In this document: piece after piece, positions 1-64,000 of the stretch | How positions within the stretch are numbered: the stretch's first letter is position 1 | Layout of the letters: each line of letters begins with the position of its first letter | Assembly (NCBI GenBank): GCA_964016885.1 | Contig: OZ024740.1 | Coordinates: forward strand, 154,132,001-154,196,000 | Direction: 5' to 3' | DNA length: 64,000 nucleotides | Source: Eledone cirrhosa | Taxonomy: Eukaryota | The notes under the pieces: model-generated | Database searches by the model: none | Told to the model about the DNA's origin: nothing | Seen by the model: only the letters and a program-made list of their open reading frames with translations | Program-made: the position numbers and the translations under genes

Positions 1-262
1 GACTGGACGGGCAGGCCGATATATATATATATATACATATACATACATACAGTAGATTCGTTTTTGCAATTATGCAAACAAGCCTCATTTTTAAAGCGAT
101 GTCAGTAGAATGAACCCTTCATTCTTACTCTTGTGTTGGCATGTAAACAGAACTGCAGACACTAATGTTTCTGGGTATCACGCATCATCAGTACAGCTCA
201 CTGCTCACCTGCCAAACTGTCAGAGCTAGTGAAAATATATGCTATTTTCTAAAATACACAGT

Positions 263-500
263 GACTGATCGGCCTGATTTGCATATTAGCAGACTGGCTG
301 ATCAGTCAGATCTGCATATTAGCAGACTGGCTGATCAGTCAGATCTGCATATTAGCAGACTGGCTGATCAGTCAGATTTGCATATTTGCAGACTGGCTGA
401 TCAGTCAGATCTGCATATTAGCAGACTGGCTGATCAGTCAGATCTGCATACTCGCAGATCCACTGATCAACCAGATTTGCATATCAGCAGACTGGCTGAT
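263..500. repeat. 33-bp minisatellite, about 7 copies, near-palindromic unit
   Basis: Unit GCATATTAGCAGACTGGCTGATCAGTCAGATCT is repeated; it accounts for the HISRLADQSDL repeat in ORF 165..545. Confidence 0.9.
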
Positions 501-769
501 TGTATTCAGCCATGCAGAGCGAAATTTTATTTTATTTTTTTTTAATTTGGCAAAGCTGGCCATTTATCGCTCGTATACAGGAAAAAGAATCGAATGTTAT
601 TATTAATATTCGAAAAACTCAGATTACATTTATCGTATTCAGCCATTTAGAGCGAAATTTTTATTTTATTTTATATATATATATATATATGTGTGTGTTC
701 GTGAATAGAGCAATAGAAAAATAAAAGTCAGTCATAAGTAGTTAGTTAGTTAGTACATTGTTTTGGGAT

Positions 770-1671
770 CGTTTCAGAGGGTCGATTGATCGACGGATAT
801 CGATGTGTCTACTCTAACGGTTGTAGGGTCAACTGGATGGAATTTACGGATGGCATGGTATTACTTAACTCATCAGGAGGTGATCTCCGACATGCACTTC
901 ACATGTTTACTGCGGAGTGTTGCAAAGTATGAATGAAAATCAGTGAAGTGAAGACTAATACATTCGTTCCCCCAATGCAGTGGACTCTACGTGCGAGTGG
1001 CGTTCCTCTGAAGCAGGTGGGGAGTTCAAGTATCCTGGGGCCGTGTTCACGAGTAATAAAAGGCAGGAGTCTGCATTATGTGCCAGAATTGCAGGAGCTG
1101 ATGCAGTGATGCACCAGCTTCAGCATTTGGTCATCAGAAGAAGGAAGGTAAGTATAAAAGATAAACTCGCTCTCTTCAATTCAGTCTTCGTGTCAACCCT
1201 TACTTATGGTCATGAGTCTTGGGTAATGACCGAAAGAAGACGCTCGCGAATACAAGCGGCAGAAATGGGGTTTCTCCGAAGGGTCATTGGGGTAACGTTA
1301 CTTAATAGAGTGCGTAGTGCGGAGATCAGAGAGTTGCTCCAGGTAGAGACGTTACTTTCCAAATTGAGAGATAAAAGATCAGATACTACGGATATCTGGT
1401 TAGAATGTGTCAGGAAAGAATCACTAGACAGATTTTACCGGCAAAGCAGGCCGATAGGAGGTCAGGTGGAGCACCTAAACAAGATGGTTGGATAATATCC
1501 AAGAGCTCGGCTGATCTCGCTTGAGGTTACAGCCGAATCAATTGGAAACGGTTGTTCTTGGCAGGTCCCGCTGGAGAGTGTACTTGAGGACTCAGCACCC
1601 CCCCCCCCCCCAAGAAGAAGAAGAAGAAGAAGAAGAAGAAGAAGAAGAAGAAGAAGAAGAAGAAGAAGAAG
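770..1671 (+). mobile_element. RTE-clade LINE, decayed 3' fragment with (AAG)n tail
   Basis: RT C-terminal motifs FKYPG, KLALFNSVFVSTLTYGHESW and RIQAAEMGFLRR..G..LLNRVRSAEIRE are typical of RTE; ends in about 20 AAG units at 1612-1671. Confidence 0.8.
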
Positions 1672-1739
1672 CTAATTAGTATAAGTCGGTATATCGAGAG
1701 GTAAACCACCCATGGAATGAAACTCATTGGAAACCGACT

Positions 1740-2450
1740 TAAATGTCGGCAATATTCAAAGAAAGTTTTGAAATTTGGTTTTATTCCTTTGATCTCGAAT
1801 GTACCAAAACTGTCTGTTAAGTGAGAAAAACATTTGGAAATGATGCAAAGAAACCTTCGAAGATGAAAAAAGACTACCTTGAGATGATGCTTTAAAATAA
1901 GTAAGACAAATATTTTCAATTTATTAAGAAACTAAATGAAAGATTTGGTAAACATCCAACTTTAATTGCTTTTCTCAAGTCCGACCTCATGTTTAATGCG
2001 CAAGAGAAATTCTCTTACAATATCTTTTAGCACGACAAAAGTAGAATGCCTTACACAATCTGAGAGGATATCATTATAGCAGTGTAAATGAAATCAGAGA
2101 AGCTGTTATGAATTTCATTTAAAAGTTATTCCCCTGGGTAACAACACAGTAAAATGCTGTGTTTATAAAACTACTGAAGATGTTGAAAAGCCGATAACTT
2201 CCAAACATCAGCAGTGTAAGATTTCTATCCAGTTAGGGGGGTCAACGCTTAGAGGTTATAATATTCTCATGGTCTAGTTACATTAACGCAGTCTCAGTGG
2301 AAAATGTATTGATGGTGAATTAATTTCTCTTTGGAAAATAGTTTAGATCTAAAACGATTTTCTTCTGGTTGGAAGATGGGATTGTATTTGAGAGAAAATA
2401 CCATTCCTCTTTATATTGCGACAAAGGGTCAAATAGTTATGTTAAACCAG
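1740..2450 (+). pseudogene. Decayed hAT (Charlie/Buster-like) transposase N-terminal part
   Basis: Across frameshifts: CRQYS..LKFGFIP, LLSEKTFGNDAKKPSKMK (BED-finger region), SYNI, PYTI*E, IPLGNNTV, EDVE, FSIQLGGSTL, in the expected order for Charlie-type transposases. Confidence 0.6.
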
Positions 2451-2757
2451 GCGACTGATAAAATCTCCTGCCCGAGCAGGTCACGGTATGATTTGACCTC
2501 ACAATGCAAAGAACCGACATTCTTCCATCAGAAATAATGATTTCTTTATTCTTCATTTTCCATAAGAAGTAATAAAGACGCAATTATAAGCAACACAGAG
2601 AGGGGGGGGGGCAGTAAGGACAGTAAGGAGTAAGAAGTAAAGCATATTCCTTCAGCATTGTAATGGTAGCTAGTGGTACCTATATATAAACAAAAGAGAA
2701 GTAGAGGTAGATACATACAAACACACACACATACACGCACATATATATATATGTGAG

Positions 2758-2794
<37 letters not shown>

Positions 2795-2851
2795 ATGTAT
2801 ATATGTGTGTGTGTTTCTGTTTGTGTGTATCCACACCTCTACTTCTCTTTT

Positions 2852-2921
<70 letters not shown>

Positions 2922-2929
2922 GTGTGTGT

Positions 2930-3115
2930 GTCATGGGTTCAATCAGGGGTAAGGTACTCAATACATTAGTAGAGTGCAAACATCAAATTTAATATAGAAA
3001 TAGCTTCTACGGGACTCGATCTGTTTCATTTCATTCGAAGGAAATCATCAGGACTTTCCTGATGATTTTTCCTTCGAATGAAACAGTTCTAGTCCTGTAA
3101 AAGCCAATTGTATAT
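2930..3115. ncRNA. Inverted pair of hammerhead ribozyme motifs (family H1)
   Basis: + strand CTGATGA(3059)...GAAA-CAG-ttctagtc-CTG-TA-aaagc, preceded by its own reverse complement at about 3003-3052. Confidence 0.7.
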
Positions 3116-3309
3116 ACATCTGTGATCGATTTGGTGTGTATTTCAGCAGCAACGTTCTATATCATCGGTCTAGTAAAAATACAGTATTCTATGCCAATGC
3201 TTACCTTAGGTACTTCGTATCAAATATGGGCAAATGATGTCAGTTTTTACCTGCCCAATCTATAGCGATTTGAGGTAAGTATCCACTATGTATGAGTAGG
3301 TTTGTGGCC

Positions 3310-3706
3310 TCTCCATGGAATCTGAAACTTATGAAGCCAACGATGACAATAACTTCGCAGTCAGCGACTCAACTCCACCAAACGTCTGGAACGCCACAGG
3401 TTGGATAAATCCAGGTATTTACGCCGCGGTAAATATGGGGCTCACTGCTTCCGTTGCCAAACGGAATAAAATTTGTGAATACCTGGATTTATCCGGTACG
3501 GTAATTATTTTTTCCAGCCAGTGGCGTTCGGGTCGTTTGGTGGAGTTGGGCCGCTGACAACGAAGTTCTTGTCATCTCTGGCGGCTCACCTTACTAAGGT
3601 GTCAGGTGATGCCAATGAGGATGCCTGGCTGTTTCAGCGCCATAGCCTCGCCATAACCCGCGGCGATGCTGCGAGCGTGTTGGCTTTCATCAAAGTGTGT
3701 AGTTAA
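3310..3706 (+). mobile_element. CRE-clade non-LTR retrotransposon, 3' RLE endonuclease fragment
   Basis: K..EY.DL..., AFGSFGGVG..TTKFL..L...L..VSGD..E.AWLFQRHSLAITRGDAASVL resembles the C-terminus of CRE elements; a T-rich 3'UTR follows. Confidence 0.7.
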
Positions 3707-4228
3707 CCCTTATGTTGTGATGTTCGGCAGATTGTCGCACTTGGTTGTGAATTGATGGTCGGTTTTGTTTGTGCTCCTCACCCTCCCTTTTTCTTCTTTT
3801 TCTTCTCTATTTTATGCGTTTATATTTGTGTTTATCAATGACATTATATTTGTAATGTTCTTCTGAACGAATTTATAATGTTACTTACGCATTTGTAATG
3901 TTATATACGAAGACAATTCAATTCAAAGCTGCCGGCCGGTGTAGCCGCATTGTTCAGTGTATAGTAGCCGTGCCTCATTGCTCTACAGGGTTACAACTTA
4001 GACAATTGACTGCATCAGCCGTACTTTCTGTTATGGGACAACACAACTGGTCTTGCCACAATTTAGAAATGTATTTTCACTTAAAACAATACTCATAGGT
4101 ACAATTTAGTTAGGTCACTTATCATCCATACCCAGCCAGCGTCCGATTTCGACGTTGACAAAGTCGGTAGAGCGTCTGACAACATACACATTATATTTAA
4201 TTTGCTTTCAATATCCAGTTACATCTTT

Positions 4229-4260
4229 GTATATATATATATATATGTATATGTATCTTT

Positions 4261-4305
<45 letters not shown>

Positions 4306-4476
4306 TATACATGCGTACATACATGCATACATATATACATACATAGATATATACATACATACATACATACGTACGTACACACACACATACATGCATACAT
4401 ACATACATACATACATACATACATACATACATACATACATACATACATACATACATACATACATACATACATACAT
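4229..4476. repeat. (TA)n/(TACA)n microsatellite
   Basis: Directly visible. Confidence 0.95.
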
Positions 4477-5900
4477 TTCTAGAATGTTTCTGTTACCTCC
4501 TAAAAAGAATTTAAGTGATTATGGCAAGTTCTTTCATTTCGTCTGCTTTCTGCTTTGTGGAAGCATTTTTTTCCGGGTTTTTTTTCCCCCCTATTAAATT
4601 CATTTTCGTTTACGTTGTATCGTAGACTGATTCTCACATGTTGCCATCAATTGCTCTTTTGGGGTTAAGTAGCTAATTCCCCAAAACTTCAAGAAGGTTC
4701 CCTCCTTCCCTTCCTTTTCGATTATTTCTAATATTTATTTATGTATTTGATATTTTGTTTGTTTGTTGTATTTTCTTTTATCAATGTCATATATGTTAAG
4801 GAGGTGAAATGCCGACATTTTGCTTAATTTTTTTTTTTTTTTAAATGTTGTATAAGAATTAGTACATAGCGAATGTTCTTATATGAAACACTTTTAATAG
4901 GTCGTACAAAGAATGGTAAAACCGGCTGAATTGGTAGAGCGTGTGACAACATACGTATTATATTTAATTTCTCTTTCAGTATCCGGTTACTTCCCCATTA
5001 CCGAATTCTGAGCTCGAATGTCTTTTAGTATACTTTCAGCTACATCTAGAATACATGTTAGAATACAAATCTACCCTAATAATTGACTGGTTCTTTATTT
5101 TATCCAGCCTGCTCCGCTACAAACCAAAGTTAACCTCGGCGAGGTTAAAGAGCTGTATTTCTCCGACGATCTAATCATCTTGATAAACCACCGCTTTATC
5201 ACCGCTGTTAGCTAAATCTTTCTTTTTATCCGGGTTGCCTTTAATGGAATCCATCTAGTTGTTGCAAGACTCCAGTCTGAATATAACTTGATATTTTGAT
5301 CTAATGCTTCTTACTTCAGATACCCAAGAGGCGTGGTTTCACACCACCCCTATATCAGTCTTGGAGGCCTTACAAAAAATAACTTATGTGTGCTGCCCTT
5401 CCAGAAGAATTATGATATTCGTTGTTCACTATTCCTCAAAGAATATTTATTTATAGATTTCAATGTCCTTGCATCAAATGTGCAAAAGCTAATGTAAACA
5501 TTATGTGTATGTGTGTATTTGTGTTTGTGCGATTTGTGTCTCTGCGTATGTGCGTGGGTGTCTGTGTGCTTGTGTGTATCCAAATGGAATATTTGAATAT
5601 GATTGTTTGAATTGTTTGTGTATGCTTCTAGAGAGTACGTGAAAGGGCGTGTGTGTGTAATTGTGAATTGGAGGGTGAATCTGTCTATATGTGTGTATGT
5701 GCGTTCCGATAAAACCTACATAAATAAAGTAGAAAATGAGCAAATGCTTGCCATTTCTTCTATCCAGTCCACACTCGCCTACACTGAATTAGTTGACAGT
5801 TCATACGACTCTCGTCAACGCTTTGCTTATTTCCGCAACGCTTCTACGAGGCAAAATATTTAGCAATTTATTTATTGATCGCAGGAAATTATTATATATT

Positions 5901-6144
5901 TAATTATATAAATATAAAGAAAGTGTTCATGCGCAGAGATGTTATAAAGATAGCTTATAAAATAAGGTGATATCCTTTAAAAGGCGGAAAATGAATTTGC
6001 CAGCGACCGCTGAGGAATTGAACCCCATATCACAGCGGTTGTTGGCAAACTCTGTTTCTGTCTTTTAAGGGTCTTCACCCTATTTTATAAGCTAACTTTA
6101 TAGCATTTCTGCGCCTGAGCACTTTCTTTATACTTATATAATTA
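5901..6144. repeat. Imperfect long inverted repeat (arms about 112 bp, 19-nt loop)
   Basis: 5901-6013 is the reverse complement of 6033-6144 with scattered mismatches. Confidence 0.85.
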
Positions 6145-7470
6145 ATGGTAGAACCACCCACGTCTATGTTTGAATATATGTAAGATAAATTTAATGCAGA
6201 AATAACTGCAGTAATTACATTAGCCTTGCTTTAAAATATCGATTTAAAAACTATAGTTATATACATTAAATTTATCCTACATCTTATAATATTCACTTTG
6301 TGGTGCATAAATATTTATAATATTCTATAGGAGAATGTGAGTGTGAGTACGTGTGTGTGAGTGTGAGTATTTAAGTATGTTTATATGGGGGTTTGCATAT
6401 ATGCATAAACTATTCTTGGCCGTAGGTCAACACGAAAGAAAGGGAATGCAATTTGATAATATAAACTCGAAGATATATAGCTTTGATGTCAGTCAACGGG
6501 CCTAAACCATTTATTGAAGATTAGATCTGATTATGAAAATGTCAAGCAATGGATCCCCTTAATTTACACTTTACATTTGACACTATTTATCACAATTTTT
6601 ATTTATTTTATTTTTTACTCCATTTATCACACATTGGCTTTGATGCCATTTATCACACTTTGATGTGATAAACTGAGTCAATTACTTGACTTTGCTAAGA
6701 TTATTAAGCTGTGAAGTTTGCTATATTATAGGATATAGTTTAGTTTGAATTACAATCGCACAGCTTTTAATGTCACATACTGGTTTGAAAAATTACAACT
6801 GAAAGCGAGCTTTCAAGAATAAGCGTGAAATTGCTTCTTTTCCTTTTTAATGATATGTCTAAGTATGATTTTTTCGGATTATTAATGTCACCTTTGGTGT
6901 ATTTTTTATTATTTTACGTTCAACGCTACATTTTACAACCAAATCTCACTGAAATCCAAACAAAAGACCACATCACATGGAGTCATCTTCACACATCTAG
7001 CGAGTGTGACGAAAAGTTCACTGCTGGAAATCCTATAATCATAGGATTTCTATGATCAGATTTGCCCAATTTCTTCGTAAACTCTACCCCATTGATGACG
7101 CTCAGGCTTAGGACTATCATGTTTCAAAATTTGGTAGTAATTTAGAGTATCGCATTCGATTAAAAAAGTTAAACATCTGACCAATTTTTTTAACTTCCCA
7201 TCTTTCATTTCACCGAAACAAACAATTTCTGTAAATAAATTTCAACGATAGATTTAGATATTTTGAATATGTTCGCTACCTTTTCGTACCTAAAAGGCAT
7301 AATTACAATCTATGTGACCACCACCCGGATTTATTCCCTCATAACATTCTTAATTGTGCATATTTTTATGATATTTTCGGACGTTTAGATCACGATTTAA
7401 AATATTGGCTAAATGTAAACTCGGAATTTCTTTCACCATACCTTCCAATGTCATGCTGCTGAAGAATAAT

Positions 7471-7896
7471 TGTTTCTAGCTTTGGCACAAGGCCAGCAAT
7501 TACTCCAGTGCATTACTGGTGCTTTATTTTATCCACCCCGTAAGGATGAATGGTAAAGTTAACCTCGGCGGGATTTGAATTCAGATCGTAAAGGGCCGTA
7601 ACTCTATGCTGCAAAGCATGGCGTCCGAGTCTCTACCAATACTGTTAATCAATCACTCTAATGCTGCTGAAGAATAATGGTTTCTGATTTAGGCACAAGG
7701 CCAGCAATTTTGGTGGAAGGGAAAGTCGATTAAATCGACCCCAGTGCGTGACTGGTACTTTATTTTATCGACCCCGTAAGGATGAAAGGCAAAGTTAACC
7801 TCGGTGGGATTTGAACTCAGATCATAAAGGGCCGTAACTCTATGCTGCAAAGCATGGCGTCCAACCCTCTACCGATACTGCTAATCAATCACTCTA
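7471..7896 (-). mobile_element. Two tandem tRNA-derived SINEs
   Basis: Reverse complement of the A-box/B-box head (TGGCAGTATCGGTAGAG...GAGTTCAAATCC) plus central GCCTTTCATCCTTACGGGGTCGATAAAATAAAGTACCAG; the 18-mer ATGCTGCTGAAGAATAAT occurs at 7453, 7661 and 7897. Confidence 0.85.
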
Positions 7897-8796
7897 ATGC
7901 TGCCGAAGAATAATATCAATCGGAATGTCATAGATTTATACGAGAAAATATTGTCTTTTCAACAACTATCAATTGCATACAAATCAAGATAATCATAATC
8001 TACATCTCCCAAAATGTATCTTTGAAAAGTATGTATTACTACGAATATGTTGAGGAAACAAAATAGGATATTAAACTGTAGATATGTAAAACTCCGGTCA
8101 GTTATAGCTATACTTATTTAATGCGGTAGGGACTGATAAAAGGACGCCTTCTTCTTTAATTTTAAATGTATTTCAATAATAAAATCATGACAAATTCCTA
8201 ACTACGTTCTGTAAAAATGTGAAAGTAAAGGCTGCAGTCAAAGAATATGGATGTGACGTAACGTTATTCGGAGAGAAAGGATTGCAAAATACGTAAAATA
8301 CGAAATAAATGAAAATAAATGCTACTTACATGTAAGTTAATTGATGTGAAATACATAAAAATATACATACATGTAATTAACTGCAACTATGAATTTCATT
8401 GACACGTGAAATAAGATTCCCAAATGTCAAATGATGCTTTCAAAACTAATTGTTTCACGTATGGAACAAACAGACATATTCAGACTTGCCAACCTCTAAA
8501 AACCAAAACGGAAAGTACCATGAAAGAAAGTGCCCAAAACAAGGAGAAATGAAGCAAAATGGGCAGATTTTACATAATGAAAGCTATACCCATTTTCACA
8601 AAAGAAAACATATCTCGCCTACCACAAAGTGGGCGGGAGATCTCCTCGTCGGATGGGGAGAGTTGACAAGTCTGTATATCTACAGTGACACATACTCATA
8701 TGTTACCTAGATATTACACAAAAAGGCGTACAACACGCATACACAAACACACACAGCAAAACCATTTTTCTTTTCGTGTGTCATTATTTGTTACAG

Positions 8797-9173
8797 AGGG
8801 GTGGTTTGGCAGTATCAGTAGAGCGTCAGACACCATGCTTTGCAGCATACAGTTATGGCCATTTGTGGTCTGAGTTCAAATCCGCCGAGGTTAACTTTGC
8901 CTTTCATCCTTACGGGGTCGGTAAAATAAAGTACCAGTAATGCACTGGGGTAATCGCTGGCCTTGTGCCAAAAGTAGAAGCTCTATGGCGGTGGATTCGC
9001 AGTATCGGTAGAGGGTCGGACGCCACCTTTGCAACACAGAGTTACGTCCCTTTACAGTCTGAGTTCAAATCCCGCCGAGGTTAACTTTGCCTTTCATCCT
9101 TACGGGGTCGATAAAATAAACTACAAATAATGCACTGGGATAATTGCTGGCCTTGTGCCAAAAGTAGAAACAG
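8797..9173 (+). mobile_element. SINE dimer (same family) with 13-bp TSD
   Basis: Two head-to-tail SINE units; TTATTTGTTACAG at 8784-8796 and 9174-9186. Confidence 0.85.
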
Positions 9174-9501
9174 TTATTTGTTACAGCTATGTACTTATTA
9201 CTGTTAGCGATGGCAAGGCATATACAAGGACGAGATTACACACTGTCCGAACCGACTGGGTTCAAATTGAACTATTCTGACATACTTCATAAATTTCATT
9301 CATATAAACACTATTGTGAACAGTAAAATTTACTTTAGCCGACATAAAATTATATTCTTTCAAAGTAGGTAGTTCGACTTTATGTCCAAGTGTCCAAACA
9401 AACATACATACATACATACATACATACATACATACATACATACATACATACATACATACATAGTACGTATGTACGTACGTACGTACGTACATACATACAT
9501 A

Positions 9502-12500
9502 GACAGTCAACGCGATCAGTCGCATATTTTGGCGTGGGAGACTATTTATTAAATTTAAGATGAATACTATCTCCCACAGTAATGCCACAACTACAGCCAG
9601 GTTGAATAACTGGTTATTCTTCTAACTATCGCTTCTGAAGACACTTTTTATTCGAATTCGTAGAGATATCCGACTAAATACATAATTCATTTTACAAGGA
9701 TTTACTATAAACAGCATGGCTGAATACAACATCAACAAAAAAATTAAGGAAGTATCGAAGACAAATAACAAGGAAGGTAATCAAACTTTATTCAGTTGTA
9801 GCTACAGAAGAAACTGAAATTATAAATCTCATTTCTCTTGGGGTTGCGAACTTAATAAGGATTTATTTAATTGTTATAAAATGGCAAAAAACAATCCCTC
9901 CATTGGCTATATGAATAGAATGAAGCTACACTGGGACGAAATGCACCCAGAGCTAAATTATTTCACAGCGAAACAATTATGCCAACAAGCGACGTTTGTT
10001 GAACGTAAAAATAAGATAAATATTATTAATTGTAAGTCCCCCACAACAAACATGGAATCAACAACACGTGCTACAGGTCACCATGCTACTAGACTTCCTA
10101 GCAGCCAGGTCGAACAGCGCCTTGAAATAACTATGCCTGTAAGAAACTTGACACCACCTGTACCATCTAAGTCTACATCGAATGCTGGGGAAAACTATCG
10201 ATAATAATAATAATCGAAGAAATAATAATAATAATCGAATAAATGTGACACCACGTATGCCATCCGAGTCTACCTCGACTGTTGTTGAAAATACTATCGA
10301 TAATGATAATCAAAAGTATAAACAATTGAAAATTTCCCTCAACGAAATCTTCCAGAGAGAAATTAACTCATGTATAAATATCTCTCTTGCTGAACGTGTT
10401 AAAATGACGATGGTGAATAAAAAACCAAATAAAGAAATACTACGTGTTATTCACGAAATAGGGGATGAATATTTACGACGGCTAAAAACCCCAACATTTT
10501 GGCAAATCAACGCCTGTTTATATGCCTTAGCAATGACAGTGAAGCATTATCTTGGTGATAGCAGAGATATTAACAAGAACAAAACACCACCAAAAATACC
10601 ATCATATATAACTAAAATAGAAAAAAGGAGTGCTGACCTTCGAAAAAACATAGGACATGTGACAATGCTCCTTACATGTAAACAAACACAAAAAAACCTC
10701 ACTCCTCGCCTACAAAGAGTGAAAAATAAAATAGAGACGATGTTTGGTAACAGTAGAACCAGAACTCTCCAATATAAGCGAATCACCCTCAAACAAGAAT
10801 TGAGAGCTGTTAGCGAAAATCGCCGATACCTGAAGAAGGTAGATGAGAGAAAAGTACTGAATAAAAGATTCAGACGAAACCAAACATCAGTCTATAGAAA
10901 TATGAAGGGTAACATAATAAGTGTCACTGAGGCCCCATCCCAGAAAGACATAGATTCCTTTTGGAGAAAAATATGGGGTGAAAAGAAAAATTTCAACCAA
11001 GATGTAGTGTGGCTAAGAGAAATCCGAAAGAACTATTGCTCCTACATTACAACAAAAACATACGAAATAAGTGAGGGTACCCTTGAGACTGTGATAGGAA
11101 AACTCCAAGATAAGAAAACACCAGGAAGAGACATGATTGTCGGCTACTGGTACAAAAAACTAATAATCTATCGGAGGTATCTTACTGACCTCTACCAACA
11201 AGTTCTTAAGGGAGATACACTTATACCAGAATGGTTGACATTAGCACAAACGTTACTGGTCGCCAAGAACAAAGACACCCACTTGACAAAAAACTACCGA
11301 CTCATTGCATGCCAGAACCTGATGTATAAGATGTATACAGCCTGCCTGAACCTATTCCTCCAAAATCACGGTGAAAATAATAACATCATCACAGATGAAC
11401 AAGCAGCTGGAAAAAAAGGGGGGGGGGGGGGGTAGGGGATGTGCTGAACAACTCCTAATCAACAAAACTGCGATGTCGGAGGTCGACAACTTAGGAGGAA
11501 TATGGCTACAGTCCTGGCTGGACTACAGGAAAGCTTTCGATTCTGTTTCCCACTCTTGGATGATAGAGGCCCTCCAACTTGCTAAAGTCTCAGACATTAT
11601 TGTCAGAGCCATAGAGAGACTGTCTTCTTCTTGGGCTACTATCCTAAGGTTAAAGACAGAGAGGGAGGACTCTATTTTCACTGATAAAATAAAATATTGC
11701 AGGGGTATATTTCAGGGGGACAGTCTCTCTGTGATATTATTCATCTTGTCATTAAACCCCTTGTCCTTTCTGCTCAAGAAATGTGGGGGATACATCATTG
11801 GCTCACAGGAGGACAGAAATACGAACCTAACCCATAATTTCTTTGTGGACGATCTGAAACTCTATGACAAGAACATGGATGGGATGAAGAAAAAGCTTGA
11901 CCTGGTTACAACGTTCTCAAAGGATATAGGAATGGAGTTTGGCCAAGATAAAAGCTCATACATGACTGTAAGGCGGGGAAAAACAACAACCCAATCTAGC
12001 AACATTGTCATCAATGGTCTAACTGTTTCACCGATATCTGATGAGGACTGCTACAGATACCTGGGGATAGATGAGAACATATCCTATAATGGTATCTGTA
12101 ATAAAGAACGCGTAACCAGGGAATACTACACCCGATTAAGAAAGATCTGGTCATCGTAACTCTCTGCGCAAAACAAAACAGTGGCTCACAATGTGTTTGC
12201 TGTGCCTGTCCTAACACCAACGTTTGGAATACGCAATTGGACGATAGACGAAATCCGAGCAGTTGATGTTGGAACTCGAAAAATACTGAACAACACCGGA
12301 AACTTCCACATCAACAGTGACATAGACCGCCTTTACTTGATACGTAAGCAGGGAGGCAGAGGCCTAACATCAGTCCAGAAAACATTTGAATGTCGCATCA
12401 TATCTCTCCGACAACATCTACGAAGCGTAGGAGCCCGTCTCTCGAGAAAGTCTATCTGCATGAAACAGATAAGATCATGAGAGTTGGGAAGGAACTCCTT

Positions 12501-13620
12501 GAGAGATATTCCCTGTGTGATAATCAAAAACTCACACCCAGGGATGTCGCTCAGCAGTATCGCAGTGAATCCATGGATGAAAAACTGCATGCCTATCAGC
12601 AATGCTTCATGCATGGATATGTTGCCAGGAAGCTCCAGAGAGAGAGTAATATAGATAAGCAAAGTAGTCTATCTTGGACCAACAACCGCTATATTGGCTC
12701 CCACTTTGAAAGATACGCTTTTGCAATCCAGGAACAGGAGATTAGCACGAAATACCTGATTCACAAAAGAGAGAGGGATGCAGGCAAAACACCTAGACGT
12801 GGTAATTAGTGCAGATTCTGCAGAACTAACCCCGAGGATATCACCCATGTCATCAGCAGCTGCCCAAAGATGTCATCGCGGTACTATCTACCTATGAGGC
12901 ATGATGTAGTGGCCAAAACACTGTACAATGCAGTTCGTAAATAGCCCCGATAATAAACACATTAAAAGCTACAACCATATTGAAGACATTCATGTCCATA
13001 ATATGAAAGAGTACTGGTGGAATGTTCCAGTAAAAACCCCAATAAAATGCAGGCATAACAGACCAGATATTATGATATGGGACAGGGAGAAGAAAGCATG
13101 CACAGTAGTGGAAATTAGCTGCCCAGCAGATGCCAATATAATATCAAAGATTAGTGAAAAGGAGAATATTTATGCAGAACTGATGAGAAATCTGCAGATA
13201 CTCCACCCTGATTACACCTTCAGATTTATGCCTGTGATCATTCGGGCACTGGGATATGTTAGTAACTGACTCAATACAAATCTTGAGAAGCTAGGCTTCA
13301 CAGGAACAGAAAGAACACAACTAGTTAGGAAACTACAAATACAATCCATTAATGGAACAGTAAAAATATGTAAAACATTCCAAAAATTTGCATCTAATAA
13401 CTGCATATACACATGTACAGATACAAAGCATATACACATGCACACATACAACTCAAAACATACACATCCACACATACAATAACATCCATATCTACACATG
13501 CATGCATACATACATATCTACCTAGTTGATGTTGTGTAAATTCCAATGAGAGAGTCTTGTGTCTATGTTAGAAACTCTCCCTCTATTGGTAACACTTTGT
13601 GAAATTATAAAACCAGAAGG
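9502..13620 (+). mobile_element. R4/Dong-clade RLE LINE, apparently full length, frameshifted
   Basis: ORF pieces 9881-13400: RT (KTPGRD, NYRLIAC, WLDYRKAFDSV, GIFQGDSLS, FFVDDLKLY, YRYLG), CCHC knuckle (CRFC...H.ISSC), RHD, RLE (RPDI..D...VEISCP...KENIY); (CATA)n on both sides. Confidence 0.9.
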
Positions 13621-13714
13621 ACATACATACATACATACATACATATATACATACATACATACATACATACAGGCAGACAGGCATCAGACAGACAAATATA
13701 TAGTGTGTATCAGG

Positions 13715-14146
13715 GAAGCATCGGACAACATTTATGGCATAGAGTTATGGCCTTTTACGATCTGAGTTCAAATCCTGCCGAGGTGAACTTTGTCTTTCAT
13801 CCTTACGAGATCGATAAAATAAAGTACCAGTAATGCAATAGGGTCGATTTAACGACTTTCCCTTTCCCAAAAATGTTTGGCCTTGTACCTTAATCAGAAA
13901 GCAATATTAGAAAAATCATTATTTATTTTCTGACAGGGCGATGGATTGGCAGTATCGGTAGACCGTCAACACCATTGCTTTGCAGAATAAAGTTACGGCC
14001 CTTTACGTTCTGAGTTCAAATCCTGCCGAGGTTAGCTTTGCCTCTCATCCTTATGGGGTCGATAAAATCAAACACCAGTAATGCACTGAGGTCGATTTAA
14101 TAGACTCTCCCCTCCCCAAAAATTGCTGGCCTTGTGCCTATGTTAG
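13715..14146 (+). mobile_element. Two SINE copies (first 5'-truncated)
   Basis: Same family as 8797-9173; the second copy is flanked by AAATCATTATTTATTTTCT. Confidence 0.8.
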
Positions 14147-14484
14147 AAATCATTATTTATTTTCTAATTATTGTCCCCACCCCCAACTCATCTTATGATA
14201 TAATGTTATTAATAATTTGAAGAGTAAACAAATGAACTATTTTTTTTCTCGAATTTAGAGCAAGTCAGTTTCTCAGATCTTATTTTTAATTTGGGGAAAA
14301 AACTAATTACACAAATCTGTGTACCAACAAAGAATAATTATGATAGTAATATTAATATTAATTACATTAGTCATTTTCAACCTCACCTAAATATTTTATA
14401 TTAATTTTATAGTCTGCATGTTTAGTGCAACATGTAATTATTCTTGGGAATAGAAAATTCTTGTATCAAATAATTAAGAAATAC

Positions 14485-14536
<52 letters not shown>

Positions 14537-14544
14537 AATGTATA

Positions 14545-15149
14545 ATCAAGGTTTAGCAAATAACAGAAGTTTTAAAATAAATTTTAAAAAATTCACTGTA
14601 CTTACTATGGTTACCTTTACCGAAACGGTTTCAAGTCTCAAAAACAAATGGATAGTCCTTGTGGGCCTCCATTGAAAAGATAAACTCTTGTCAGAAGCTA
14701 CTTTTCACTCAGAGAATATAAAATTCCCGAGTTCAAATTACGAACTGGCGCTATTCAAAATTGTTCCCGAGATGAGAATGAATGATGTGGAATCAATTCT
14801 GTCCAGTGCCGTGTGCAAAGATAGAAGGCAGAGACAGGGAGGTCAATCTACTACCACTATAAATCGCAGCAGTCAGAACGACCAAACTTTATCTCGACCA
14901 GGGGGAGATTAATAATAATAAAGTATATATCCCTACACGCAAAAAACATATAGGGACACATGTATTATCCAACCATATGCCAATGTGTTTCTATGGTAGG
15001 TTAATAAATTAACGAGCCAGAACATATATAATCAAGGTTTAGCAAATAAGAAAATGTTTTAAAATAAATTTCAAAATATTCACTGTACTTACTATGCTTA
15101 CCTTTACCGAAACGGTTTCGAGTCTCAAAAATAAATGGATAGTCCTTGC
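14545..15149 (-). mobile_element. Non-coding hammerhead-bearing repeat (family H2), about 486-nt unit plus partial second unit
   Basis: 14545-14661 recurs at 15031-15149; - strand CTGACAA...GAAA-ccgtttcgg-TA-aaggt; homologous to 23738-24203; (TA)n flanks. Confidence 0.75.
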
Positions 15150-15159
15150 AGAAATGTAT

Positions 15160-15190
<31 letters not shown>

Positions 15191-15476
15191 ACGAAAGAAT
15201 TGACACCAAGAAATAATGTGTTTTTAAGTGGCTAAAATGACTCTTCCATGATGTAATTGCTTTAGTTGCAACATCTTCACATACTTTTTTAAAATACAAA
15301 TGTAGTTTTAAGAGATAGATTTATTCATTTTGTTCTCTATCCCCACTCAAAAAAATTCATTAGCCATCAAAACCTCTGAATTTATCACCTAAATTTACAA
15401 ATAATCCCTAATAATCCCATTGCAACTGATTTGAAACTTAGGTACTGGCCAGTTTTTAAGGGCTTTAGATGAAAAT

Positions 15477-16265
15477 TCAATATTGGATCAGACAAATTGC
15501 TGGTACCAACTCCCTTCTCCCTCTCCAGATATCCCTGTCCTCCATTGCTATTTTCAGGTCTTCGATTGTCAAACCAACATCATTAGTCAGTTGGTCGATA
15601 TAAGTCATCCGAACATGCCTGATGTGAGATTGTCCATGGGCTGGCACCCACAAAGGAAGACTGCTGACAAGCTTGTCTTTGGTTTGATAGCAGTGCCCAG
15701 CATATCTCATCCTTCTTACCCTAACTAAAGCTGATATAGGAAGGATCTGTCCATATAGCTCTTCTTTCAAGGAATGCTGCTTCCAGGACCTTTTCAGCAC
15801 TACACACAGCATTCAGGTGTATGTTCCATCAAGCTTGTTCTTTAATCTTTGTTTCATTGCCCATGTTAAGGAGCCATACAAAAAAGCCGACTCAACTACA
15901 TTTTGTTTGGTAGGGAGGACTTTAGATTGACCTGAGAATATCGAGAGCACTCCCATGCTTTAGTTTTCCGTACAGTTATGTCTTTCTCAGTGGATGAAAT
16001 ATCACTTCCAAGAGAGGTAAATCTTTCAATGTCTTTTAGAGGTTTTCCATTCGAGACTTTCACTTCACCATTCTCATCGAAGTTCATGACTTCTGTCTTC
16101 TTTGTGTTCACATACGATCCTATCATGGCAAAAGACTGCTCGAGCACATGCAGGAGTTTTTTGGCATCTGCAACTTTGTCTGCAAATAGAGGTATGTCAT
16201 GATTTTGAAGTTGCTCCAAGCGGTTGCGAAGAGTAATGCTGAATTGAGTGATAACTTCTTCCAAT
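15477..16265 (-). mobile_element. RTE-type LINE 3' fragment, decayed
   Basis: LFADKVADAKKLL...VNTKKTE, FTSLGS, VESAFLYGS, ELYG..., RRMRYAGH, AMEDRDIWR. Confidence 0.75.
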
Positions 16266-17017
16266 CATATGGTTGTTTATTTGGGTTCTTCTTTTTGTTT
16301 GCCCGGAAATTCAACTGGAACTTGCTGGATACAATATGATTGTTTGAGGATACACCTTCAAAGATATTGTATGCTTCGCATTTATGAATTTAATAGAGAG
16401 AATAAAAACATAAAAGATCCCTTTCTTTGTTTCTCTCTCTCTTTTTCTCCCTCAACCTAAACTATGTCCCATTGATATTTACTAACAATTCTTTCAACCT
16501 TAAAAAAAATGTTTTTCTTTCAAGATAAGAAGAAAAAACACATTTAAAAAAAAATTTGAGCGCCACACATTCTCTCACACACACACTCAAACGTTTCGAA
16601 GCCATATTTTCCACTAAAGTTGGTGTTTGCATTGGCATCTCCATGACCCGAGGTTCTTTCTGAGGTAATGTCAACCATTTTAGTTGCCACATGTGGCATG
16701 GCATACAGTGTATCTGTTCTAAGCTGGATACACACAGAAACATTTGAACATCATAAAATACCTTATCTAAAACACATCAACTCCTTTAATATTTTTTCCC
16801 CTTCTAAATAAATATTTTCAAAATTTAAACATTATAGATGTAATTAAACTTCTTATTTGAAATTTATAACATTCAAAAACAACTTTGCCTTAATTTTATT
16901 ATTTGAAAATTCTCACCTTCATTTTGTATTTGATAACTAAATAGCCTGATGCACGTGTTTGACAATATCAAAAGATTGAAACATACTGCAGCTTGTAACA
17001 AAATGATTTGATATAGT

Positions 17018-17075
17018 TGTGTGTGTGTATATGTATTTATATATGTGTGTGTCTGTATGTATGTATGTATGTATG

Positions 17076-17158
<83 letters not shown>

Positions 17159-17351
17159 TTATATATATGTGTGTGTGTGTTTATATATATATATGTGTGT
17201 GTTTATATATATATGTGTGTATATATGTATGTATGTTTATATATATGGGTATGTATGTATGTATGTATGTATATATATATGTATGTATATATGTATGTAT
17301 ATATATATGTATGTATATATGTATGTATATATATATGAATGTATATATATG
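17018..17351. repeat. (TA)/(TATG)/(TG) compound microsatellite
   Basis: Directly visible; abuts the 3' end of the R4/Dong element. Confidence 0.95.
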
Positions 17352-20058
17352 TTTTCTCTTTCTCTTAATTTCGAGTATATTTTTTTGACCGGCCACCTTC
17401 CTGGTGGCAAGGTTGTAAAAGAAAAGAAATTGTCATCCCTTGAATCGCAAGAATGTTTTGCAAATTTTGAAGGTGCCAGCTATCGCAGCCATTTGTAGAC
17501 TATGAATTAGGGAGCTGCGCTTTTTGTCCACAAACCCAAGTTCAGTCATACTTTGGTCCAAGCGGGTTGGTATATAACCCGTAGCACCAATAATGATGGG
17601 TATGAAGCTAAAGGTGTATCTTGGATACTGGATTTGTAAACTCCTCATCAATGGTCCGTAGATGTCCTCCTTCTCCTGTATTTTTCTGACAACGTTTACA
17701 TCAAGTGGGCAGCTGATCTCCACAACAGAACACGTTTTCAATGTGTGGTCCCAAACTACAATATCAGGCCGGTTGTGCTTTAATTTGGTGGCAGTTTTTA
17801 TTTTCAGGTTCCACCAGTATTCCTTAGTGCCATCTGTCTCAATATATTCTTCCTCGTTTGTTGTTAATTTTGTTTTCCGAAGTGCGTTCCAGATGGTTCT
17901 AGCTATCCCATCGTGTCTCATGGGGAGGTAGTAGCGAGATGACATTCTTTCGCAGCTGGCAACAATGTGGCTTACATCCTCGATCTTTGTTTTACATAGC
18001 CTACATTTATTGTCAGCTGCTGGCCCTCCTCTTTTGTGCAGCAGATAATTGGTAGGGAGTTCTTGTTCCTGTATTGCATAGAGATATCCCTCAAGGTGTG
18101 ATGTCATAAACTTGTCGGAACTCCATGCCAGGCTTTTTGAGTGGTTTATCCCCTCTATGGTCTGTGTTTTACGCCTCAAGTATCCATGCACAACTTTTTC
18201 TGTAAATTGGTCAATTTTTTTATCTTGTTTGAACATTGAATAGGATCTTCCGATTTCTCTGGGTGAGAGATTTATATCAGGCTTTATTCCATATCTCTCC
18301 TCCAGATCAGTCGCTATTCTAATGATATTTCTTTTTTCATGGTCATAAACCTGGGCAAGATGGTTGCCAACCTTTTTCCTCTGTTGAAGGTGTTGCTTCA
18401 GTGTCACTATCCGGGTCTCATATGTTGTTAATATTGATTTTAGACCCCGGCCACCTTCCTTGCGTGAGAAGTATAGCCTATCCACATCACCATTGATGTT
18501 AAAGTTCCCAGTAACACTGAGAAGTTTTCGAGTTCTAACATCCATCTCACTTAGTTCTTGCAATGACCAGTTCAGTAGGCCAAATGTTGGCGTTAGAATT
18601 GGCACAGCATAAGTATTGTGGGCAATGTATTTGTTGTATGCTGACAGTTCTGATGACCATATTTTCTTTACTCTTCTGAGGTATTCAGTTCTGGTTCTCT
18701 CCTTATTTATGGGTCCATCATATCTGACATTCTCATCCTGTCCAAGATATCTGTAGTTGTCACCTGACTGCAGAGGTTGTATTGTCAGGCCGTTCATCTC
18801 TAGATTTCTAGAGGAGGGCACAGCTCTTCCACGTTTTACTGCCAAATATGCACACTTGGACTCACCAAATTTCATTTTGATGTCGGTTGAAAATTGTGTA
18901 ATGAGGTCCAATTGTTTCTTGATGTCATTGATATTTGGCCCATACAACTTCAGGTCATCAACAAAGAAAAGATGGGAGATACTTCTGGTCCCACTTCTTT
19001 GTCCACCTTGTTTCCTGAGTAGGTAAGATAGTGGATTCAGTGAGAGAACGAAGAGTAGCACTGACAAGCTATCACCCTGAAAGATGCCCTTCTGGTAATG
19101 TATCTTATCAGTCTTAACCTGCTCCTTCTCACCTCTAAGGATCAAACTGGTGTACCAGTTCTTGGTCAGGCGTTCAACAGCAGCTACCAATGGTTGTGGG
19201 ACTTTAGCTAACTGTAAAACCTTAACAATCCACCCATGAGGTACACTATCAAATGCTTTTTGATAGTCCAGCCACACGACAGTCATGTTTCTGCGATTCT
19301 TTGTTGTTTTTTCCTGAATCATTTTGTTAGTTAGTAGGTGATCTATGCAACCCCACACCTCCCTCTTTCCACCAGCTTGCTCAGGTGTTATGATGTTGTT
19401 GGTAGCACAGTGATCCTGTAAGAACAGGTTAAGGCACCCAGTATATAATTTATACATGATGTTTTGGCAGGCAATTGGGCGGTAATTTTTAGCAAGGGTG
19501 GTTTGGCTATTTTTGGGAATGAGGAGAGTAGAGGCAGTTGATAACCATCTGGGCAGTTCTTGTGTGCCCTTAATGGTTTCTGTAAACAGCCGTATGAGAT
19601 CCTGCCGATAGAAAGTGAAATTCTTCAACCAGTATCCTGTAATGAGGTCTGGGCCTGGCGATTTCCTATTCGACATTTTCTGTAGAGCTATTTCCAGTAT
19701 TGACCCATCTATGTCATATTGTTTTGTCTGGACATGTTGGCAGTAGTCCTGTTCCAGTTCTTTTAGCCAATTAGCTTGTCTGTTGAATCCGTCATCCGTT
19801 TCCCATACAGATCTCCAGTAGCTCTCAACCTGTTCTTTTGAAGGGGTGTCATTTACAGAGATTGAGCTTTTGCCACCGAAGCTGCGATAAACTGATTTAG
19901 GATCTCTGGCAAACAATCTATTTAGTACTTGTCGTTTATGTGCTGTTGACTTATATTTTAGTCTTTCTGTTGTAGCTGTGAGTTGTTGTTTCAACTGGTG
20001 TAATTTGGAGTTCAAAGTTTTAAATTTTGTATCTCCAAATCTTCTCTCTAACTTTTTC
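17352..20058 (-). mobile_element. R4/Dong-clade RLE LINE, 5'-truncated, young
   Basis: Uninterrupted ORF, 3'UTR of about 80 nt with a GCCACC/GGTGGC hairpin, TACA/TATA repeats on both sides. Confidence 0.9.
17433..20015 (-). CDS. RT + CCHC + restriction-like endonuclease (R4/Dong ORF, N-terminally truncated)
   Basis: KSPGPD, NYRPIAC, WLDYQKAFDSVPH, GIFQGDSLS, FFVDDLKLY, YRYLG, CRLC..EDVSHIVASC, RHD, RPDIVVWD..VEISCP..KEDIY; the frame stays open upstream to about 20058. Confidence 0.9.
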   Translation of the reverse strand: MNSKLHQLKQQLTATTERLKYKSTAHKRQVLNRLFARDPKSVYRSFGGKSSISVNDTPSKEQVESYWRSVWETDDGFNRQANWLKELEQDYCQHVQTKQYDIDGSILEIALQKMSNRKSPGPDLITGYWLKNFTFYRQDLIRLFTETIKGTQELPRWLSTASTLLIPKNSQTTLAKNYRPIACQNIMYKLYTGCLNLFLQDHCATNNIITPEQAGGKREVWGCIDHLLTNKMIQEKTTKNRRNMTVVWLDYQKAFDSVPHGWIVKVLQLAKVPQPLVAAVERLTKNWYTSLILRGEKEQVKTDKIHYQKGIFQGDSLSVLLFVLSLNPLSYLLRKQGGQRSGTRSISHLFFVDDLKLYGPNINDIKKQLDLITQFSTDIKMKFGESKCAYLAVKRGRAVPSSRNLEMNGLTIQPLQSGDNYRYLGQDENVRYDGPINKERTRTEYLRRVKKIWSSELSAYNKYIAHNTYAVPILTPTFGLLNWSLQELSEMDVRTRKLLSVTGNFNINGDVDRLYFSRKEGGRGLKSILTTYETRIVTLKQHLQQRKKVGNHLAQVYDHEKRNIIRIATDLEERYGIKPDINLSPREIGRSYSMFKQDKKIDQFTEKVVHGYLRRKTQTIEGINHSKSLAWSSDKFMTSHLEGYLYAIQEQELPTNYLLHKRGGPAADNKCRLCKTKIEDVSHIVASCERMSSRYYLPMRHDGIARTIWNALRKTKLTTNEEEYIETDGTKEYWWNLKIKTATKLKHNRPDIVVWDHTLKTCSVVEISCPLDVNVVRKIQEKEDIYGPLMRSLQIQYPRYTFSFIPIIIGATGYIPTRLDQSMTELGFVDKKRSSLIHSLQMAAIAGTFKICKTFLRFKG

Positions 20059-21487
<1,429 letters not shown>

Positions 21488-21906
21488 ATAATAATAAATT
21501 TGAAGACTAAAATCCAAAGAGAGCTCGATAAGGATAAATATATATCAAATATATAAGAAACGTAGACCAAATATTTATTAAAATAACAGATTAAAGTTTA
21601 AGCAAAGAATCGCTGCTTTCACCCTTAACGGGGTCTTCTGAAACTAACAAAGTCAATCTGTGAACGCAGAAGTAATTATTTCAAAAAACGTTGCAACCGG
21701 AGGAAGACAGGAAGACGATACTTTGGTTCGTGGAAACGTTCCCTGGCAAAGAACGGGTAAAAAAGAATATAATACGTCATTAATAGGAGCGGTGAAAAAC
21801 ACGCAAAGACAAAACCACGATTATGGTATAAAAGCAGTCGTAGACTAATATTCTATTAGGTGGTTCATAGAGACGTTCTCTATATACGCATATATTAAGA
21901 ATAACA

Positions 21907-23260
21907 TCTGACAATTGTTTCACTGATTAAGTTGTCTAAAAATTGCTGAACACTTGAAGCAGTGCCACTCAATTTCAAATATAGTGTACCTTTGTACTAT
22001 AAATTCAGGCAGCTTAGCATGGCACTACATAGGTTCCACAGCGGGGGAGTTCAAGAAAAGGTGGTATGTCCATAGACACTCTACGAATAACAGGAAGCTC
22101 ATAAATACAACAACCCTCGCCAATAAAATCTGGCAAACCTGGAATACAAAATCAGCTGGACGAAGTTATCAATGGCAATAGCCTATAGAATTGGCATGTC
22201 CCACTGTGATCTTTGTAATATTGAGCTTTTCCAAATTTTAAAATACAACAATATGCTACTTAACAGTGAAATTAAAAGAACTATTTTCTGTAGGCATAAA
22301 ACGGCGACCAAATTGAGAACTTTAGACCAGCTTAATTCATCCAATCTATTCCATAACTCAAATTGTACCACTTAGATATATTATAATATCCTATTATAAT
22401 CCTTATTATTATAATTGTCATCATCTATCAATGAACCAACATCACAACCTCTTATATTTTACATTCATATTTTATATATCTCTATTTTTCACTTTCTATC
22501 TTTTTATTTCTCTCCCTAAATTTATTTCATCTCTGGCATTTTATCGTATTTTATCTTATATTATTTTCACTTCTAATATAACTTACAACTAATTAATCAA
22601 ATAATTAATTAATTATATAATTAATTTATTAAAATAACCAATACAAACATAAATATATTTAACATTATCATGTTTATACATTCGTATCTCTATATTTTAA
22701 CCAACAAAACTATAACCACTCTCAATAATTTTACTAAGTTTACTCTTCTTCGCACATTTTTTATTTATTTATTTTCATATTTTGTATTGTCTTATATCAT
22801 CCTCGATGTAACTTCTTTATTAACACTTATTTATTTATTTGCATTTATTCATGTATTAGCATTTATTCATTTATTCATTTATTCATTTATTGTTGATATC
22901 ATTATTTTCCATTTATTTTTATTTTTCTCTACCTTTATTTCTCCTTTATGCTTTTCTCTCCTCTTTCTATCCTCCCCTCTCTCTATCTTTTTTCTCTCTA
23001 TATCTTTCTCTGTTTTCCTTTCTTCTTTTTCTTTTTTCTTTTCTCTATCTCTCTTTCTATTTTCTCTCTCTATCTTTATTATTAATATTATTAATGATGC
23101 TGTAATTTGAATTTGTAAATTACCGTACATATAGCAGTTATCTTCGATGATCTGGTTAAGCTAACATCGTATTTGAAATTGAGTGGCACTGCTTCAAGTG
23201 TTCAGCAATTGTTAGACAACTTAATCAGTGAAACAATTTTCAGACTGTAAATAAATCCCT
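21907..23260 (+). mobile_element. Penelope-like element 3' fragment: GIY-YIG, 3'UTR, hammerhead, inverted terminal copy
   Basis: NIVYLCTI...HYIGSTAGEFKKRW..H, CDLCNIE, LLNSE..FCRH; 21907-21981 is the reverse complement of 23170-23244; hammerhead-like TCGATGA(23144)...GAAA-caattt-TC. Confidence 0.85.
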
Positions 23261-23512
23261 TTTTTGTACTGTTAACCATGTTATTCTTCACGTTTTCAAT
23301 TTTATTACTCCAAGATAAACTTACATAGAAATACAAGTGAAATCATAAACTCGCCACCTACGTAAACTTCTTGTTGAGTCAAACAACGCCGTACGCTAAA
23401 ACTATCCATAATAAGAAGTATTCACAACCTCTAACTGGATTACCTATAACGATATTTTGTTATCCCTTACACACACACACGCACACACACACACACACCC
23501 ACACACACACAT

Positions 23513-23552
<40 letters not shown>

Positions 23553-23672
23553 CACATAAGAAACGGAGAATCAGAGGTGCGACGAATAAGATTTATTAGA
23601 CATATTATATGTGATATTATACTCTGCTCTGTAAGAGCACCGAGTGCTCAAACGCTTTAAGCATCCCACACC

Positions 23673-23737
<65 letters not shown>

Positions 23738-23740
<3 letters not shown>

Positions 23741-24200
23741 AAGGTTTAGCAAATAATGAAAAAGTTTCAAAATAAATTTTAAAAAATTGACTTTACCTAC
23801 TATAGTTACCTTCACCGATCGGTTTCGAATCCCCAAAATAAGCGGAGACCATACGGCCTTCGTTGCAAAGAAAGATTCTCGTCAGAAGGTTCTTTTCATT
23901 CGAAGAATATAAAATTCTTGAATTTAAATTACGAACTAGCGCTATCCAAAACTGTTCCTGGGATGAGAGTGAATGAAGTGGAATCAATTTTTTCAAGGGC
24001 CGAAGTAAAGATAGAGGCAGAGGGAGGTAGGTCAAATCGGCCGCCACTATCACTAGCAGCAGTCGGAACGACCAAAGTTTTTCTCAACAATAGAGGAGAA
24101 TAGTAATAATAGGATATGTGTTCCTTCACGTACAAGGCGCTAAGGGACGCATGTATTGTCCAACCAAATGCCAATGTGGTTCAATGGCAGGTTAATAAAT

Positions 24201-24203
<3 letters not shown>
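23738..24203 (-). mobile_element. Family H2 monomer in (TA)n
   Basis: - strand acctt-CTGACGA-gaatc...gattc-GAAA-ccgatcgg-TG-aaggt at 23808-23890; (TA)n on both sides. Confidence 0.8.
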
Positions 24204-24253
<50 letters not shown>

Positions 24254-24280
24254 AGATCCGAAGGCATGGTATAAATTTCC

Positions 24281-24372
24281 AATCATTTTAATCCTGACAC
24301 ATGTTTCAATAAGAGATAGATCGATCGTGTAGCCATGATCGATTATCACTGATCTCGTCAGGTGAAAATGAA
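24281..24372 (-). ncRNA. Hammerhead-like motif (H4)
   Basis: - strand CTGACGA-gat...GAAA-catgtg-TC; stem I is imperfect (TCATTTT/AAAATGA). Confidence 0.55.
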
Positions 24373-25009
24373 TTGTCTTCAAATCCTTGATATGAGGGAG
24401 AAAATTAACGGTGTACACTCACAGAGTTTAGTCCCTCATAGGAACACCAAGCAGTCAAAACACGGCGACTGCTATCGTCTTCAGTTAGGGTCATAAAACT
24501 ATCAAGTCTCTATCTCCCAATAGCTGTAAAAGACGCTGGACATCAATCAAATCTGTAGAATTACAGTCGGTCACAGTTAATGTTAGTGGGTACACACACA
24601 CTCACACACACATGAAGCGAGGTCAAAGAAAAAAAGATATATACATATACCAACACAGCATCAAATCTGTAGAACCTATCGTAAAAGCCCAAGGGCCCAT
24701 ATGACGGGAAATCGCACATACTGACACCTTAACCCAAGTACCCAACCCTACACAGAGCCCCTTAGTGGCCTACATAGCGGTTGCTTGCACGCACAGATTT
24801 GGGGACTCAGATTCTCAATGGGACAACGGCACATACTGAGTTCGATATGAGCTGACTACTTGCTCTTCACATGGATGTGTATATACCATAACAAACACTA
24901 TTTGGAGATACGGATGTTACAATTCAATCTATACACGTATAGCAGAACATTGAACTGAACTTACTTGCATGTGTATAGGGTTGCGGTTGACCCAATTTTT
25001 CCAATTTAC

Positions 25010-26460
25010 ATCGTCAAATTTAGATTTGACAGTTGATCTATTTAAAATTTGATGGTATTTATGGTTTGGTGGGAAGTTTTTCTCTAGGATAGCAAAGCAT
25101 TTTTTAGGGATATTGTCTTTAATTTGTAGATTAAATGGAGCATTATACCAAGTAACCCATCTATTACGGTTTCGATAGTGTTTTTTTATATTTATACGAT
25201 GTATCAGTATGTTTACTAAGAGAGTTACTATTAGTGACTTTATTATATATAGGTTTAGTTAGATTAACTGATTTAGGTGTTTTAGTCTGATTACTAGGAA
25301 TTTTGTTAGTAATGTTGTTAACATATATTGGAGTATTAAGATGAATGGTTTTTTGAAAGTCATTATATTTTAAGTGAGAATAAGTAGAGAAATTAAGTTT
25401 TAGGTTGGTATTTTTAGGTGTAGTATGAGTGATATTTAGGTGTGGGTTTTTCATTTGGTGTTTGTTGGTAATATTGGGTTGTATGTTTGAAGTATTATTG
25501 GTGCAAGTATGTAGACTAATTTGTTTTTGTGGCCGCTTCTAGCTAAAGCTTCGTTATAAAGGGCGCGTTTTTATCGAATACATCCTGGTTAAATGAAAGG
25601 TTAGAGATTCTGAGTAAGATGTTATATGCTAGGTTTTAAAGGATAGATCTAGGGTGATTGGATTGTGAGTGTATGTAATGTAAGTTTTGGTTAGGTTTAT
25701 GTAAGGTTAGTAGATACCCGTAGATAGGTCTAAAGTTATATCTAGGAAATTGACTATTTTACTGGTGTTTTCAAATGTAATAGTGAGATTATAATAGTCT
25801 TTGAGGAAAGTTCTAATAAGTTTTTTATTTCTTTCAATTTCTGATAGGCTAAGATTAGTGGAAAGAAGAAGACAGTCATCACGATATAAACCACCTTTAA
25901 GGTGGGGAAAAGATGAATTAATGTTAAATAGAAGAAAGTGGCCCACAAGATCGGTCATTTGGGCGGAATCACTAGAGCCCATAGTTATGTCGAAGAGATT
26001 ACTATATTTATTTCTGGTCCAGTATTCCTTCGGAAACTCCAGTAGTGTTTTTCTAGCGTGCGTGATAATATTAATGTCATCCATAGTTAAGTCTGATCTA
26101 TTTTTGGCAAATATCAAGGCTTTGTTCAGGAGTATGGGTGATATAGAGGAATAATAAGCATCTATATCAAATTGTAGAAATGAAGCAGATGATTTGTATC
26201 TAATATTAGTAAACCAGTTAATTACTTGGGATGTATTTTCCCAGAGTGGTAAGTTAACGTGTTTTCTTAATTGTGGGATAATTCTATCTAAATTTTTTTA
26301 CTAATGATGCCAATGTCAGACTTGGAAGGGCATATAAGTCTTATAGAAGGATTAGAGTTAAAGTTAGATTTGTGATCTTTCAGGTTAAAGTGTGGTTTTT
26401 TCTTTCTATGATTTTTACCGAAAATCTTTGAATGCGTCTTCTCTTTTCATGATATTTGGA
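25010..26460 (-). mobile_element. Naiad-like PLE, decayed RT and linker
   Basis: LKDHK..F...PSIRLICPSKSDIG, FLQFDI..YYSSISP, FDITMGSSDSAQMTDLVG, GGLYRDD, VNFLDITL, WYNAPFN. Confidence 0.85.
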
Positions 26461-26512
26461 TTACATTGAGTTCTTCATACGGATTGGACACTACCGTATA
26501 TTTTGGTAGATT

Positions 26513-26597
<85 letters not shown>

Positions 26598-26634
26598 TAG
26601 TAGCAGAATAACCTCGATCATCGAAGACTGCTTT

Positions 26635-26710
<76 letters not shown>

Positions 26711-27054
26711 TAGTAGCAGACTAGCCTCGATTATAGAAGACTGCCACACGATGCACCCAATGATAGATAATTAATGAATTTCTCCTCAGAGCGAACATAA
26801 GAAGTTAGGTAATAGTGACACATTGAATAATGTGGCCAGGGCATCCCGGATTCCTTTCCATTAAAGTCGAGTTTGTGCCATTATAATCATTTTATTATCA
26901 ACACAACCATTAACCGAACAGCCAGCCAGCCAACCACTTAAAATGCCAACATATGCATCAGCTGTTTTATCACTGCATCATATTTATCAATTGACCTACT
27001 ATTGTTAACAAATGTATCACTAACCGATTTTAATTTAACACGTACATATATGTA

Positions 27055-27128
<74 letters not shown>

Positions 27129-27136
<8 letters not shown>

Positions 27137-27248
27137 AAGGCTTCTAGAGGACTAGAACTGTTTCATTCGGGAGAAATCATCAGGTCATCTGCTTTGTATT
27201 GAGTACCTTATTTATTGTGGTTACTCCCGATTGAGCCCAGGATAAAAT

Positions 27249-27250
<2 letters not shown>
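27129..27250. ncRNA. Family H1 copy: antisense hammerhead joined to sense 3' tail, in (TA)n
   Basis: - strand CTGATGA-tttctcccgaat-GAAA-cagttctagtcctc-TA-gaagc; tail GAGTACCTTA..GTGGTTAC is shared with 59304-59360 (reverse) and partly with 2930-2965. Confidence 0.7.
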
Positions 27251-27285
<35 letters not shown>

Positions 27286-27288
27286 ACA

Positions 27289-27392
<104 letters not shown>

Positions 27393-27543
27393 ACATATTT
27401 ATATGCACATGTATGTAAATATATATATATATATATATAACGAAGGAAATGTGGTAAGGAACCAGATGGACCATAACGCACCAGAGTACTCAATACTTGG
27501 GGTATTAGAGTGGGTAATAGGAAAAAGTATGACTCCGACGGCA

Positions 27544-27611
27544 GAGCTCAAGCCGTTTCAACGGCTATTTCTGGACTAGTCCAGAAATAGCCGTCGAGAC
27601 GGCTTGAGCTC
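27544..27611. repeat. 68-bp spacerless palindrome overlapping a hammerhead 3' half
   Basis: Arms of 34 bp with 2 mismatches; - strand GAAA-cggc..gccg-TC-ggagt. Confidence 0.85.
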
Positions 27612-27974
27612 ATATATAAACATAAATAAAATAATATATATCGTTAATTCACTGTCAGTATTTAATTTGCGCTAATGATATATATCATTAAAGTTCAAAG
27701 GCTTTAGATCAATATCTGGAAATAGGGCACTTAGACGTTGTAATGAATGTGAGTGTGTTTATTTATGCATATATTTAAATATATAGGTGTGTGCGCGTGA
27801 GTTTAAGTATGTATGTTGTGTGTGTGAGGTGAAAAAGAAAATGCAAACTAATATCAATAATATGATTTGATAAATATCTGTATATATACACCTACACATT
27901 TTGTGCTATTTAAAGTGAAAAAAATCAAAAGATATATTGTAAGTGTTGTTAGATAATTCTATAATTCTTTTCCG

Positions 27975-28265
27975 CATGTGTGTGTATATGGGTACGTGTG
28001 TAACATGTGTAATGTGTATGTGTATACGTGTGTGTATGTGTGCGTGAGTATGTATACGTGTGTAATATGTGTAATGTGTATATGTGTACGTGTGTGTATG
28101 TGTACGTGTGTGTATGTATACGTGTGTATATGTGTACGTGTATATGTGTACGTGTGTATACGTGTACGTGTGTGTATGTATACGTGTGTATATGCGTACG
28201 TGTGTGTATGTATACGTGTGTGTGTATACGTGTGTATGTATATGTGTGTATGTATACGTGCGCAT
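27975..28265. repeat. Degenerate alternating purine/pyrimidine repeat (GTGT/ACGT/ATAT)
   Basis: Directly visible. Confidence 0.9.
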
Positions 28266-28551
28266 GTAGTTTGCAATACAAATATCAGAGTGGTGATGTT
28301 GTATGACATTACACACACATGTAAACGTCTTAGCCTCCATATATATGTAGATTAGATAAATATAAATATATGTCCATATAACACATGCACACATGTACAC
28401 ATGCACACGCACAAACACACATACACATATAAAAAAAACATATATTTATATATATGCATGAATACAAGCAGATGTGTGTGTAATGTGTATGTGCAATACA
28501 TTTAGGCCTTCATATATGAAAAGATTTATACAGATACTTAGTAAGATAAAT

Positions 28552-31325
28552 TTCTTTATTAGCCACAAGGGCACAAAAGAAGGGGACAAATACAAATAGG
28601 GGGTTTACATACAGGTATATGAAAATAAAACTATTAATACAATAACAAATAACAATTGAAATCCCCAATAGGGGGAGGTGTTACACAGGGGTTGTACACA
28701 CCCCGAAAAATGTACAACCCAGGAGTACCAAGAGTGAGTACACCCTTCCTCTCTTCCTCTTTTTCCTCAACCTACAGGCTTATATAAAGAGAAGGCCCAA
28801 CCACTCGGGCCATCTTTGCCACATTCACCCACCCTTTATAAAATTTGCTGGGGTACAGCACCTTTCTCTCCATCCTGATTCTCCTTCCAAAATGATATTT
28901 GAAAAAACGAATCAGTTGCTCGCCGGAGAGAAAGTTGTCTGACCTCAGCCCTTTTAACCTCGTCCACTATATAACCTCTTTCACCATAGCCAAAACACAT
29001 AGGAAAACCGCCTCTCCCTCGTTTTTGAAGGAGGGTGGCGGTTTGATTATGACAATGGACTCGGTGGTAGAGCTCCTCGGTAGCACTGCCAGGCCAGGGA
29101 CTTTTGGAAGTTGTCCATTGGTCCCGGGCGGAAGGTCCTACCGAACAGACTGGCCAGTTCGTCCTCCTCTACGCCTAGAGTTTCTCCGAGTGTGTCGTCG
29201 CACTTGCTGCGGACCAACCCTCTATGGAATGTCGAAGTGGATTCTCCACTGATCGCCGGGTACGTTTGCCAGAGGACTGTGAGCGCCTGAGCACATTCGA
29301 TGTGCCAGTCGCCCATTTTCCTCGGTATTTGCTTGAACCAGGACTGCAGCTCGCTGAGCGAGACGAGTCGTGGGAAGGCTCACCTCACGAACGGGGCCCA
29401 CACCGGTTGTCTGGTGAGGAATACGTGGAGGTGCCGCAGCCTGAGAGCGTGTTTGCGCATCGTCAGCCACGGCAACCACAGCCCTCCGTTTGAATGGTGT
29501 TGACAGCAGATGGATCTTCTCACCAAAGGAGCCCGTTTCATCCAAAGGAATTGGAAGAGCGCGCGCTCCATTTTGGTGACCCTTTTGGCTGGACAAGGCA
29601 CGACGGTCAAGCGGTAGTAGATAACGGACGCTATAAAAGTGTTCGCCACCTCCGCTTGACCTTTCAAGGATAGTTTGCACTCGGCCCACTTCTGGGTGAG
29701 TGCAAACACCTTGGCTGTCACCTAGTTCCAGTTCTTCTCTACCTGGAGGTCCGGACCAAACCAGACCCCGAGCAGCTTCACCGGTCTTTCCGTCCAGCGT
29801 CTGAAACGCCATCGGAAGGCATCGGTTTGCCTCTCCACGTTCCGGGTTGCAAACCGACGGATTTGTCCCGGTTCAGTTTCGCTCCTGTGAACCTTTCGAA
29901 TTCCTCCAGTAAGGTGCCGATCTACCCGATTTGCGAGGTGTTCGACACCATTACTGTAACGTCGTCGGCGTAGGCCGACGCCGCTTTTCGCAGTCCCGGT
30001 TTCAAAGGGATGTCCTGCAATAGCTCCAACTTCCGCAGTAGTGGCTCGAGAGTCAGTACGTACAGAAGGGAGGAGAGAGGGCATCCCTGTCGGATGGATC
30101 GCGTGATATGGAACGGCTCCGAGAAGTAGCCGTTCACCTTGATCGTCTGCATGTATTCTATCCCGGTTGACTATGCAGACGACTAGTTGGTGATCTGAAT
30201 AGGCAACCATGTGCATTTGTGGACAGCTAAACATCTTCTTGTCCTTTTCTCTAATGAAAAACCTATCTAGATACGATCTAGATGTGCCGCTGCGGTTTGC
30301 CCACGTCCACTGCGGTGCAGTTGGGAAATCTAGTCGATATCTATCGGCCAGTTGGAATTGGCCGATTAGATTTTTGAGGCTGTTGCACCTCGCTCTACTG
30401 GGACATGCTCCCACATAGTCCCATCGTGCATCTAGGATACTATTCCAGTCCCCCACTAAAAGTAAGGAGCGAGACGTTCCCAGAAAAGACTCCAGACGCT
30501 TAAATAAGTCTCGCCGCGATTGTGATTGCCTGGTCGGGGCATAAACGACCACCGTCTGAAGGCTCCACCTCAAATACTGTTCACGTCTAGGACTATCCTC
30601 CGGGTCCAAGTGTACTTGCTGTACTTTGCTGTATTTCGAGATACAGGTTTTTCCGAAACATGACAGTCACTTCCCCTCCACCCCCAGCTGACAGAGAGAT
30701 GCGTAGATCTCAAAGTCATTGGAGATGGGGTTAGTTGCTGCCTGATGTGAATCCAGGACTCGGTGATGGCTATCACATCTATACCGTGTGACCTAAGGTC
30801 GTTTAAAAGTTGGCCCTGTTTCCAGGGCATCCCTAGGCCACGCACATTCAGGCTTCCAACTCGTAAGTTAGCCATGTTGGTGGAGTAGGGTTGGCAAAAA
30901 GGACGAAAAGGTGCACTTATCTTTCCGTTTCCTGGAGATCGGGTTGTTCAATCTCCATTTCAGTTCTGGTGGGGGTGTTGAATGAGGTGGGGAAACATTT
31001 CAACAGGACACGGTTTATTGGTTATTGGCAGGGGTTGCCAACGTCCTGTGAACACTTTTCTTTCAATGTCTGATAGGTCTCTATCGAAACCCTTATTAGT
31101 TTTAGGTGTGGTTGAGAGTTTGCTTTTACAAAAGTTTTCCCCTCAGTTTCTACTTTGGGGTCGTTGGAGATGACCTCTATTTGGTTTTTGTTGTTTGTGT
31201 TAATGTATGTGTATTGTTGTTTGTTTTCTTTGTTGTGTTGTTTTGGTTTGTTGTTCATTTTGTAGTTTTCTTTTTATGGTGGGAATTTGTGTTTGGGGTG
31301 GTGTTGGTGTTTGTTTTGCTGGTAC
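28552..31325 (-). mobile_element. L1/Tx1-clade LINE copy A (5'-truncated, internal deletions)
   Basis: ORF1 C-terminus, APE (SLNVRG, VYAP, VGDWN, SYLDRF, SDH), RT (RQGCPLS, YADD), 3' AATAAAGAAA end. Confidence 0.9.
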
Positions 31326-31354
31326 ACAACTTCGTCTATCTCAGCAGGTAGATG

Positions 31355-34300
31355 TTTCTTTATTAGCCACAGGGGCACAAAAGAAGGGGACAAATACAAA
31401 GGGGAAGTTTACATACAATAAAAACGTCTAAAATACTATCACAAATGCAATCAAAAATTAATCGATTTTCCCCAATAGGGGGAGATTTTACATATGGGTA
31501 ACACATACCCCGAAAAACTGTGCAACCCTCATCTCCAGGAGTACGAAGAGTGAGTACCCCTTTCCTCCCTTCCTCTTTTTGCTCAACCTAGAGGCTGATA
31601 TAGAGAGAAGGCCCATTCACTCGGGCCATTCTCGCCACTTTCACCCACCTTTCATGAAATTTGCTGGGGTACAGCACCTCTCTCTCCATCCTGACTCTTC
31701 TTCTAAAGTGGTATTTGAAAAAAAGGATCAGTTGTTGGCCGGAGAGAAAGGTGTCTGATCTCAGCCCTTTTAACCTCGTCCACCATACAACCTCTTTCGC
31801 CATAGCTATCACACAAAGGAAAACTGCCGCTCCTTCGTTTTTGAAGGAGGGTGGCGGTTTGATCATGACGATGGACTCGGTGATCAACCCGATTGGTCCC
31901 ACCCGCGATAATAGTCGTTCTACGTAGCCCCACCGGTCGGTAAGGTCCGGGCAGTGTACGAATGCGTGCGCGACGGTTTCTTCGTCTCGCACGCATCTCA
32001 GACAGATCTTTTTCGAGGGGTCCCTGCCATGGCACCCGTGTCTGTAGAGCTTGTCTCAAACTTGAAGAGCTCCTCGGTAGCACTGCCAGGCCAGGGACTT
32101 TTGGAAGTTGTACATTGGTCCCGGGCGGAATGTCCTACCGAACACACTGGCCAGTTCGTCCTCCTCTACGCCTAGAGTTTCTCCGAGCGCGTTGTCGCAC
32201 TTGCTGCGGACCAACCCTCTATAGAATGACGAAGTGGAGTCTCCACTGATCGCCGGGTCCGTCTGCCAGAGGTCTGTGAGCGCCTGAACACATTCGAGGT
32301 GCCAGTCGCCCATTTTCCTCGGTCTTTGCTTGACCCGAGATTGCAGCTCGGTCAGCCAGACGAGTCGCGGTAAGGCTCGCCACACCGGTTGTCCGGTAAG
32401 GAATATGTGGAGGTGCCACAGTCTGAGAGCGTGTTTGCGCATCGTCAGCCACGGCAACCCCAGCCCTCTGTTAGAAGGATGGATCTTCTCACCAAAAGCA
32501 CCCGCTTCTTCCAAAGGAATTGGAAAAGCACGCGCTCCATTTTGGTGAGCATTTTGGCTGGACAAGGCACGACGGTCAAGCGGTAGTAGATGACAGACGC
32601 TATAAAAGTGTTCGCCACCTCCGCTCGATCTTTAAAGGATAGTTTGCACTTGGCCCACTTCTGGGTGAGTGCAAACACCTTTGCCGTCACCTCGTTCCAG
32701 TTCTTCTCCACCTGGAGATCCGGACCAAACTAGACTCCGAGCAGCTTCACCGGTCTTTCAATCCAGCGTCTGACGACGCCATCGGAAGGCATCGTTCTGC
32801 CTCTCCACGATCCGAGTTGCAAACCGATGGACTTGCCCCGGTTCTGCTTCGCTCCTGTGAACCTTTCGTATTCCTTCAGTAGGGTGCCGACTTCCTCGAT
32901 TTGCGAGGCGCTCGACACCCTTACTGTCACGTCGTCGGCGTAGGCCAACGCCGCTTTCCGCAGTCCCGGTTCCAGAGGGATGCCCTGCAATAGCTCCAAC
33001 TTCCGCAGTAGTGGCTCGAGAGTCAGTACGTACAGAAAGGAGAGAGGCCATCCCTGTCGGATGGATCGCGTGATATGGAACGGCTCCGAGAGGTAGCCGT
33101 TCACCTTGACCCTTGAGCAGATGTTGCTGTTGTGCACTGCAGCAATCCAGCCCCTGAACACGAGTCCGAAGCCTGCCGCCTTGAGCACCGCATACTGGTA
33201 ACGATGGTCAACCCTATCGAAAGCCTTAGACTGATACAAGTTGATCAGGGCCCCACCGAAACCGGGTTTACACCCTACCCTCTCTACGATGTATCGCATG
33301 AGGTGGAGTTTGTCGTGTATGAACGTGGTCGGGATTGCACATGTCAGAGCTTCTCCCACCAGGTTTTCGACGACAAACGCCAGCCTCTTTGCCATCACCT
33401 TGGCCAAAATCAGTACTCTGTGTTTTACAGAGTTATGGGCCGGAAGTTGCCTATGTCATCCCCCTTATTCTCGCCCTTCCTGACTAGCGTTACTACGCCC
33501 TTGGTCACAGAACTGGGAATTCTCCCGTTCTGCTGCCAGTTGCAGTAGACCGCTTCCAGGAGCACAGAGAACAAGTCCGGAATTTCTACGTAAAATTCGT
33601 AGGGTAGACCGCGAAACCTGGAGATTTGCGTTTACCTCATTAGCTCAGCGTGTCCCCTATCTCAGCGGCCGAAATCGGCCTTTCGCAGAACTTCGCCTCG
33701 CTGTCCGAGAGCCGCGGCAGGCCGTCGAGGTATGAACCGAAATCCATAGCCCCTCCCGGCGCGCCGCTTTGCCCGAACAGTCGAGCAAAGTGCCGCTGAA
33801 AGGCCGTGCTCATATGCTTCGGCTTACGTATCACACGTCCGTGTTGGTCCTTCAAAGACCGAATCGTGGACTTGTTGCCACTTTTCGCCTCCGTCGCTCG
33901 GGCCCAGCTAACAGCTTTGGCTCCCTCGTTTCCCAGAGCACGTATTTTGCTTCTGACAACGCAGCCTTCGTGCTTTGCGTCGAAGAACTGGTCCAAGGCC
34001 GTTCTCGTTGCTAACATGCTGGCTACTTTGTCACTCCTAAGTGCCTCTTCTACTTTATCTACCAGTTCCTATTCGGTCTTATTTCTATCTAACGCTAATT
34101 CTTTACTAAAACCTATCGAATCTAATCTAATTGCCCTCTTGAGAGAGTACCACCATCTGTTGTTCACAATGGCCCCGTCAGGTGATGCTTAATTAAAGTG
34201 CTAATCCGACTACTGTAGGCTTTGCATGTCGGTAACGACAAGTTCAGCTTCTATCAGCCGGGTCCCTGTCTATGGATTCTATCAAGGTTGACTAAGCAGG

Positions 34301-36319
34301 TCACTAATTTGTGATCTGAATAGGCAACCATGAACATTTGTGGACAGCTTAACATGTCCCTATCACTAACTCTAACTAGAAATATATCTAGGTACGATCT
34401 AGATGTTCCTCTGTGGTTGGTCTACGTCCACAGTGGCACAGTTGGAAAATCTAGTCGATATCTATCGGCCAGTTGAAATCGGCCGATTAACTGTTTGAGG
34501 CTGTTACACTCCCCTTTATCGGGACATTCTCCCACATAGTCCCAACGTCCATCTAGGATTCCATTCCAATCCCCTACTAATAGCAGGAAGCGGGACGTTC
34601 CCAGAAAAGTCTCTAGACGTTTGAAGAAGTCTGGCCGCGGTGTCCCGGATGCCACCAGCTTGAAGGCTCTACCTTCACTGTCGTCACTGTCTAGGACCAC
34701 CAGTCAACCCTCTGGGTCCAGATGTACCGTCTGTGTTACGAGGTCCATGTGTTTCCGCAGCCAAACGGCAACCCCGGCTGACAGAGAGATGCGTAGATCT
34801 CAAAGTCGTCGAAGATGGGGGCCAGTTGTCGCTCGCTGTGGATCCTGGACTCGTAAATAGTTACTACATCCATACTGTGAGACGTGAGGTCGTTTAAGGG
34901 TTTGCCCTGTTTCCAGGGCATCTCCAGGCCGCGTACATTCACACATCCAACTCTTATACTGGCGATGTTGGTGCTGAAAAGTTAAAAGAAGAGGAAAAGA
35001 AATCACTTACCTCTTTGTCTCCTGGGGACAAGGCTGCACAATTTCCATGGGGGTGTTTGAGCGGTTGTTTGGTGGGTTGTGGTTTCTGGCGGGGGTGGGG
35101 ACGGAGATGTTTGGTGGGAAGGGGGTGTCTGGTGGGATGGGGTGCCTGAGGTGGGGGTGGGGAAACATTTTAACAGGACTCGATTGTAGGGTTTGAAGCA
35201 GGGGTTACCTACGTCGTTAGGAAACTTTTCCTTTAACCGTTTATGTGTGTCCATGGAGATCCTAATTATTTTAAGATTAGGATCCTCCGAAGAGTGTGTA
35301 AAAGTTTTCCCTTCGGTCTCCACCAAAGGGTCTTTATATATGATGTCTGTTAAAGTTTTATTGTTAGTATTTATGTAGGTGTAACATTTTTGTTGTGTTG
35401 TCTTGCTTTTTGTCTGTGGTTCTTGTGTGTGTTTACGTTTTGTAGTAGGTGTAGTAGGAGAGGCTGGGTGGGACTGTGTTTGTCGTTTGTTTTGTTGTCA
35501 CTATTTTTTTTATGTTGTTGTTGTGGTGGTGGTAGTGGTGTTGATTGTTGTGCTGGTGTTGCAGGTGTTGGCAGTAGTGCCTTTTTTTGGCTAGTTAGCC
35601 GAGGGCAGGAAGCTCTCAGGTGACCCCTGCTTAAGCAGTGGTAACATGAGTGCCGCCTACCCTCGACCGAAATGTTTATGTATAGGAGCCCATCCAGCAG
35701 CACACGTTCCGGGATCCTAGCTATTCGTTCTGGTGTCATTTTGGACCGGAATTTCCAGGCTAGTTCCGCTGAACAGGTCGACGGAGGACTTACCTACCGA
35801 TATTATTCAGTCTTTTTCGAGGTTTAAAAATCCACATAGTACCCACCAAATATCAATATTTGGTCTGATACTTTGGATTTTTATTTCTGTGTTTTTTTCC
35901 CCATGTAAGTGGGGGAAAAGGTGAACAGCGGTGACACAATTGGCGACACAGAATATTTCTGTGCCATCAATTGGTATTTCATTAGAATGGATAAACTCCC
36001 GTAGAGTCTACCCTTCTGAATAAAAGCAATGTCTTTTAAGGCACTTTTTAAAGCCAACTCAATTTCGCCTTGTGAAAGTTGAGTCGGTTTTCGGGTTTTG
36101 TTTTAAACTGTCCTGAAAACCACAGTTTTCAATGCAGCTTCTCTTCGCAAATCTGGGGGAGAGTTTATGGAGAATGATCCGTTCTCCCCCAAAAGTTACA
36201 TATTGTCTGGCGTTATTCAAAAGCTCATTTGCATTTGAAATATCTACAGGAGTGTAGCTTACCGTTTTCTTTACGGTTTGCGCAAACGATATTTTGTCGT
36301 TTACTTCCTTGTTGCAGTT
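31355..36319 (-). mobile_element. L1/Tx1-clade LINE copy B (5'-truncated in ORF1)
   Basis: ORF1 CYHCLSRGHLRASC knuckle; APE; RT (KAFDRVDH, YADD); C-terminal ETVAHAFVHC; many frameshifts. Confidence 0.92.

Positions 36320-36377
<58 letters not shown>
36320..36377. repeat. (GATA)n between Tx1 copies B and C
   Basis: Directly visible. Confidence 0.95.
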
Positions 36378-39300
36378 TTCTATTTATTTGCCAAGAGGGC
36401 ACAAAGGAAGGGGATAAATACACAGTGGGGGAGTTTACATAAATCGAGTAAAGAAAAAAAGGAATAACAATAATAATATAATAATAAAAGTCCTCAAAAG
36501 GGAGGGGGTGTGTTGGGGATTGCACATACCCCCGAAAAGTGTGCAACCCTTTTCGCGGGGGAAGCCCAGAGAGGAGGCGCTCCCCCTTTCCTCTTCATTT
36601 CTTCACCTACAGAACAATGTAGAGAGAAGGCCCATTTACACGAGCCATTCTTGCTTCTTTCACCCACCTTTCATAAAACTGTCTGGGGCCAAGCACTTCT
36701 CTCTCCATCCTGATCCTTCTTCCGAAGTGGTATCGGAAGAAGTAAACCAGGTGTCGGCCGGAGAGAAAGTAACCCGACCTCAAACCTTTCAGGCGCGTCC
36801 ACGACACAACCTCTTTCATCATGGCTATTACGCACAGAAAGACCGCCTCTGCTTCATTTCTGAAGGGAGGAGGCGGCTTCATGTTCACCACAGACTCGGC
36901 GGCCAATCGAATCGGCGCCACACGCGACAGCAGTCGTTCGACGTAGCCCCACAGATCGGCAACGCCCGGGAAGTGTACTAGTGCGTGCGCAACGGTTTCC
37001 TCGTCGCGCACGCATCTGGGACAGATCTTTTTCGCGGGATCCCTGCCCGGGCGCCCGTGTCTGTAGGGCTTTTCTCGAACGGGCAGAGCCCCCCGGTAGC
37101 ACTGCCAGGCTAGGGACCTCTGGAAGTTTTCCATGGGTTCCGGGCCGAAAGTTCTACCGAACAGGCTGGCCAGTTCGTCCTCCTCCATGCCTAGCGACTC
37201 TCCAAGGGTGTCATCGCCGCTGCTAGCCACCAGCCCTCTATAGAATGTCGAGGTGGATTCTCCACTGATAGTCGGGTCCGCTTGCCAGAGAGCCGTGAGC
37301 GCCTGGGCACACTCGGTGTGCCAGTTGCCCAGTTTTCTCGGTCTTTGCTTCACCCAGGATTGCAGCTCGGTGAGCGAGACGAGCTGGGGGAAGGCTCACC
37401 TCACAAACGGGGCCCACACCGGCTGACCGTTGAGGAATACCTGTAGATGCCGTAGCCTCAATGCGTGCTTCACATCAACAGCCACGGCATACCCATCCCT
37501 CCTTTCGAAGGGTGCTGGCAGCAGATGGATCTCCTCACCATGGGAGGCCGCTTCTTCCAGAGGAACTGGAAGAGCATGCGCTCCATGATGGTGAGCGTTT
37601 CCTTAGGGCAAGGCACGACGGTCAGGCGGTAGTAGATGACGGACGCTATGTAAGCGTTCGCCACCTCCGCCCGACCTTTCAGTGATAGTTTGCACTTGGC
37701 CCACTTCTGGGTCAGCGCAAACACCCTGCTCGTCACCTCGCCCCAATTCTTCTCCACCTGGAGGTCCGGTCCGAACCAGACCCCGAGCATCTTCACCGGG
37801 CCCCCCGTCCACCACCCGACGACACCGTCTAACGGCATCGGTTTGCCCCTCCACGTTCCGAGTTGCAAACCGACTGACTTGTCCCGGTTCAGCCTAGCCC
37901 CCGTCAGCCTTTCGTATTCCTCCAGTAGGGTGGCGATCGCCCCGATTTCCGAGGCGTCCGCCACCATTACTGTTACGTCGTCGGCATAGGCCGAGACCGC
38001 TTTGTGCAATCCCGGTTCCAGGGGTATGCCCCGCAACAGTGGCTCGAGAGCCAATACGTACAGAAGGGAGGAGAGGGGGCACCCCTGCCTGATGGACCGG
38101 GTGATTTGAAACGGCTCCGAGAGGTAGCCGTTTACTTTAACCCTAGAGCAGACGTTGCCACTGTGCATGGCAGAAATCCAGCCCCTGAAAACGGGTCCGA
38201 AGCCTGCCGCCGCTAGCACCGCATCCAGGTAACCATGGTCGACCCTATCGAACGCCTTAGATTGATCCAAGTTGATCAGGGCTCCACCAAAGCCGGGTTC
38301 GTTCCCAACCCTCTCTACGATGTATCGCATGAGGTGGAGGTTGTCGTGAATGGACCTGGACGGGATAGCGCATGTCTGCGCGTCTCCCACCAAGCCACCC
38401 ACCACAAGCGCCAACCTCTTCGCCAACACCTTGGCCAAAATCTGTAACTCTGCATTCAGCAGAGTTATGGGCCTAAAGTTACTTAAGTCGTCCCCCTAGC
38501 TCTCGTCCTTCCTCACTAGCGTGACTACGCCCTTGGTCACAGAACAGGGAATTCTCCCGTTCTGTTGCCAGTTGCAATAGACAGCCTCGAGGAGTTCGGA
38601 GAACAAGACCGGCATAGCTAAATAAAGTTCGTATGGTAGACCATCGAGACCCGGAGATTTGCGTCTGCTGCATTGGCTGAGCGCTTCCCCGATTTCAGTG
38701 GTTGTGATTGGCCTTTCGCAGCACTCCGCTTCGCCCCTCGAAAGACGCGGTAGACCGTCGAGGTATGGACCGAAGTCCACATCCCCGTCCGGCCCCCCGG
38801 CCCCTCCGAACAGTCGAGCAAAGTGCCTTTGAAAGGCCTCGCACATCCGCTCAGGTTCAAGGATCACCCGTCCATCCTGGTCTCGCAAAGACCGAATGGT
38901 GGATTTAATCCCACTCTTGGCTTCTGTCACGTGGGTCCAGCTAACAGCTTTGGTCCCCTCGTTTCCTAAAGCACGTATTTTACTTCGGACAACGCAGCCT
39001 TCGTGCTTCGCGTCAAAGAACTGGCACAACGCCGTTCTCGACGCTAACACTCTGGCCACGTCTCCGCTCCTAATCGCCTCTTCTAGTTTATCTGTCAACT
39101 CCCTTTCCCTCCTATTTCTATTCGCCGCTAGTTCCTTACTGTAACCTATCGAACTTACTCTAATCTCTCTCTTTAGAGATACCCACCACCTGCTGTTGAC
39201 GATCGCTCCCGTCAACCGCATCTTAACTAAGCTACTAATCCGGTTCCTGTAAGCTTCCTTTGCCGGCAAGGACAAGTTTATCTTCCAGTAACCGGGACCC

Positions 39301-40960
39301 TGTCTATGCGTTCTATCAAGGTTGACCACGCAGATCACTAATTTGTGATGTGAATAGCCAACCATGAGCAATTCTGGACAACTAAATACGTCCCTATCCT
39401 TACTCCTAACCAAAAACCTATCTAGGTACGATCTAGATTGACCACTGCGGTTTGCCCAGGTCCAGGTTGGCACAGTTGGAAAATCTAGTCGAAATCTATC
39501 GACCAGGTCGAATCGATTGAGTAACCCTTGAGGCTGCTACACCCCCCTCTATCGGGACATGCCCCTGCATAGTCCCAACGCGCATCTAGGATTCCATTCC
39601 AGTCCCCCACTAAAAGCAGGGAACGCGACGTTCCTAGAAAAGTCTCCAGACGCTGGAAGAAGTCGGCTCTTTCAGCCCCGAAGGGGGCATAAAGACCGAC
39701 CAGTCTGAAAGCCCCGCCTTCACCGCCTCCGACGTCCAGCACCAGTAATCGACCCCCCGGGTCCGAGTGAACAATCTGTACGTCGAGAGCCAGACGTTTA
39801 TCCAGCAGTACGGCAACCCCACCCCCGCCTCCGGGTTGACTGAGAGATGTGTGCATCTCAAAGTCATCGAAGGCGGGAGCCAGCTGTCGCACGCTGCTGA
39901 TCCGACTCTCGCAAACAACCATCACATCTATACTTCGTGACCTGAGGTCATTTAGAAGCTTTGCTTGCTTCCAAGCTGAGCCCAGGCCACGCGCATTCAA
40001 ACAACCAACTTTCAATTGATCTATTTTGGTGTTGAAAGTGAAGAAAGAAAAGCACCTACCTCTCCGGGTTGTATATTTTCCATGGGGTCGGATGTGTTGG
40101 GTGGAGGGATGTTTTGTGGTGGTGTAGGGGTATCCGAGTGTGGTGGGGTTGGGGTATTTGGAGTTGTGTCAGGGAGAGGGGAGGTTATGGGGAAATCTTT
40201 CAAGAGGACGCGATTTAACGGTTTTAAACAGGGGGGGGGGGGGGCTCACGTCCTGTTTAAATTGTTCTTTTAAGGAACGATAAAGGTCCAGAGGGACCTT
40301 TATCATTTTTAAATGGGTGAAGTTCTCTGTTGAGATAAAGTTTGGACCTTCGGTCTGCAGCAAAGGGCTATTGTTTATTAATTTAAACAGTTTTTTTGTT
40401 TTCTTTATTTATATATGTGTATTGTAAAGTCTTTTTTTGTGATGCTGTCAATGTTTCGAAGGGGGGAGGCGCAGATTTATTTTTGTTTGTCGAGGGTGGG
40501 GTGTTTTTGATTGGAGTTGGTGTTTGTGTGTGGGTTATTTGTTGTTGTGGTGTGCTGGGTGTGTGCTTTCGTTTTTTTCTTTTAACTTGTCTGAAGGCTT
40601 CTCCTCATTCTTCTTCTGAAGTTGGGGGAAACTCTTCAGCGCTAGGTGGGAGGGACGTGGTGTCTGGTTGTTTGTTTTTTTTGCCTCAGCTACCCGCTCT
40701 CCTTCAGTTTGTTTAGTGGGCGTGTCATCGTTACCTGTGGTAATGGCTTCCATTACCACTAGCGTAGAGACAATTGCAAGATTTTTAGGATGAAAGATTT
40801 CACCCCAAAAGGGGTGAAATAAATTAACCCTAATGTCCGAAGACCCAGGCAAGGGGGTTAATTAACACAATAATGCAAGAATACAGACAAACACTTACTG
40901 TTAACACGTAATATCTCCAATATTCGCGGAGCCGATGTGAAGCACGTCTATGCCATCCGG
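36378..40960 (-). mobile_element. L1/Tx1-clade LINE copy C (5' end intact, about 1.1-kb ORF1 deletion)
   Basis: 5' ATAGACGTG..GCTCCG motif shared with copy D; APE, RT and CPRC..ETVAH; GATA repeats on both sides. Confidence 0.92.
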
Positions 40961-40989
40961 AGATAGATAGATCGATAGATTTATAGCTA

Positions 40990-41020
<31 letters not shown>

Positions 41021-41325
41021 GTGTGTAAGGAGGAATAATTGAAACTGTTTGCACTTCACACCTTTGTCTGTTCATAACAAAGTTAGTTTTATCTTATGCA
41101 GATAGAAAAATAGCGAAACAGGGATAGAAGTGAGAATTCTCATTGCCATGTTTAATACGCTCTTCCTGTAATAAATATTACATGCTAAAGCCAAAGATGT
41201 TGTCTGCCCATAATAGGTCTATAGATTAAAGCGTTGCATTTATATATGAGAGGGATCTTCTACCAGGATTAGAAAGCAGGTAAATATAACAAAAAAAAGC
41301 TTTTATTTATAGCATGCCCTTAAAT

Positions 41326-41472
41326 CAGTGGCTCTCGAACTTTTTTTTTTTTTTTTTGCCTGACTAAATATATATGAAAAATATTTGAATTTTACAAAAT
41401 AAAAACATGGCAAAAATAAAATTTCGTGGCACACTTAGGAAGATCTCGCGGCACACTGGTTGAGAATCACTG
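41326..41472. mobile_element. hAT (Charlie-like) MITE
   Basis: TIRs CAGTGGCTCTCGAAC / GGTTGAGAATCACTG; 8-bp TSD CCTTAAAT / GCTTAAAT. Confidence 0.75.
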
Positions 41473-41672
41473 GCTTAAATGTTGGCCAGAGGAGTGTTCA
41501 AATAGAGACCTATTTGTGACAGGGACAAACTGATATTGATAACCGTGGTTTGGCAGAAAGGTTTAGTGTCTGGTATTAATAATTTAGTCAGAGGCTTATA
41601 TGGCAACACCAACGTACAGGTAATACTGTAAAAAAGTGGTTAATTTGGAAAGGTGTGTTAGCAAGTTAATAG

Positions 41673-42232
<560 letters not shown>

Positions 42233-42619
42233 TATTTATATATAGGTATATTTATGTATATATATATACATTGCTTTATTATGGCTATTGGTGAGCTGTA
42301 TTACTCAAACGTTTCACCTGCGCACTCACCGGATCACCAGTCATATCTTATGATCTTGTAAGTTCGAAGGTGAAACACGAGAGTAACAAGGCTCATCACT
42401 TAGCCATAATAAATGAATATTTAGACTCTACTTCGGTATTGAGTTTTCATTCTTACGTCCGTCAAAAATTCGTGTATTCTCAGGTATAATTAGTTCTTTT
42501 TTTCCATTAAAAAAAACCTTATATACGACAAAAAAAAACATTCCAAAAAATCCCATATTTAGAAACGTAAACTATACAATTACCGATTTCCCAAGCACCC
42601 CCCCCCCACACACACACAC

Positions 42620-43670
42620 TCTTACTCCAACCCATCCTATAGAGGGCTCTATGTCTACTACACGGCACTCTCCCATTATCCTTTATATCTACAACCACCA
42701 AATTCTCCCCCTCTCTATATATAACATATAAAACTCTCCCAATCCCCCTCTTTATATCAAACATCTCTAAACTCTTCCTCTCCCCATCTATACCACACTC
42801 ACTCTTAAGCGTTCTCTATATATCCATCACAAACTCCCCTCTCTATATCTTTAACGATACTGATTCTACCAAACCCATTCTCTATGTTTAGCAATATTTA
42901 TCTCTCCCAACCCCCTCATTATATCTACAATACAACAATCTCTCTCATTCCCTCTCATTCTACCCATCACTAACAAATTCTCACCCTCTCTATATCTATC
43001 AATGCATGTCTCTATCAATCCTCTCACGCTATCAATACCACCAAACTCTCCCCCTTGTATATCTCCCACACGGAACTCTCTTCTAATCCCCCTTTCTATA
43101 TCAATAAACACCAACCTCTACCCCTCTCTATATCTATTACACGGAACTCTCTCCCAACGCCCCTGTCTATATCAATTCCCACCAAACTCTCTTCCTCTCT
43201 ATATCTACCATACAACACTCTCTCTCATTCCCTCTCACTCAATCCTTCACTATCAAAGTCTTCCCCTCTCTATATCTACTACACGGAACTCTCTGCCAAT
43301 CCCCTTCTCTATATCAATAACCATCAATCTCTCCCCTTCTCTATATCTAATATACAAGGCCCTCTCCCAATCCCACTCACTATATCAATTACCACTAAAC
43401 TATCCCCCTCTATATATCTACTATATAACACTCTCTCATTCCCTCTAACTCTGACCATCACTACCAAACCCTCCCCCTCTCTAAATCTATCAATGCCTAC
43501 CTCTATCTATCCGCTCACTCTATTCATTACCAACAAATTCTCCCACTCTCTATGTCTGCTACACGTAACTCTCTTCCAATACCCCTCTCTATATCAATTT
43601 ACACCAAACTCTCTCCCTCTCTATATCTACAACATAGAACTCTCTTCCAATACCCTTCTCTATATCAATA
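42620..43670. repeat. Degenerate C/T-rich satellite, resuming at 49328-49460
   Basis: Recurrent ACCAAACTCTCCCC.CTCT.TATATCTA.TACACGGAACTCTCT.CCAATCCC..CTCTATATCAAT; interrupted by Tx1 copy D. Confidence 0.8.
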
Positions 43671-43869
43671 CCACTTGATATAGACGTGAATTACTTTGCT
43701 CCGTACTTTTACGGATTATTGTCAAAAAAACTGTGAGTTTATTGCTCAATTTAATAACATTGTTTAGTTTAACCCCTTGCCTGGGCCGTCAGACGTTGAG
43801 TCAACTAATTTACGCCCCTTTCTGGGGCGAAATTTTCATTTTCATCTCAAAACTGTAGACTTGGTGGCA

Positions 43870-45653
43870 ATGGATGCCATTTCCACCTCACACACTGTCG
43901 TGAGTGCCACGCCCACTAAGAGAAGTAGTGGAGGGAAGGTAGGAGTACAAAGCTTGCAGCCTTCCCCCCTCGCATTATCGAAAAACGTTAAAAATATTGA
44001 AACCACGAAACCAAACCCGGTAAATAATACCAGCACCAACAACAAGAACAATGACAATAATACCACAACCAACAACTGCAACAATAGTAATACCAAGGAA
44101 AACATGAACAATATTACCAACAGTGACAGCAACAAAAAAGACAACACCAAAACAACATTCGCACAGACTGTAAAAAAAAACGAACTATACACGCCAATAG
44201 ACATAAAAAATGCTAAACAACTATGACAAGACGCAAAACAATTCGTGACTTTTGGCGAAAACGGTGCTTTTAGCATCAATTCTCCACAGGAATTACGTAG
44301 AGAGGCTGTCCTGAAAACTGTTGTTTTCAGGACAATATCGAACGAAACAAGAAAACCAGCTCAATTATCACAAAATGAAATTGCACTGGTTCTAAAAGAT
44401 GCAATGAAGGACTTAACCTTCATACACAAAGGTAAACTGTTTGGTAGCATTTCGGTGCTAATGAACAACCAGTCAACAGCTCAAAAGTACTCGGTATCAC
44501 CCATTGTGTCCCCCCGCTTCACCTTTTTCCCCACATACAGGGGGAAAAGGACACAAAGAATAAAAATAATGAGTATCACACCAAATATAAATATTTGGTG
44601 GATACTATGTGGAATCTTTAACTTTGACGAAGACAAGATAATTTCAATAGGAAAGTCCTCCGGAGGTGTATTTGGTGGGACCACCGTAGAAGTTCTGGTG
44701 CAAATGGGCCCAGAACGAATAGCGAATATCCCACAACGCGTGCCTCTGGACGGGCTAACTTATATAAACATTTCAGTGGAGGGAAGGTGGCCGTCATGTT
44801 ACCACTGTTTAAGTAGGGGTCACCTGAGGGCTGCCTGTCCTCAATTAACGAGTAAAAAAAAAGCTCTTCTGCCAACCCCGAACACAACAACACAACCACC
44901 ACCACCACCACCACAACAACAACAACCACAATAACACGGAAAAATAAGAACACAAAACACTGTTCCATCCAACCCCTCCCCACCTAAAACAAATACAAAA
45001 GCAACCACAACAAAACCCCAAAATATACCCCTCCCCAACAACACAGAAGAGGACTCCGTATCAACGTCACCCAGTGACGACGAGGGAGAACCCTTTCAAC
45101 AGGTGAAAAGGAAAAAAAAAGGCACCACATTAACACAAATGCCACAAACACACAACCACCAGCACAAACATCACAAATAAAAAAAACCACCCCTCCCCAA
45201 AACATAACACGTACTACAAAACGCAAACACGCACAAGAACAACAAACAAAAACAAACACAACACAACAAAAACTCTATACATACATTAACAAGAACAATA
45301 AAACGTTGATGAAAGCGATAGAAAATAACCCTTCGGTGGAAACCGAAGGGATCACTTTCACCTACGCAGCGAACAAACCGCACCTAATGATGATTAGGGT
45401 CCCAACGGAAACCTATGTAACTTTGAAAAAGAGCCATCCAATGCATGTGGGGACCAACTGCACCAAACCACATAACAGCGTCCTATTGAGATGTTTCCCC
45501 ACCCCCACACCAGACACCCACACCCCACCAAACACCCTAATCCTACCGCACACTGATGTCCTCACCCCACCACAAACCACCACCCCACCAAACAACCCTT
45601 CCAACACCTCCATGGAAATTGTGCAGCCTGGTCCTCATGAGACGAAGAGGTAA
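43870..45653 (+). pseudogene. Tx1 ORF1 (gag-like CCHC knuckle), interrupted by stops at about 44224 and 44932
   Basis: MDAIST start aligns with MEAITT in copy C; CYHCLSRGHLRAAC; ends ...QPGPHETKR*, like copies A and B. Confidence 0.8.
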
Positions 45654-45695
45654 GTAACTTCCTTTCCTCTTCGTTTTTAACTCTTCAGCACCAAC

Positions 45696-48600
45696 ATGGC
45701 CAATATAAGAGTTGGATGTGTGAATGCAAGCGGCTTGGGGATGTCCTGGAAACAGGGCAAACTCTTAAATGACCTCAGGTCGCACAGAGTGGATGTAATG
45801 GTTATTTGCGAATCCAGGATCAGCAGCGAGCGCCAACTGGCCCCCATCTTCGACGACTTTGAGATCTACGCATGTCTCTGTCAGCCGAGGGGTGGGGTGG
45901 GGTTGTCGTTCTGCTGCGAAAATACCTGGGTCTTGCCACACAGAAGGTACACCTCAAACCGGAGGGTCGACTGGTGGTTTTAGACGTCGGCAGTGGTGAA
46001 GGTGGAGCTTTCAGGCTGGTGGCAGCGTATGTCCCATCTCGGACACCGCGACCGGACTTCTTCCGACGCCAGGAGAATTTCCTGGGAACGTCTCTCTCCT
46101 TGCTTTTAGTGGGGGACTGGAATGGTATCCTGGATGCACGTTGGGACTATGTAGGGGCATGTCCCGATAGAGGGGGGTGTAACAGCCTCAAACGATTAAT
46201 CGGCCGATTTGATGTGGCCGATAGATATCGACTAGATTTTCCGACTGTGCCACGGTGGACGTGGACTAATCGCAGCGGAAATCTAGGTCGTACCTAGATA
46301 GGTTCCTAGTTAGAAATAAGGATAGGGACATATTAAGCTGTCCACGAATGTTCATGGTTGACTATTCGGATCACAAGTTGGTGACCGGAGTGGTCAAACT
46401 TGATAGAACTCATAGACAGGGACCCGGTTACTGGAAGCTAAACTTGTCTTTACCGACAAACAAAGCTTACAGTAAGCGGATTAGCACACTAGTTAAGCAG
46501 CGTTTGACGGGGGAAATTGTCAACAACAGGTGGTGGGGCTCTCTCAAGAGAGAAATTAGAATAGAATCGATAGGTTTTAGTCGGGAATTAGCATCAGATA
46601 GGAATAGAACTGAAAGAGAATTAACAAATAGAGTAGAAGAGGCGATTAGGAGTGGCAACGTGGCCGGCGTGCTGGCGTCAAGAACGACCCTAGACGAGTT
46701 CTTTGATGCGAAGCACGAGGGCTGCGTTGTCAGGAGTAAAATACGTGCTCTGGGTAACGAGGGAGCCAAAGCTGTTTGCTGGGCCCGAGTGACAGAGGCA
46801 AAAAGTGGAAACAAGTCCACGATTTGGTCTTTGAAGGACCAGGATGGACGCGTGATCCTTGAACCTGAGCGGATGGGCGCGGCCTTTCAACGGCGCTTTG
46901 CACGACTGTTCGGGAGGGGCGGCGGGCCGGGTGGGGCCATGGATTTCGGTCCATACCTCGACGGTCTGGCGCGGCTCTCGGACGGGGAGGCGAAGTCCTG
47001 CGAGAGGCCGATTTCAGCCGCTGAAATAGGGGAAGCGCTGAGCCAATGCGGCAAACGAAAATCTCCGGGTCTCGATGGTCTACCATACGAACTTTATGTA
47101 GCGATGCCGGGCTTGTTCTCCGGTCTCCTCGAGGCGGTCTACTGCAACTGGCAACAGAACGGGAGAATTCCCAGTTCTGTGACCAAGGGCGTAGTCACGC
47201 TGGTGAGGAAGGATGAGAACAAGGGGGATGACATAGATAACTTCAGGCCCATAACTCTGTTAAACACAGAGTTAAAGATTTTGGCCAAGGTGTTAGCAAA
47301 GAGGTTCGCGCTTGTCGTCGGGAACCTGGTAGGAGAAGCGCAGACATGCGCAACCTGTCCAGGTCCATACACGACAACCTCCACCTCATACGATACATCG
47401 TAGAGAGGGTAGGGAACGAACCCGGTTTTGGTGGGGCCCTGATCAACTTGGATCAATCGAATGCGTTTGATAGGTTTGACCATCGGTACCTGGATGCGGT
47501 GCTCGCGGCGGCAGGCTTCGGGCCCGTTTTCAGGGGCTGGATTGCTGCAATACACAGCAGCAACACCTGCTCGAGGGTCAAGGTGAACGGCTCCCTCTCG
47601 GAGCCGTTCCAAATCACGCGATCCATTCGACAGGGATGCCCTCTCTCCTTCCTCCTGTATGTGCTGGTTCTCGAGCCACTACTGCGGAAGCTGGAGCTGT
47701 TGCAGGGCATCCCCTTGGAACCGGGATTGCGGAAAGCGGTGTCGGCCTACGCCGATGACGTGACAGTAATGGTGTCGTGCGCCTCGGAAATCGGGCAGAT
47801 CGGCACCTTACTGGAGGAAAATGAAAGGTTCACAGGAGCCAAGCTGAACCGGGACAAGTCCGTCGGTTTGCAACTCGGGACGTGGAGGGGCAAAACGATG
47901 CCCTCCGACGGCATCGTCGGACGCTGGACGGAGTGACCGGTGAAGCTGCTCGGGGTCTGGTTCGGACCGGACCTCCAGGTGGAGAAAAACTGGGACGAGG
48001 TAACGGGCAAGGTCTTTGCACTCGCCCAGAAGTGGGCCGAGTGCAAACTATCCCTGAAAGGTCGAGCGGAGGTGGCGAACGCTTCTATAGCGTCCGTCAT
48101 CTACTACCACTTCACCGTCGTGCCTTGCCCAGAGAAAACACTCGCCAAAATGGAGCGCGCGCTCTTCCAAGTTCTTTGGAAGAAGCTGGCTCCTTTGGTG
48201 AGAAGATCCATCTGCTGTCAACACCCTTCGAACGGAGGGCTGGGGATGCCGTGGCTGACGATGCGTAGACACGCATTAAGGCTACGGCACCTCCAGGTAT
48301 TCCTCACCGGTCAGCCGGTGTGGGCCCTGTTTGTAAGGCGAGCCTTTCCGAGACTCGTCTCACTCACCGAGCTGCAATCCTGGGTCAAGCAAAGACCGAG
48401 AAAAGTGGGCGACTGGCACATTGAATGTGCCGAGTCGCTCACGGCCCTCTGGCAAGCGGATCCGGCAATCAGTGGAGACTCAACCTCAACATTCTATAGA
48501 GGGTTGATGCGCAGTAAGTGCGACGACGCTCTCGGAGAGGCTCTGGGCATAGAGGAAGATGAGCTGGCCAGTCTGTTCGGTAGGACGTTTGGCCCGGGAC

Positions 48601-49088
48601 CGATGGACAACTTCCAAAAGTCCCTGGCTTGGCAATGTTACCGAGGAGCTCTACCCGTTCGGGACAAGCTCTGTCCAAGATGCGTGCGTGACGAGGAAAC
48701 CGTCGCACACGCATTCGTACACTGCCCGGGCGTTGCTGACCTGTGGGGCTATGTGGAACGACTACTGTCGCGGGTGGGACCAATCGGCTTGACCACCGAG
48801 AACATTGTCACGATCAAACCGCCTCCCTCTTTCAAAAACGAAGGAGAGGTGGTTTTCCTCTGTGTGATAGCCATGGCGAAAGAAGTTGTATGGTGGACAA
48901 GGTTGAAAGGGCTGAGGTCAGACACCTTTCTCTCCGGCCAACAACTGGTCTTTTTTTTCAAGTACCACTTTAGAAGAAGGATCAGAATGGAGAGAGAGGT
49001 GCTCTACCCCAGCAAGTTTTATGAAAGATGGGTGAAAGTAGCGAGAATGGCCCGAGTGAATGGGCCTTCTCTCTATATCAGCCTGTAG
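45696..49088 (+). pseudogene. Tx1 ORF2: APE endonuclease, RT, C-terminal Cys/His finger (about 3 frameshifts, 1 stop)
   Basis: CVNASG, VGDWN, SDHK, YWKLN, KSPGLDGL, NFRPITLLN, RQGCPLS, YADD, KLLGVWF, GGLG, CPRC...ETVAHAFVHC. Confidence 0.9.
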
Positions 49089-49609
49089 GTGAGAGAGGAG
49101 AAGAATGAGAAGAGGAAGGAAGCACCCGCTGTTTGTGCTCCTGAAGAGGAGGGTTGCACATTTTTTCGGGGGTGTGTGCGACCCATGTCAACGCCCCTCC
49201 CTATTGAGGACATCGATTGTTAAATTTAATTTGTTATATGTTTTTTACACGTCTTTTTAAATGTATGTAAACTCCCCCCTTTGTATTTGTCCCAATCTTT
49301 GATGCCCTGGTGGCAAATAAATAGAAATATATATCAATTAACACCAAACTCTCCCCTTCACTATATCTATCAATACCTACCTCTATCTATCCCCTCACTC
49401 TATTCATTACCACCAAACTCTCCCCTCTCTATATCTATCTCTCCCATCTACCTCTACATAACATGTACATACATTGTTGCGGATATACAAATAAATGTGT
49501 GTTCTGATATATATTTGGGATAAAAAAATATTTATTAGGGGGGTCTATGGCCCACCTGGCCGCCAGTTCCACCTTCCCTTATATATAAGGAACATTAAAT
49601 TTAAAAAAA

Positions 49610-52600
49610 AACATATAGAGGCCAGGAATACCTTAGAGGTCTAAAGGAAAAAATTAACGACATGAAAAAAGTAAATAAAATATTAGTGAAATCTGATAAA
49701 ACGAACAACCTATATGGGATGGAAAGAACAAAATATATCTATTTAATTTTAAAAGAATTGAGGAAAAATTATAAAAAGGCCCCAAGTGAGGATTTATTGG
49801 ATATTAATAATGATGCATTCAAAATTATCACCAATCTTGGAATAGAGCAGAAAACTGAACCTTTCATACCAAAGCAACCGCGGATAAATTTTAAAGACCA
49901 CAAAATAAATTTCGAAGAGGACTTACCAGTTAGACTTATAGCACCTTCTAAATCAGTGGAATAATTAGTAAAAATACAATAGATAGGATTTTACCAACAC
50001 TTAAATTGAGGTCATGGCTAAATCTATGGAAAGGCACTAGTTAAGTCATAGATTGGTTCAATAATATCAAAATAAAAATAATTATAAGTTCATTCAAATG
50101 GATATAGCGAGTTATAATTCCTCGATAACTCCTAATCTATTAAATAAGGCGTTGTCATACGCATATAAACACACGGACCTATCTAGTGATGAGATAAATA
50201 TTATATTAACAGCAAGGCGAACTTTCTTTGATTTTAATAATGATCTTTGGAGTAGGTCGGATAGACAGAAGAATTTTGACATTACTATGGGCTCGTCTGA
50301 TTCGGCGCAAGATACGGATCTTGTGGGCATCTTTATCCTTAACATGATAAATAGAAAACTGCCGGAGATTGCCGGAGGTTCATATAGGGACGACATATAA
50401 TTTACTGTAGAAAAACATAATAATAGCGAATTAAATAGAGTAAAGAAGGTAATTATAGAATTTTTTTAAAATTACGACCTGAAATTAGAAGTAGAAAATA
50501 ATAATAAAATAGTTAACTTTTAAGATGTGACTCTAAATTCTAATTCAGGCCTTTATTATCCTTTCCATAAAGTCAATGACAACTTAAATTATGTTAGTTT
50601 TTATTCTAATCATCCTAAAAGTGTTAAGAATGCAATAGACGACAGTGTACAACAACGAATATCCAGGCTATCTGCTAATAGATCCATATTTAATAGTAAG
50701 GCTGTATATTATAATGACGCGTTACATAAAGCTGGATATAACAATAATATTGAGTATATAGAAAAATATACTGAAAATAAAATTAATTATAATCATAGTA
50801 ATCTTAATAAAAATGAATATAAAAACAACTTGATGAATAAATCGGGGAAAAAAATAAGAACTAGATCTATAATTTGGTATGCTCCGCCAGCATCCTTAGC
50901 TATTAAAACACCTGTAGCACATTTATTTTTTAAAGCTTTGGATAAATGCTTCCCTAGGTCACATAAATATTACTCTATTTTCAATAGTCACACAGTTAAA
51001 CTCTCTTATTCAACAACTATGAATATAGCAAAAATAAATAGTAAAAATCTTAATTTGAACTAACCTATAATTAGCAATAATAACAATAATAATAACAATA
51101 CATTAGTTAATGGGAATAACAATAATAATAGTTTCAACATGAATAATAGTAGAACACCTTTAAATAATAATGGGAATAGTTTAAGGTCTGGAAATAACAT
51201 TAAGAAGAAATGTAATTGTAGAAATAAGTCTGAATGTCCTTTACAAAATAATTGCCTTGACAAGAATATAGTATATAAATGTACCATTAAGACAAATAAT
51301 AATATATATAACTACTTGGTGCCACTTCATCTAAATTTAAGGAACGTTGGATTAATCATAGACACTCTTTCAGTATACCAGATAAGAAATTTTCAACTTC
51401 ACTTTCACAATTAATATGGTTTTTAAAGGACAATAATATTAAATACTCCATTTCTTGGACAAAATTAAAGAATGCTACCCCGTATCGGAACTCAACTATT
51501 TCGCAAAATTGCAATCTTTGTAACCTTGAGATTCTACAGATAATTACAAATTATGACAATTTAATCAACAACAAAAAATGAATTATTTAGTAGTTGTCAC
51601 CATAAAATTGGTAAAACTTTCCAGGCAATGTACAAGTTTCGAAAAAATATTGACAATTAATAATTTAATATATATATAAGTTTTTGCCTTATTGTAGTAA
51701 TAATTTATTGATATTTATATGTATTAGAATAATTTCATTAAGAGTCTCGTTATCCTATGTTTTGATTAGGACAGTTCAATATTTAACTAGACATTAGGTC
51801 ATTTATGGTTTTGAAATATCGCTGGACGTGAGAGTAGATATAACTTTGAAATGTTGGCATATGGTGAATGAGTTATCTTCCTTTTGTTTACATTGTCCGT
51901 AAAAAATTCTTATTTTTACTAGCTTGCTAAATTATATTAGATATGAAATATGTAGACTAATAATATATAGACTATCATTAAAATGAAACTATATATCAAA
52001 ATAAGTAAATACAGAAGTAAATATAACATTTCATTAATTTAATGAAATAAAACTTTTGAGTGTAAATGTAATCCTTTTGAGTGTAAGTTTAATCCTAGGA
52101 ATTAAATGAAAATTAAAGAATAGTAAAGATTTCATAAAGAAAATATTATAATTAAATTAAATAATTTGGGTAATAAATGATCTAAATATATTATGTATTG
52201 ATGGTGATATATGCATGGTATTAGATTTTAATACGCTTTAAAGATGAATTCTTTTAAAGTTGTAACAACATATTTATAGAATATCTTACCTTAAAATTAA
52301 TAATAATAATAATCTATAATAAGTTAAATTAAACTATATACATTTTTAATTAAACTATATATGTGATTGCTATAGAAAGTAATCTATACTGATTAATTTT
52401 CATATAATATATAAGTATAATTAGCTAAAGCATAATCAAATACAAAAGATATTCAATTGTTTATGTGAATTGATTGGATGTCCTATTTGATCTAACATTT
52501 GAAAACAACGGTTTTTTTTCTCTATCCCCCTCTATTTGATGTTCCTTTATTTTTCTTTATTTTCTTTACCTCCCTCTGTTCCCTTTACTTTCCCCCACAT

Positions 52601-52993
52601 CTTCCCTCTTTTGTCGTTATTACTCTTTTCTTTTTTATATATTTATTTTACTCATTCATCCATTTATTTTTTATTCATTTATCTATTTATGTATGTATTT
52701 TTTTTCTTGCCTTTCCTCTTTTTTATACCCCCTCTCATATCTCTAATTTACTCTACAACCTTTTCTTCTTTAAGTTTATCATATTATTTGTGGTATAAAA
52801 ACATTGAGATTTGATGAAATAAATCACTACCAATACTGGAATTGAATAATCAAGACCGTAACGGTATGTCATATATCAAATCATATATTTTGTCTGATGA
52901 GGACGTACAGAAAAAACAGACAGTACCTTTGAAATATATATAATAAAGTATATATTTTGATTGTGAGAATATTTTTCATTTGTTAATATTTTG

Positions 52994-52998
<5 letters not shown>
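49610..52998 (+). mobile_element. Naiad-like PLE (RT, CxC..CP..C linker, GIY-YIG, long 3'UTR, hammerhead), decayed
   Basis: KSDKTNNLY, FKDHK, FDITMGSSDSAQ.TDLVG, YRDD, SNHP, WYAPP, CNCRNKSECPLQNNCL, NIVYKC, CNLC.LE; ends in (TA)n. Confidence 0.88.
52882..52952 (+). ncRNA. Minimal type I hammerhead (H6) at PLE 3' end
   Basis: atatattttgt-CTGATGA-..gtac..gtac..-GAAA-tatata-TA-ataaagtatat; palindromic stem III. Confidence 0.65.
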
Positions 52999-53036
<38 letters not shown>

Positions 53037-53046
<10 letters not shown>

Positions 53047-53917
53047 GAAACACACAGATACATGCGGACACACACATATACATGAATGCATCCGCACCCT
53101 CCGCCTTTTGGGATTCTTTCTCACGTCGTGTAGACGCGTTCTTGAGACTAGTAAAATGAGGTATCCTCTTGATAAGTCGGCAGACCTCGCAAGGACTCTA
53201 TATCTTTATGATGTATTGTTTTTGTTTATGCCACGAAACTACGTAGTCGAGGAATCTAGGAGCAGTTCAGGTATGATACATTTTATTACTAATTATATCT
53301 AAATGTTTCTTCTCTCTTCATAATGTATTTTTAACTCTGATACTGGTTCAGTCTAGTTCAACCGGATTGGTCTGTCCCAGTCATTCATTGAGCAACATCG
53401 GTGAAGTTGGCACCCTTAACTCACAGTTGGGTGCGGATGCATTCATGTATATGTGTGTGTCCGCGTGTATCTGTGTGTTTCTAAATATATTGTTAATAAC
53501 TCCCTCTGGTCGAGCAACCTTTGAAGTGTGGGGACTGTTGGAAAGATTCCATTACTCATACTTCTCGCCTCCTTCACCACCTCTTCTACGGCTTCGATAT
53601 AAATACCCCCTCGCCTCCGTGGTATTTTCTTCGGGGTTATAAGAGGCTTAGCTCTGTTTCTCGACCGTTATATCGCGTGACTATCTCCCCCTCCGCCTTT
53701 TGGGATTCTTTCTCACGTCGTGTAGACGCGTTCTTGAGGCTAGTAAAATGAGGTATCCTCTTGATAAGTCGGCAGACCTCGCAAGGACTCTATATCTTTA
53801 TGATGTATTGTTTTTGTTTATGCCACGAAACTACGTAGTCGAGGAATCTAGGAGCAGTTTAGGTATGATACATTTTATTACTAATTATATCTAAATGTTT
53901 CTTCTCTCTTCATAATG

Positions 53918-53920
<3 letters not shown>
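53037..53920 (+). mobile_element. Retrozyme/pLTR-like repeat (H7): 592-nt period, two hammerheads, 5' inverted segment, in (TA)n
   Basis: 53098-53328 recurs at 53690-53920; 53037-53099 is the reverse complement of 53429-53491; tcctc-TTGATAA...GAAA-ctacgtag-TC-gagga occurs twice. Confidence 0.8.
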
Positions 53921-53952
<32 letters not shown>

Positions 53953-54000
53953 GAGATTTTTTTACAAAATGAAAAAAAAACGAGGTGTCCTACACGAGTG

Positions 54001-54056
54001 AAAGTAGAATTGAGATGGAGGGTAAAACCACAGACCCTCCATCTCAATTCTACTTT
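54001..54056. repeat. Perfect 23-bp inverted repeat upstream of a hammerhead 3' half (GAAA-ccgg-TA, 54076-54085)
   Basis: AAAGTAGAATTGAGATGGAGGGT / ACCCTCCATCTCAATTCTACTTT. Confidence 0.85.
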
Positions 54057-54392
54057 TGAAAAGCACAAGAACTGCGAAACCGGTAAAGGAACCAAATAAA
54101 TATTTTTTTTAAAAGACTCCAGTTGCATTTTCGATTTCATCTTTTTTCTTTATATATATATATATATATATATATATTTTATGGGTATATATCGAATGTA
54201 TGTATATAAAGAGAGAGAAATTGGAAGAGTGAGAGTGAAATAGACAGATGTAGATAGATAGGTACATTGATAAATAGAGAGAGAGGGGTTGGAGAGAGAG
54301 AGTGATTGTTAGAAAAACAGATGGATGGCTGGATTGTTATACACAACGCTGTTAATAATCCAGATATAATTCAATGCAAGGATATGTGTGTG

Positions 54393-54451
<59 letters not shown>

Positions 54452-54540
54452 CTGTGTATTAGTTTAGTAAAATCGACGCTTCGGCTGTAGCCAAGCCAAC
54501 GCGATACAATGATATATATATATATGTGTATATATGTGTG

Positions 54541-54571
<31 letters not shown>

Positions 54572-55019
54572 AAACACATATGTTTGTATGTGTGAGCTAG
54601 AGTAGTTAAACGGAGGCAGGTGGCTTTTTTCGATGCGGTGCGGTTTGGGGGAGGGGGTCTTGGTTCGTTATATATATCTTATTCATATCTAAATACCATG
54701 AGTTTCCTTTCAGAGAGGAAAATAGGGGCGAGGTCGGAAAGACGAAATCTGAAACATAGCATAATTCATGAGGTAGCCACTGACATTACTTTGATTTTTC
54801 AGTTGGAGGGTGAACGGAGGGAAATGATATGTATATGTGTTTCTGTTAAACTGATCACCTTTGACACCTTTTCCACACATACTCTTCCTGACTTACGAGC
54901 GCGAACATCTGACTATGTGAGTATGCAGCAAAATAAAGAGCTATGTTATATATGTAATATACGCACGCACACACACACTCACTAACACACACACACGCAC
55001 ACACACATGCGCGCGCGCG

Positions 55020-55069
<50 letters not shown>

Positions 55070-55102
55070 ATCGTGTATGAATGTATATATTTATATGTAT
55101 GA

Positions 55103-55162
<60 letters not shown>

Positions 55163-55174
55163 TCATACATATAA

Positions 55175-55213
<39 letters not shown>

Positions 55214-55226
55214 TTCATACATATAA

Positions 55227-55288
<62 letters not shown>

Positions 55289-55719
55289 TATCGAGTTCAT
55301 TTATGAAATTGTCTCTTTTTTTCCCACTCTCACTTACACACACGCGCGCGCGCGCGCGCTATCTCTTTCAATCTATTTCTTTCAATTTATCATCTTTTTT
55401 ATGTCGTTGTGTGGTCGTTAGTTTGGTTTGATTCTTGAATCAATATAAGTAGTTATATTTATATATCTGTGTGTGGGTGCGTGAGAGTACATATTGCTAG
55501 AAATAGCTGCTAAATCTCCCTTAAAATTACACTACACTCTTGTGAAAACTAACTAGAATAACAATGTAGTGTCAGATAAAAAAATGTTAATCTATCGTAT
55601 ATATACGTATATATATAGCATTTCGATTAGCAAAGCGGACATCTTGGAATTTGCTTCTGTCTTGAAGACTGTGTTGTCTAAGGACACCTCAGGCTTCTTG
55701 AAGTTATAATTAACAAACT

Positions 55720-55925
55720 AAACACTGGCATAGCTTTTGGGCTAAAATGTACGTTTAGTGTTCGACTCATAGTAATAAGCATTGCGTCCTTGAGCAACAA
55801 ACTTTATTTCATGCTGCTCTAGTTCACTTAGCTGGAAAATGAGTTGTACCTGTTAATACAAAATGCCGGCTTTGTTACTCACTCTGTCACATTGTATCAC
55901 CATGAAAACTATGTTAAGAATGCAC
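55720..55925 (+). mobile_element. Decayed SINE of a second family
   Basis: B-box-like GTTCGACTC followed by GTCCTTGAGCAA..ACTTTATTTCA..TGCTC.AGT.CACT.AGCTG, a core recalled from cephalopod SINEs. Confidence 0.45.
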
Positions 55926-56394
55926 GTCTCTATTCAACCACTCATACGCAAATTTCACGAATATGCTGTTCTGTTGGTCGAAGCAACTGGAACGCTCGAC
56001 GCCGAAACCGACGGAAATCCAACTCAGAAAATAACAAATAATCATGCATAAACTAGTCACTCGTAATAACATATCCACTTCTCCATCTATGCTTTCCAGT
56101 CCTTCCAAGCTAAATGATGAAACAAGGAAATATCAGACCATATCTAAAATAAGATTTTGTAAAACAAAAAGGTAACAAAAGTAAGATAAAAACGAGGAGG
56201 ACAACATAAAAACAACTTCTTTCTCATATGGTACGCTTCTTGTCGCTTCTAGGCGCTTCTAAATGCTTCATCAGTTTATCTCATTGACGGAGATTTTCTA
56301 CTCGATAACATTCTATTTCTAATTACCAATTAACACACCCTGGTAAACACAAACAAAATACAAACAAAATTGCAATGACTCAATTTTCTGTTAC

Positions 56395-57170
56395 GTGTAT
56401 GTACACGTACATACATATATGTATAGAGACGTACAGTAGTATGTATATATATACATACATGCACACATATATATATATACGTATGGATTCACCGAAAATT
56501 TATTATAATGCTCGGTGTGTTTGTATACAAATATCCCGAATTAAGCCGTACAGTGTCTAGCAACCATCGTTGCTCATTTGTTCAACCCTGACTGTACTAG
56601 TTTCAAGCTTATTAGCTATCGTCAGCATCGTATACCTTCCTGTCAGATGATTGAACGTCTGAAAGTATATACTTTCCTTATGCATATTAACGGCTAGCAG
56701 CCTAATTTGCATATCGAGTGAGTTAATCGGCCGGGGTACCGAAAACGATAAACGGAAAATATGAAAAGAAATTTCTCACTCTTAGTACGGCTGTTACTTA
56801 AATATAAGTATGTACACGTACATACATATATGTATACAGACGTACACTAGTATGTATATTTATATACATACATGCACACATATATATATATATATGTACG
56901 TATGGATTCACCGAACATTTATTATAATGCTCGGTGTGTTTGTAAACAAACATCCTGAATTAAGCCGTACAGTGTATAGCAACCATGGTTGCTCATTTGT
57001 TCAACCCTGACAATGGAACGCTGTACTAGTTTCAATCTTATTAGCTATCGTCAGCAACGTATACCCTCCTGCCAGATGATTGAACGTCTGAAAGTATATA
57101 CTTTCCTTATGCATATTAACGGCTGAGCAGCCTAATTTGAATATCGAGTGAGTTAATCGTTTTTCCGTTT
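56395..57170 (-). mobile_element. Tandem dimer of an approximately 430-nt hammerhead-bearing unit (H9)
   Basis: - strand acg(a/t)tg-CTGACGA-tagctaataag(c/a)tt-GAAA-ctag-TA-cag at 56593-56631 and 57018-57060. Confidence 0.85.
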
Positions 57171-57199
57171 ATATATATATATATACATATACATGTATA

Positions 57200-59278
57200 T
57201 ATATTAATAAATCTGTACTCCAATGTTACTAGGTAGTCGCATTGGATGGAGTCAACCGACGTCGGAGATTGCTCAACGTATAATAAAATATGCTTTAAAA
57301 TCCGGAGAAAATATGAAGAAGTTTATGAAACGGAAATGCGGGTATAAAGAATATATTAGGTAACAATTGTTTCTATAGTGTGTGGGTTACCTATACCTCG
57401 CTATTTGTATAATATAAAAATATTATCATAAATCGTAGGTACACTGTAAGAGAACACACCATATCGTCAGACCTTTATGGTAGAATGATAGGAGAATATT
57501 TTATACACTAGATATGTGAGAAAGTAGGAGGTAGGAAGGGAAGAGGAAGAGGGAAGTGAGTAAGGGGGAGGTAGTCTTAGGATTCAAGACTGTCAGAGTA
57601 GTAGAGATTGTATAGAAGAAAATATTTTGGCAGCAGTTAGCTAAATGAGACGTGTTAGGGTTGGCGGGGGAAGTAAATTCTTCTAGTGGTGTTATTTGGA
57701 CAAAATTTAGTTAAAGGGGTCAATGTAGTACATAATTATAGTCAAGTTATTGGGACTATTATAGTAGCAGGATATTTCTAAAAGGGTCTAAAAAACAGTG
57801 TTTAGTGTTATTATTATGAAAAGCCATATCGTGTGTATAAACATATAAAATATGAAATAAAAATAAAAATGTGCAAATGGTGATGTAAAAAGATAACATT
57901 ACATGCATTTAAAAAAAGAAAAAGTCGTTTTTAAACGATGGTTACAGTAAAGTGAACGTTCAATTTTGCTGTTCAAAAGTTTGTTTTCCGACGTTAAAAT
58001 GCAGTATATCTCCATATTGCATAATTTACAAAATCGGTGATTTTGCTTATATGCTGGCGCAAATGCAATAATTTGCCAATAAAGGGAGAATGCTTGATTG
58101 TTCTTCCGAAGCTGCCAGGCTTTATCGGCGAGGGTTGTTACGGAGCGCATTTTCTCATGCTTGATCGAAGATCGATGTTGGTATAGGCGAGCTTTGAAAG
58201 ATGTTGCGGTACATCCGACGTAATACCATTTGTTGGTTCCGGAATTTATTGTACATCGGTAGACAATATTGCGTGCTAGGCATTGGTTATTCAATGGGCA
58301 CGAACCTGGTTTAGTGCAGTTACGGTTATTTTTATGTTTTGCAGTAGTATCCTGGATAGTTTGGTGGGGTTGTAGCTGCGTGTTAGTGCGTTGTATGTCG
58401 CTATGCTGGTGCGCTGTGTCATTAGGGATGTACTTATTTAGTATTGTTGAGTTGAGTTTTTTAATTAGTTGTTCTCTGTTAGGTGCAGTGGAGTATGAGA
58501 GTCTAATGGTGCGCGAGTTTAAGATTTTATAGTATTTATGTGAAGTTGTAAAGTGTTTATTGATCAGTGTATAGAATTGTGAGATAATCTTAGTGCTAAT
58601 AGAGATATTGTACACGGTGTTATACCATATGTACTCTCTACGTCTAACTCTATTTGTTGGTTTGCACCTATTATTATGCCTATTAATGTGTATACTAGTT
58701 CGACTTAGATGTGATTTATTCATAGTGCCTATGTGGTTATCTTCTAGATATTCTATTTTCTCGCACTAACCAGCTTTTCTAAGTGCGTCGTTATAATACT
58801 CAGCATGCTCGTTGAAGGTCTGCAGATTAGACGATAGTCGGGAGATCCTTATGGATATATTTTTAGGGATATATTTAATAATGGAATGGGGATGGTTCGA
58901 TCTTACATTAACGTACTTGAGATTTTCATTAAGTTTGTGAAATGGCTTTATATTACAGTTATTAAGGTTGAAGGTGACATCCAAGAAATTGACCACTTTA
59001 AGATTGTGTTCGAAGGTAATACTAAGTCCTAGTTCTAAGAAAAGTTTCCTAATGTTTTTACGTCGCCTTTCTAGGTTTTGTTTGTTCATATTTTTGACTA
59101 ATAGGAGTGCATCATCACGGTAGATTCCACCGTGGAGGTCAATAAATTCGCTCTGGAGTCTGTGAGCTATATAGATTCCAACCAAATCCGTAACTTCCGC
59201 CGAATCATTAGAACCCATCGTAATGTCAAATTCCGTAATGTCAAATTCCTCGGAATTTGACATTACGGAATTTGACAT
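57200..59278 (-). mobile_element. Naiad-like PLE, 5'-truncated, one in-frame TAG
   Basis: FDITMGSNDSAEVTDLVG, GIYRDD, VNFLDVTF, SNHP, C..PGSCPLNNQCL, NIVY..YYVGCTATSFKARL..H, CKLCNME; hammerhead at 57358-57474. Confidence 0.9.
57358..57474 (-). ncRNA. Type I hammerhead with extended stem II (H10)
   Basis: aggt-CTGACGA-tatggtgtgt...acacactata-GAAA-caattg-TT-acct. Confidence 0.75.
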
Positions 59279-59303
59279 ATATATATATATATATATATAT
59301 ATA

Positions 59304-59462
59304 CGTTATTCCGGGTTGAATCGGAGGTAACCACACTAAGTAAGGTACTTAATAGATATCAGAGTATAAAAGTTTTAATATAGATGAGATTCTACAGATT
59401 CCTGATGATTTCTAAAGAATGAAACAGTTCTAGTCCTGTAGAATCTCATCTATATTAAAACT
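59304..59462. ncRNA. Family H1 copy: hammerhead inside a perfect 27-bp inverted repeat
   Basis: gattc-CTGATGA-tttctaaagaat-GAAA-cag..ctg-TA-gaatc (59396-59445); arms 59371-59397 and 59436-59462; tail repeated at 59568-59625. Confidence 0.8.
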
Positions 59463-59534
59463 ATATATATAATATATATATACATATATACATATATATA
59501 TCACATAACAGTCCTTTCTCTGGTGACCAATTAC

Positions 59535-59567
<33 letters not shown>

Positions 59568-59625
59568 CGTTATTCCGGGTTGAATCGGAGGTAACCACAC
59601 TAAGTAAGGTACTTAATAGATATCA

Positions 59626-59976
59626 TAGATAACGGAAAAGAATGAAACGAAATTTCATTTCTCACTCTTAGTACGGCTGATACTTATATATAAGTATTAA
59701 GTATTATACGTACATACATATATGTATACAGACGTACAGTAGCATGTACATACATGCACACATATATATATATATACGTATGGGTTTAACGAACATTTAT
59801 TATAATGTTCGTTTTTTTTGTAAACAAACAGCCCGAATTAAGCCGTACAGTGTTCGGCAACCATCGTTGCCCTTTTGTTCAACACTGACAAAGGAACGAT
59901 GAACTAGTTTCAAGCTTATTAGCTATCGTCAGCATTGTATACCTTCCTGTCAGATGATTGAAACGTTTGAAAGTAT
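59626..59976 (-). mobile_element. H9 unit, partial
   Basis: Hammerhead at 59896-59938 (GTT triplet); colinear with 56395-57170. Confidence 0.8.
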
Positions 59977-59984
59977 TTAAAATA

Positions 59985-60540
59985 TGTGTGTAGATTCTAT
60001 TTATATTTCTATGTTCTCTAATTTACCCTTGTGTTCTATTTTAGCATGTTGGTAGAATCATCTGTACTCTACCAACATGCTAAAATAGAACACAAGGGTA
60101 AATTAGAGAACATAGAAATAAAAATAGAATCTACACACAGAAAAGACGCAATGTTTAGACAAATTACAGAGGCAATAAACAAAAAAGAATTACAACCAAA
60201 ATTAAATAGAAAATATGAGTGGAACAGCAACATCACAACTTACAATTAAGGACAAAATGAAAACACACACACACATAGAACAAACAATCAACCAGTAACA
60301 TGTAAATAAACAAATAAATAAATGAACATAAACACACACAGACACCCGGATGTGGCGCATGCGCAGACTGAGCACACAACACACGAACAGAAACAAAATG
60401 GCGTAGGACAGAACAAAGGAGAGGCACAGAAACAAAGAAAGGAATCCCCAGTCACTGAAGAGGTCACAGAGTGTGTGACGAAAGAACTATGACAATATAT
60501 AAACAACTATCTGGTTGTGGAACCAGCCAACCAACCAGAA
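59985..60540 (+). mobile_element. PLE-type 3' remnant: GIY-YIG C-terminus with 72-bp 5' foldback and minimal hammerhead (H11)
   Basis: LYQHAKIEH...DAMFRQITEAI..LNRKYEWN; inverted repeat 59985-60056 / 60068-60139; gtca-CTGAAGA-ggtcac..gtgac-GAAA-gaac-TA-tgac at 60451-60493. Confidence 0.7.
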
Positions 60541-60800
60541 ATTTATAAATTTATTAATTTATAAATTTATAAATTTATTATAAATTTATTATAATAAATT
60601 GAAGTGAAAGCAACTGGTGCGTGTGTTTCTTATTGGCAACATGACCCTCCCAAAGTATAACAATATCGGTTTCAACACACGATTTCAGATAAAAAATCTT
60701 GCTAAACAAATTCAGAAACGATATATATATATATAAATATATATATATACACATACTCACGTATATTTATATATATATACACACATACTCACATATATAC

Positions 60801-60832
<32 letters not shown>

Positions 60833-60912
60833 GTGTGTGTATATATATATATATGTATATATATATATGTATATATGTGAGTATGTGTGTATATATATAT
60901 AAATATACGTGA

Positions 60913-60982
<70 letters not shown>

Positions 60983-60986
<4 letters not shown>

Positions 60987-61487
60987 GTAAGTATGTATAC
61001 TTACATACATAAATGTATACAGACGTACAGTAGTATGTATATATATACATACATGCACACATATATATATATATGTACGTATAGGTTTACCGACCATTTA
61101 TTATAATGTTCGGTTTGTTTGTAAACAAACAGCCCGAATTAAGCCGTACAGTGTTCGGCAACCATCGTCGCCCTTTTGTTCAACACTGACAAAGGAATGA
61201 TGAACTAGTTTCAAGCTTATTGGCCATCGTCAGCATCGTATACCTTCCTCTCAGATGATTGAACGTTTGAAAGTATATAATTGCCTTATGCATATTTACG
61301 GCTGAGCAGCCTAATTTTCATATCGAGTGAGTTAGTCGGCCGGGCGTACCGAAAACGATAAATGGAAAAGAATGAAATAAAATTTCATTTCTCACTCTTA
61401 GTACGGCTGATACTTAAATGTAAGTATGTATACGTACATACATATATGTATACAGACGTACAGTAGTATGTATATATATACATAGAT

Positions 61488-61543
<56 letters not shown>

Positions 61544-61617
61544 GTATGGGTTTACCGAACATTTATTATAATTCCCGAATTAAGCCGTACAGTGATCGGC
61601 AACCATCGTCGCCCTGT
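60983..61617 (-). mobile_element. H9 tandem (1.5 units) abutting Tx1 copy E
   Basis: Hammerhead at 61197-61240; the unit restarts at about 61416. Confidence 0.8.
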
Positions 61618-63771
61618 TTCAATTCTTCTGCACCTGGTGGTCCGGACCAAACCAGACCCCGAGCAGCTTTACCGGTCCTTCCATCCAGCGTCCGACGACG
61701 CCATCGGAAGGCATCAGTTTGCCCCTCCACGTTCCGAGTTGCCAACCGACGGATTTGTCCCAGTTCAGCTTGGCTCCTGTGAAGCTTTCGTATTGCTTCA
61801 GTAAGGTGCTGACCTCCCCGATTTGCGAGGTGCTCGACACCATTACTGTAACGTCGTCGGTGTAGGCCAACGCCGCTTTTCGCAGTCCCGGTTCCAAAGG
61901 GAAGCCCTGAAATAGATCCAAATTCCGCAGTAGTGGCTCGAGAGTCAGTACGTACAGAAGGGAGGAGAGTGGGCATCCCTGTCGGATGGATCGCGTGATA
62001 TGGAACGGCTCCGAGAGGTAGCCGTTCACCTTGAACCTTTAGCAGATGTTGCTGCTGTGCACTGCAGCAATCCAGCCCCTGAATACGAGTCCGAATCCTG
62101 CCGCCTCAAGCACCGCATCCTGGTAGCGATGGTCAACCCTATCGAAAGCCTTAGACTGATCCATGTTGATCAGGGCCCCACCGAAGCCGGGTTTACACTC
62201 TACCCTCTCTATGATGTATCGCATGAGGTGGAGTTTGTCGTGTATGGACCTGGTCGGGATTGCGCATGTCTGCGCTTCTCCCACCAGGTTTTCGACGACA
62301 AGCGCCAGCCTCTTTTCCAACACCTTGACCAAAATCTGTAACTCTGTGTTTAGCAGAGTTATGGACCGGAAGTTGCCTATGACATCCCCATTATTCTCAT
62401 CCTTCCTGACTAACGTGACTACGTCCCTGGTAACAGAACTGGGAATTCTCCCGTTCTGCTGCCAGTTACAGTAGACCGCTTCCAGGAGACCGGAGAACAA
62501 GTCCGGCATTGCTACGTAGAATTCGTAGGGTAGACTGTCGAGAACTGGATATTTGCGTTTGCCGCATTGACTCAGCGCCCCCAGTCTCAGCGGCCGAAAT
62601 CGGCCTTTCGTAGAACTTCGGTAGGCTGTCGAGGTATGGACCGAAATCCGTAGCCCCTCCGTGGCGCCGTCCTGCCCGAACAGTTGAGCAAAGTGGCTCT
62701 AAAAAAGCTGCGCACATCTGCTTCGGCTCACGTTACACGCGTCCGTCTTGGACCTTGAAAGACCGAATCGTGGACTTGTTGCCACTTTTCGCCTCCGTCA
62801 CTCGGGCCCAGCTAACAGCTTTGGCTCCCTCGTTTCCCAGAGCACGTATTTTGCTCCTGACAACGCAGCCTTCGTGCTTTGCGTCGAAGAACTGGTCGAA
62901 GGCCGTTCTCGTCGCAAGCACGCTGGCTACGTTGCCACTCCTAAGTGCCTCTTCTACTTTATCTACCAGTTCCTATTCAGTCTTATTTTTATCTAACACT
63001 AAGTCTTTACTAAAACCTATCGAGTCTAATCTGACTGCCCTCTTGAGAGAGTACCACCATCTGTTGTTGACAATGTCCCCCGTCAAGTGCTGCTTAACTA
63101 AAGTGCTAATCCGTCTACTGTAGGCTTTGCATGTCGGTAATGACAAGTTCAGCTTCCAGTAGCCGGATCCCTGTTTATGGGTTCTATCAAGGTTGACTAA
63201 GCAGGTCACTAGTTTGTGATCTGAATTGGCAACCATGAACATTTGTGGACAGCTTAACATGTCCCTATCACTAACTCTAACTAGAAACCTATCTAGGTAC
63301 GATCTAGATGTTCCGCTGTGGTTGGTCCACTTCCACTGTGGCACAGCTGGAAACTCTAGTCGATATTTATCGGCCAGTTAAAATCGGCCGATTAACTGTT
63401 TGAAGCTGTTACACCCCGCTCTATCGGGACATGCTCCCACATAGTCCCAACGTGCATCTAGGATTCCATTCCAGTCCCCCACTAAGAGCAGGGAGCGGGA
63501 CATATCCAGAAAAGTCTCTAGACATTTGAAGAAGTCTTGCCGCGGTGTCCCAGATGGGGCATATGCGGCCACCAGCCTGAAGGCTCCATCTTCAGAACCG
63601 TCAACGTCTAGGACCACCAGTCGACCCTCCAGGTCCAGATGTACCGTCTGTGTTACGAGGTCCAGGGGTTTCCGCAGCCAAACGGCAACCCCGCTCCCAC
63701 CTCCCAGCTGACAGAGAGATGCGTAGATCTCAAAGTCGTCGAAGATGGGGGCCAGTTGTCGCTCGCTGTGG
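61618..63771 (-). mobile_element. L1/Tx1 copy E, internal ORF2 fragment
   Basis: APE (VGDWN, SDHK), YWKLN, RT (KAFDRVDH, RQGCPLS, YTDD); 5' end abuts (GATA)n. Confidence 0.9.
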
Positions 63772-63802
63772 AAGATAGATAGCTACATATATACATACAT
63801 GC

Positions 63803-63871
<69 letters not shown>

Positions 63872-63899
63872 CATATATACATACATACAGATTGATATA

Positions 63900-64000
63900 T
63901 TTCTTTATTTGCCACAAGGGCACACAAGAAAAGGGGACAATATAAGGACATATGCCGGGGATTTTACATATAATCGTGAAAAAAATGTTTAAACAAACAA
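63900..64000 (-). mobile_element. 3'UTR end of a further Tx1 copy (F)
   Basis: TTTCTTTATTTGCCACAAGGGCAC..GGGGACAA matches the 3' ends of copies A-D; (GATA)n at 63772-63870. Confidence 0.8.

What the first reader, a model, noticed from the sequence alone, without database searches (positions are those of the whole stretch)
43680..43740. Positionally conserved 5'UTR splice donor in Tx1, suggesting a leader exon spliced to ORF2
Seen: in the two copies with intact 5' ends, a GTRAGT hexamer begins exactly 53 nt after the start of the terminal ATAGACGTG motif. In D it is GTGAGT at 43733; in C (- strand) it is GTAAGT at 40898. The intervening sequence is otherwise poorly alignable. Inference: a leader exon of about 60 nt joined to the acceptor at 45688 would excise all of ORF1 and leave CACCAACATGG as the first start context. 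This would be a subgenomic ORF2 mRNA analogous to the spliced pol mRNA of foamy viruses. Only two copies support the observation.
Basis: partly seen in the sequence, partly recalled or inferred. Interest (0 to 1): 0.72.

Follow-up and report, generated by a model that had tools for sequence, protein, structure and literature searches.

The report
Conserved splice donor in LINE leader
A large family of jumping genes keeps a splice-start signal near its very beginning even where the neighbouring sequence has diverged; it likely serves to recruit the cell's U1 splicing factor so that the full-length RNA gets made, rather than to cut out the first gene as first proposed, but no RNA data were available.

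Summary
The motif is real and not chance. GTRRGT is kept in 10 of 10 leader types related to copies D and C, whose flanks are only 33-40% alike, and a donor is present in 57 of 57 sampled copies whose leader reaches that position. The leader-to-ORF2 splice is not supported as a family mechanism. 79 of 95 sampled copies have no AG between the ORF1-end donor motif and the ORF2 start, and copy C lacks both that AG and the ORF2 ATG. The pyrimidine tract read as an acceptor is predicted to pair with the 3'UTR, lineage by lineage. No spliced copy was found: 104 of 104 D leaders read are unspliced. The offset is not fixed (49-60 nt; 20-24 nt in other leader types). One young lineage has no leader donor and almost no poly(A) signals in ORF1. 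Best reading (0.5): a promoter-proximal U1-binding site behind a DPE-like motif that protects the unspliced transcript. Main rival (0.3): a short Penelope-like 5'UTR intron. The scan noted this donor before on other DNA of this genome. No RNA run was listed, so splicing is untested.

The parts
42696..43674 (+). 71-nt tandem repeat into which copy D is inserted; its last ~15 nt are the 5' target-site duplication
   Evidence: most of the 30 D-type copies have the same flank
43675..49327 (+). Copy D, full-length Tx1-like LINE with broken reading frames
43682..43688 (+). AGACGTG, DPE-like internal promoter motif; if it lies at +28 (recalled DPE position) transcription would start near 43655 (inferred)
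   Evidence: matches RGACGTGY of Drosophila LINEs and Penelope (PMC2377424 passages)
43733..43738 (+). GTGAGT leader donor motif (SD1), followed by a U-rich stretch
   Evidence: 101 of 104 D leaders GTGAGT
43770..43805 (+). First conserved 5'UTR block (predicted hairpin 1); contains a branch-point-like TTAAC and a CAG ending at 43792 (60-nt intron option)
43813..43829 (+). Second 5'UTR hairpin (CGCCCC...GGGGCG)
43856..43858 (+). TAG 11 nt before the ORF1 ATG (126-nt intron option)
   Evidence: YAG within 20 nt of the ATG in 27 of 31 D/C-like leaders with a located ATG
43870..45653 (+). ORF1 (broken in this copy); CX2CX4HX4C knuckle in intact relatives; three A[AT]TAAA signals at 44559, 45176, 45297
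45650..45655 (+). Second donor motif AG|GTAAGT overlapping the ORF1 stop (SD2)
   Evidence: 85 of 95 copies AG|GTRRGT
45656..45695 (+). Pyrimidine-rich spacer with the lineage-restricted CAG (45686-45688); predicted 5' arm of a long-range helix
45696..49088 (+). ORF2 (APE endonuclease, RT, zinc finger in intact relatives), broken in this copy
49088..49133 (+). Purine-rich 3'UTR head; predicted 3' arm of the helix (-36 kcal/mol with the spacer)
49316..49344 (+). Terminal AATAAA and 3' target-site duplication (49330-49344)
40943..40951 (-). Copy C ATAGACGTG motif
40893..40898 (-). Copy C leader donor GTAAGT
40751..40761 (-). Copy C TAG (140-nt intron option) and ORF1 ATG at 40753
40021..40059 (-). 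Copy C junction: GTAGGT donor, no AG before the ORF2 start position, ATA in place of ATG, ORF1 frame read through to a TAG overlapping it

Best explanation
The hexamer is a conserved 5' splice-site motif in the leader of a target-specific L1/Tx1-type LINE, and it likely works mainly as a U1 snRNP landing site just behind an internal promoter, which would keep RNA polymerase II going through the A-rich ORF1 while the copied RNA stays unspliced. Shown: the motif, its conservation pattern, its place behind a DPE-like motif and before two hairpins, its absence from one young lineage, and the lack of spliced copies. Inferred: the start site about 27 nt upstream of AGACG, U1 binding, and protection from early termination. 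Any splicing from it would most likely go to a nearby 5'UTR AG, not to ORF2.
For: Only +1G, +2T, +5G, +6T are invariant across 10 leader types; +3 and +4 vary among purines; the exon side is free. The motif is kept at a different distance in three further leader types. No single acceptor is shared: YAG at about 60 nt in 15 of 32 and near the ORF1 ATG in 27 of 31 D/C-like leaders, none near the ATG in K2, K3 and Ia leaders. No intron-less copy: 104 of 104 D leaders read, of 137 found, are unspliced (95% upper bound 2.8%); genome-wide gap patterns gave no spliced copy among 1, 14 and 0 hits, with simulated sensitivity 10 of 13, 18 of 32 and 7 of 32. The donor-less lineage has 0 poly(A) hexamers in leader plus ORF1 in 4 of 5 copies and 1 in the fifth, against about 3 expected from shuffles; donor-bearing lineages have 1-9; 26 of 26 further readable copies of it lack the donor. 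A promoter-proximal 5' splice site blocks Restrictor independently of splicing in human cells (PMC12211998 passages). The foamy virus major donor is needed for Gag translation from genomic RNA (PMC5035957 passage).
Against: No direct test of U1 binding or transcription. The poly(A)-signal contrast rests on one lineage (P 0.02-0.045 per copy, copies not independent), and 8 of its 26 further copies have one hexamer. ORF2 has mostly 0-1 such signals in donor-bearing lineages, yet a second donor is kept in front of it. Type I leaders have a well-formed 67-69-nt GT...TGTAG segment, which looks like a real intron. The exon side of the D donor is weak (ACT|GT). The donor-less lineage is young and abundant (40 hits at 98-100% identity), so the motif is dispensable in at least one context.
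Confidence: 0.5

Rival explanations
1. It is the donor of a real short 5'UTR intron (67-69 nt in type I leaders; about 60 or 115-147 nt in D/C-like leaders), spliced on the ORF1 message, possibly together with removal of ORF2 from the second donor, while only unspliced RNA is copied. Not exclusive of the best explanation.
For: Type Ia and Ig leaders both end the segment in T-rich TGTAG (AG found in 11 of 13 Ig copies). YAG within 20 nt of the ORF1 ATG in 27 of 31 D/C-like leaders. ORF2 ends in TAG in 82 of 84 copies, followed by GT in most. Penelope keeps a 75-nt intron 46 nt after its start although most transcripts are spliced (PMC2377424 passages).
Against: A singly spliced RNA would still encode both proteins and should be copied in cis, yet no intron-less copy was found; human L1 leaves about 2% spliced copies (PMC5860796 passage). 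No acceptor common to all D/C-like leaders. No ORF1-to-3'UTR copy (simulated sensitivity 23 of 57; not expected without ORF2 in cis).
Confidence: 0.3
2. One reading: the leader exon is joined to the AG before ORF2, giving a subgenomic ORF2 mRNA as the purpose of the donor.
For: In the D lineage the anatomy works: CAG at -7 in 55 of 55 readable junctions, 12 of 14 pyrimidines before it, no ATG in the leader. Precedents: human SpORF2 (PMC2896524 passages), foamy virus pol mRNA (PMC5035957 passages).
Against: 53 of 57 donor-bearing copies lack that AG; 79 of 95 junctions have none; copy C lacks it and the ATG. The tract is predicted to pair with the 3'UTR. No leader-ORF2 copy among 10 hits of a pattern that caught 46 of 55 simulated D cases; that pattern could not see C-type or type I leaders.
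Confidence: 0.07
3. The hexamer is kept at the DNA level as part of a transcription-factor site of the internal promoter and only resembles a donor.
For: The human L1 5'UTR donor lies in a RUNX3 site, which the authors propose as the reason it is kept (PMC5860796 passages). It lies in the promoter region here too.
Against: The same GTRRGT recurs at the ORF1 stop, far from the promoter, across TAA, TAG and TGA stops and in a different reading register in family C. Its variation follows the donor consensus (consensus recalled).
Confidence: 0.1
4. Chance or neutral inheritance of a hexamer.
For: GTRAGT occurs 67 times on the two strands of the window; the leaders share an ancestor; within D the copies are about 96% identical, so retention there says little.
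Against: Hexamer identity 0.89 against 0.33-0.40 in ungapped flanks (0.57-0.60 gapped) over 10 leader types, with the donor-defining columns the only invariant ones.
Confidence: 0.03

Closest known systems
Penelope (Drosophila virilis) 5'UTR intron (PMC2377424, passages read)
   Same: RGACGTGY promoter motif followed by a conserved donor; short 5'UTR segment kept in genomic copies.
   Different: Penelope has a GIY-YIG endonuclease and proven splicing. This element is an APE-type two-ORF LINE, splicing is unseen, and D/C-like leaders have no single acceptor.
Human L1 5'UTR donor at +98, SpIREs and SpORF2 (PMC5860796, PMC2896524, passages read)
   Different: Human L1 leaves spliced integrated copies (about 2% of full-length); none was found here. 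The acceptor before ORF2 is missing from most lineages here, and a second donor overlaps the ORF1 stop.
Foamy virus major splice donor and spliced pol mRNA (PMC5035957, passages read)
   Same: 5'-proximal donor; there it also supports expression from the unspliced genomic RNA.
   Different: Retrovirus with LTRs and a functional acceptor upstream of pol; no conserved equivalent here.
Promoter-proximal 5' splice sites that block Restrictor (PMC12211998, passages read)
   Same: A donor in the first transcribed stretch can act without splicing.
   Different: Shown in human cells on screened sequences; not tested here, and not shown for this animal or for a LINE in the passages seen.
Tx1-clade target-specific LINEs: Tx1, Kibi, Koshi, crocodilian Tx1 (PMC4494074, passages read); 'L1-Tx1' families of Octopus vulgaris (PMC13282606, passages read)
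   Same: Two ORFs, APE-RT ORF2 closest to L1, insertion into microsatellites or another repeat.
   Different: Targets here are (TATC)n, (ATT)n and a 71-nt repeat. No splice signals are mentioned in the passages seen. No tree with Tx1 references was built.

Membership tests
L1/Tx1-type non-LTR retrotransposon | ORF2 with APE endonuclease and RT | tested here: met
   Pfam Exo_endo_phos and RVT_1 above cut-off in two intact 1145-aa ORF2s; zf-RVT just below cut-off
L1/Tx1-type non-LTR retrotransposon | ORF2 nearer to L1 than to R2 | tested here: met
   human L1 ORF2p E 5e-50, R2 proteins E 2e-17
Tx1 clade | RT groups with named Tx1 families in a tree | not tested
Tx1 clade | target-sequence preference | tested here: met
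   flanks are (TATC)n-like, a 71-nt repeat or (ATT)n depending on lineage
Tx1 clade | ORF1 with CCHC knuckle (feature recalled) | tested here: met
   CX2CX4HX4C seen by eye in two intact ORF1s; no Pfam hit
Subgenomic ORF2/pol mRNA (foamy virus, SpORF2) | 5'-proximal donor | tested here: met
Subgenomic ORF2/pol mRNA (foamy virus, SpORF2) | acceptor upstream of ORF2 kept with the donor | tested here: not met
   4 of 57 donor-bearing copies; 14 of 89 with a strong YAG after the last upstream ATG
Subgenomic ORF2/pol mRNA (foamy virus, SpORF2) | spliced RNA detected | not testable with these tools
   no RNA holder listed
SpIRE-forming L1 donor | integrated spliced copies | tested here: not met
Penelope-type retained 5'UTR intron | DPE-like motif, donor and acceptor of a short intron | tested here: inconclusive
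   met in type I leaders (67-69 nt); several unshared AG options in D/C-like leaders
Penelope-type retained 5'UTR intron | segment kept in transposed copies | tested here: met
Penelope-like elements | GIY-YIG endonuclease | tested here: not met
   APE endonuclease found instead
U1-protective promoter-proximal 5' splice site | loss of full-length RNA on mutation, rescued by matched U1 | not testable with these tools
   needs a reporter assay

The most novel reading that the evidence does not exclude
These LINEs run a retrovirus-like RNA programme: a leader donor, an acceptor before the ORF1 ATG, a donor at the ORF1 stop and a long-range helix around ORF2 switch between a fully spliced ORF1-only message and a U1-protected unspliced genomic RNA, and only the unspliced RNA is copied. 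The donor-less lineage, cleared of poly(A) signals in ORF1, is a natural knock-out of the leader module.
Probability: 0.22. Interest if true: 0.8.

Novelty: new variant of a known kind. Interest (0 to 1): 0.5.

Why it matters
LINEs copy themselves through RNA and should lose splice signals, yet this family keeps a donor behind its promoter across many diverged leaders without leaving spliced copies. If U1 binding is the reason, it shows how an intron-less transposon can pass the host check that ends transcripts lacking an early 5' splice site. The donor-bearing and donor-less lineages make that directly testable with reporters.

Tried and rejected
RNA evidence: no RNA holder listed; this says nothing about expression. 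The three listed runs are contigs of one sample of unrecorded kind whose depth rises toward the 3' end as genomic copies would. No listed joint starts at 43732 (only the 15 best-supported joints are shown each time, 15 and 277 more hidden). One joint 45649-45731 with GT..AG ends in one contig of one run has an unknown middle and ends at a base that differs in most copies; not taken as splicing. Ten hits of the leader-ORF2 pattern were ORF1 sequence with a chance AGACGT or a deletion. The single type I hit keeps GT and AG and is a deletion. Of 14 hits, 13 start at the second AGACGT inside hairpin 1 and one is unrelated (matched text; 4 read in full). Ten internal deletions among 69 D copies do not have GT..AG ends. 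Local folding did not show a consistent open or closed state of the leader donor (paired probability 0.37-0.85). A first duplex test caught only 3 lineages and was not significant (p 0.16); it was redone with better end finding. A 39-nt ORF1-ORF2 fusion intron in D was set aside: spacers are 25-52 nt and mostly lack an AG. Literature searches listed no paper on a conserved leader donor in Tx1-type LINEs; the library lacks most subscription papers and Repbase, Kojima and Fujiwara 2004 was not read, and no supplements were opened.

Full report
Setting. The window is G000:C1:154132001-154196000 of a 3.0-Gb genome. The window holds one full-length LINE on the + strand (copy D, 43675-49327) and several related copies on the - strand. 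Intact relatives encode a 1145-aa ORF2 with APE endonuclease and RT, closest to human L1 ORF2p among solved structures, and an ORF1 with a CCHC knuckle. Lineages insert into (TATC)n, (ATT)n or a 71-nt repeat, as Tx1-clade elements prefer targets (PMC4494074 passages). Tx1 membership was not tested by a tree. At least 5,495 ORF2 starts match one exact pattern; I fetched 95 of the first 100 listed, all from the first 42 Mb of C1, leaving out five near-identical tandem neighbours.

Observation. Both hexamers and both offsets are as written. D-type copies have GTRAGT at +53 in 27 of 30 best hits and C-type in 29 of 30. The motif is not terminal and the two 5'UTRs are homologous. The 95-copy sample gave 14 leader types. 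Ten are D/C-like (type II): donor 49-60 nt after the A of AGACG and 36-39 nt before a shared hairpin block. Three (type I) have the donor 20-24 nt after a related motif. One (type III) has none. Of 64 copies with a leader hit, 57 of 57 that reach the donor position in types I and II carry GTRRG. Across the ten type II leaders only +1G, +2T, +5G and +6T are invariant, with hexamer identity 0.89 against 0.33 and 0.40 in ungapped flanks, or 0.57 and 0.60 gapped. This is the pattern of a 5' splice site (consensus recalled). AGACGTG matches the RGACGTGY promoter element of Drosophila LINEs and Penelope (PMC2377424 passages).

The proposed acceptor. The CAG before the ORF2 ATG is fixed in the D family (55 of 55 readable of 69 fetched) but is confined to one ORF2 lineage. 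Of 95 junctions 79 have no AG in the spacer, 13 have it at -7, 1 at -5 and 2 at -1; only 4 of 57 donor-bearing copies have it. Upstream alternatives are weak: 14 of 89 copies have a YAG with 11 or more pyrimidines in 14 after the last upstream ATG. Over 9 lineages own-pair energies beat swapped pairs after centring (permutation p 1e-5), although the own pair is the best in only 4 of 9 rows; 0-7 of 200 shuffles and 0-15 of about 339 ORF2 windows do as well. Lineages are related, so p is optimistic.

Spliced copies. Exact patterns found 134 D leaders followed by GT and 3 followed by another base; those 3 are unspliced point or small-indel variants. I read 104 of the 134: all unspliced (93 by rule, 11 by eye). 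Gap patterns for leader-ORF2, the type I 67-69-nt segment, leader-ORF1 start, the 60-nt option and ORF1-3'UTR gave 10, 1, 14, 0 and 0 hits, none spliced. On simulated spliced forms they caught 46 of 55, 10 of 13, 18 of 32, 7 of 32 and 23 of 57. Rough denominators from the sample are about 1,850 type II and 750 type Ig leaders. Human L1 leaves about 2% spliced copies (PMC5860796 passage). For RNAs lacking ORF1 or ORF2 this test is weak; for a short 5'UTR intron it is informative.

What else is there. A second donor, AG|GTRRGT, overlaps the ORF1 stop in 85 of 95 copies across TAA, TAG and TGA stops and stays in place in family C where ORF1 reads through it. ORF2 ends in TAG in 82 of 84 copies, mostly followed by GT, which can be read as an acceptor or as a third donor-like GTAGGT. 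Nearby acceptor options for the leader donor exist but differ: 67-69 nt in type I, about 60 nt in 15 of 32 type II leaders, and a YAG within 20 nt of the ORF1 ATG in 27 of 31. The type III lineage is young (40 hits at 98-100%), lacks the donor in 5 of 5 and 26 of 26 readable copies (4 of 30 unreadable), and has 0 A[AT]TAAA in leader plus ORF1 in 4 of 5 copies against about 3 expected; donor-bearing lineages have 1-9. I predicted this contrast before counting, but it is one lineage, and ORF2 has few such signals despite its donor.

Mechanism. Most likely (0.5) the donor is kept to bind U1 early in transcription, as promoter-proximal 5' splice sites block Restrictor independently of splicing (PMC12211998 passages), with the copied RNA unspliced. 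Next (0.3) is a real short 5'UTR intron on an ORF1 message, as in Penelope, where the intron is spliced in most transcripts yet kept in copies. A DNA-level promoter site (0.1), the leader-ORF2 mRNA as the purpose (0.07) and chance (0.03) follow. A minor leader-ORF2 product in the D lineage alone remains possible, as human L1 makes SpORF2 (PMC2896524 passages). U1 binding, the start site and all splicing are inferred; no RNA run was listed.

Novelty. Conserved 5' donors are known in human L1, Penelope and foamy virus. Searches listed no paper on one in Tx1-type LINEs; a recent Octopus repeat annotation has no occurrence of 'splic' in its main text (PMC13282606). All papers were seen as search passages only; no supplements. 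The scan's own notes already describe the leader donor, the ORF1-stop donor and the helix on other DNA of this genome; they are leads, not support.

Noticed in passing
window 40021-40059 (-); L246-L248, L348-L357: Family C lacks the ORF2 ATG (ATA or ACA); most copies have a short deletion near the ORF1 end so ORF1 reads through the donor and spacer to a TAG that overlaps the ORF2 start position. Non-autonomous family, non-AUG start or frameshift.
   Followed up: partly
L164, L167, L184, L236, L237, L249-L278: Young (ATT)n-targeting lineage with both 5'UTR hairpins but no leader donor and almost no poly(A) signals in ORF1.
   Followed up: partly
window 45650-45695 with 49088-49133: Predicted long-range helix around ORF2; in several lineages the ORF1-stop donor has a matching partner in the 3'UTR.
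   Followed up: yes
window 49083-49094: ORF2 stop is TAG in 82 of 84 copies and overlaps a donor-like GTAGGT in most lineages, about 230 nt before the terminal AATAAA.
   Followed up: partly
window 43660-43683: The first bases of copy D are the reverse complement of the target just upstream (predicted hairpin); similar pairing in several other leaders.
   Followed up: no
L137, L162, L165, L185, L190, L192, L218: The same leader types occur on different ORF2 lineages, pointing to recombination between families.
   Followed up: no
window 45612-45630: A conserved ATG in strong context (MEIVQP) lies 59-89 nt before the ORF2 start in nearly all lineages; could be a short upstream frame for ORF2 reinitiation.
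   Followed up: no
G000:C1:4225330-4255759 (L099-L104): Six near-identical ORF2 starts of the F family spaced about 5.7-7.1 kb apart, a tandem array.
   Followed up: no
L340: D copy that keeps the leader to about 43770 and jumps to about 49216, a very short internally deleted copy that retains the donor.
   Followed up: no
L061, L062, L305, L329, L332: D copies with 0.9-1.7-kb deletions removing the ORF1-ORF2 junction; ends are not GT..AG.
   Followed up: partly

What the first reader, a model, noticed from the sequence alone, without database searches (positions are those of the whole stretch)
45640..45700. Micro-intron-like signal between Tx1 ORF1 and ORF2 whose removal deletes the ORF1 stop and fuses the ORFs in frame
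Seen: copy D reads AAG AG|GTAAGT aacttcctttcctcttcgtttttaac tcttCAG|C ACC AAC ATG (45650-45688, 39 nt), i.e. a consensus donor, pyrimidine tract, TTAAC branch-like motif and CAG. The ORF1 stop (TAA) lies inside the donor, and splicing yields K-S-T-N-M-A in the ORF2 frame. Copy B has the same sites around a diverged 37-nt spacer (35010-34974), keeps the same fusion frame, and has ATC in place of the ORF2 ATG. Copy C keeps a donor (GTAGGT, 40059) but has CAA at the acceptor; copy A has neither site (ATAAGT). Established: mammalian L1 ORF2 is translated from unspliced bicistronic RNA by termination-reinitiation. Inference: this family may make ORF2 or an ORF1-ORF2 fusion by splicing. Caveats: 37-39 nt is very short for an animal intron, and AGG-TAA-GT may partly reflect Arg-stop.
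Basis: partly seen in the sequence, partly recalled or inferred. Interest (0 to 1): 0.78.

Follow-up and report, generated by a model that had tools for sequence, protein, structure and literature searches.

The report
Splice donor at retrotransposon ORF1 stop
The 39-base "micro-intron" is probably never removed, but the splice-donor motif that opens it is kept in every subfamily of this LINE retrotransposon examined, and it likely splices to distant sites, which appears to have joined the first gene of one subfamily to the second gene of another in hybrid elements that then spread.

Summary
The GT…AG at 45650-45688 is real, but micro-intron fusion is not supported.

Against it: 8 of 12 lineages lack an AG in the spacer. 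A 227-copy sister subfamily has the AG but would splice out of frame. No genomic copy lacks the spacer exactly, against 462 intact copies. The shortest host introns measured were 89-90 nt.

What is conserved is the donor: G|GTRRGT lies over or just before the ORF1 stop in 12 of 12 lineages (ORF2 only 64-68% identical between clades), in all three reading phases and with all three stop codons.

The donor appears to be used. 21 genomic copies are hybrids whose B-type ORF1 ends exactly at it and joins, out of register, E-type sequence that follows a CAG; four carry a second such joint. Two control AG positions gave no inter-element joint.

Best reading: a selected U1 site that splices to distant acceptors (candidate: the ORF2 stop, TAG|G) to make ORF1-only RNA, as in plant Ty1/Copia, while ORF2 starts at its own ATG on unspliced RNA. 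Splicing into a downstream tandem element swaps ORF1 between families. No RNA data were available.

The parts
43870..45653 (+). ORF1 of copy D (broken by stops and frameshifts in this copy), with a CCHC zinc knuckle and a Pro/Thr-rich tail; ends ETKR-stop
   Evidence: no Pfam match; knuckle read by eye; start position approximate
45647..45655 (+). 5' splice site (GAG|GTAAGT) overlapping the ORF1 stop; the conserved feature
   Evidence: G-1, G+1, T+2, G+5, T+6 invariant in 12/12 lineages; hybrid joints at this boundary
45650..45688 (+). 39-nt GT…AG spacer, the proposed micro-intron; probably not excised
45689..45698 (+). ORF2 start context CACCAAC ATG
   Evidence: A-3 and A-2 in 12/12 lineages
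45696..49088 (+). ORF2 (APE endonuclease, RT, zf-RVT), broken in this copy
   Evidence: RVT_1; zf-RVT below cut-off; Exo_endo_phos on L028
49066..49090 (+). candidate distant acceptor: pyrimidine tract plus the ORF2 stop TAG|GT (inferred)
   Evidence: YAG in 9/11 lineages, ranked 1 of 68 conserved YAG columns by pyrimidine content
49316..49333 (+). AATAAA and 3' end of the element
45620..45626 (+). TGTGCAG: position homologous to the E-subfamily CAG after which hybrid R1 is joined
34974..35010 (-). copy B spacer, 37 nt GT…AG; GTGAGT donor in most B copies
35085..35090 (-). GCCAG|A in B-type ORF1: position homologous to the CAG after which hybrid R2 is joined
40022..40059 (-). copy C junction: phase-0 donor GTAGGT, no AG before the start position, ORF2 start ATA overlapping the ORF1 stop TAG
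30875..30920 (-). copy A junction: donor mutated in this copy (GTAAGT in the subfamily), spacer without AG

Best explanation
The conserved feature is a splice-donor motif over the ORF1 stop of a Tx1/L1-type LINE lineage, which likely binds U1 and splices to distant acceptors rather than across the 34-39-nt spacer. Shown in sequence: the donor is kept in all 12 lineages, the near acceptor and the fusion frame are not, and 21 hybrid copies are joined exactly at the donor to sequence that follows a CAG in another subfamily. Inferred: (1) unspliced RNA is the transposition template and makes ORF2p from its own start by reinitiation; (2) part of the RNA is spliced from this donor to remove ORF2, best candidate acceptor the ORF2 stop TAG|G, giving an ORF1-only mRNA, while U1 binding helps keep the rest full-length, as in plant Ty1/Copia; (3) in head-to-tail arrays within one microsatellite, read-through RNA sometimes splices from the donor into a CAG near the ORF1 end of the next element. 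The product keeps a promoter, one ORF1 and an intact ORF2, so it retrotransposes and founds a hybrid subfamily. Step 3 is better supported than step 2.
For: Donor: 20 of 21 junctions in 1.26 Mb chosen by position, not by motif (includes the window's four). Invariant G|GT..GT in 12/12 lineages whose ORF2 is 64-68% identical between clades F and A-E; phases 2 (A, A2, B, D, E, F, F2, H), 1 (B2, G) and 0 (C, probably G2). Use: of 28 'exon end + not GT' hits, 18 join E-type sequence that follows GTGCAG, 4 join sequence that follows GCCAG, and 6 are small indels. 21 distinct hybrid loci on C1-C4, C6 and C28. Their ORF1 part groups with B-type copies and their ORF2 with E; ORF2 of one R1 and one R2 copy is 97% and 95% identical to E, 79-81% to B/B2/D. 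Both joints are out of register (23 and 76 nt) although 15 or more identical bases lie next to them. From the acceptor side, 15 of 17 and 2 of 3 hits come from the donor boundary. Two control AG positions gave 0 hits and one 12-nt deletion. Candidate acceptor ranked 1 of 68; joining would end ORF1 within 0-3 codons in D, E, G, C, G2. Tandem same-strand copies A, B, C lie in the window. Analogue: EVD/Copia 5' splice site (PMC5580714, passages).
Against: Only two independent joints carry the case for use, and both share the 2-nt AG microhomology, so template switching is not excluded; I looked at this boundary by design. Non-splice deletions also end here: one F copy at an ACG microhomology without AG (L316), and one A copy ending 1 nt off a TAG|G (L291). 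Donors of E, G and C gave no inter-element joint. No ORF1-only spliced genomic copy was found for D/E or A/B. F and F2 end ORF2 in TAA, not TAG. Joining would add 9-32 codons in A, A2, B, B2. The candidate acceptor leads the next site by only 13.4 versus 13.3 pyrimidines and was picked after the fact. Nothing was tested at the RNA level.
Confidence: 0.5

Rival explanations
1. The site is a selected U1-binding site whose job is not splicing (it suppresses premature 3' end formation or aids RNA stability or export). Splicing from it is a rare accident, which made the hybrids.
For: Donor kept with no acceptor in 8/12 spacers. No internally spliced genomic copies. A purine/pyrimidine hairpin that would partly mask the donor is predicted in most lineages. 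U1 suppression of premature termination is shown for EVD (PMC5580714).
Against: AATAAA/ATTAAA sites are mostly upstream in ORF1 and scarce in ORF2. A conserved YAG|G with the best pyrimidine tract sits at the ORF2 stop. Hairpin covariation is not significant (p=0.21; 0.43 on 7 lineages).
Confidence: 0.26
2. The motif is a translation or DNA-level signal (Arg codon, stop, purine context, short hairpin, or a protein site) that only resembles a donor. The hybrids arose by reverse-transcriptase switching at AG microhomology.
For: AGG is the commonest Arg codon in ORF1 (26/62). Microhomology deletions do occur at this boundary (L316). Human L1 keeps its SD97 donor because it lies in a RUNX3 site (PMC5860796 Discussion). 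C has an overlapping ATA/TAG start-stop, like coupled termination-reinitiation (PMC5972666 passages).
Against: The motif stays when the stop moves out of it (C, G, B2). All three stop variants keep G+5 and T+6. Two out-of-register joints both land on the exact exon boundary and after CAG; no inter-element joint at two control AGs.
Confidence: 0.17
3. One reading: a 34-39-nt micro-intron is spliced, deleting the ORF1 stop and making an ORF1-ORF2 fusion, at least in B and D.
For: GT…AG with a pyrimidine tract in 462 D/B copies; frame kept between 39-nt D and 37-nt B. A second lineage (G2, 2 copies seen) has a TAG 30 nt (26 nt in the other copy) after the donor, in frame in the 30-nt copy by the local reading, though that TAG is then its ORF1 stop.
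Against: No AG in 8/12 lineages. B2 (227 copies, 34 nt) is out of frame. 0 exact-loss copies (95% bound 0.65%) although such RNA would carry RT in cis; human spliced L1 copies are about 1.8% of full-length insertions. E's spacer is 28 nt. The shortest host myosin introns are 89 and 90 nt among 22 exon gaps.
Confidence: 0.07

Closest known systems
Plant Ty1/Copia (EVD) shGAG system (PMC5580714, passages read)
   Same: A conserved 5' splice site near the end of the structural-protein region; U1 both splices to give a structural-protein-only RNA and protects full-length RNA.
   Different: That is an LTR element with one gag-pol ORF, where splicing creates the stop and is coupled to premature termination. 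Here it is a two-ORF LINE, the stop is already in or near the donor, and the spliced RNA is inferred, not seen.
Human L1 SpIREs (PMC5860796, passages and Discussion part 1 read)
   Same: A conserved donor in a LINE; spliced RNA can be retrotransposed and so leaves genomic fossils.
   Different: The SpIRE donor is in the 5'UTR, splicing is within one element, and products are described as dead ends. Here the donor is at the ORF1 stop and the products are inter-family hybrids that reached at least 21 loci.
mRNA-exon/L1 chimeras made by cis- or trans-splicing (PMC13174262, abstract and passages read)
   Same: The 5' part ends at a splice donor, the 3' part starts after an acceptor in a LINE, and the product retrotransposes.
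   Different: There the 5' part is a host exon; here it is the ORF1 region of another LINE subfamily, giving an ORF1 swap.
L1 and SART1 termination-reinitiation (PMC5972666, passages read)
   Same: ORF2 has its own start 28-46 nt after the donor; C has an overlapping, non-AUG start.
   Different: No TURBS-like or downstream structure was looked for here; no conserved donor is mentioned for those elements in the passages read.
Ogre/Tat LTR elements with a stop-removing intron (recalled; one search gave a search listing only)
   Different: Those introns are recalled as far longer; here the near acceptor and the frame are not conserved.

Membership tests
L1/Tx1 clade LINE | ORF2 with N-terminal APE endonuclease followed by RT | tested here: met
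   PF03372 on L028 ORF2; PF00078 on the window's ORF2; homologues with PF03372+PF00078, some also PF13966
L1/Tx1 clade LINE | separate ORF1 with a CCHC knuckle (Tx1-like type I) | tested here: met
   C-x2-C-x4-H-x4-C read in the ORF1 translation; no Pfam hit; type described in PMC5203782 passages
Tx1 subgroup | RT phylogeny within Tx1 against named references | not tested
Tx1 subgroup | target preference for a repeat (recalled trait) | tested here: met
   3' ends run into (TCTA)n in most A-E copies and (ATT)n in F and G copies; seen by eye, not counted against a control
Spliceosomal micro-intron fusing ORF1 and ORF2 | donor and acceptor both conserved | tested here: not met
   AG in 4 of 12 lineage spacers
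Spliceosomal micro-intron fusing ORF1 and ORF2 | fusion frame conserved where both sites exist | tested here: not met
   in frame in D, B and probably G2; out of frame in B2, 227 copies
Spliceosomal micro-intron fusing ORF1 and ORF2 | spliced form exists as a retrocopy | tested here: not met
   0 exact-loss copies against 462 + 227 intact
Spliceosomal micro-intron fusing ORF1 and ORF2 | junction reads in RNA | not testable with these tools
   no RNA run could be laid
Copia-like U1-controlled subgenomic RNA (works-like) | conserved 5' splice site at the end of the structural ORF | tested here: met
   12/12 lineages
Copia-like U1-controlled subgenomic RNA (works-like) | conserved partner acceptor | tested here: inconclusive
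   ORF2-stop YAG in 9/11 lineages, rank 1/68 by a thin margin; no spliced retrocopy
Copia-like U1-controlled subgenomic RNA (works-like) | short spliced mRNA, U1-dependent full-length RNA | not testable with these tools
   needs RNA data or a reporter
Splice-derived retrotransposed chimera | 5' part ends exactly at a donor and 3' part follows an AG in its parent | tested here: met
   both joints; 2-nt AG microhomology leaves template switching open

The most novel reading that the evidence does not exclude
This LINE lineage sets its ORF1:ORF2 ratio by splicing, with a U1 site fixed on the ORF1 stop and the whole of ORF2 as an optional intron, converging on the Ty1/Copia strategy. Because it inserts head to tail in one microsatellite, the same donor splices into neighbouring elements and swaps ORF1 between families, so the spliceosome acts as a LINE recombinase whose products stay mobile.
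Probability: 0.35. Interest if true: 0.75.

Novelty: new variant of a known kind. Interest (0 to 1): 0.52.

Why it matters
How LINEs make much ORF1p and little ORF2p from one RNA, and how LINE families exchange ORF1 modules, are both poorly resolved outside a few model elements (my own knowledge). A donor fixed on the ORF1 stop gives a one-site, testable handle on the first question. Hybrid subfamilies joined at that donor give a concrete route for the second, and differ from human spliced L1 copies, which are described as dead ends. The micro-intron claim itself, the most surprising reading, is the part that fails.

Tried and rejected
RNA: no RNA holder listed. The three runs listed (one sample, kind unknown, DNA-like by size and depth, my inference) were laid twice. 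One search lists no 45649-45689 joint. One contig in one run showed 45649-45731 labelled GT..AG, but that AG is private to the window copy (45729 reads C in most contigs), so I rejected it. One search showed only 15 joints with 378 hidden and was uninformative.

Read-through of the stop: D's ORFs share a frame, but B's (37 nt) do not, and about half of the D copies have a second in-frame TAA; rejected.

Splicing from a 5'UTR donor into the B/D acceptor: 2 hits, both plain deletions. Exon end followed by G and non-donor sequence: 7 hits, 6 small changes and 1 unrelated. Hairpin covariation: not significant.

Distant relatives: 9 of 17 metagenome loci had the ORF2 start (25-34% identity); none shows a donor at the ORF1 stop. 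Viral contigs gave nothing.

The H row in the ORF2 tree misaligned and was ignored. Truncated copies gave long junk branches. One search used phase 1 for G2, which is probably phase 0; the stop then comes after 2 codons instead of 3. The host taxon was not determined; the octopus search was a guess and gave nothing on this junction. Earlier-findings look-ups returned nothing.
Full report
Setting. The window lies in a 3.0-Gb genome and holds several copies of a two-ORF LINE (self-alignment). ORF2 has an APE endonuclease and RT; ORF1 has a CCHC knuckle (by eye). Copies end in AATAAA and run into (TCTA)n or (ATT)n. Copies A, B and C lie head to tail on the minus strand. The host taxon was not determined.

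Observation. Two details are copy-specific: B's ATC and A's ATAAGT. In the 30 best-matching copies per subfamily (of 40 scored among 1346-1931 candidates), D has donor and AG in 30/30, B in 28/30 and 27/30, A in 19/30 and 0/30, C in 29/30 and 0/30.

Wider sample. In 1.26 Mb taken by position (864 kb around and including the window, 400 kb on C2 and C3) there were 23 ORF2 starts, 21 with the ORF1 end in place. Of these, 20 have G|GTRRGT and 5 have an AG in the spacer. I took one copy for each of 12 lineages (D, B, B2, A, A2, E, C, H, F, F2, G, G2). G-1, G+1, T+2, G+5 and T+6 are invariant in 12/12, and so are A-3 and A-2 before the ORF2 start. ORF2 identity falls to 64-68% between F and A-E, spacers run from 28 to 49 nt, and the ORF1 tails of F and D look unrelated by eye. 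The donor is in phase 2 in eight lineages, phase 1 in B2 and G, and phase 0 in C and probably G2. In phase 2 the stop inside it is TAA, TGA or TAG. The lineages are related, so these are not 12 independent events, but an Arg-stop reading cannot explain the phase-0 and phase-1 cases.

Micro-intron test. (i) Eight of 12 lineages have no AG between donor and ORF2 start. (ii) B2 has the CAG at 34 nt in 227 copies, but its ORF1 ends ETKGE-stop with the donor in phase 1 (one copy translated), so splicing would leave the ORF2 frame. (iii) 462 D/B copies carry the intact spacer. A gap pattern of 0-30 nt gave 4 hits: three internal deletions that keep GT and AG, and one unrelated. An acceptor-side pattern that also covers B2 gave 2 plain deletions. 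The 95% upper bound is 0.65%, against about 1.8% for one class of human spliced L1 copies (PMC5860796 Discussion). (iv) Host myosin genes: 42 of the 72 matches were entered, giving 22 adjacent gaps; the shortest were about 89 and 93 nt, and two introns were measured exactly at 89 and 90 nt. In the model's favour: the frame is kept between D (39 nt) and B (37 nt), and G2 (two copies) has a TAG 30 and 26 nt after the donor, in frame in the 30-nt copy.

Is the donor used? A pattern for the D/B exon end followed by anything but GT gave 28 hits. Eighteen continue into E-subfamily sequence that in E follows GTGCAG; four continue into sequence that in the first hybrid follows GCCAG; six are small indels. 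With these make 21 distinct loci: 11 with a B2-like ORF1 (R1), 4 with both joints (R2), 3 with another B-type ORF1 (R3, possibly derived from R2 or by homologous exchange), and 3 truncated. Their ORF1 part groups with B-type copies and their ORF2 with E; ORF2 of one R1 and one R2 copy is 97% and 95% identical to E, bootstrap 100. Both joints are out of register, by 23 and 76 nt, beside longer perfect homology. In R2 the two shifts restore E's own stop at its donor. From the acceptor side, 15 of 17 and 2 of 3 hits come from the donor boundary; the others are 2 tandem duplications and 1 other subfamily.

Controls and limits. Two AG positions just upstream gave 0 hits and one 12-nt deletion in subfamily H. 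Other donors: A gave 11 hits, 10 small indels and one long deletion ending 1 nt off a TAG|G; F gave 8 hits, 7 small and one long deletion at an ACG microhomology without AG; E 2 small; G 4 small; C 0. So the case rests on two independent inter-element joints, each with only AG shared, found at a position I chose. I put splicing as their origin at about 70%.

What is the donor for? No partner is proven. The ORF2 stop is TAG|G behind a pyrimidine tract in 9 of 11 lineages and ranks first of 68 conserved YAG columns, by a thin margin. Joining would stop ORF1 after 0-3 codons in D, E, G, C and G2 and after 9-32 codons in A, A2, B and B2; F and F2 have TAA. No such spliced genomic copy was found. 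That is weaker evidence than for the micro-intron, because this RNA would lack ORF2 in cis. A hairpin pairing the ORF1 end with the tract is predicted in most lineages (z = -2.45 for D, not significant for B or C), without covariation. The closest working model is EVD/Copia, where a conserved 5' splice site both yields the gag-only RNA and lets U1 block premature termination (PMC5580714, passages). I commit to that kind of mechanism at 0.5, with a non-splicing U1 role at 0.26, a look-alike signal at 0.17 and the micro-intron at 0.07.

Literature. Seen: PMC13174262 (abstract, outline, passages), PMC5860796 (passages, Discussion part 1), PMC5972666 (passages), PMC5580714 (passages), PMC5203782 (passages). 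No supplements were opened. The listings of searches showed no title or abstract start on a LINE with a conserved donor at the ORF1 stop, or on ORF1 exchange between LINE families by splicing. The library lacks most subscription papers and repeat-database reports, so this is weak evidence of novelty. Ogre is recalled.

Verdict. The fusion micro-intron is not supported. The conserved and apparently functional donor, with splice-like ORF1 swaps, is a new variant of known retroelement splicing. Interest 0.52.

Noticed in passing
window 40021-40024 (-), L095-L124: Subfamily C has ATA instead of ATG at the ORF2 start in all 30 copies shown, overlapping the ORF1 stop TAG, so it spread with a non-AUG coupled start.
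   Followed up: partly
window about 49048-49068 (+): A perfect short stem-loop (GGCCC, 8-nt loop, GGGCC) just before the ORF2 stop is kept, with variation, from D to F and G; possibly the 3' tail signal for ORF2p.
   Followed up: no
L129 (9488, -) and L155 (7278, -): Two 5'-truncated copies start at, or about 10 codons after, the ORF2 ATG, directly after (TCTA)n.
   Followed up: no
window 42650-43680 and 49330 onward: Copy D is inserted in a degenerate tandem repeat of about 70 nt built on TCTA-like units.
   Followed up: no
L140, L153, L161 and other F/G copies: F and G subfamilies end in (ATT)n while A-E mostly end in (TCTA)n, suggesting a change of target within the lineage.
   Followed up: partly
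window 10152-12159 (+) and 17433-20505 (-): Other long open frames (427, 269 and 874 aa) that do not align to this LINE; not identified.
   Followed up: no
B, B2, D and G junctions, e.g. window 45650-45657: The donor is followed by a second stop in another frame (two TAA or two TGA); B2 and G use the second one.
   Followed up: partly
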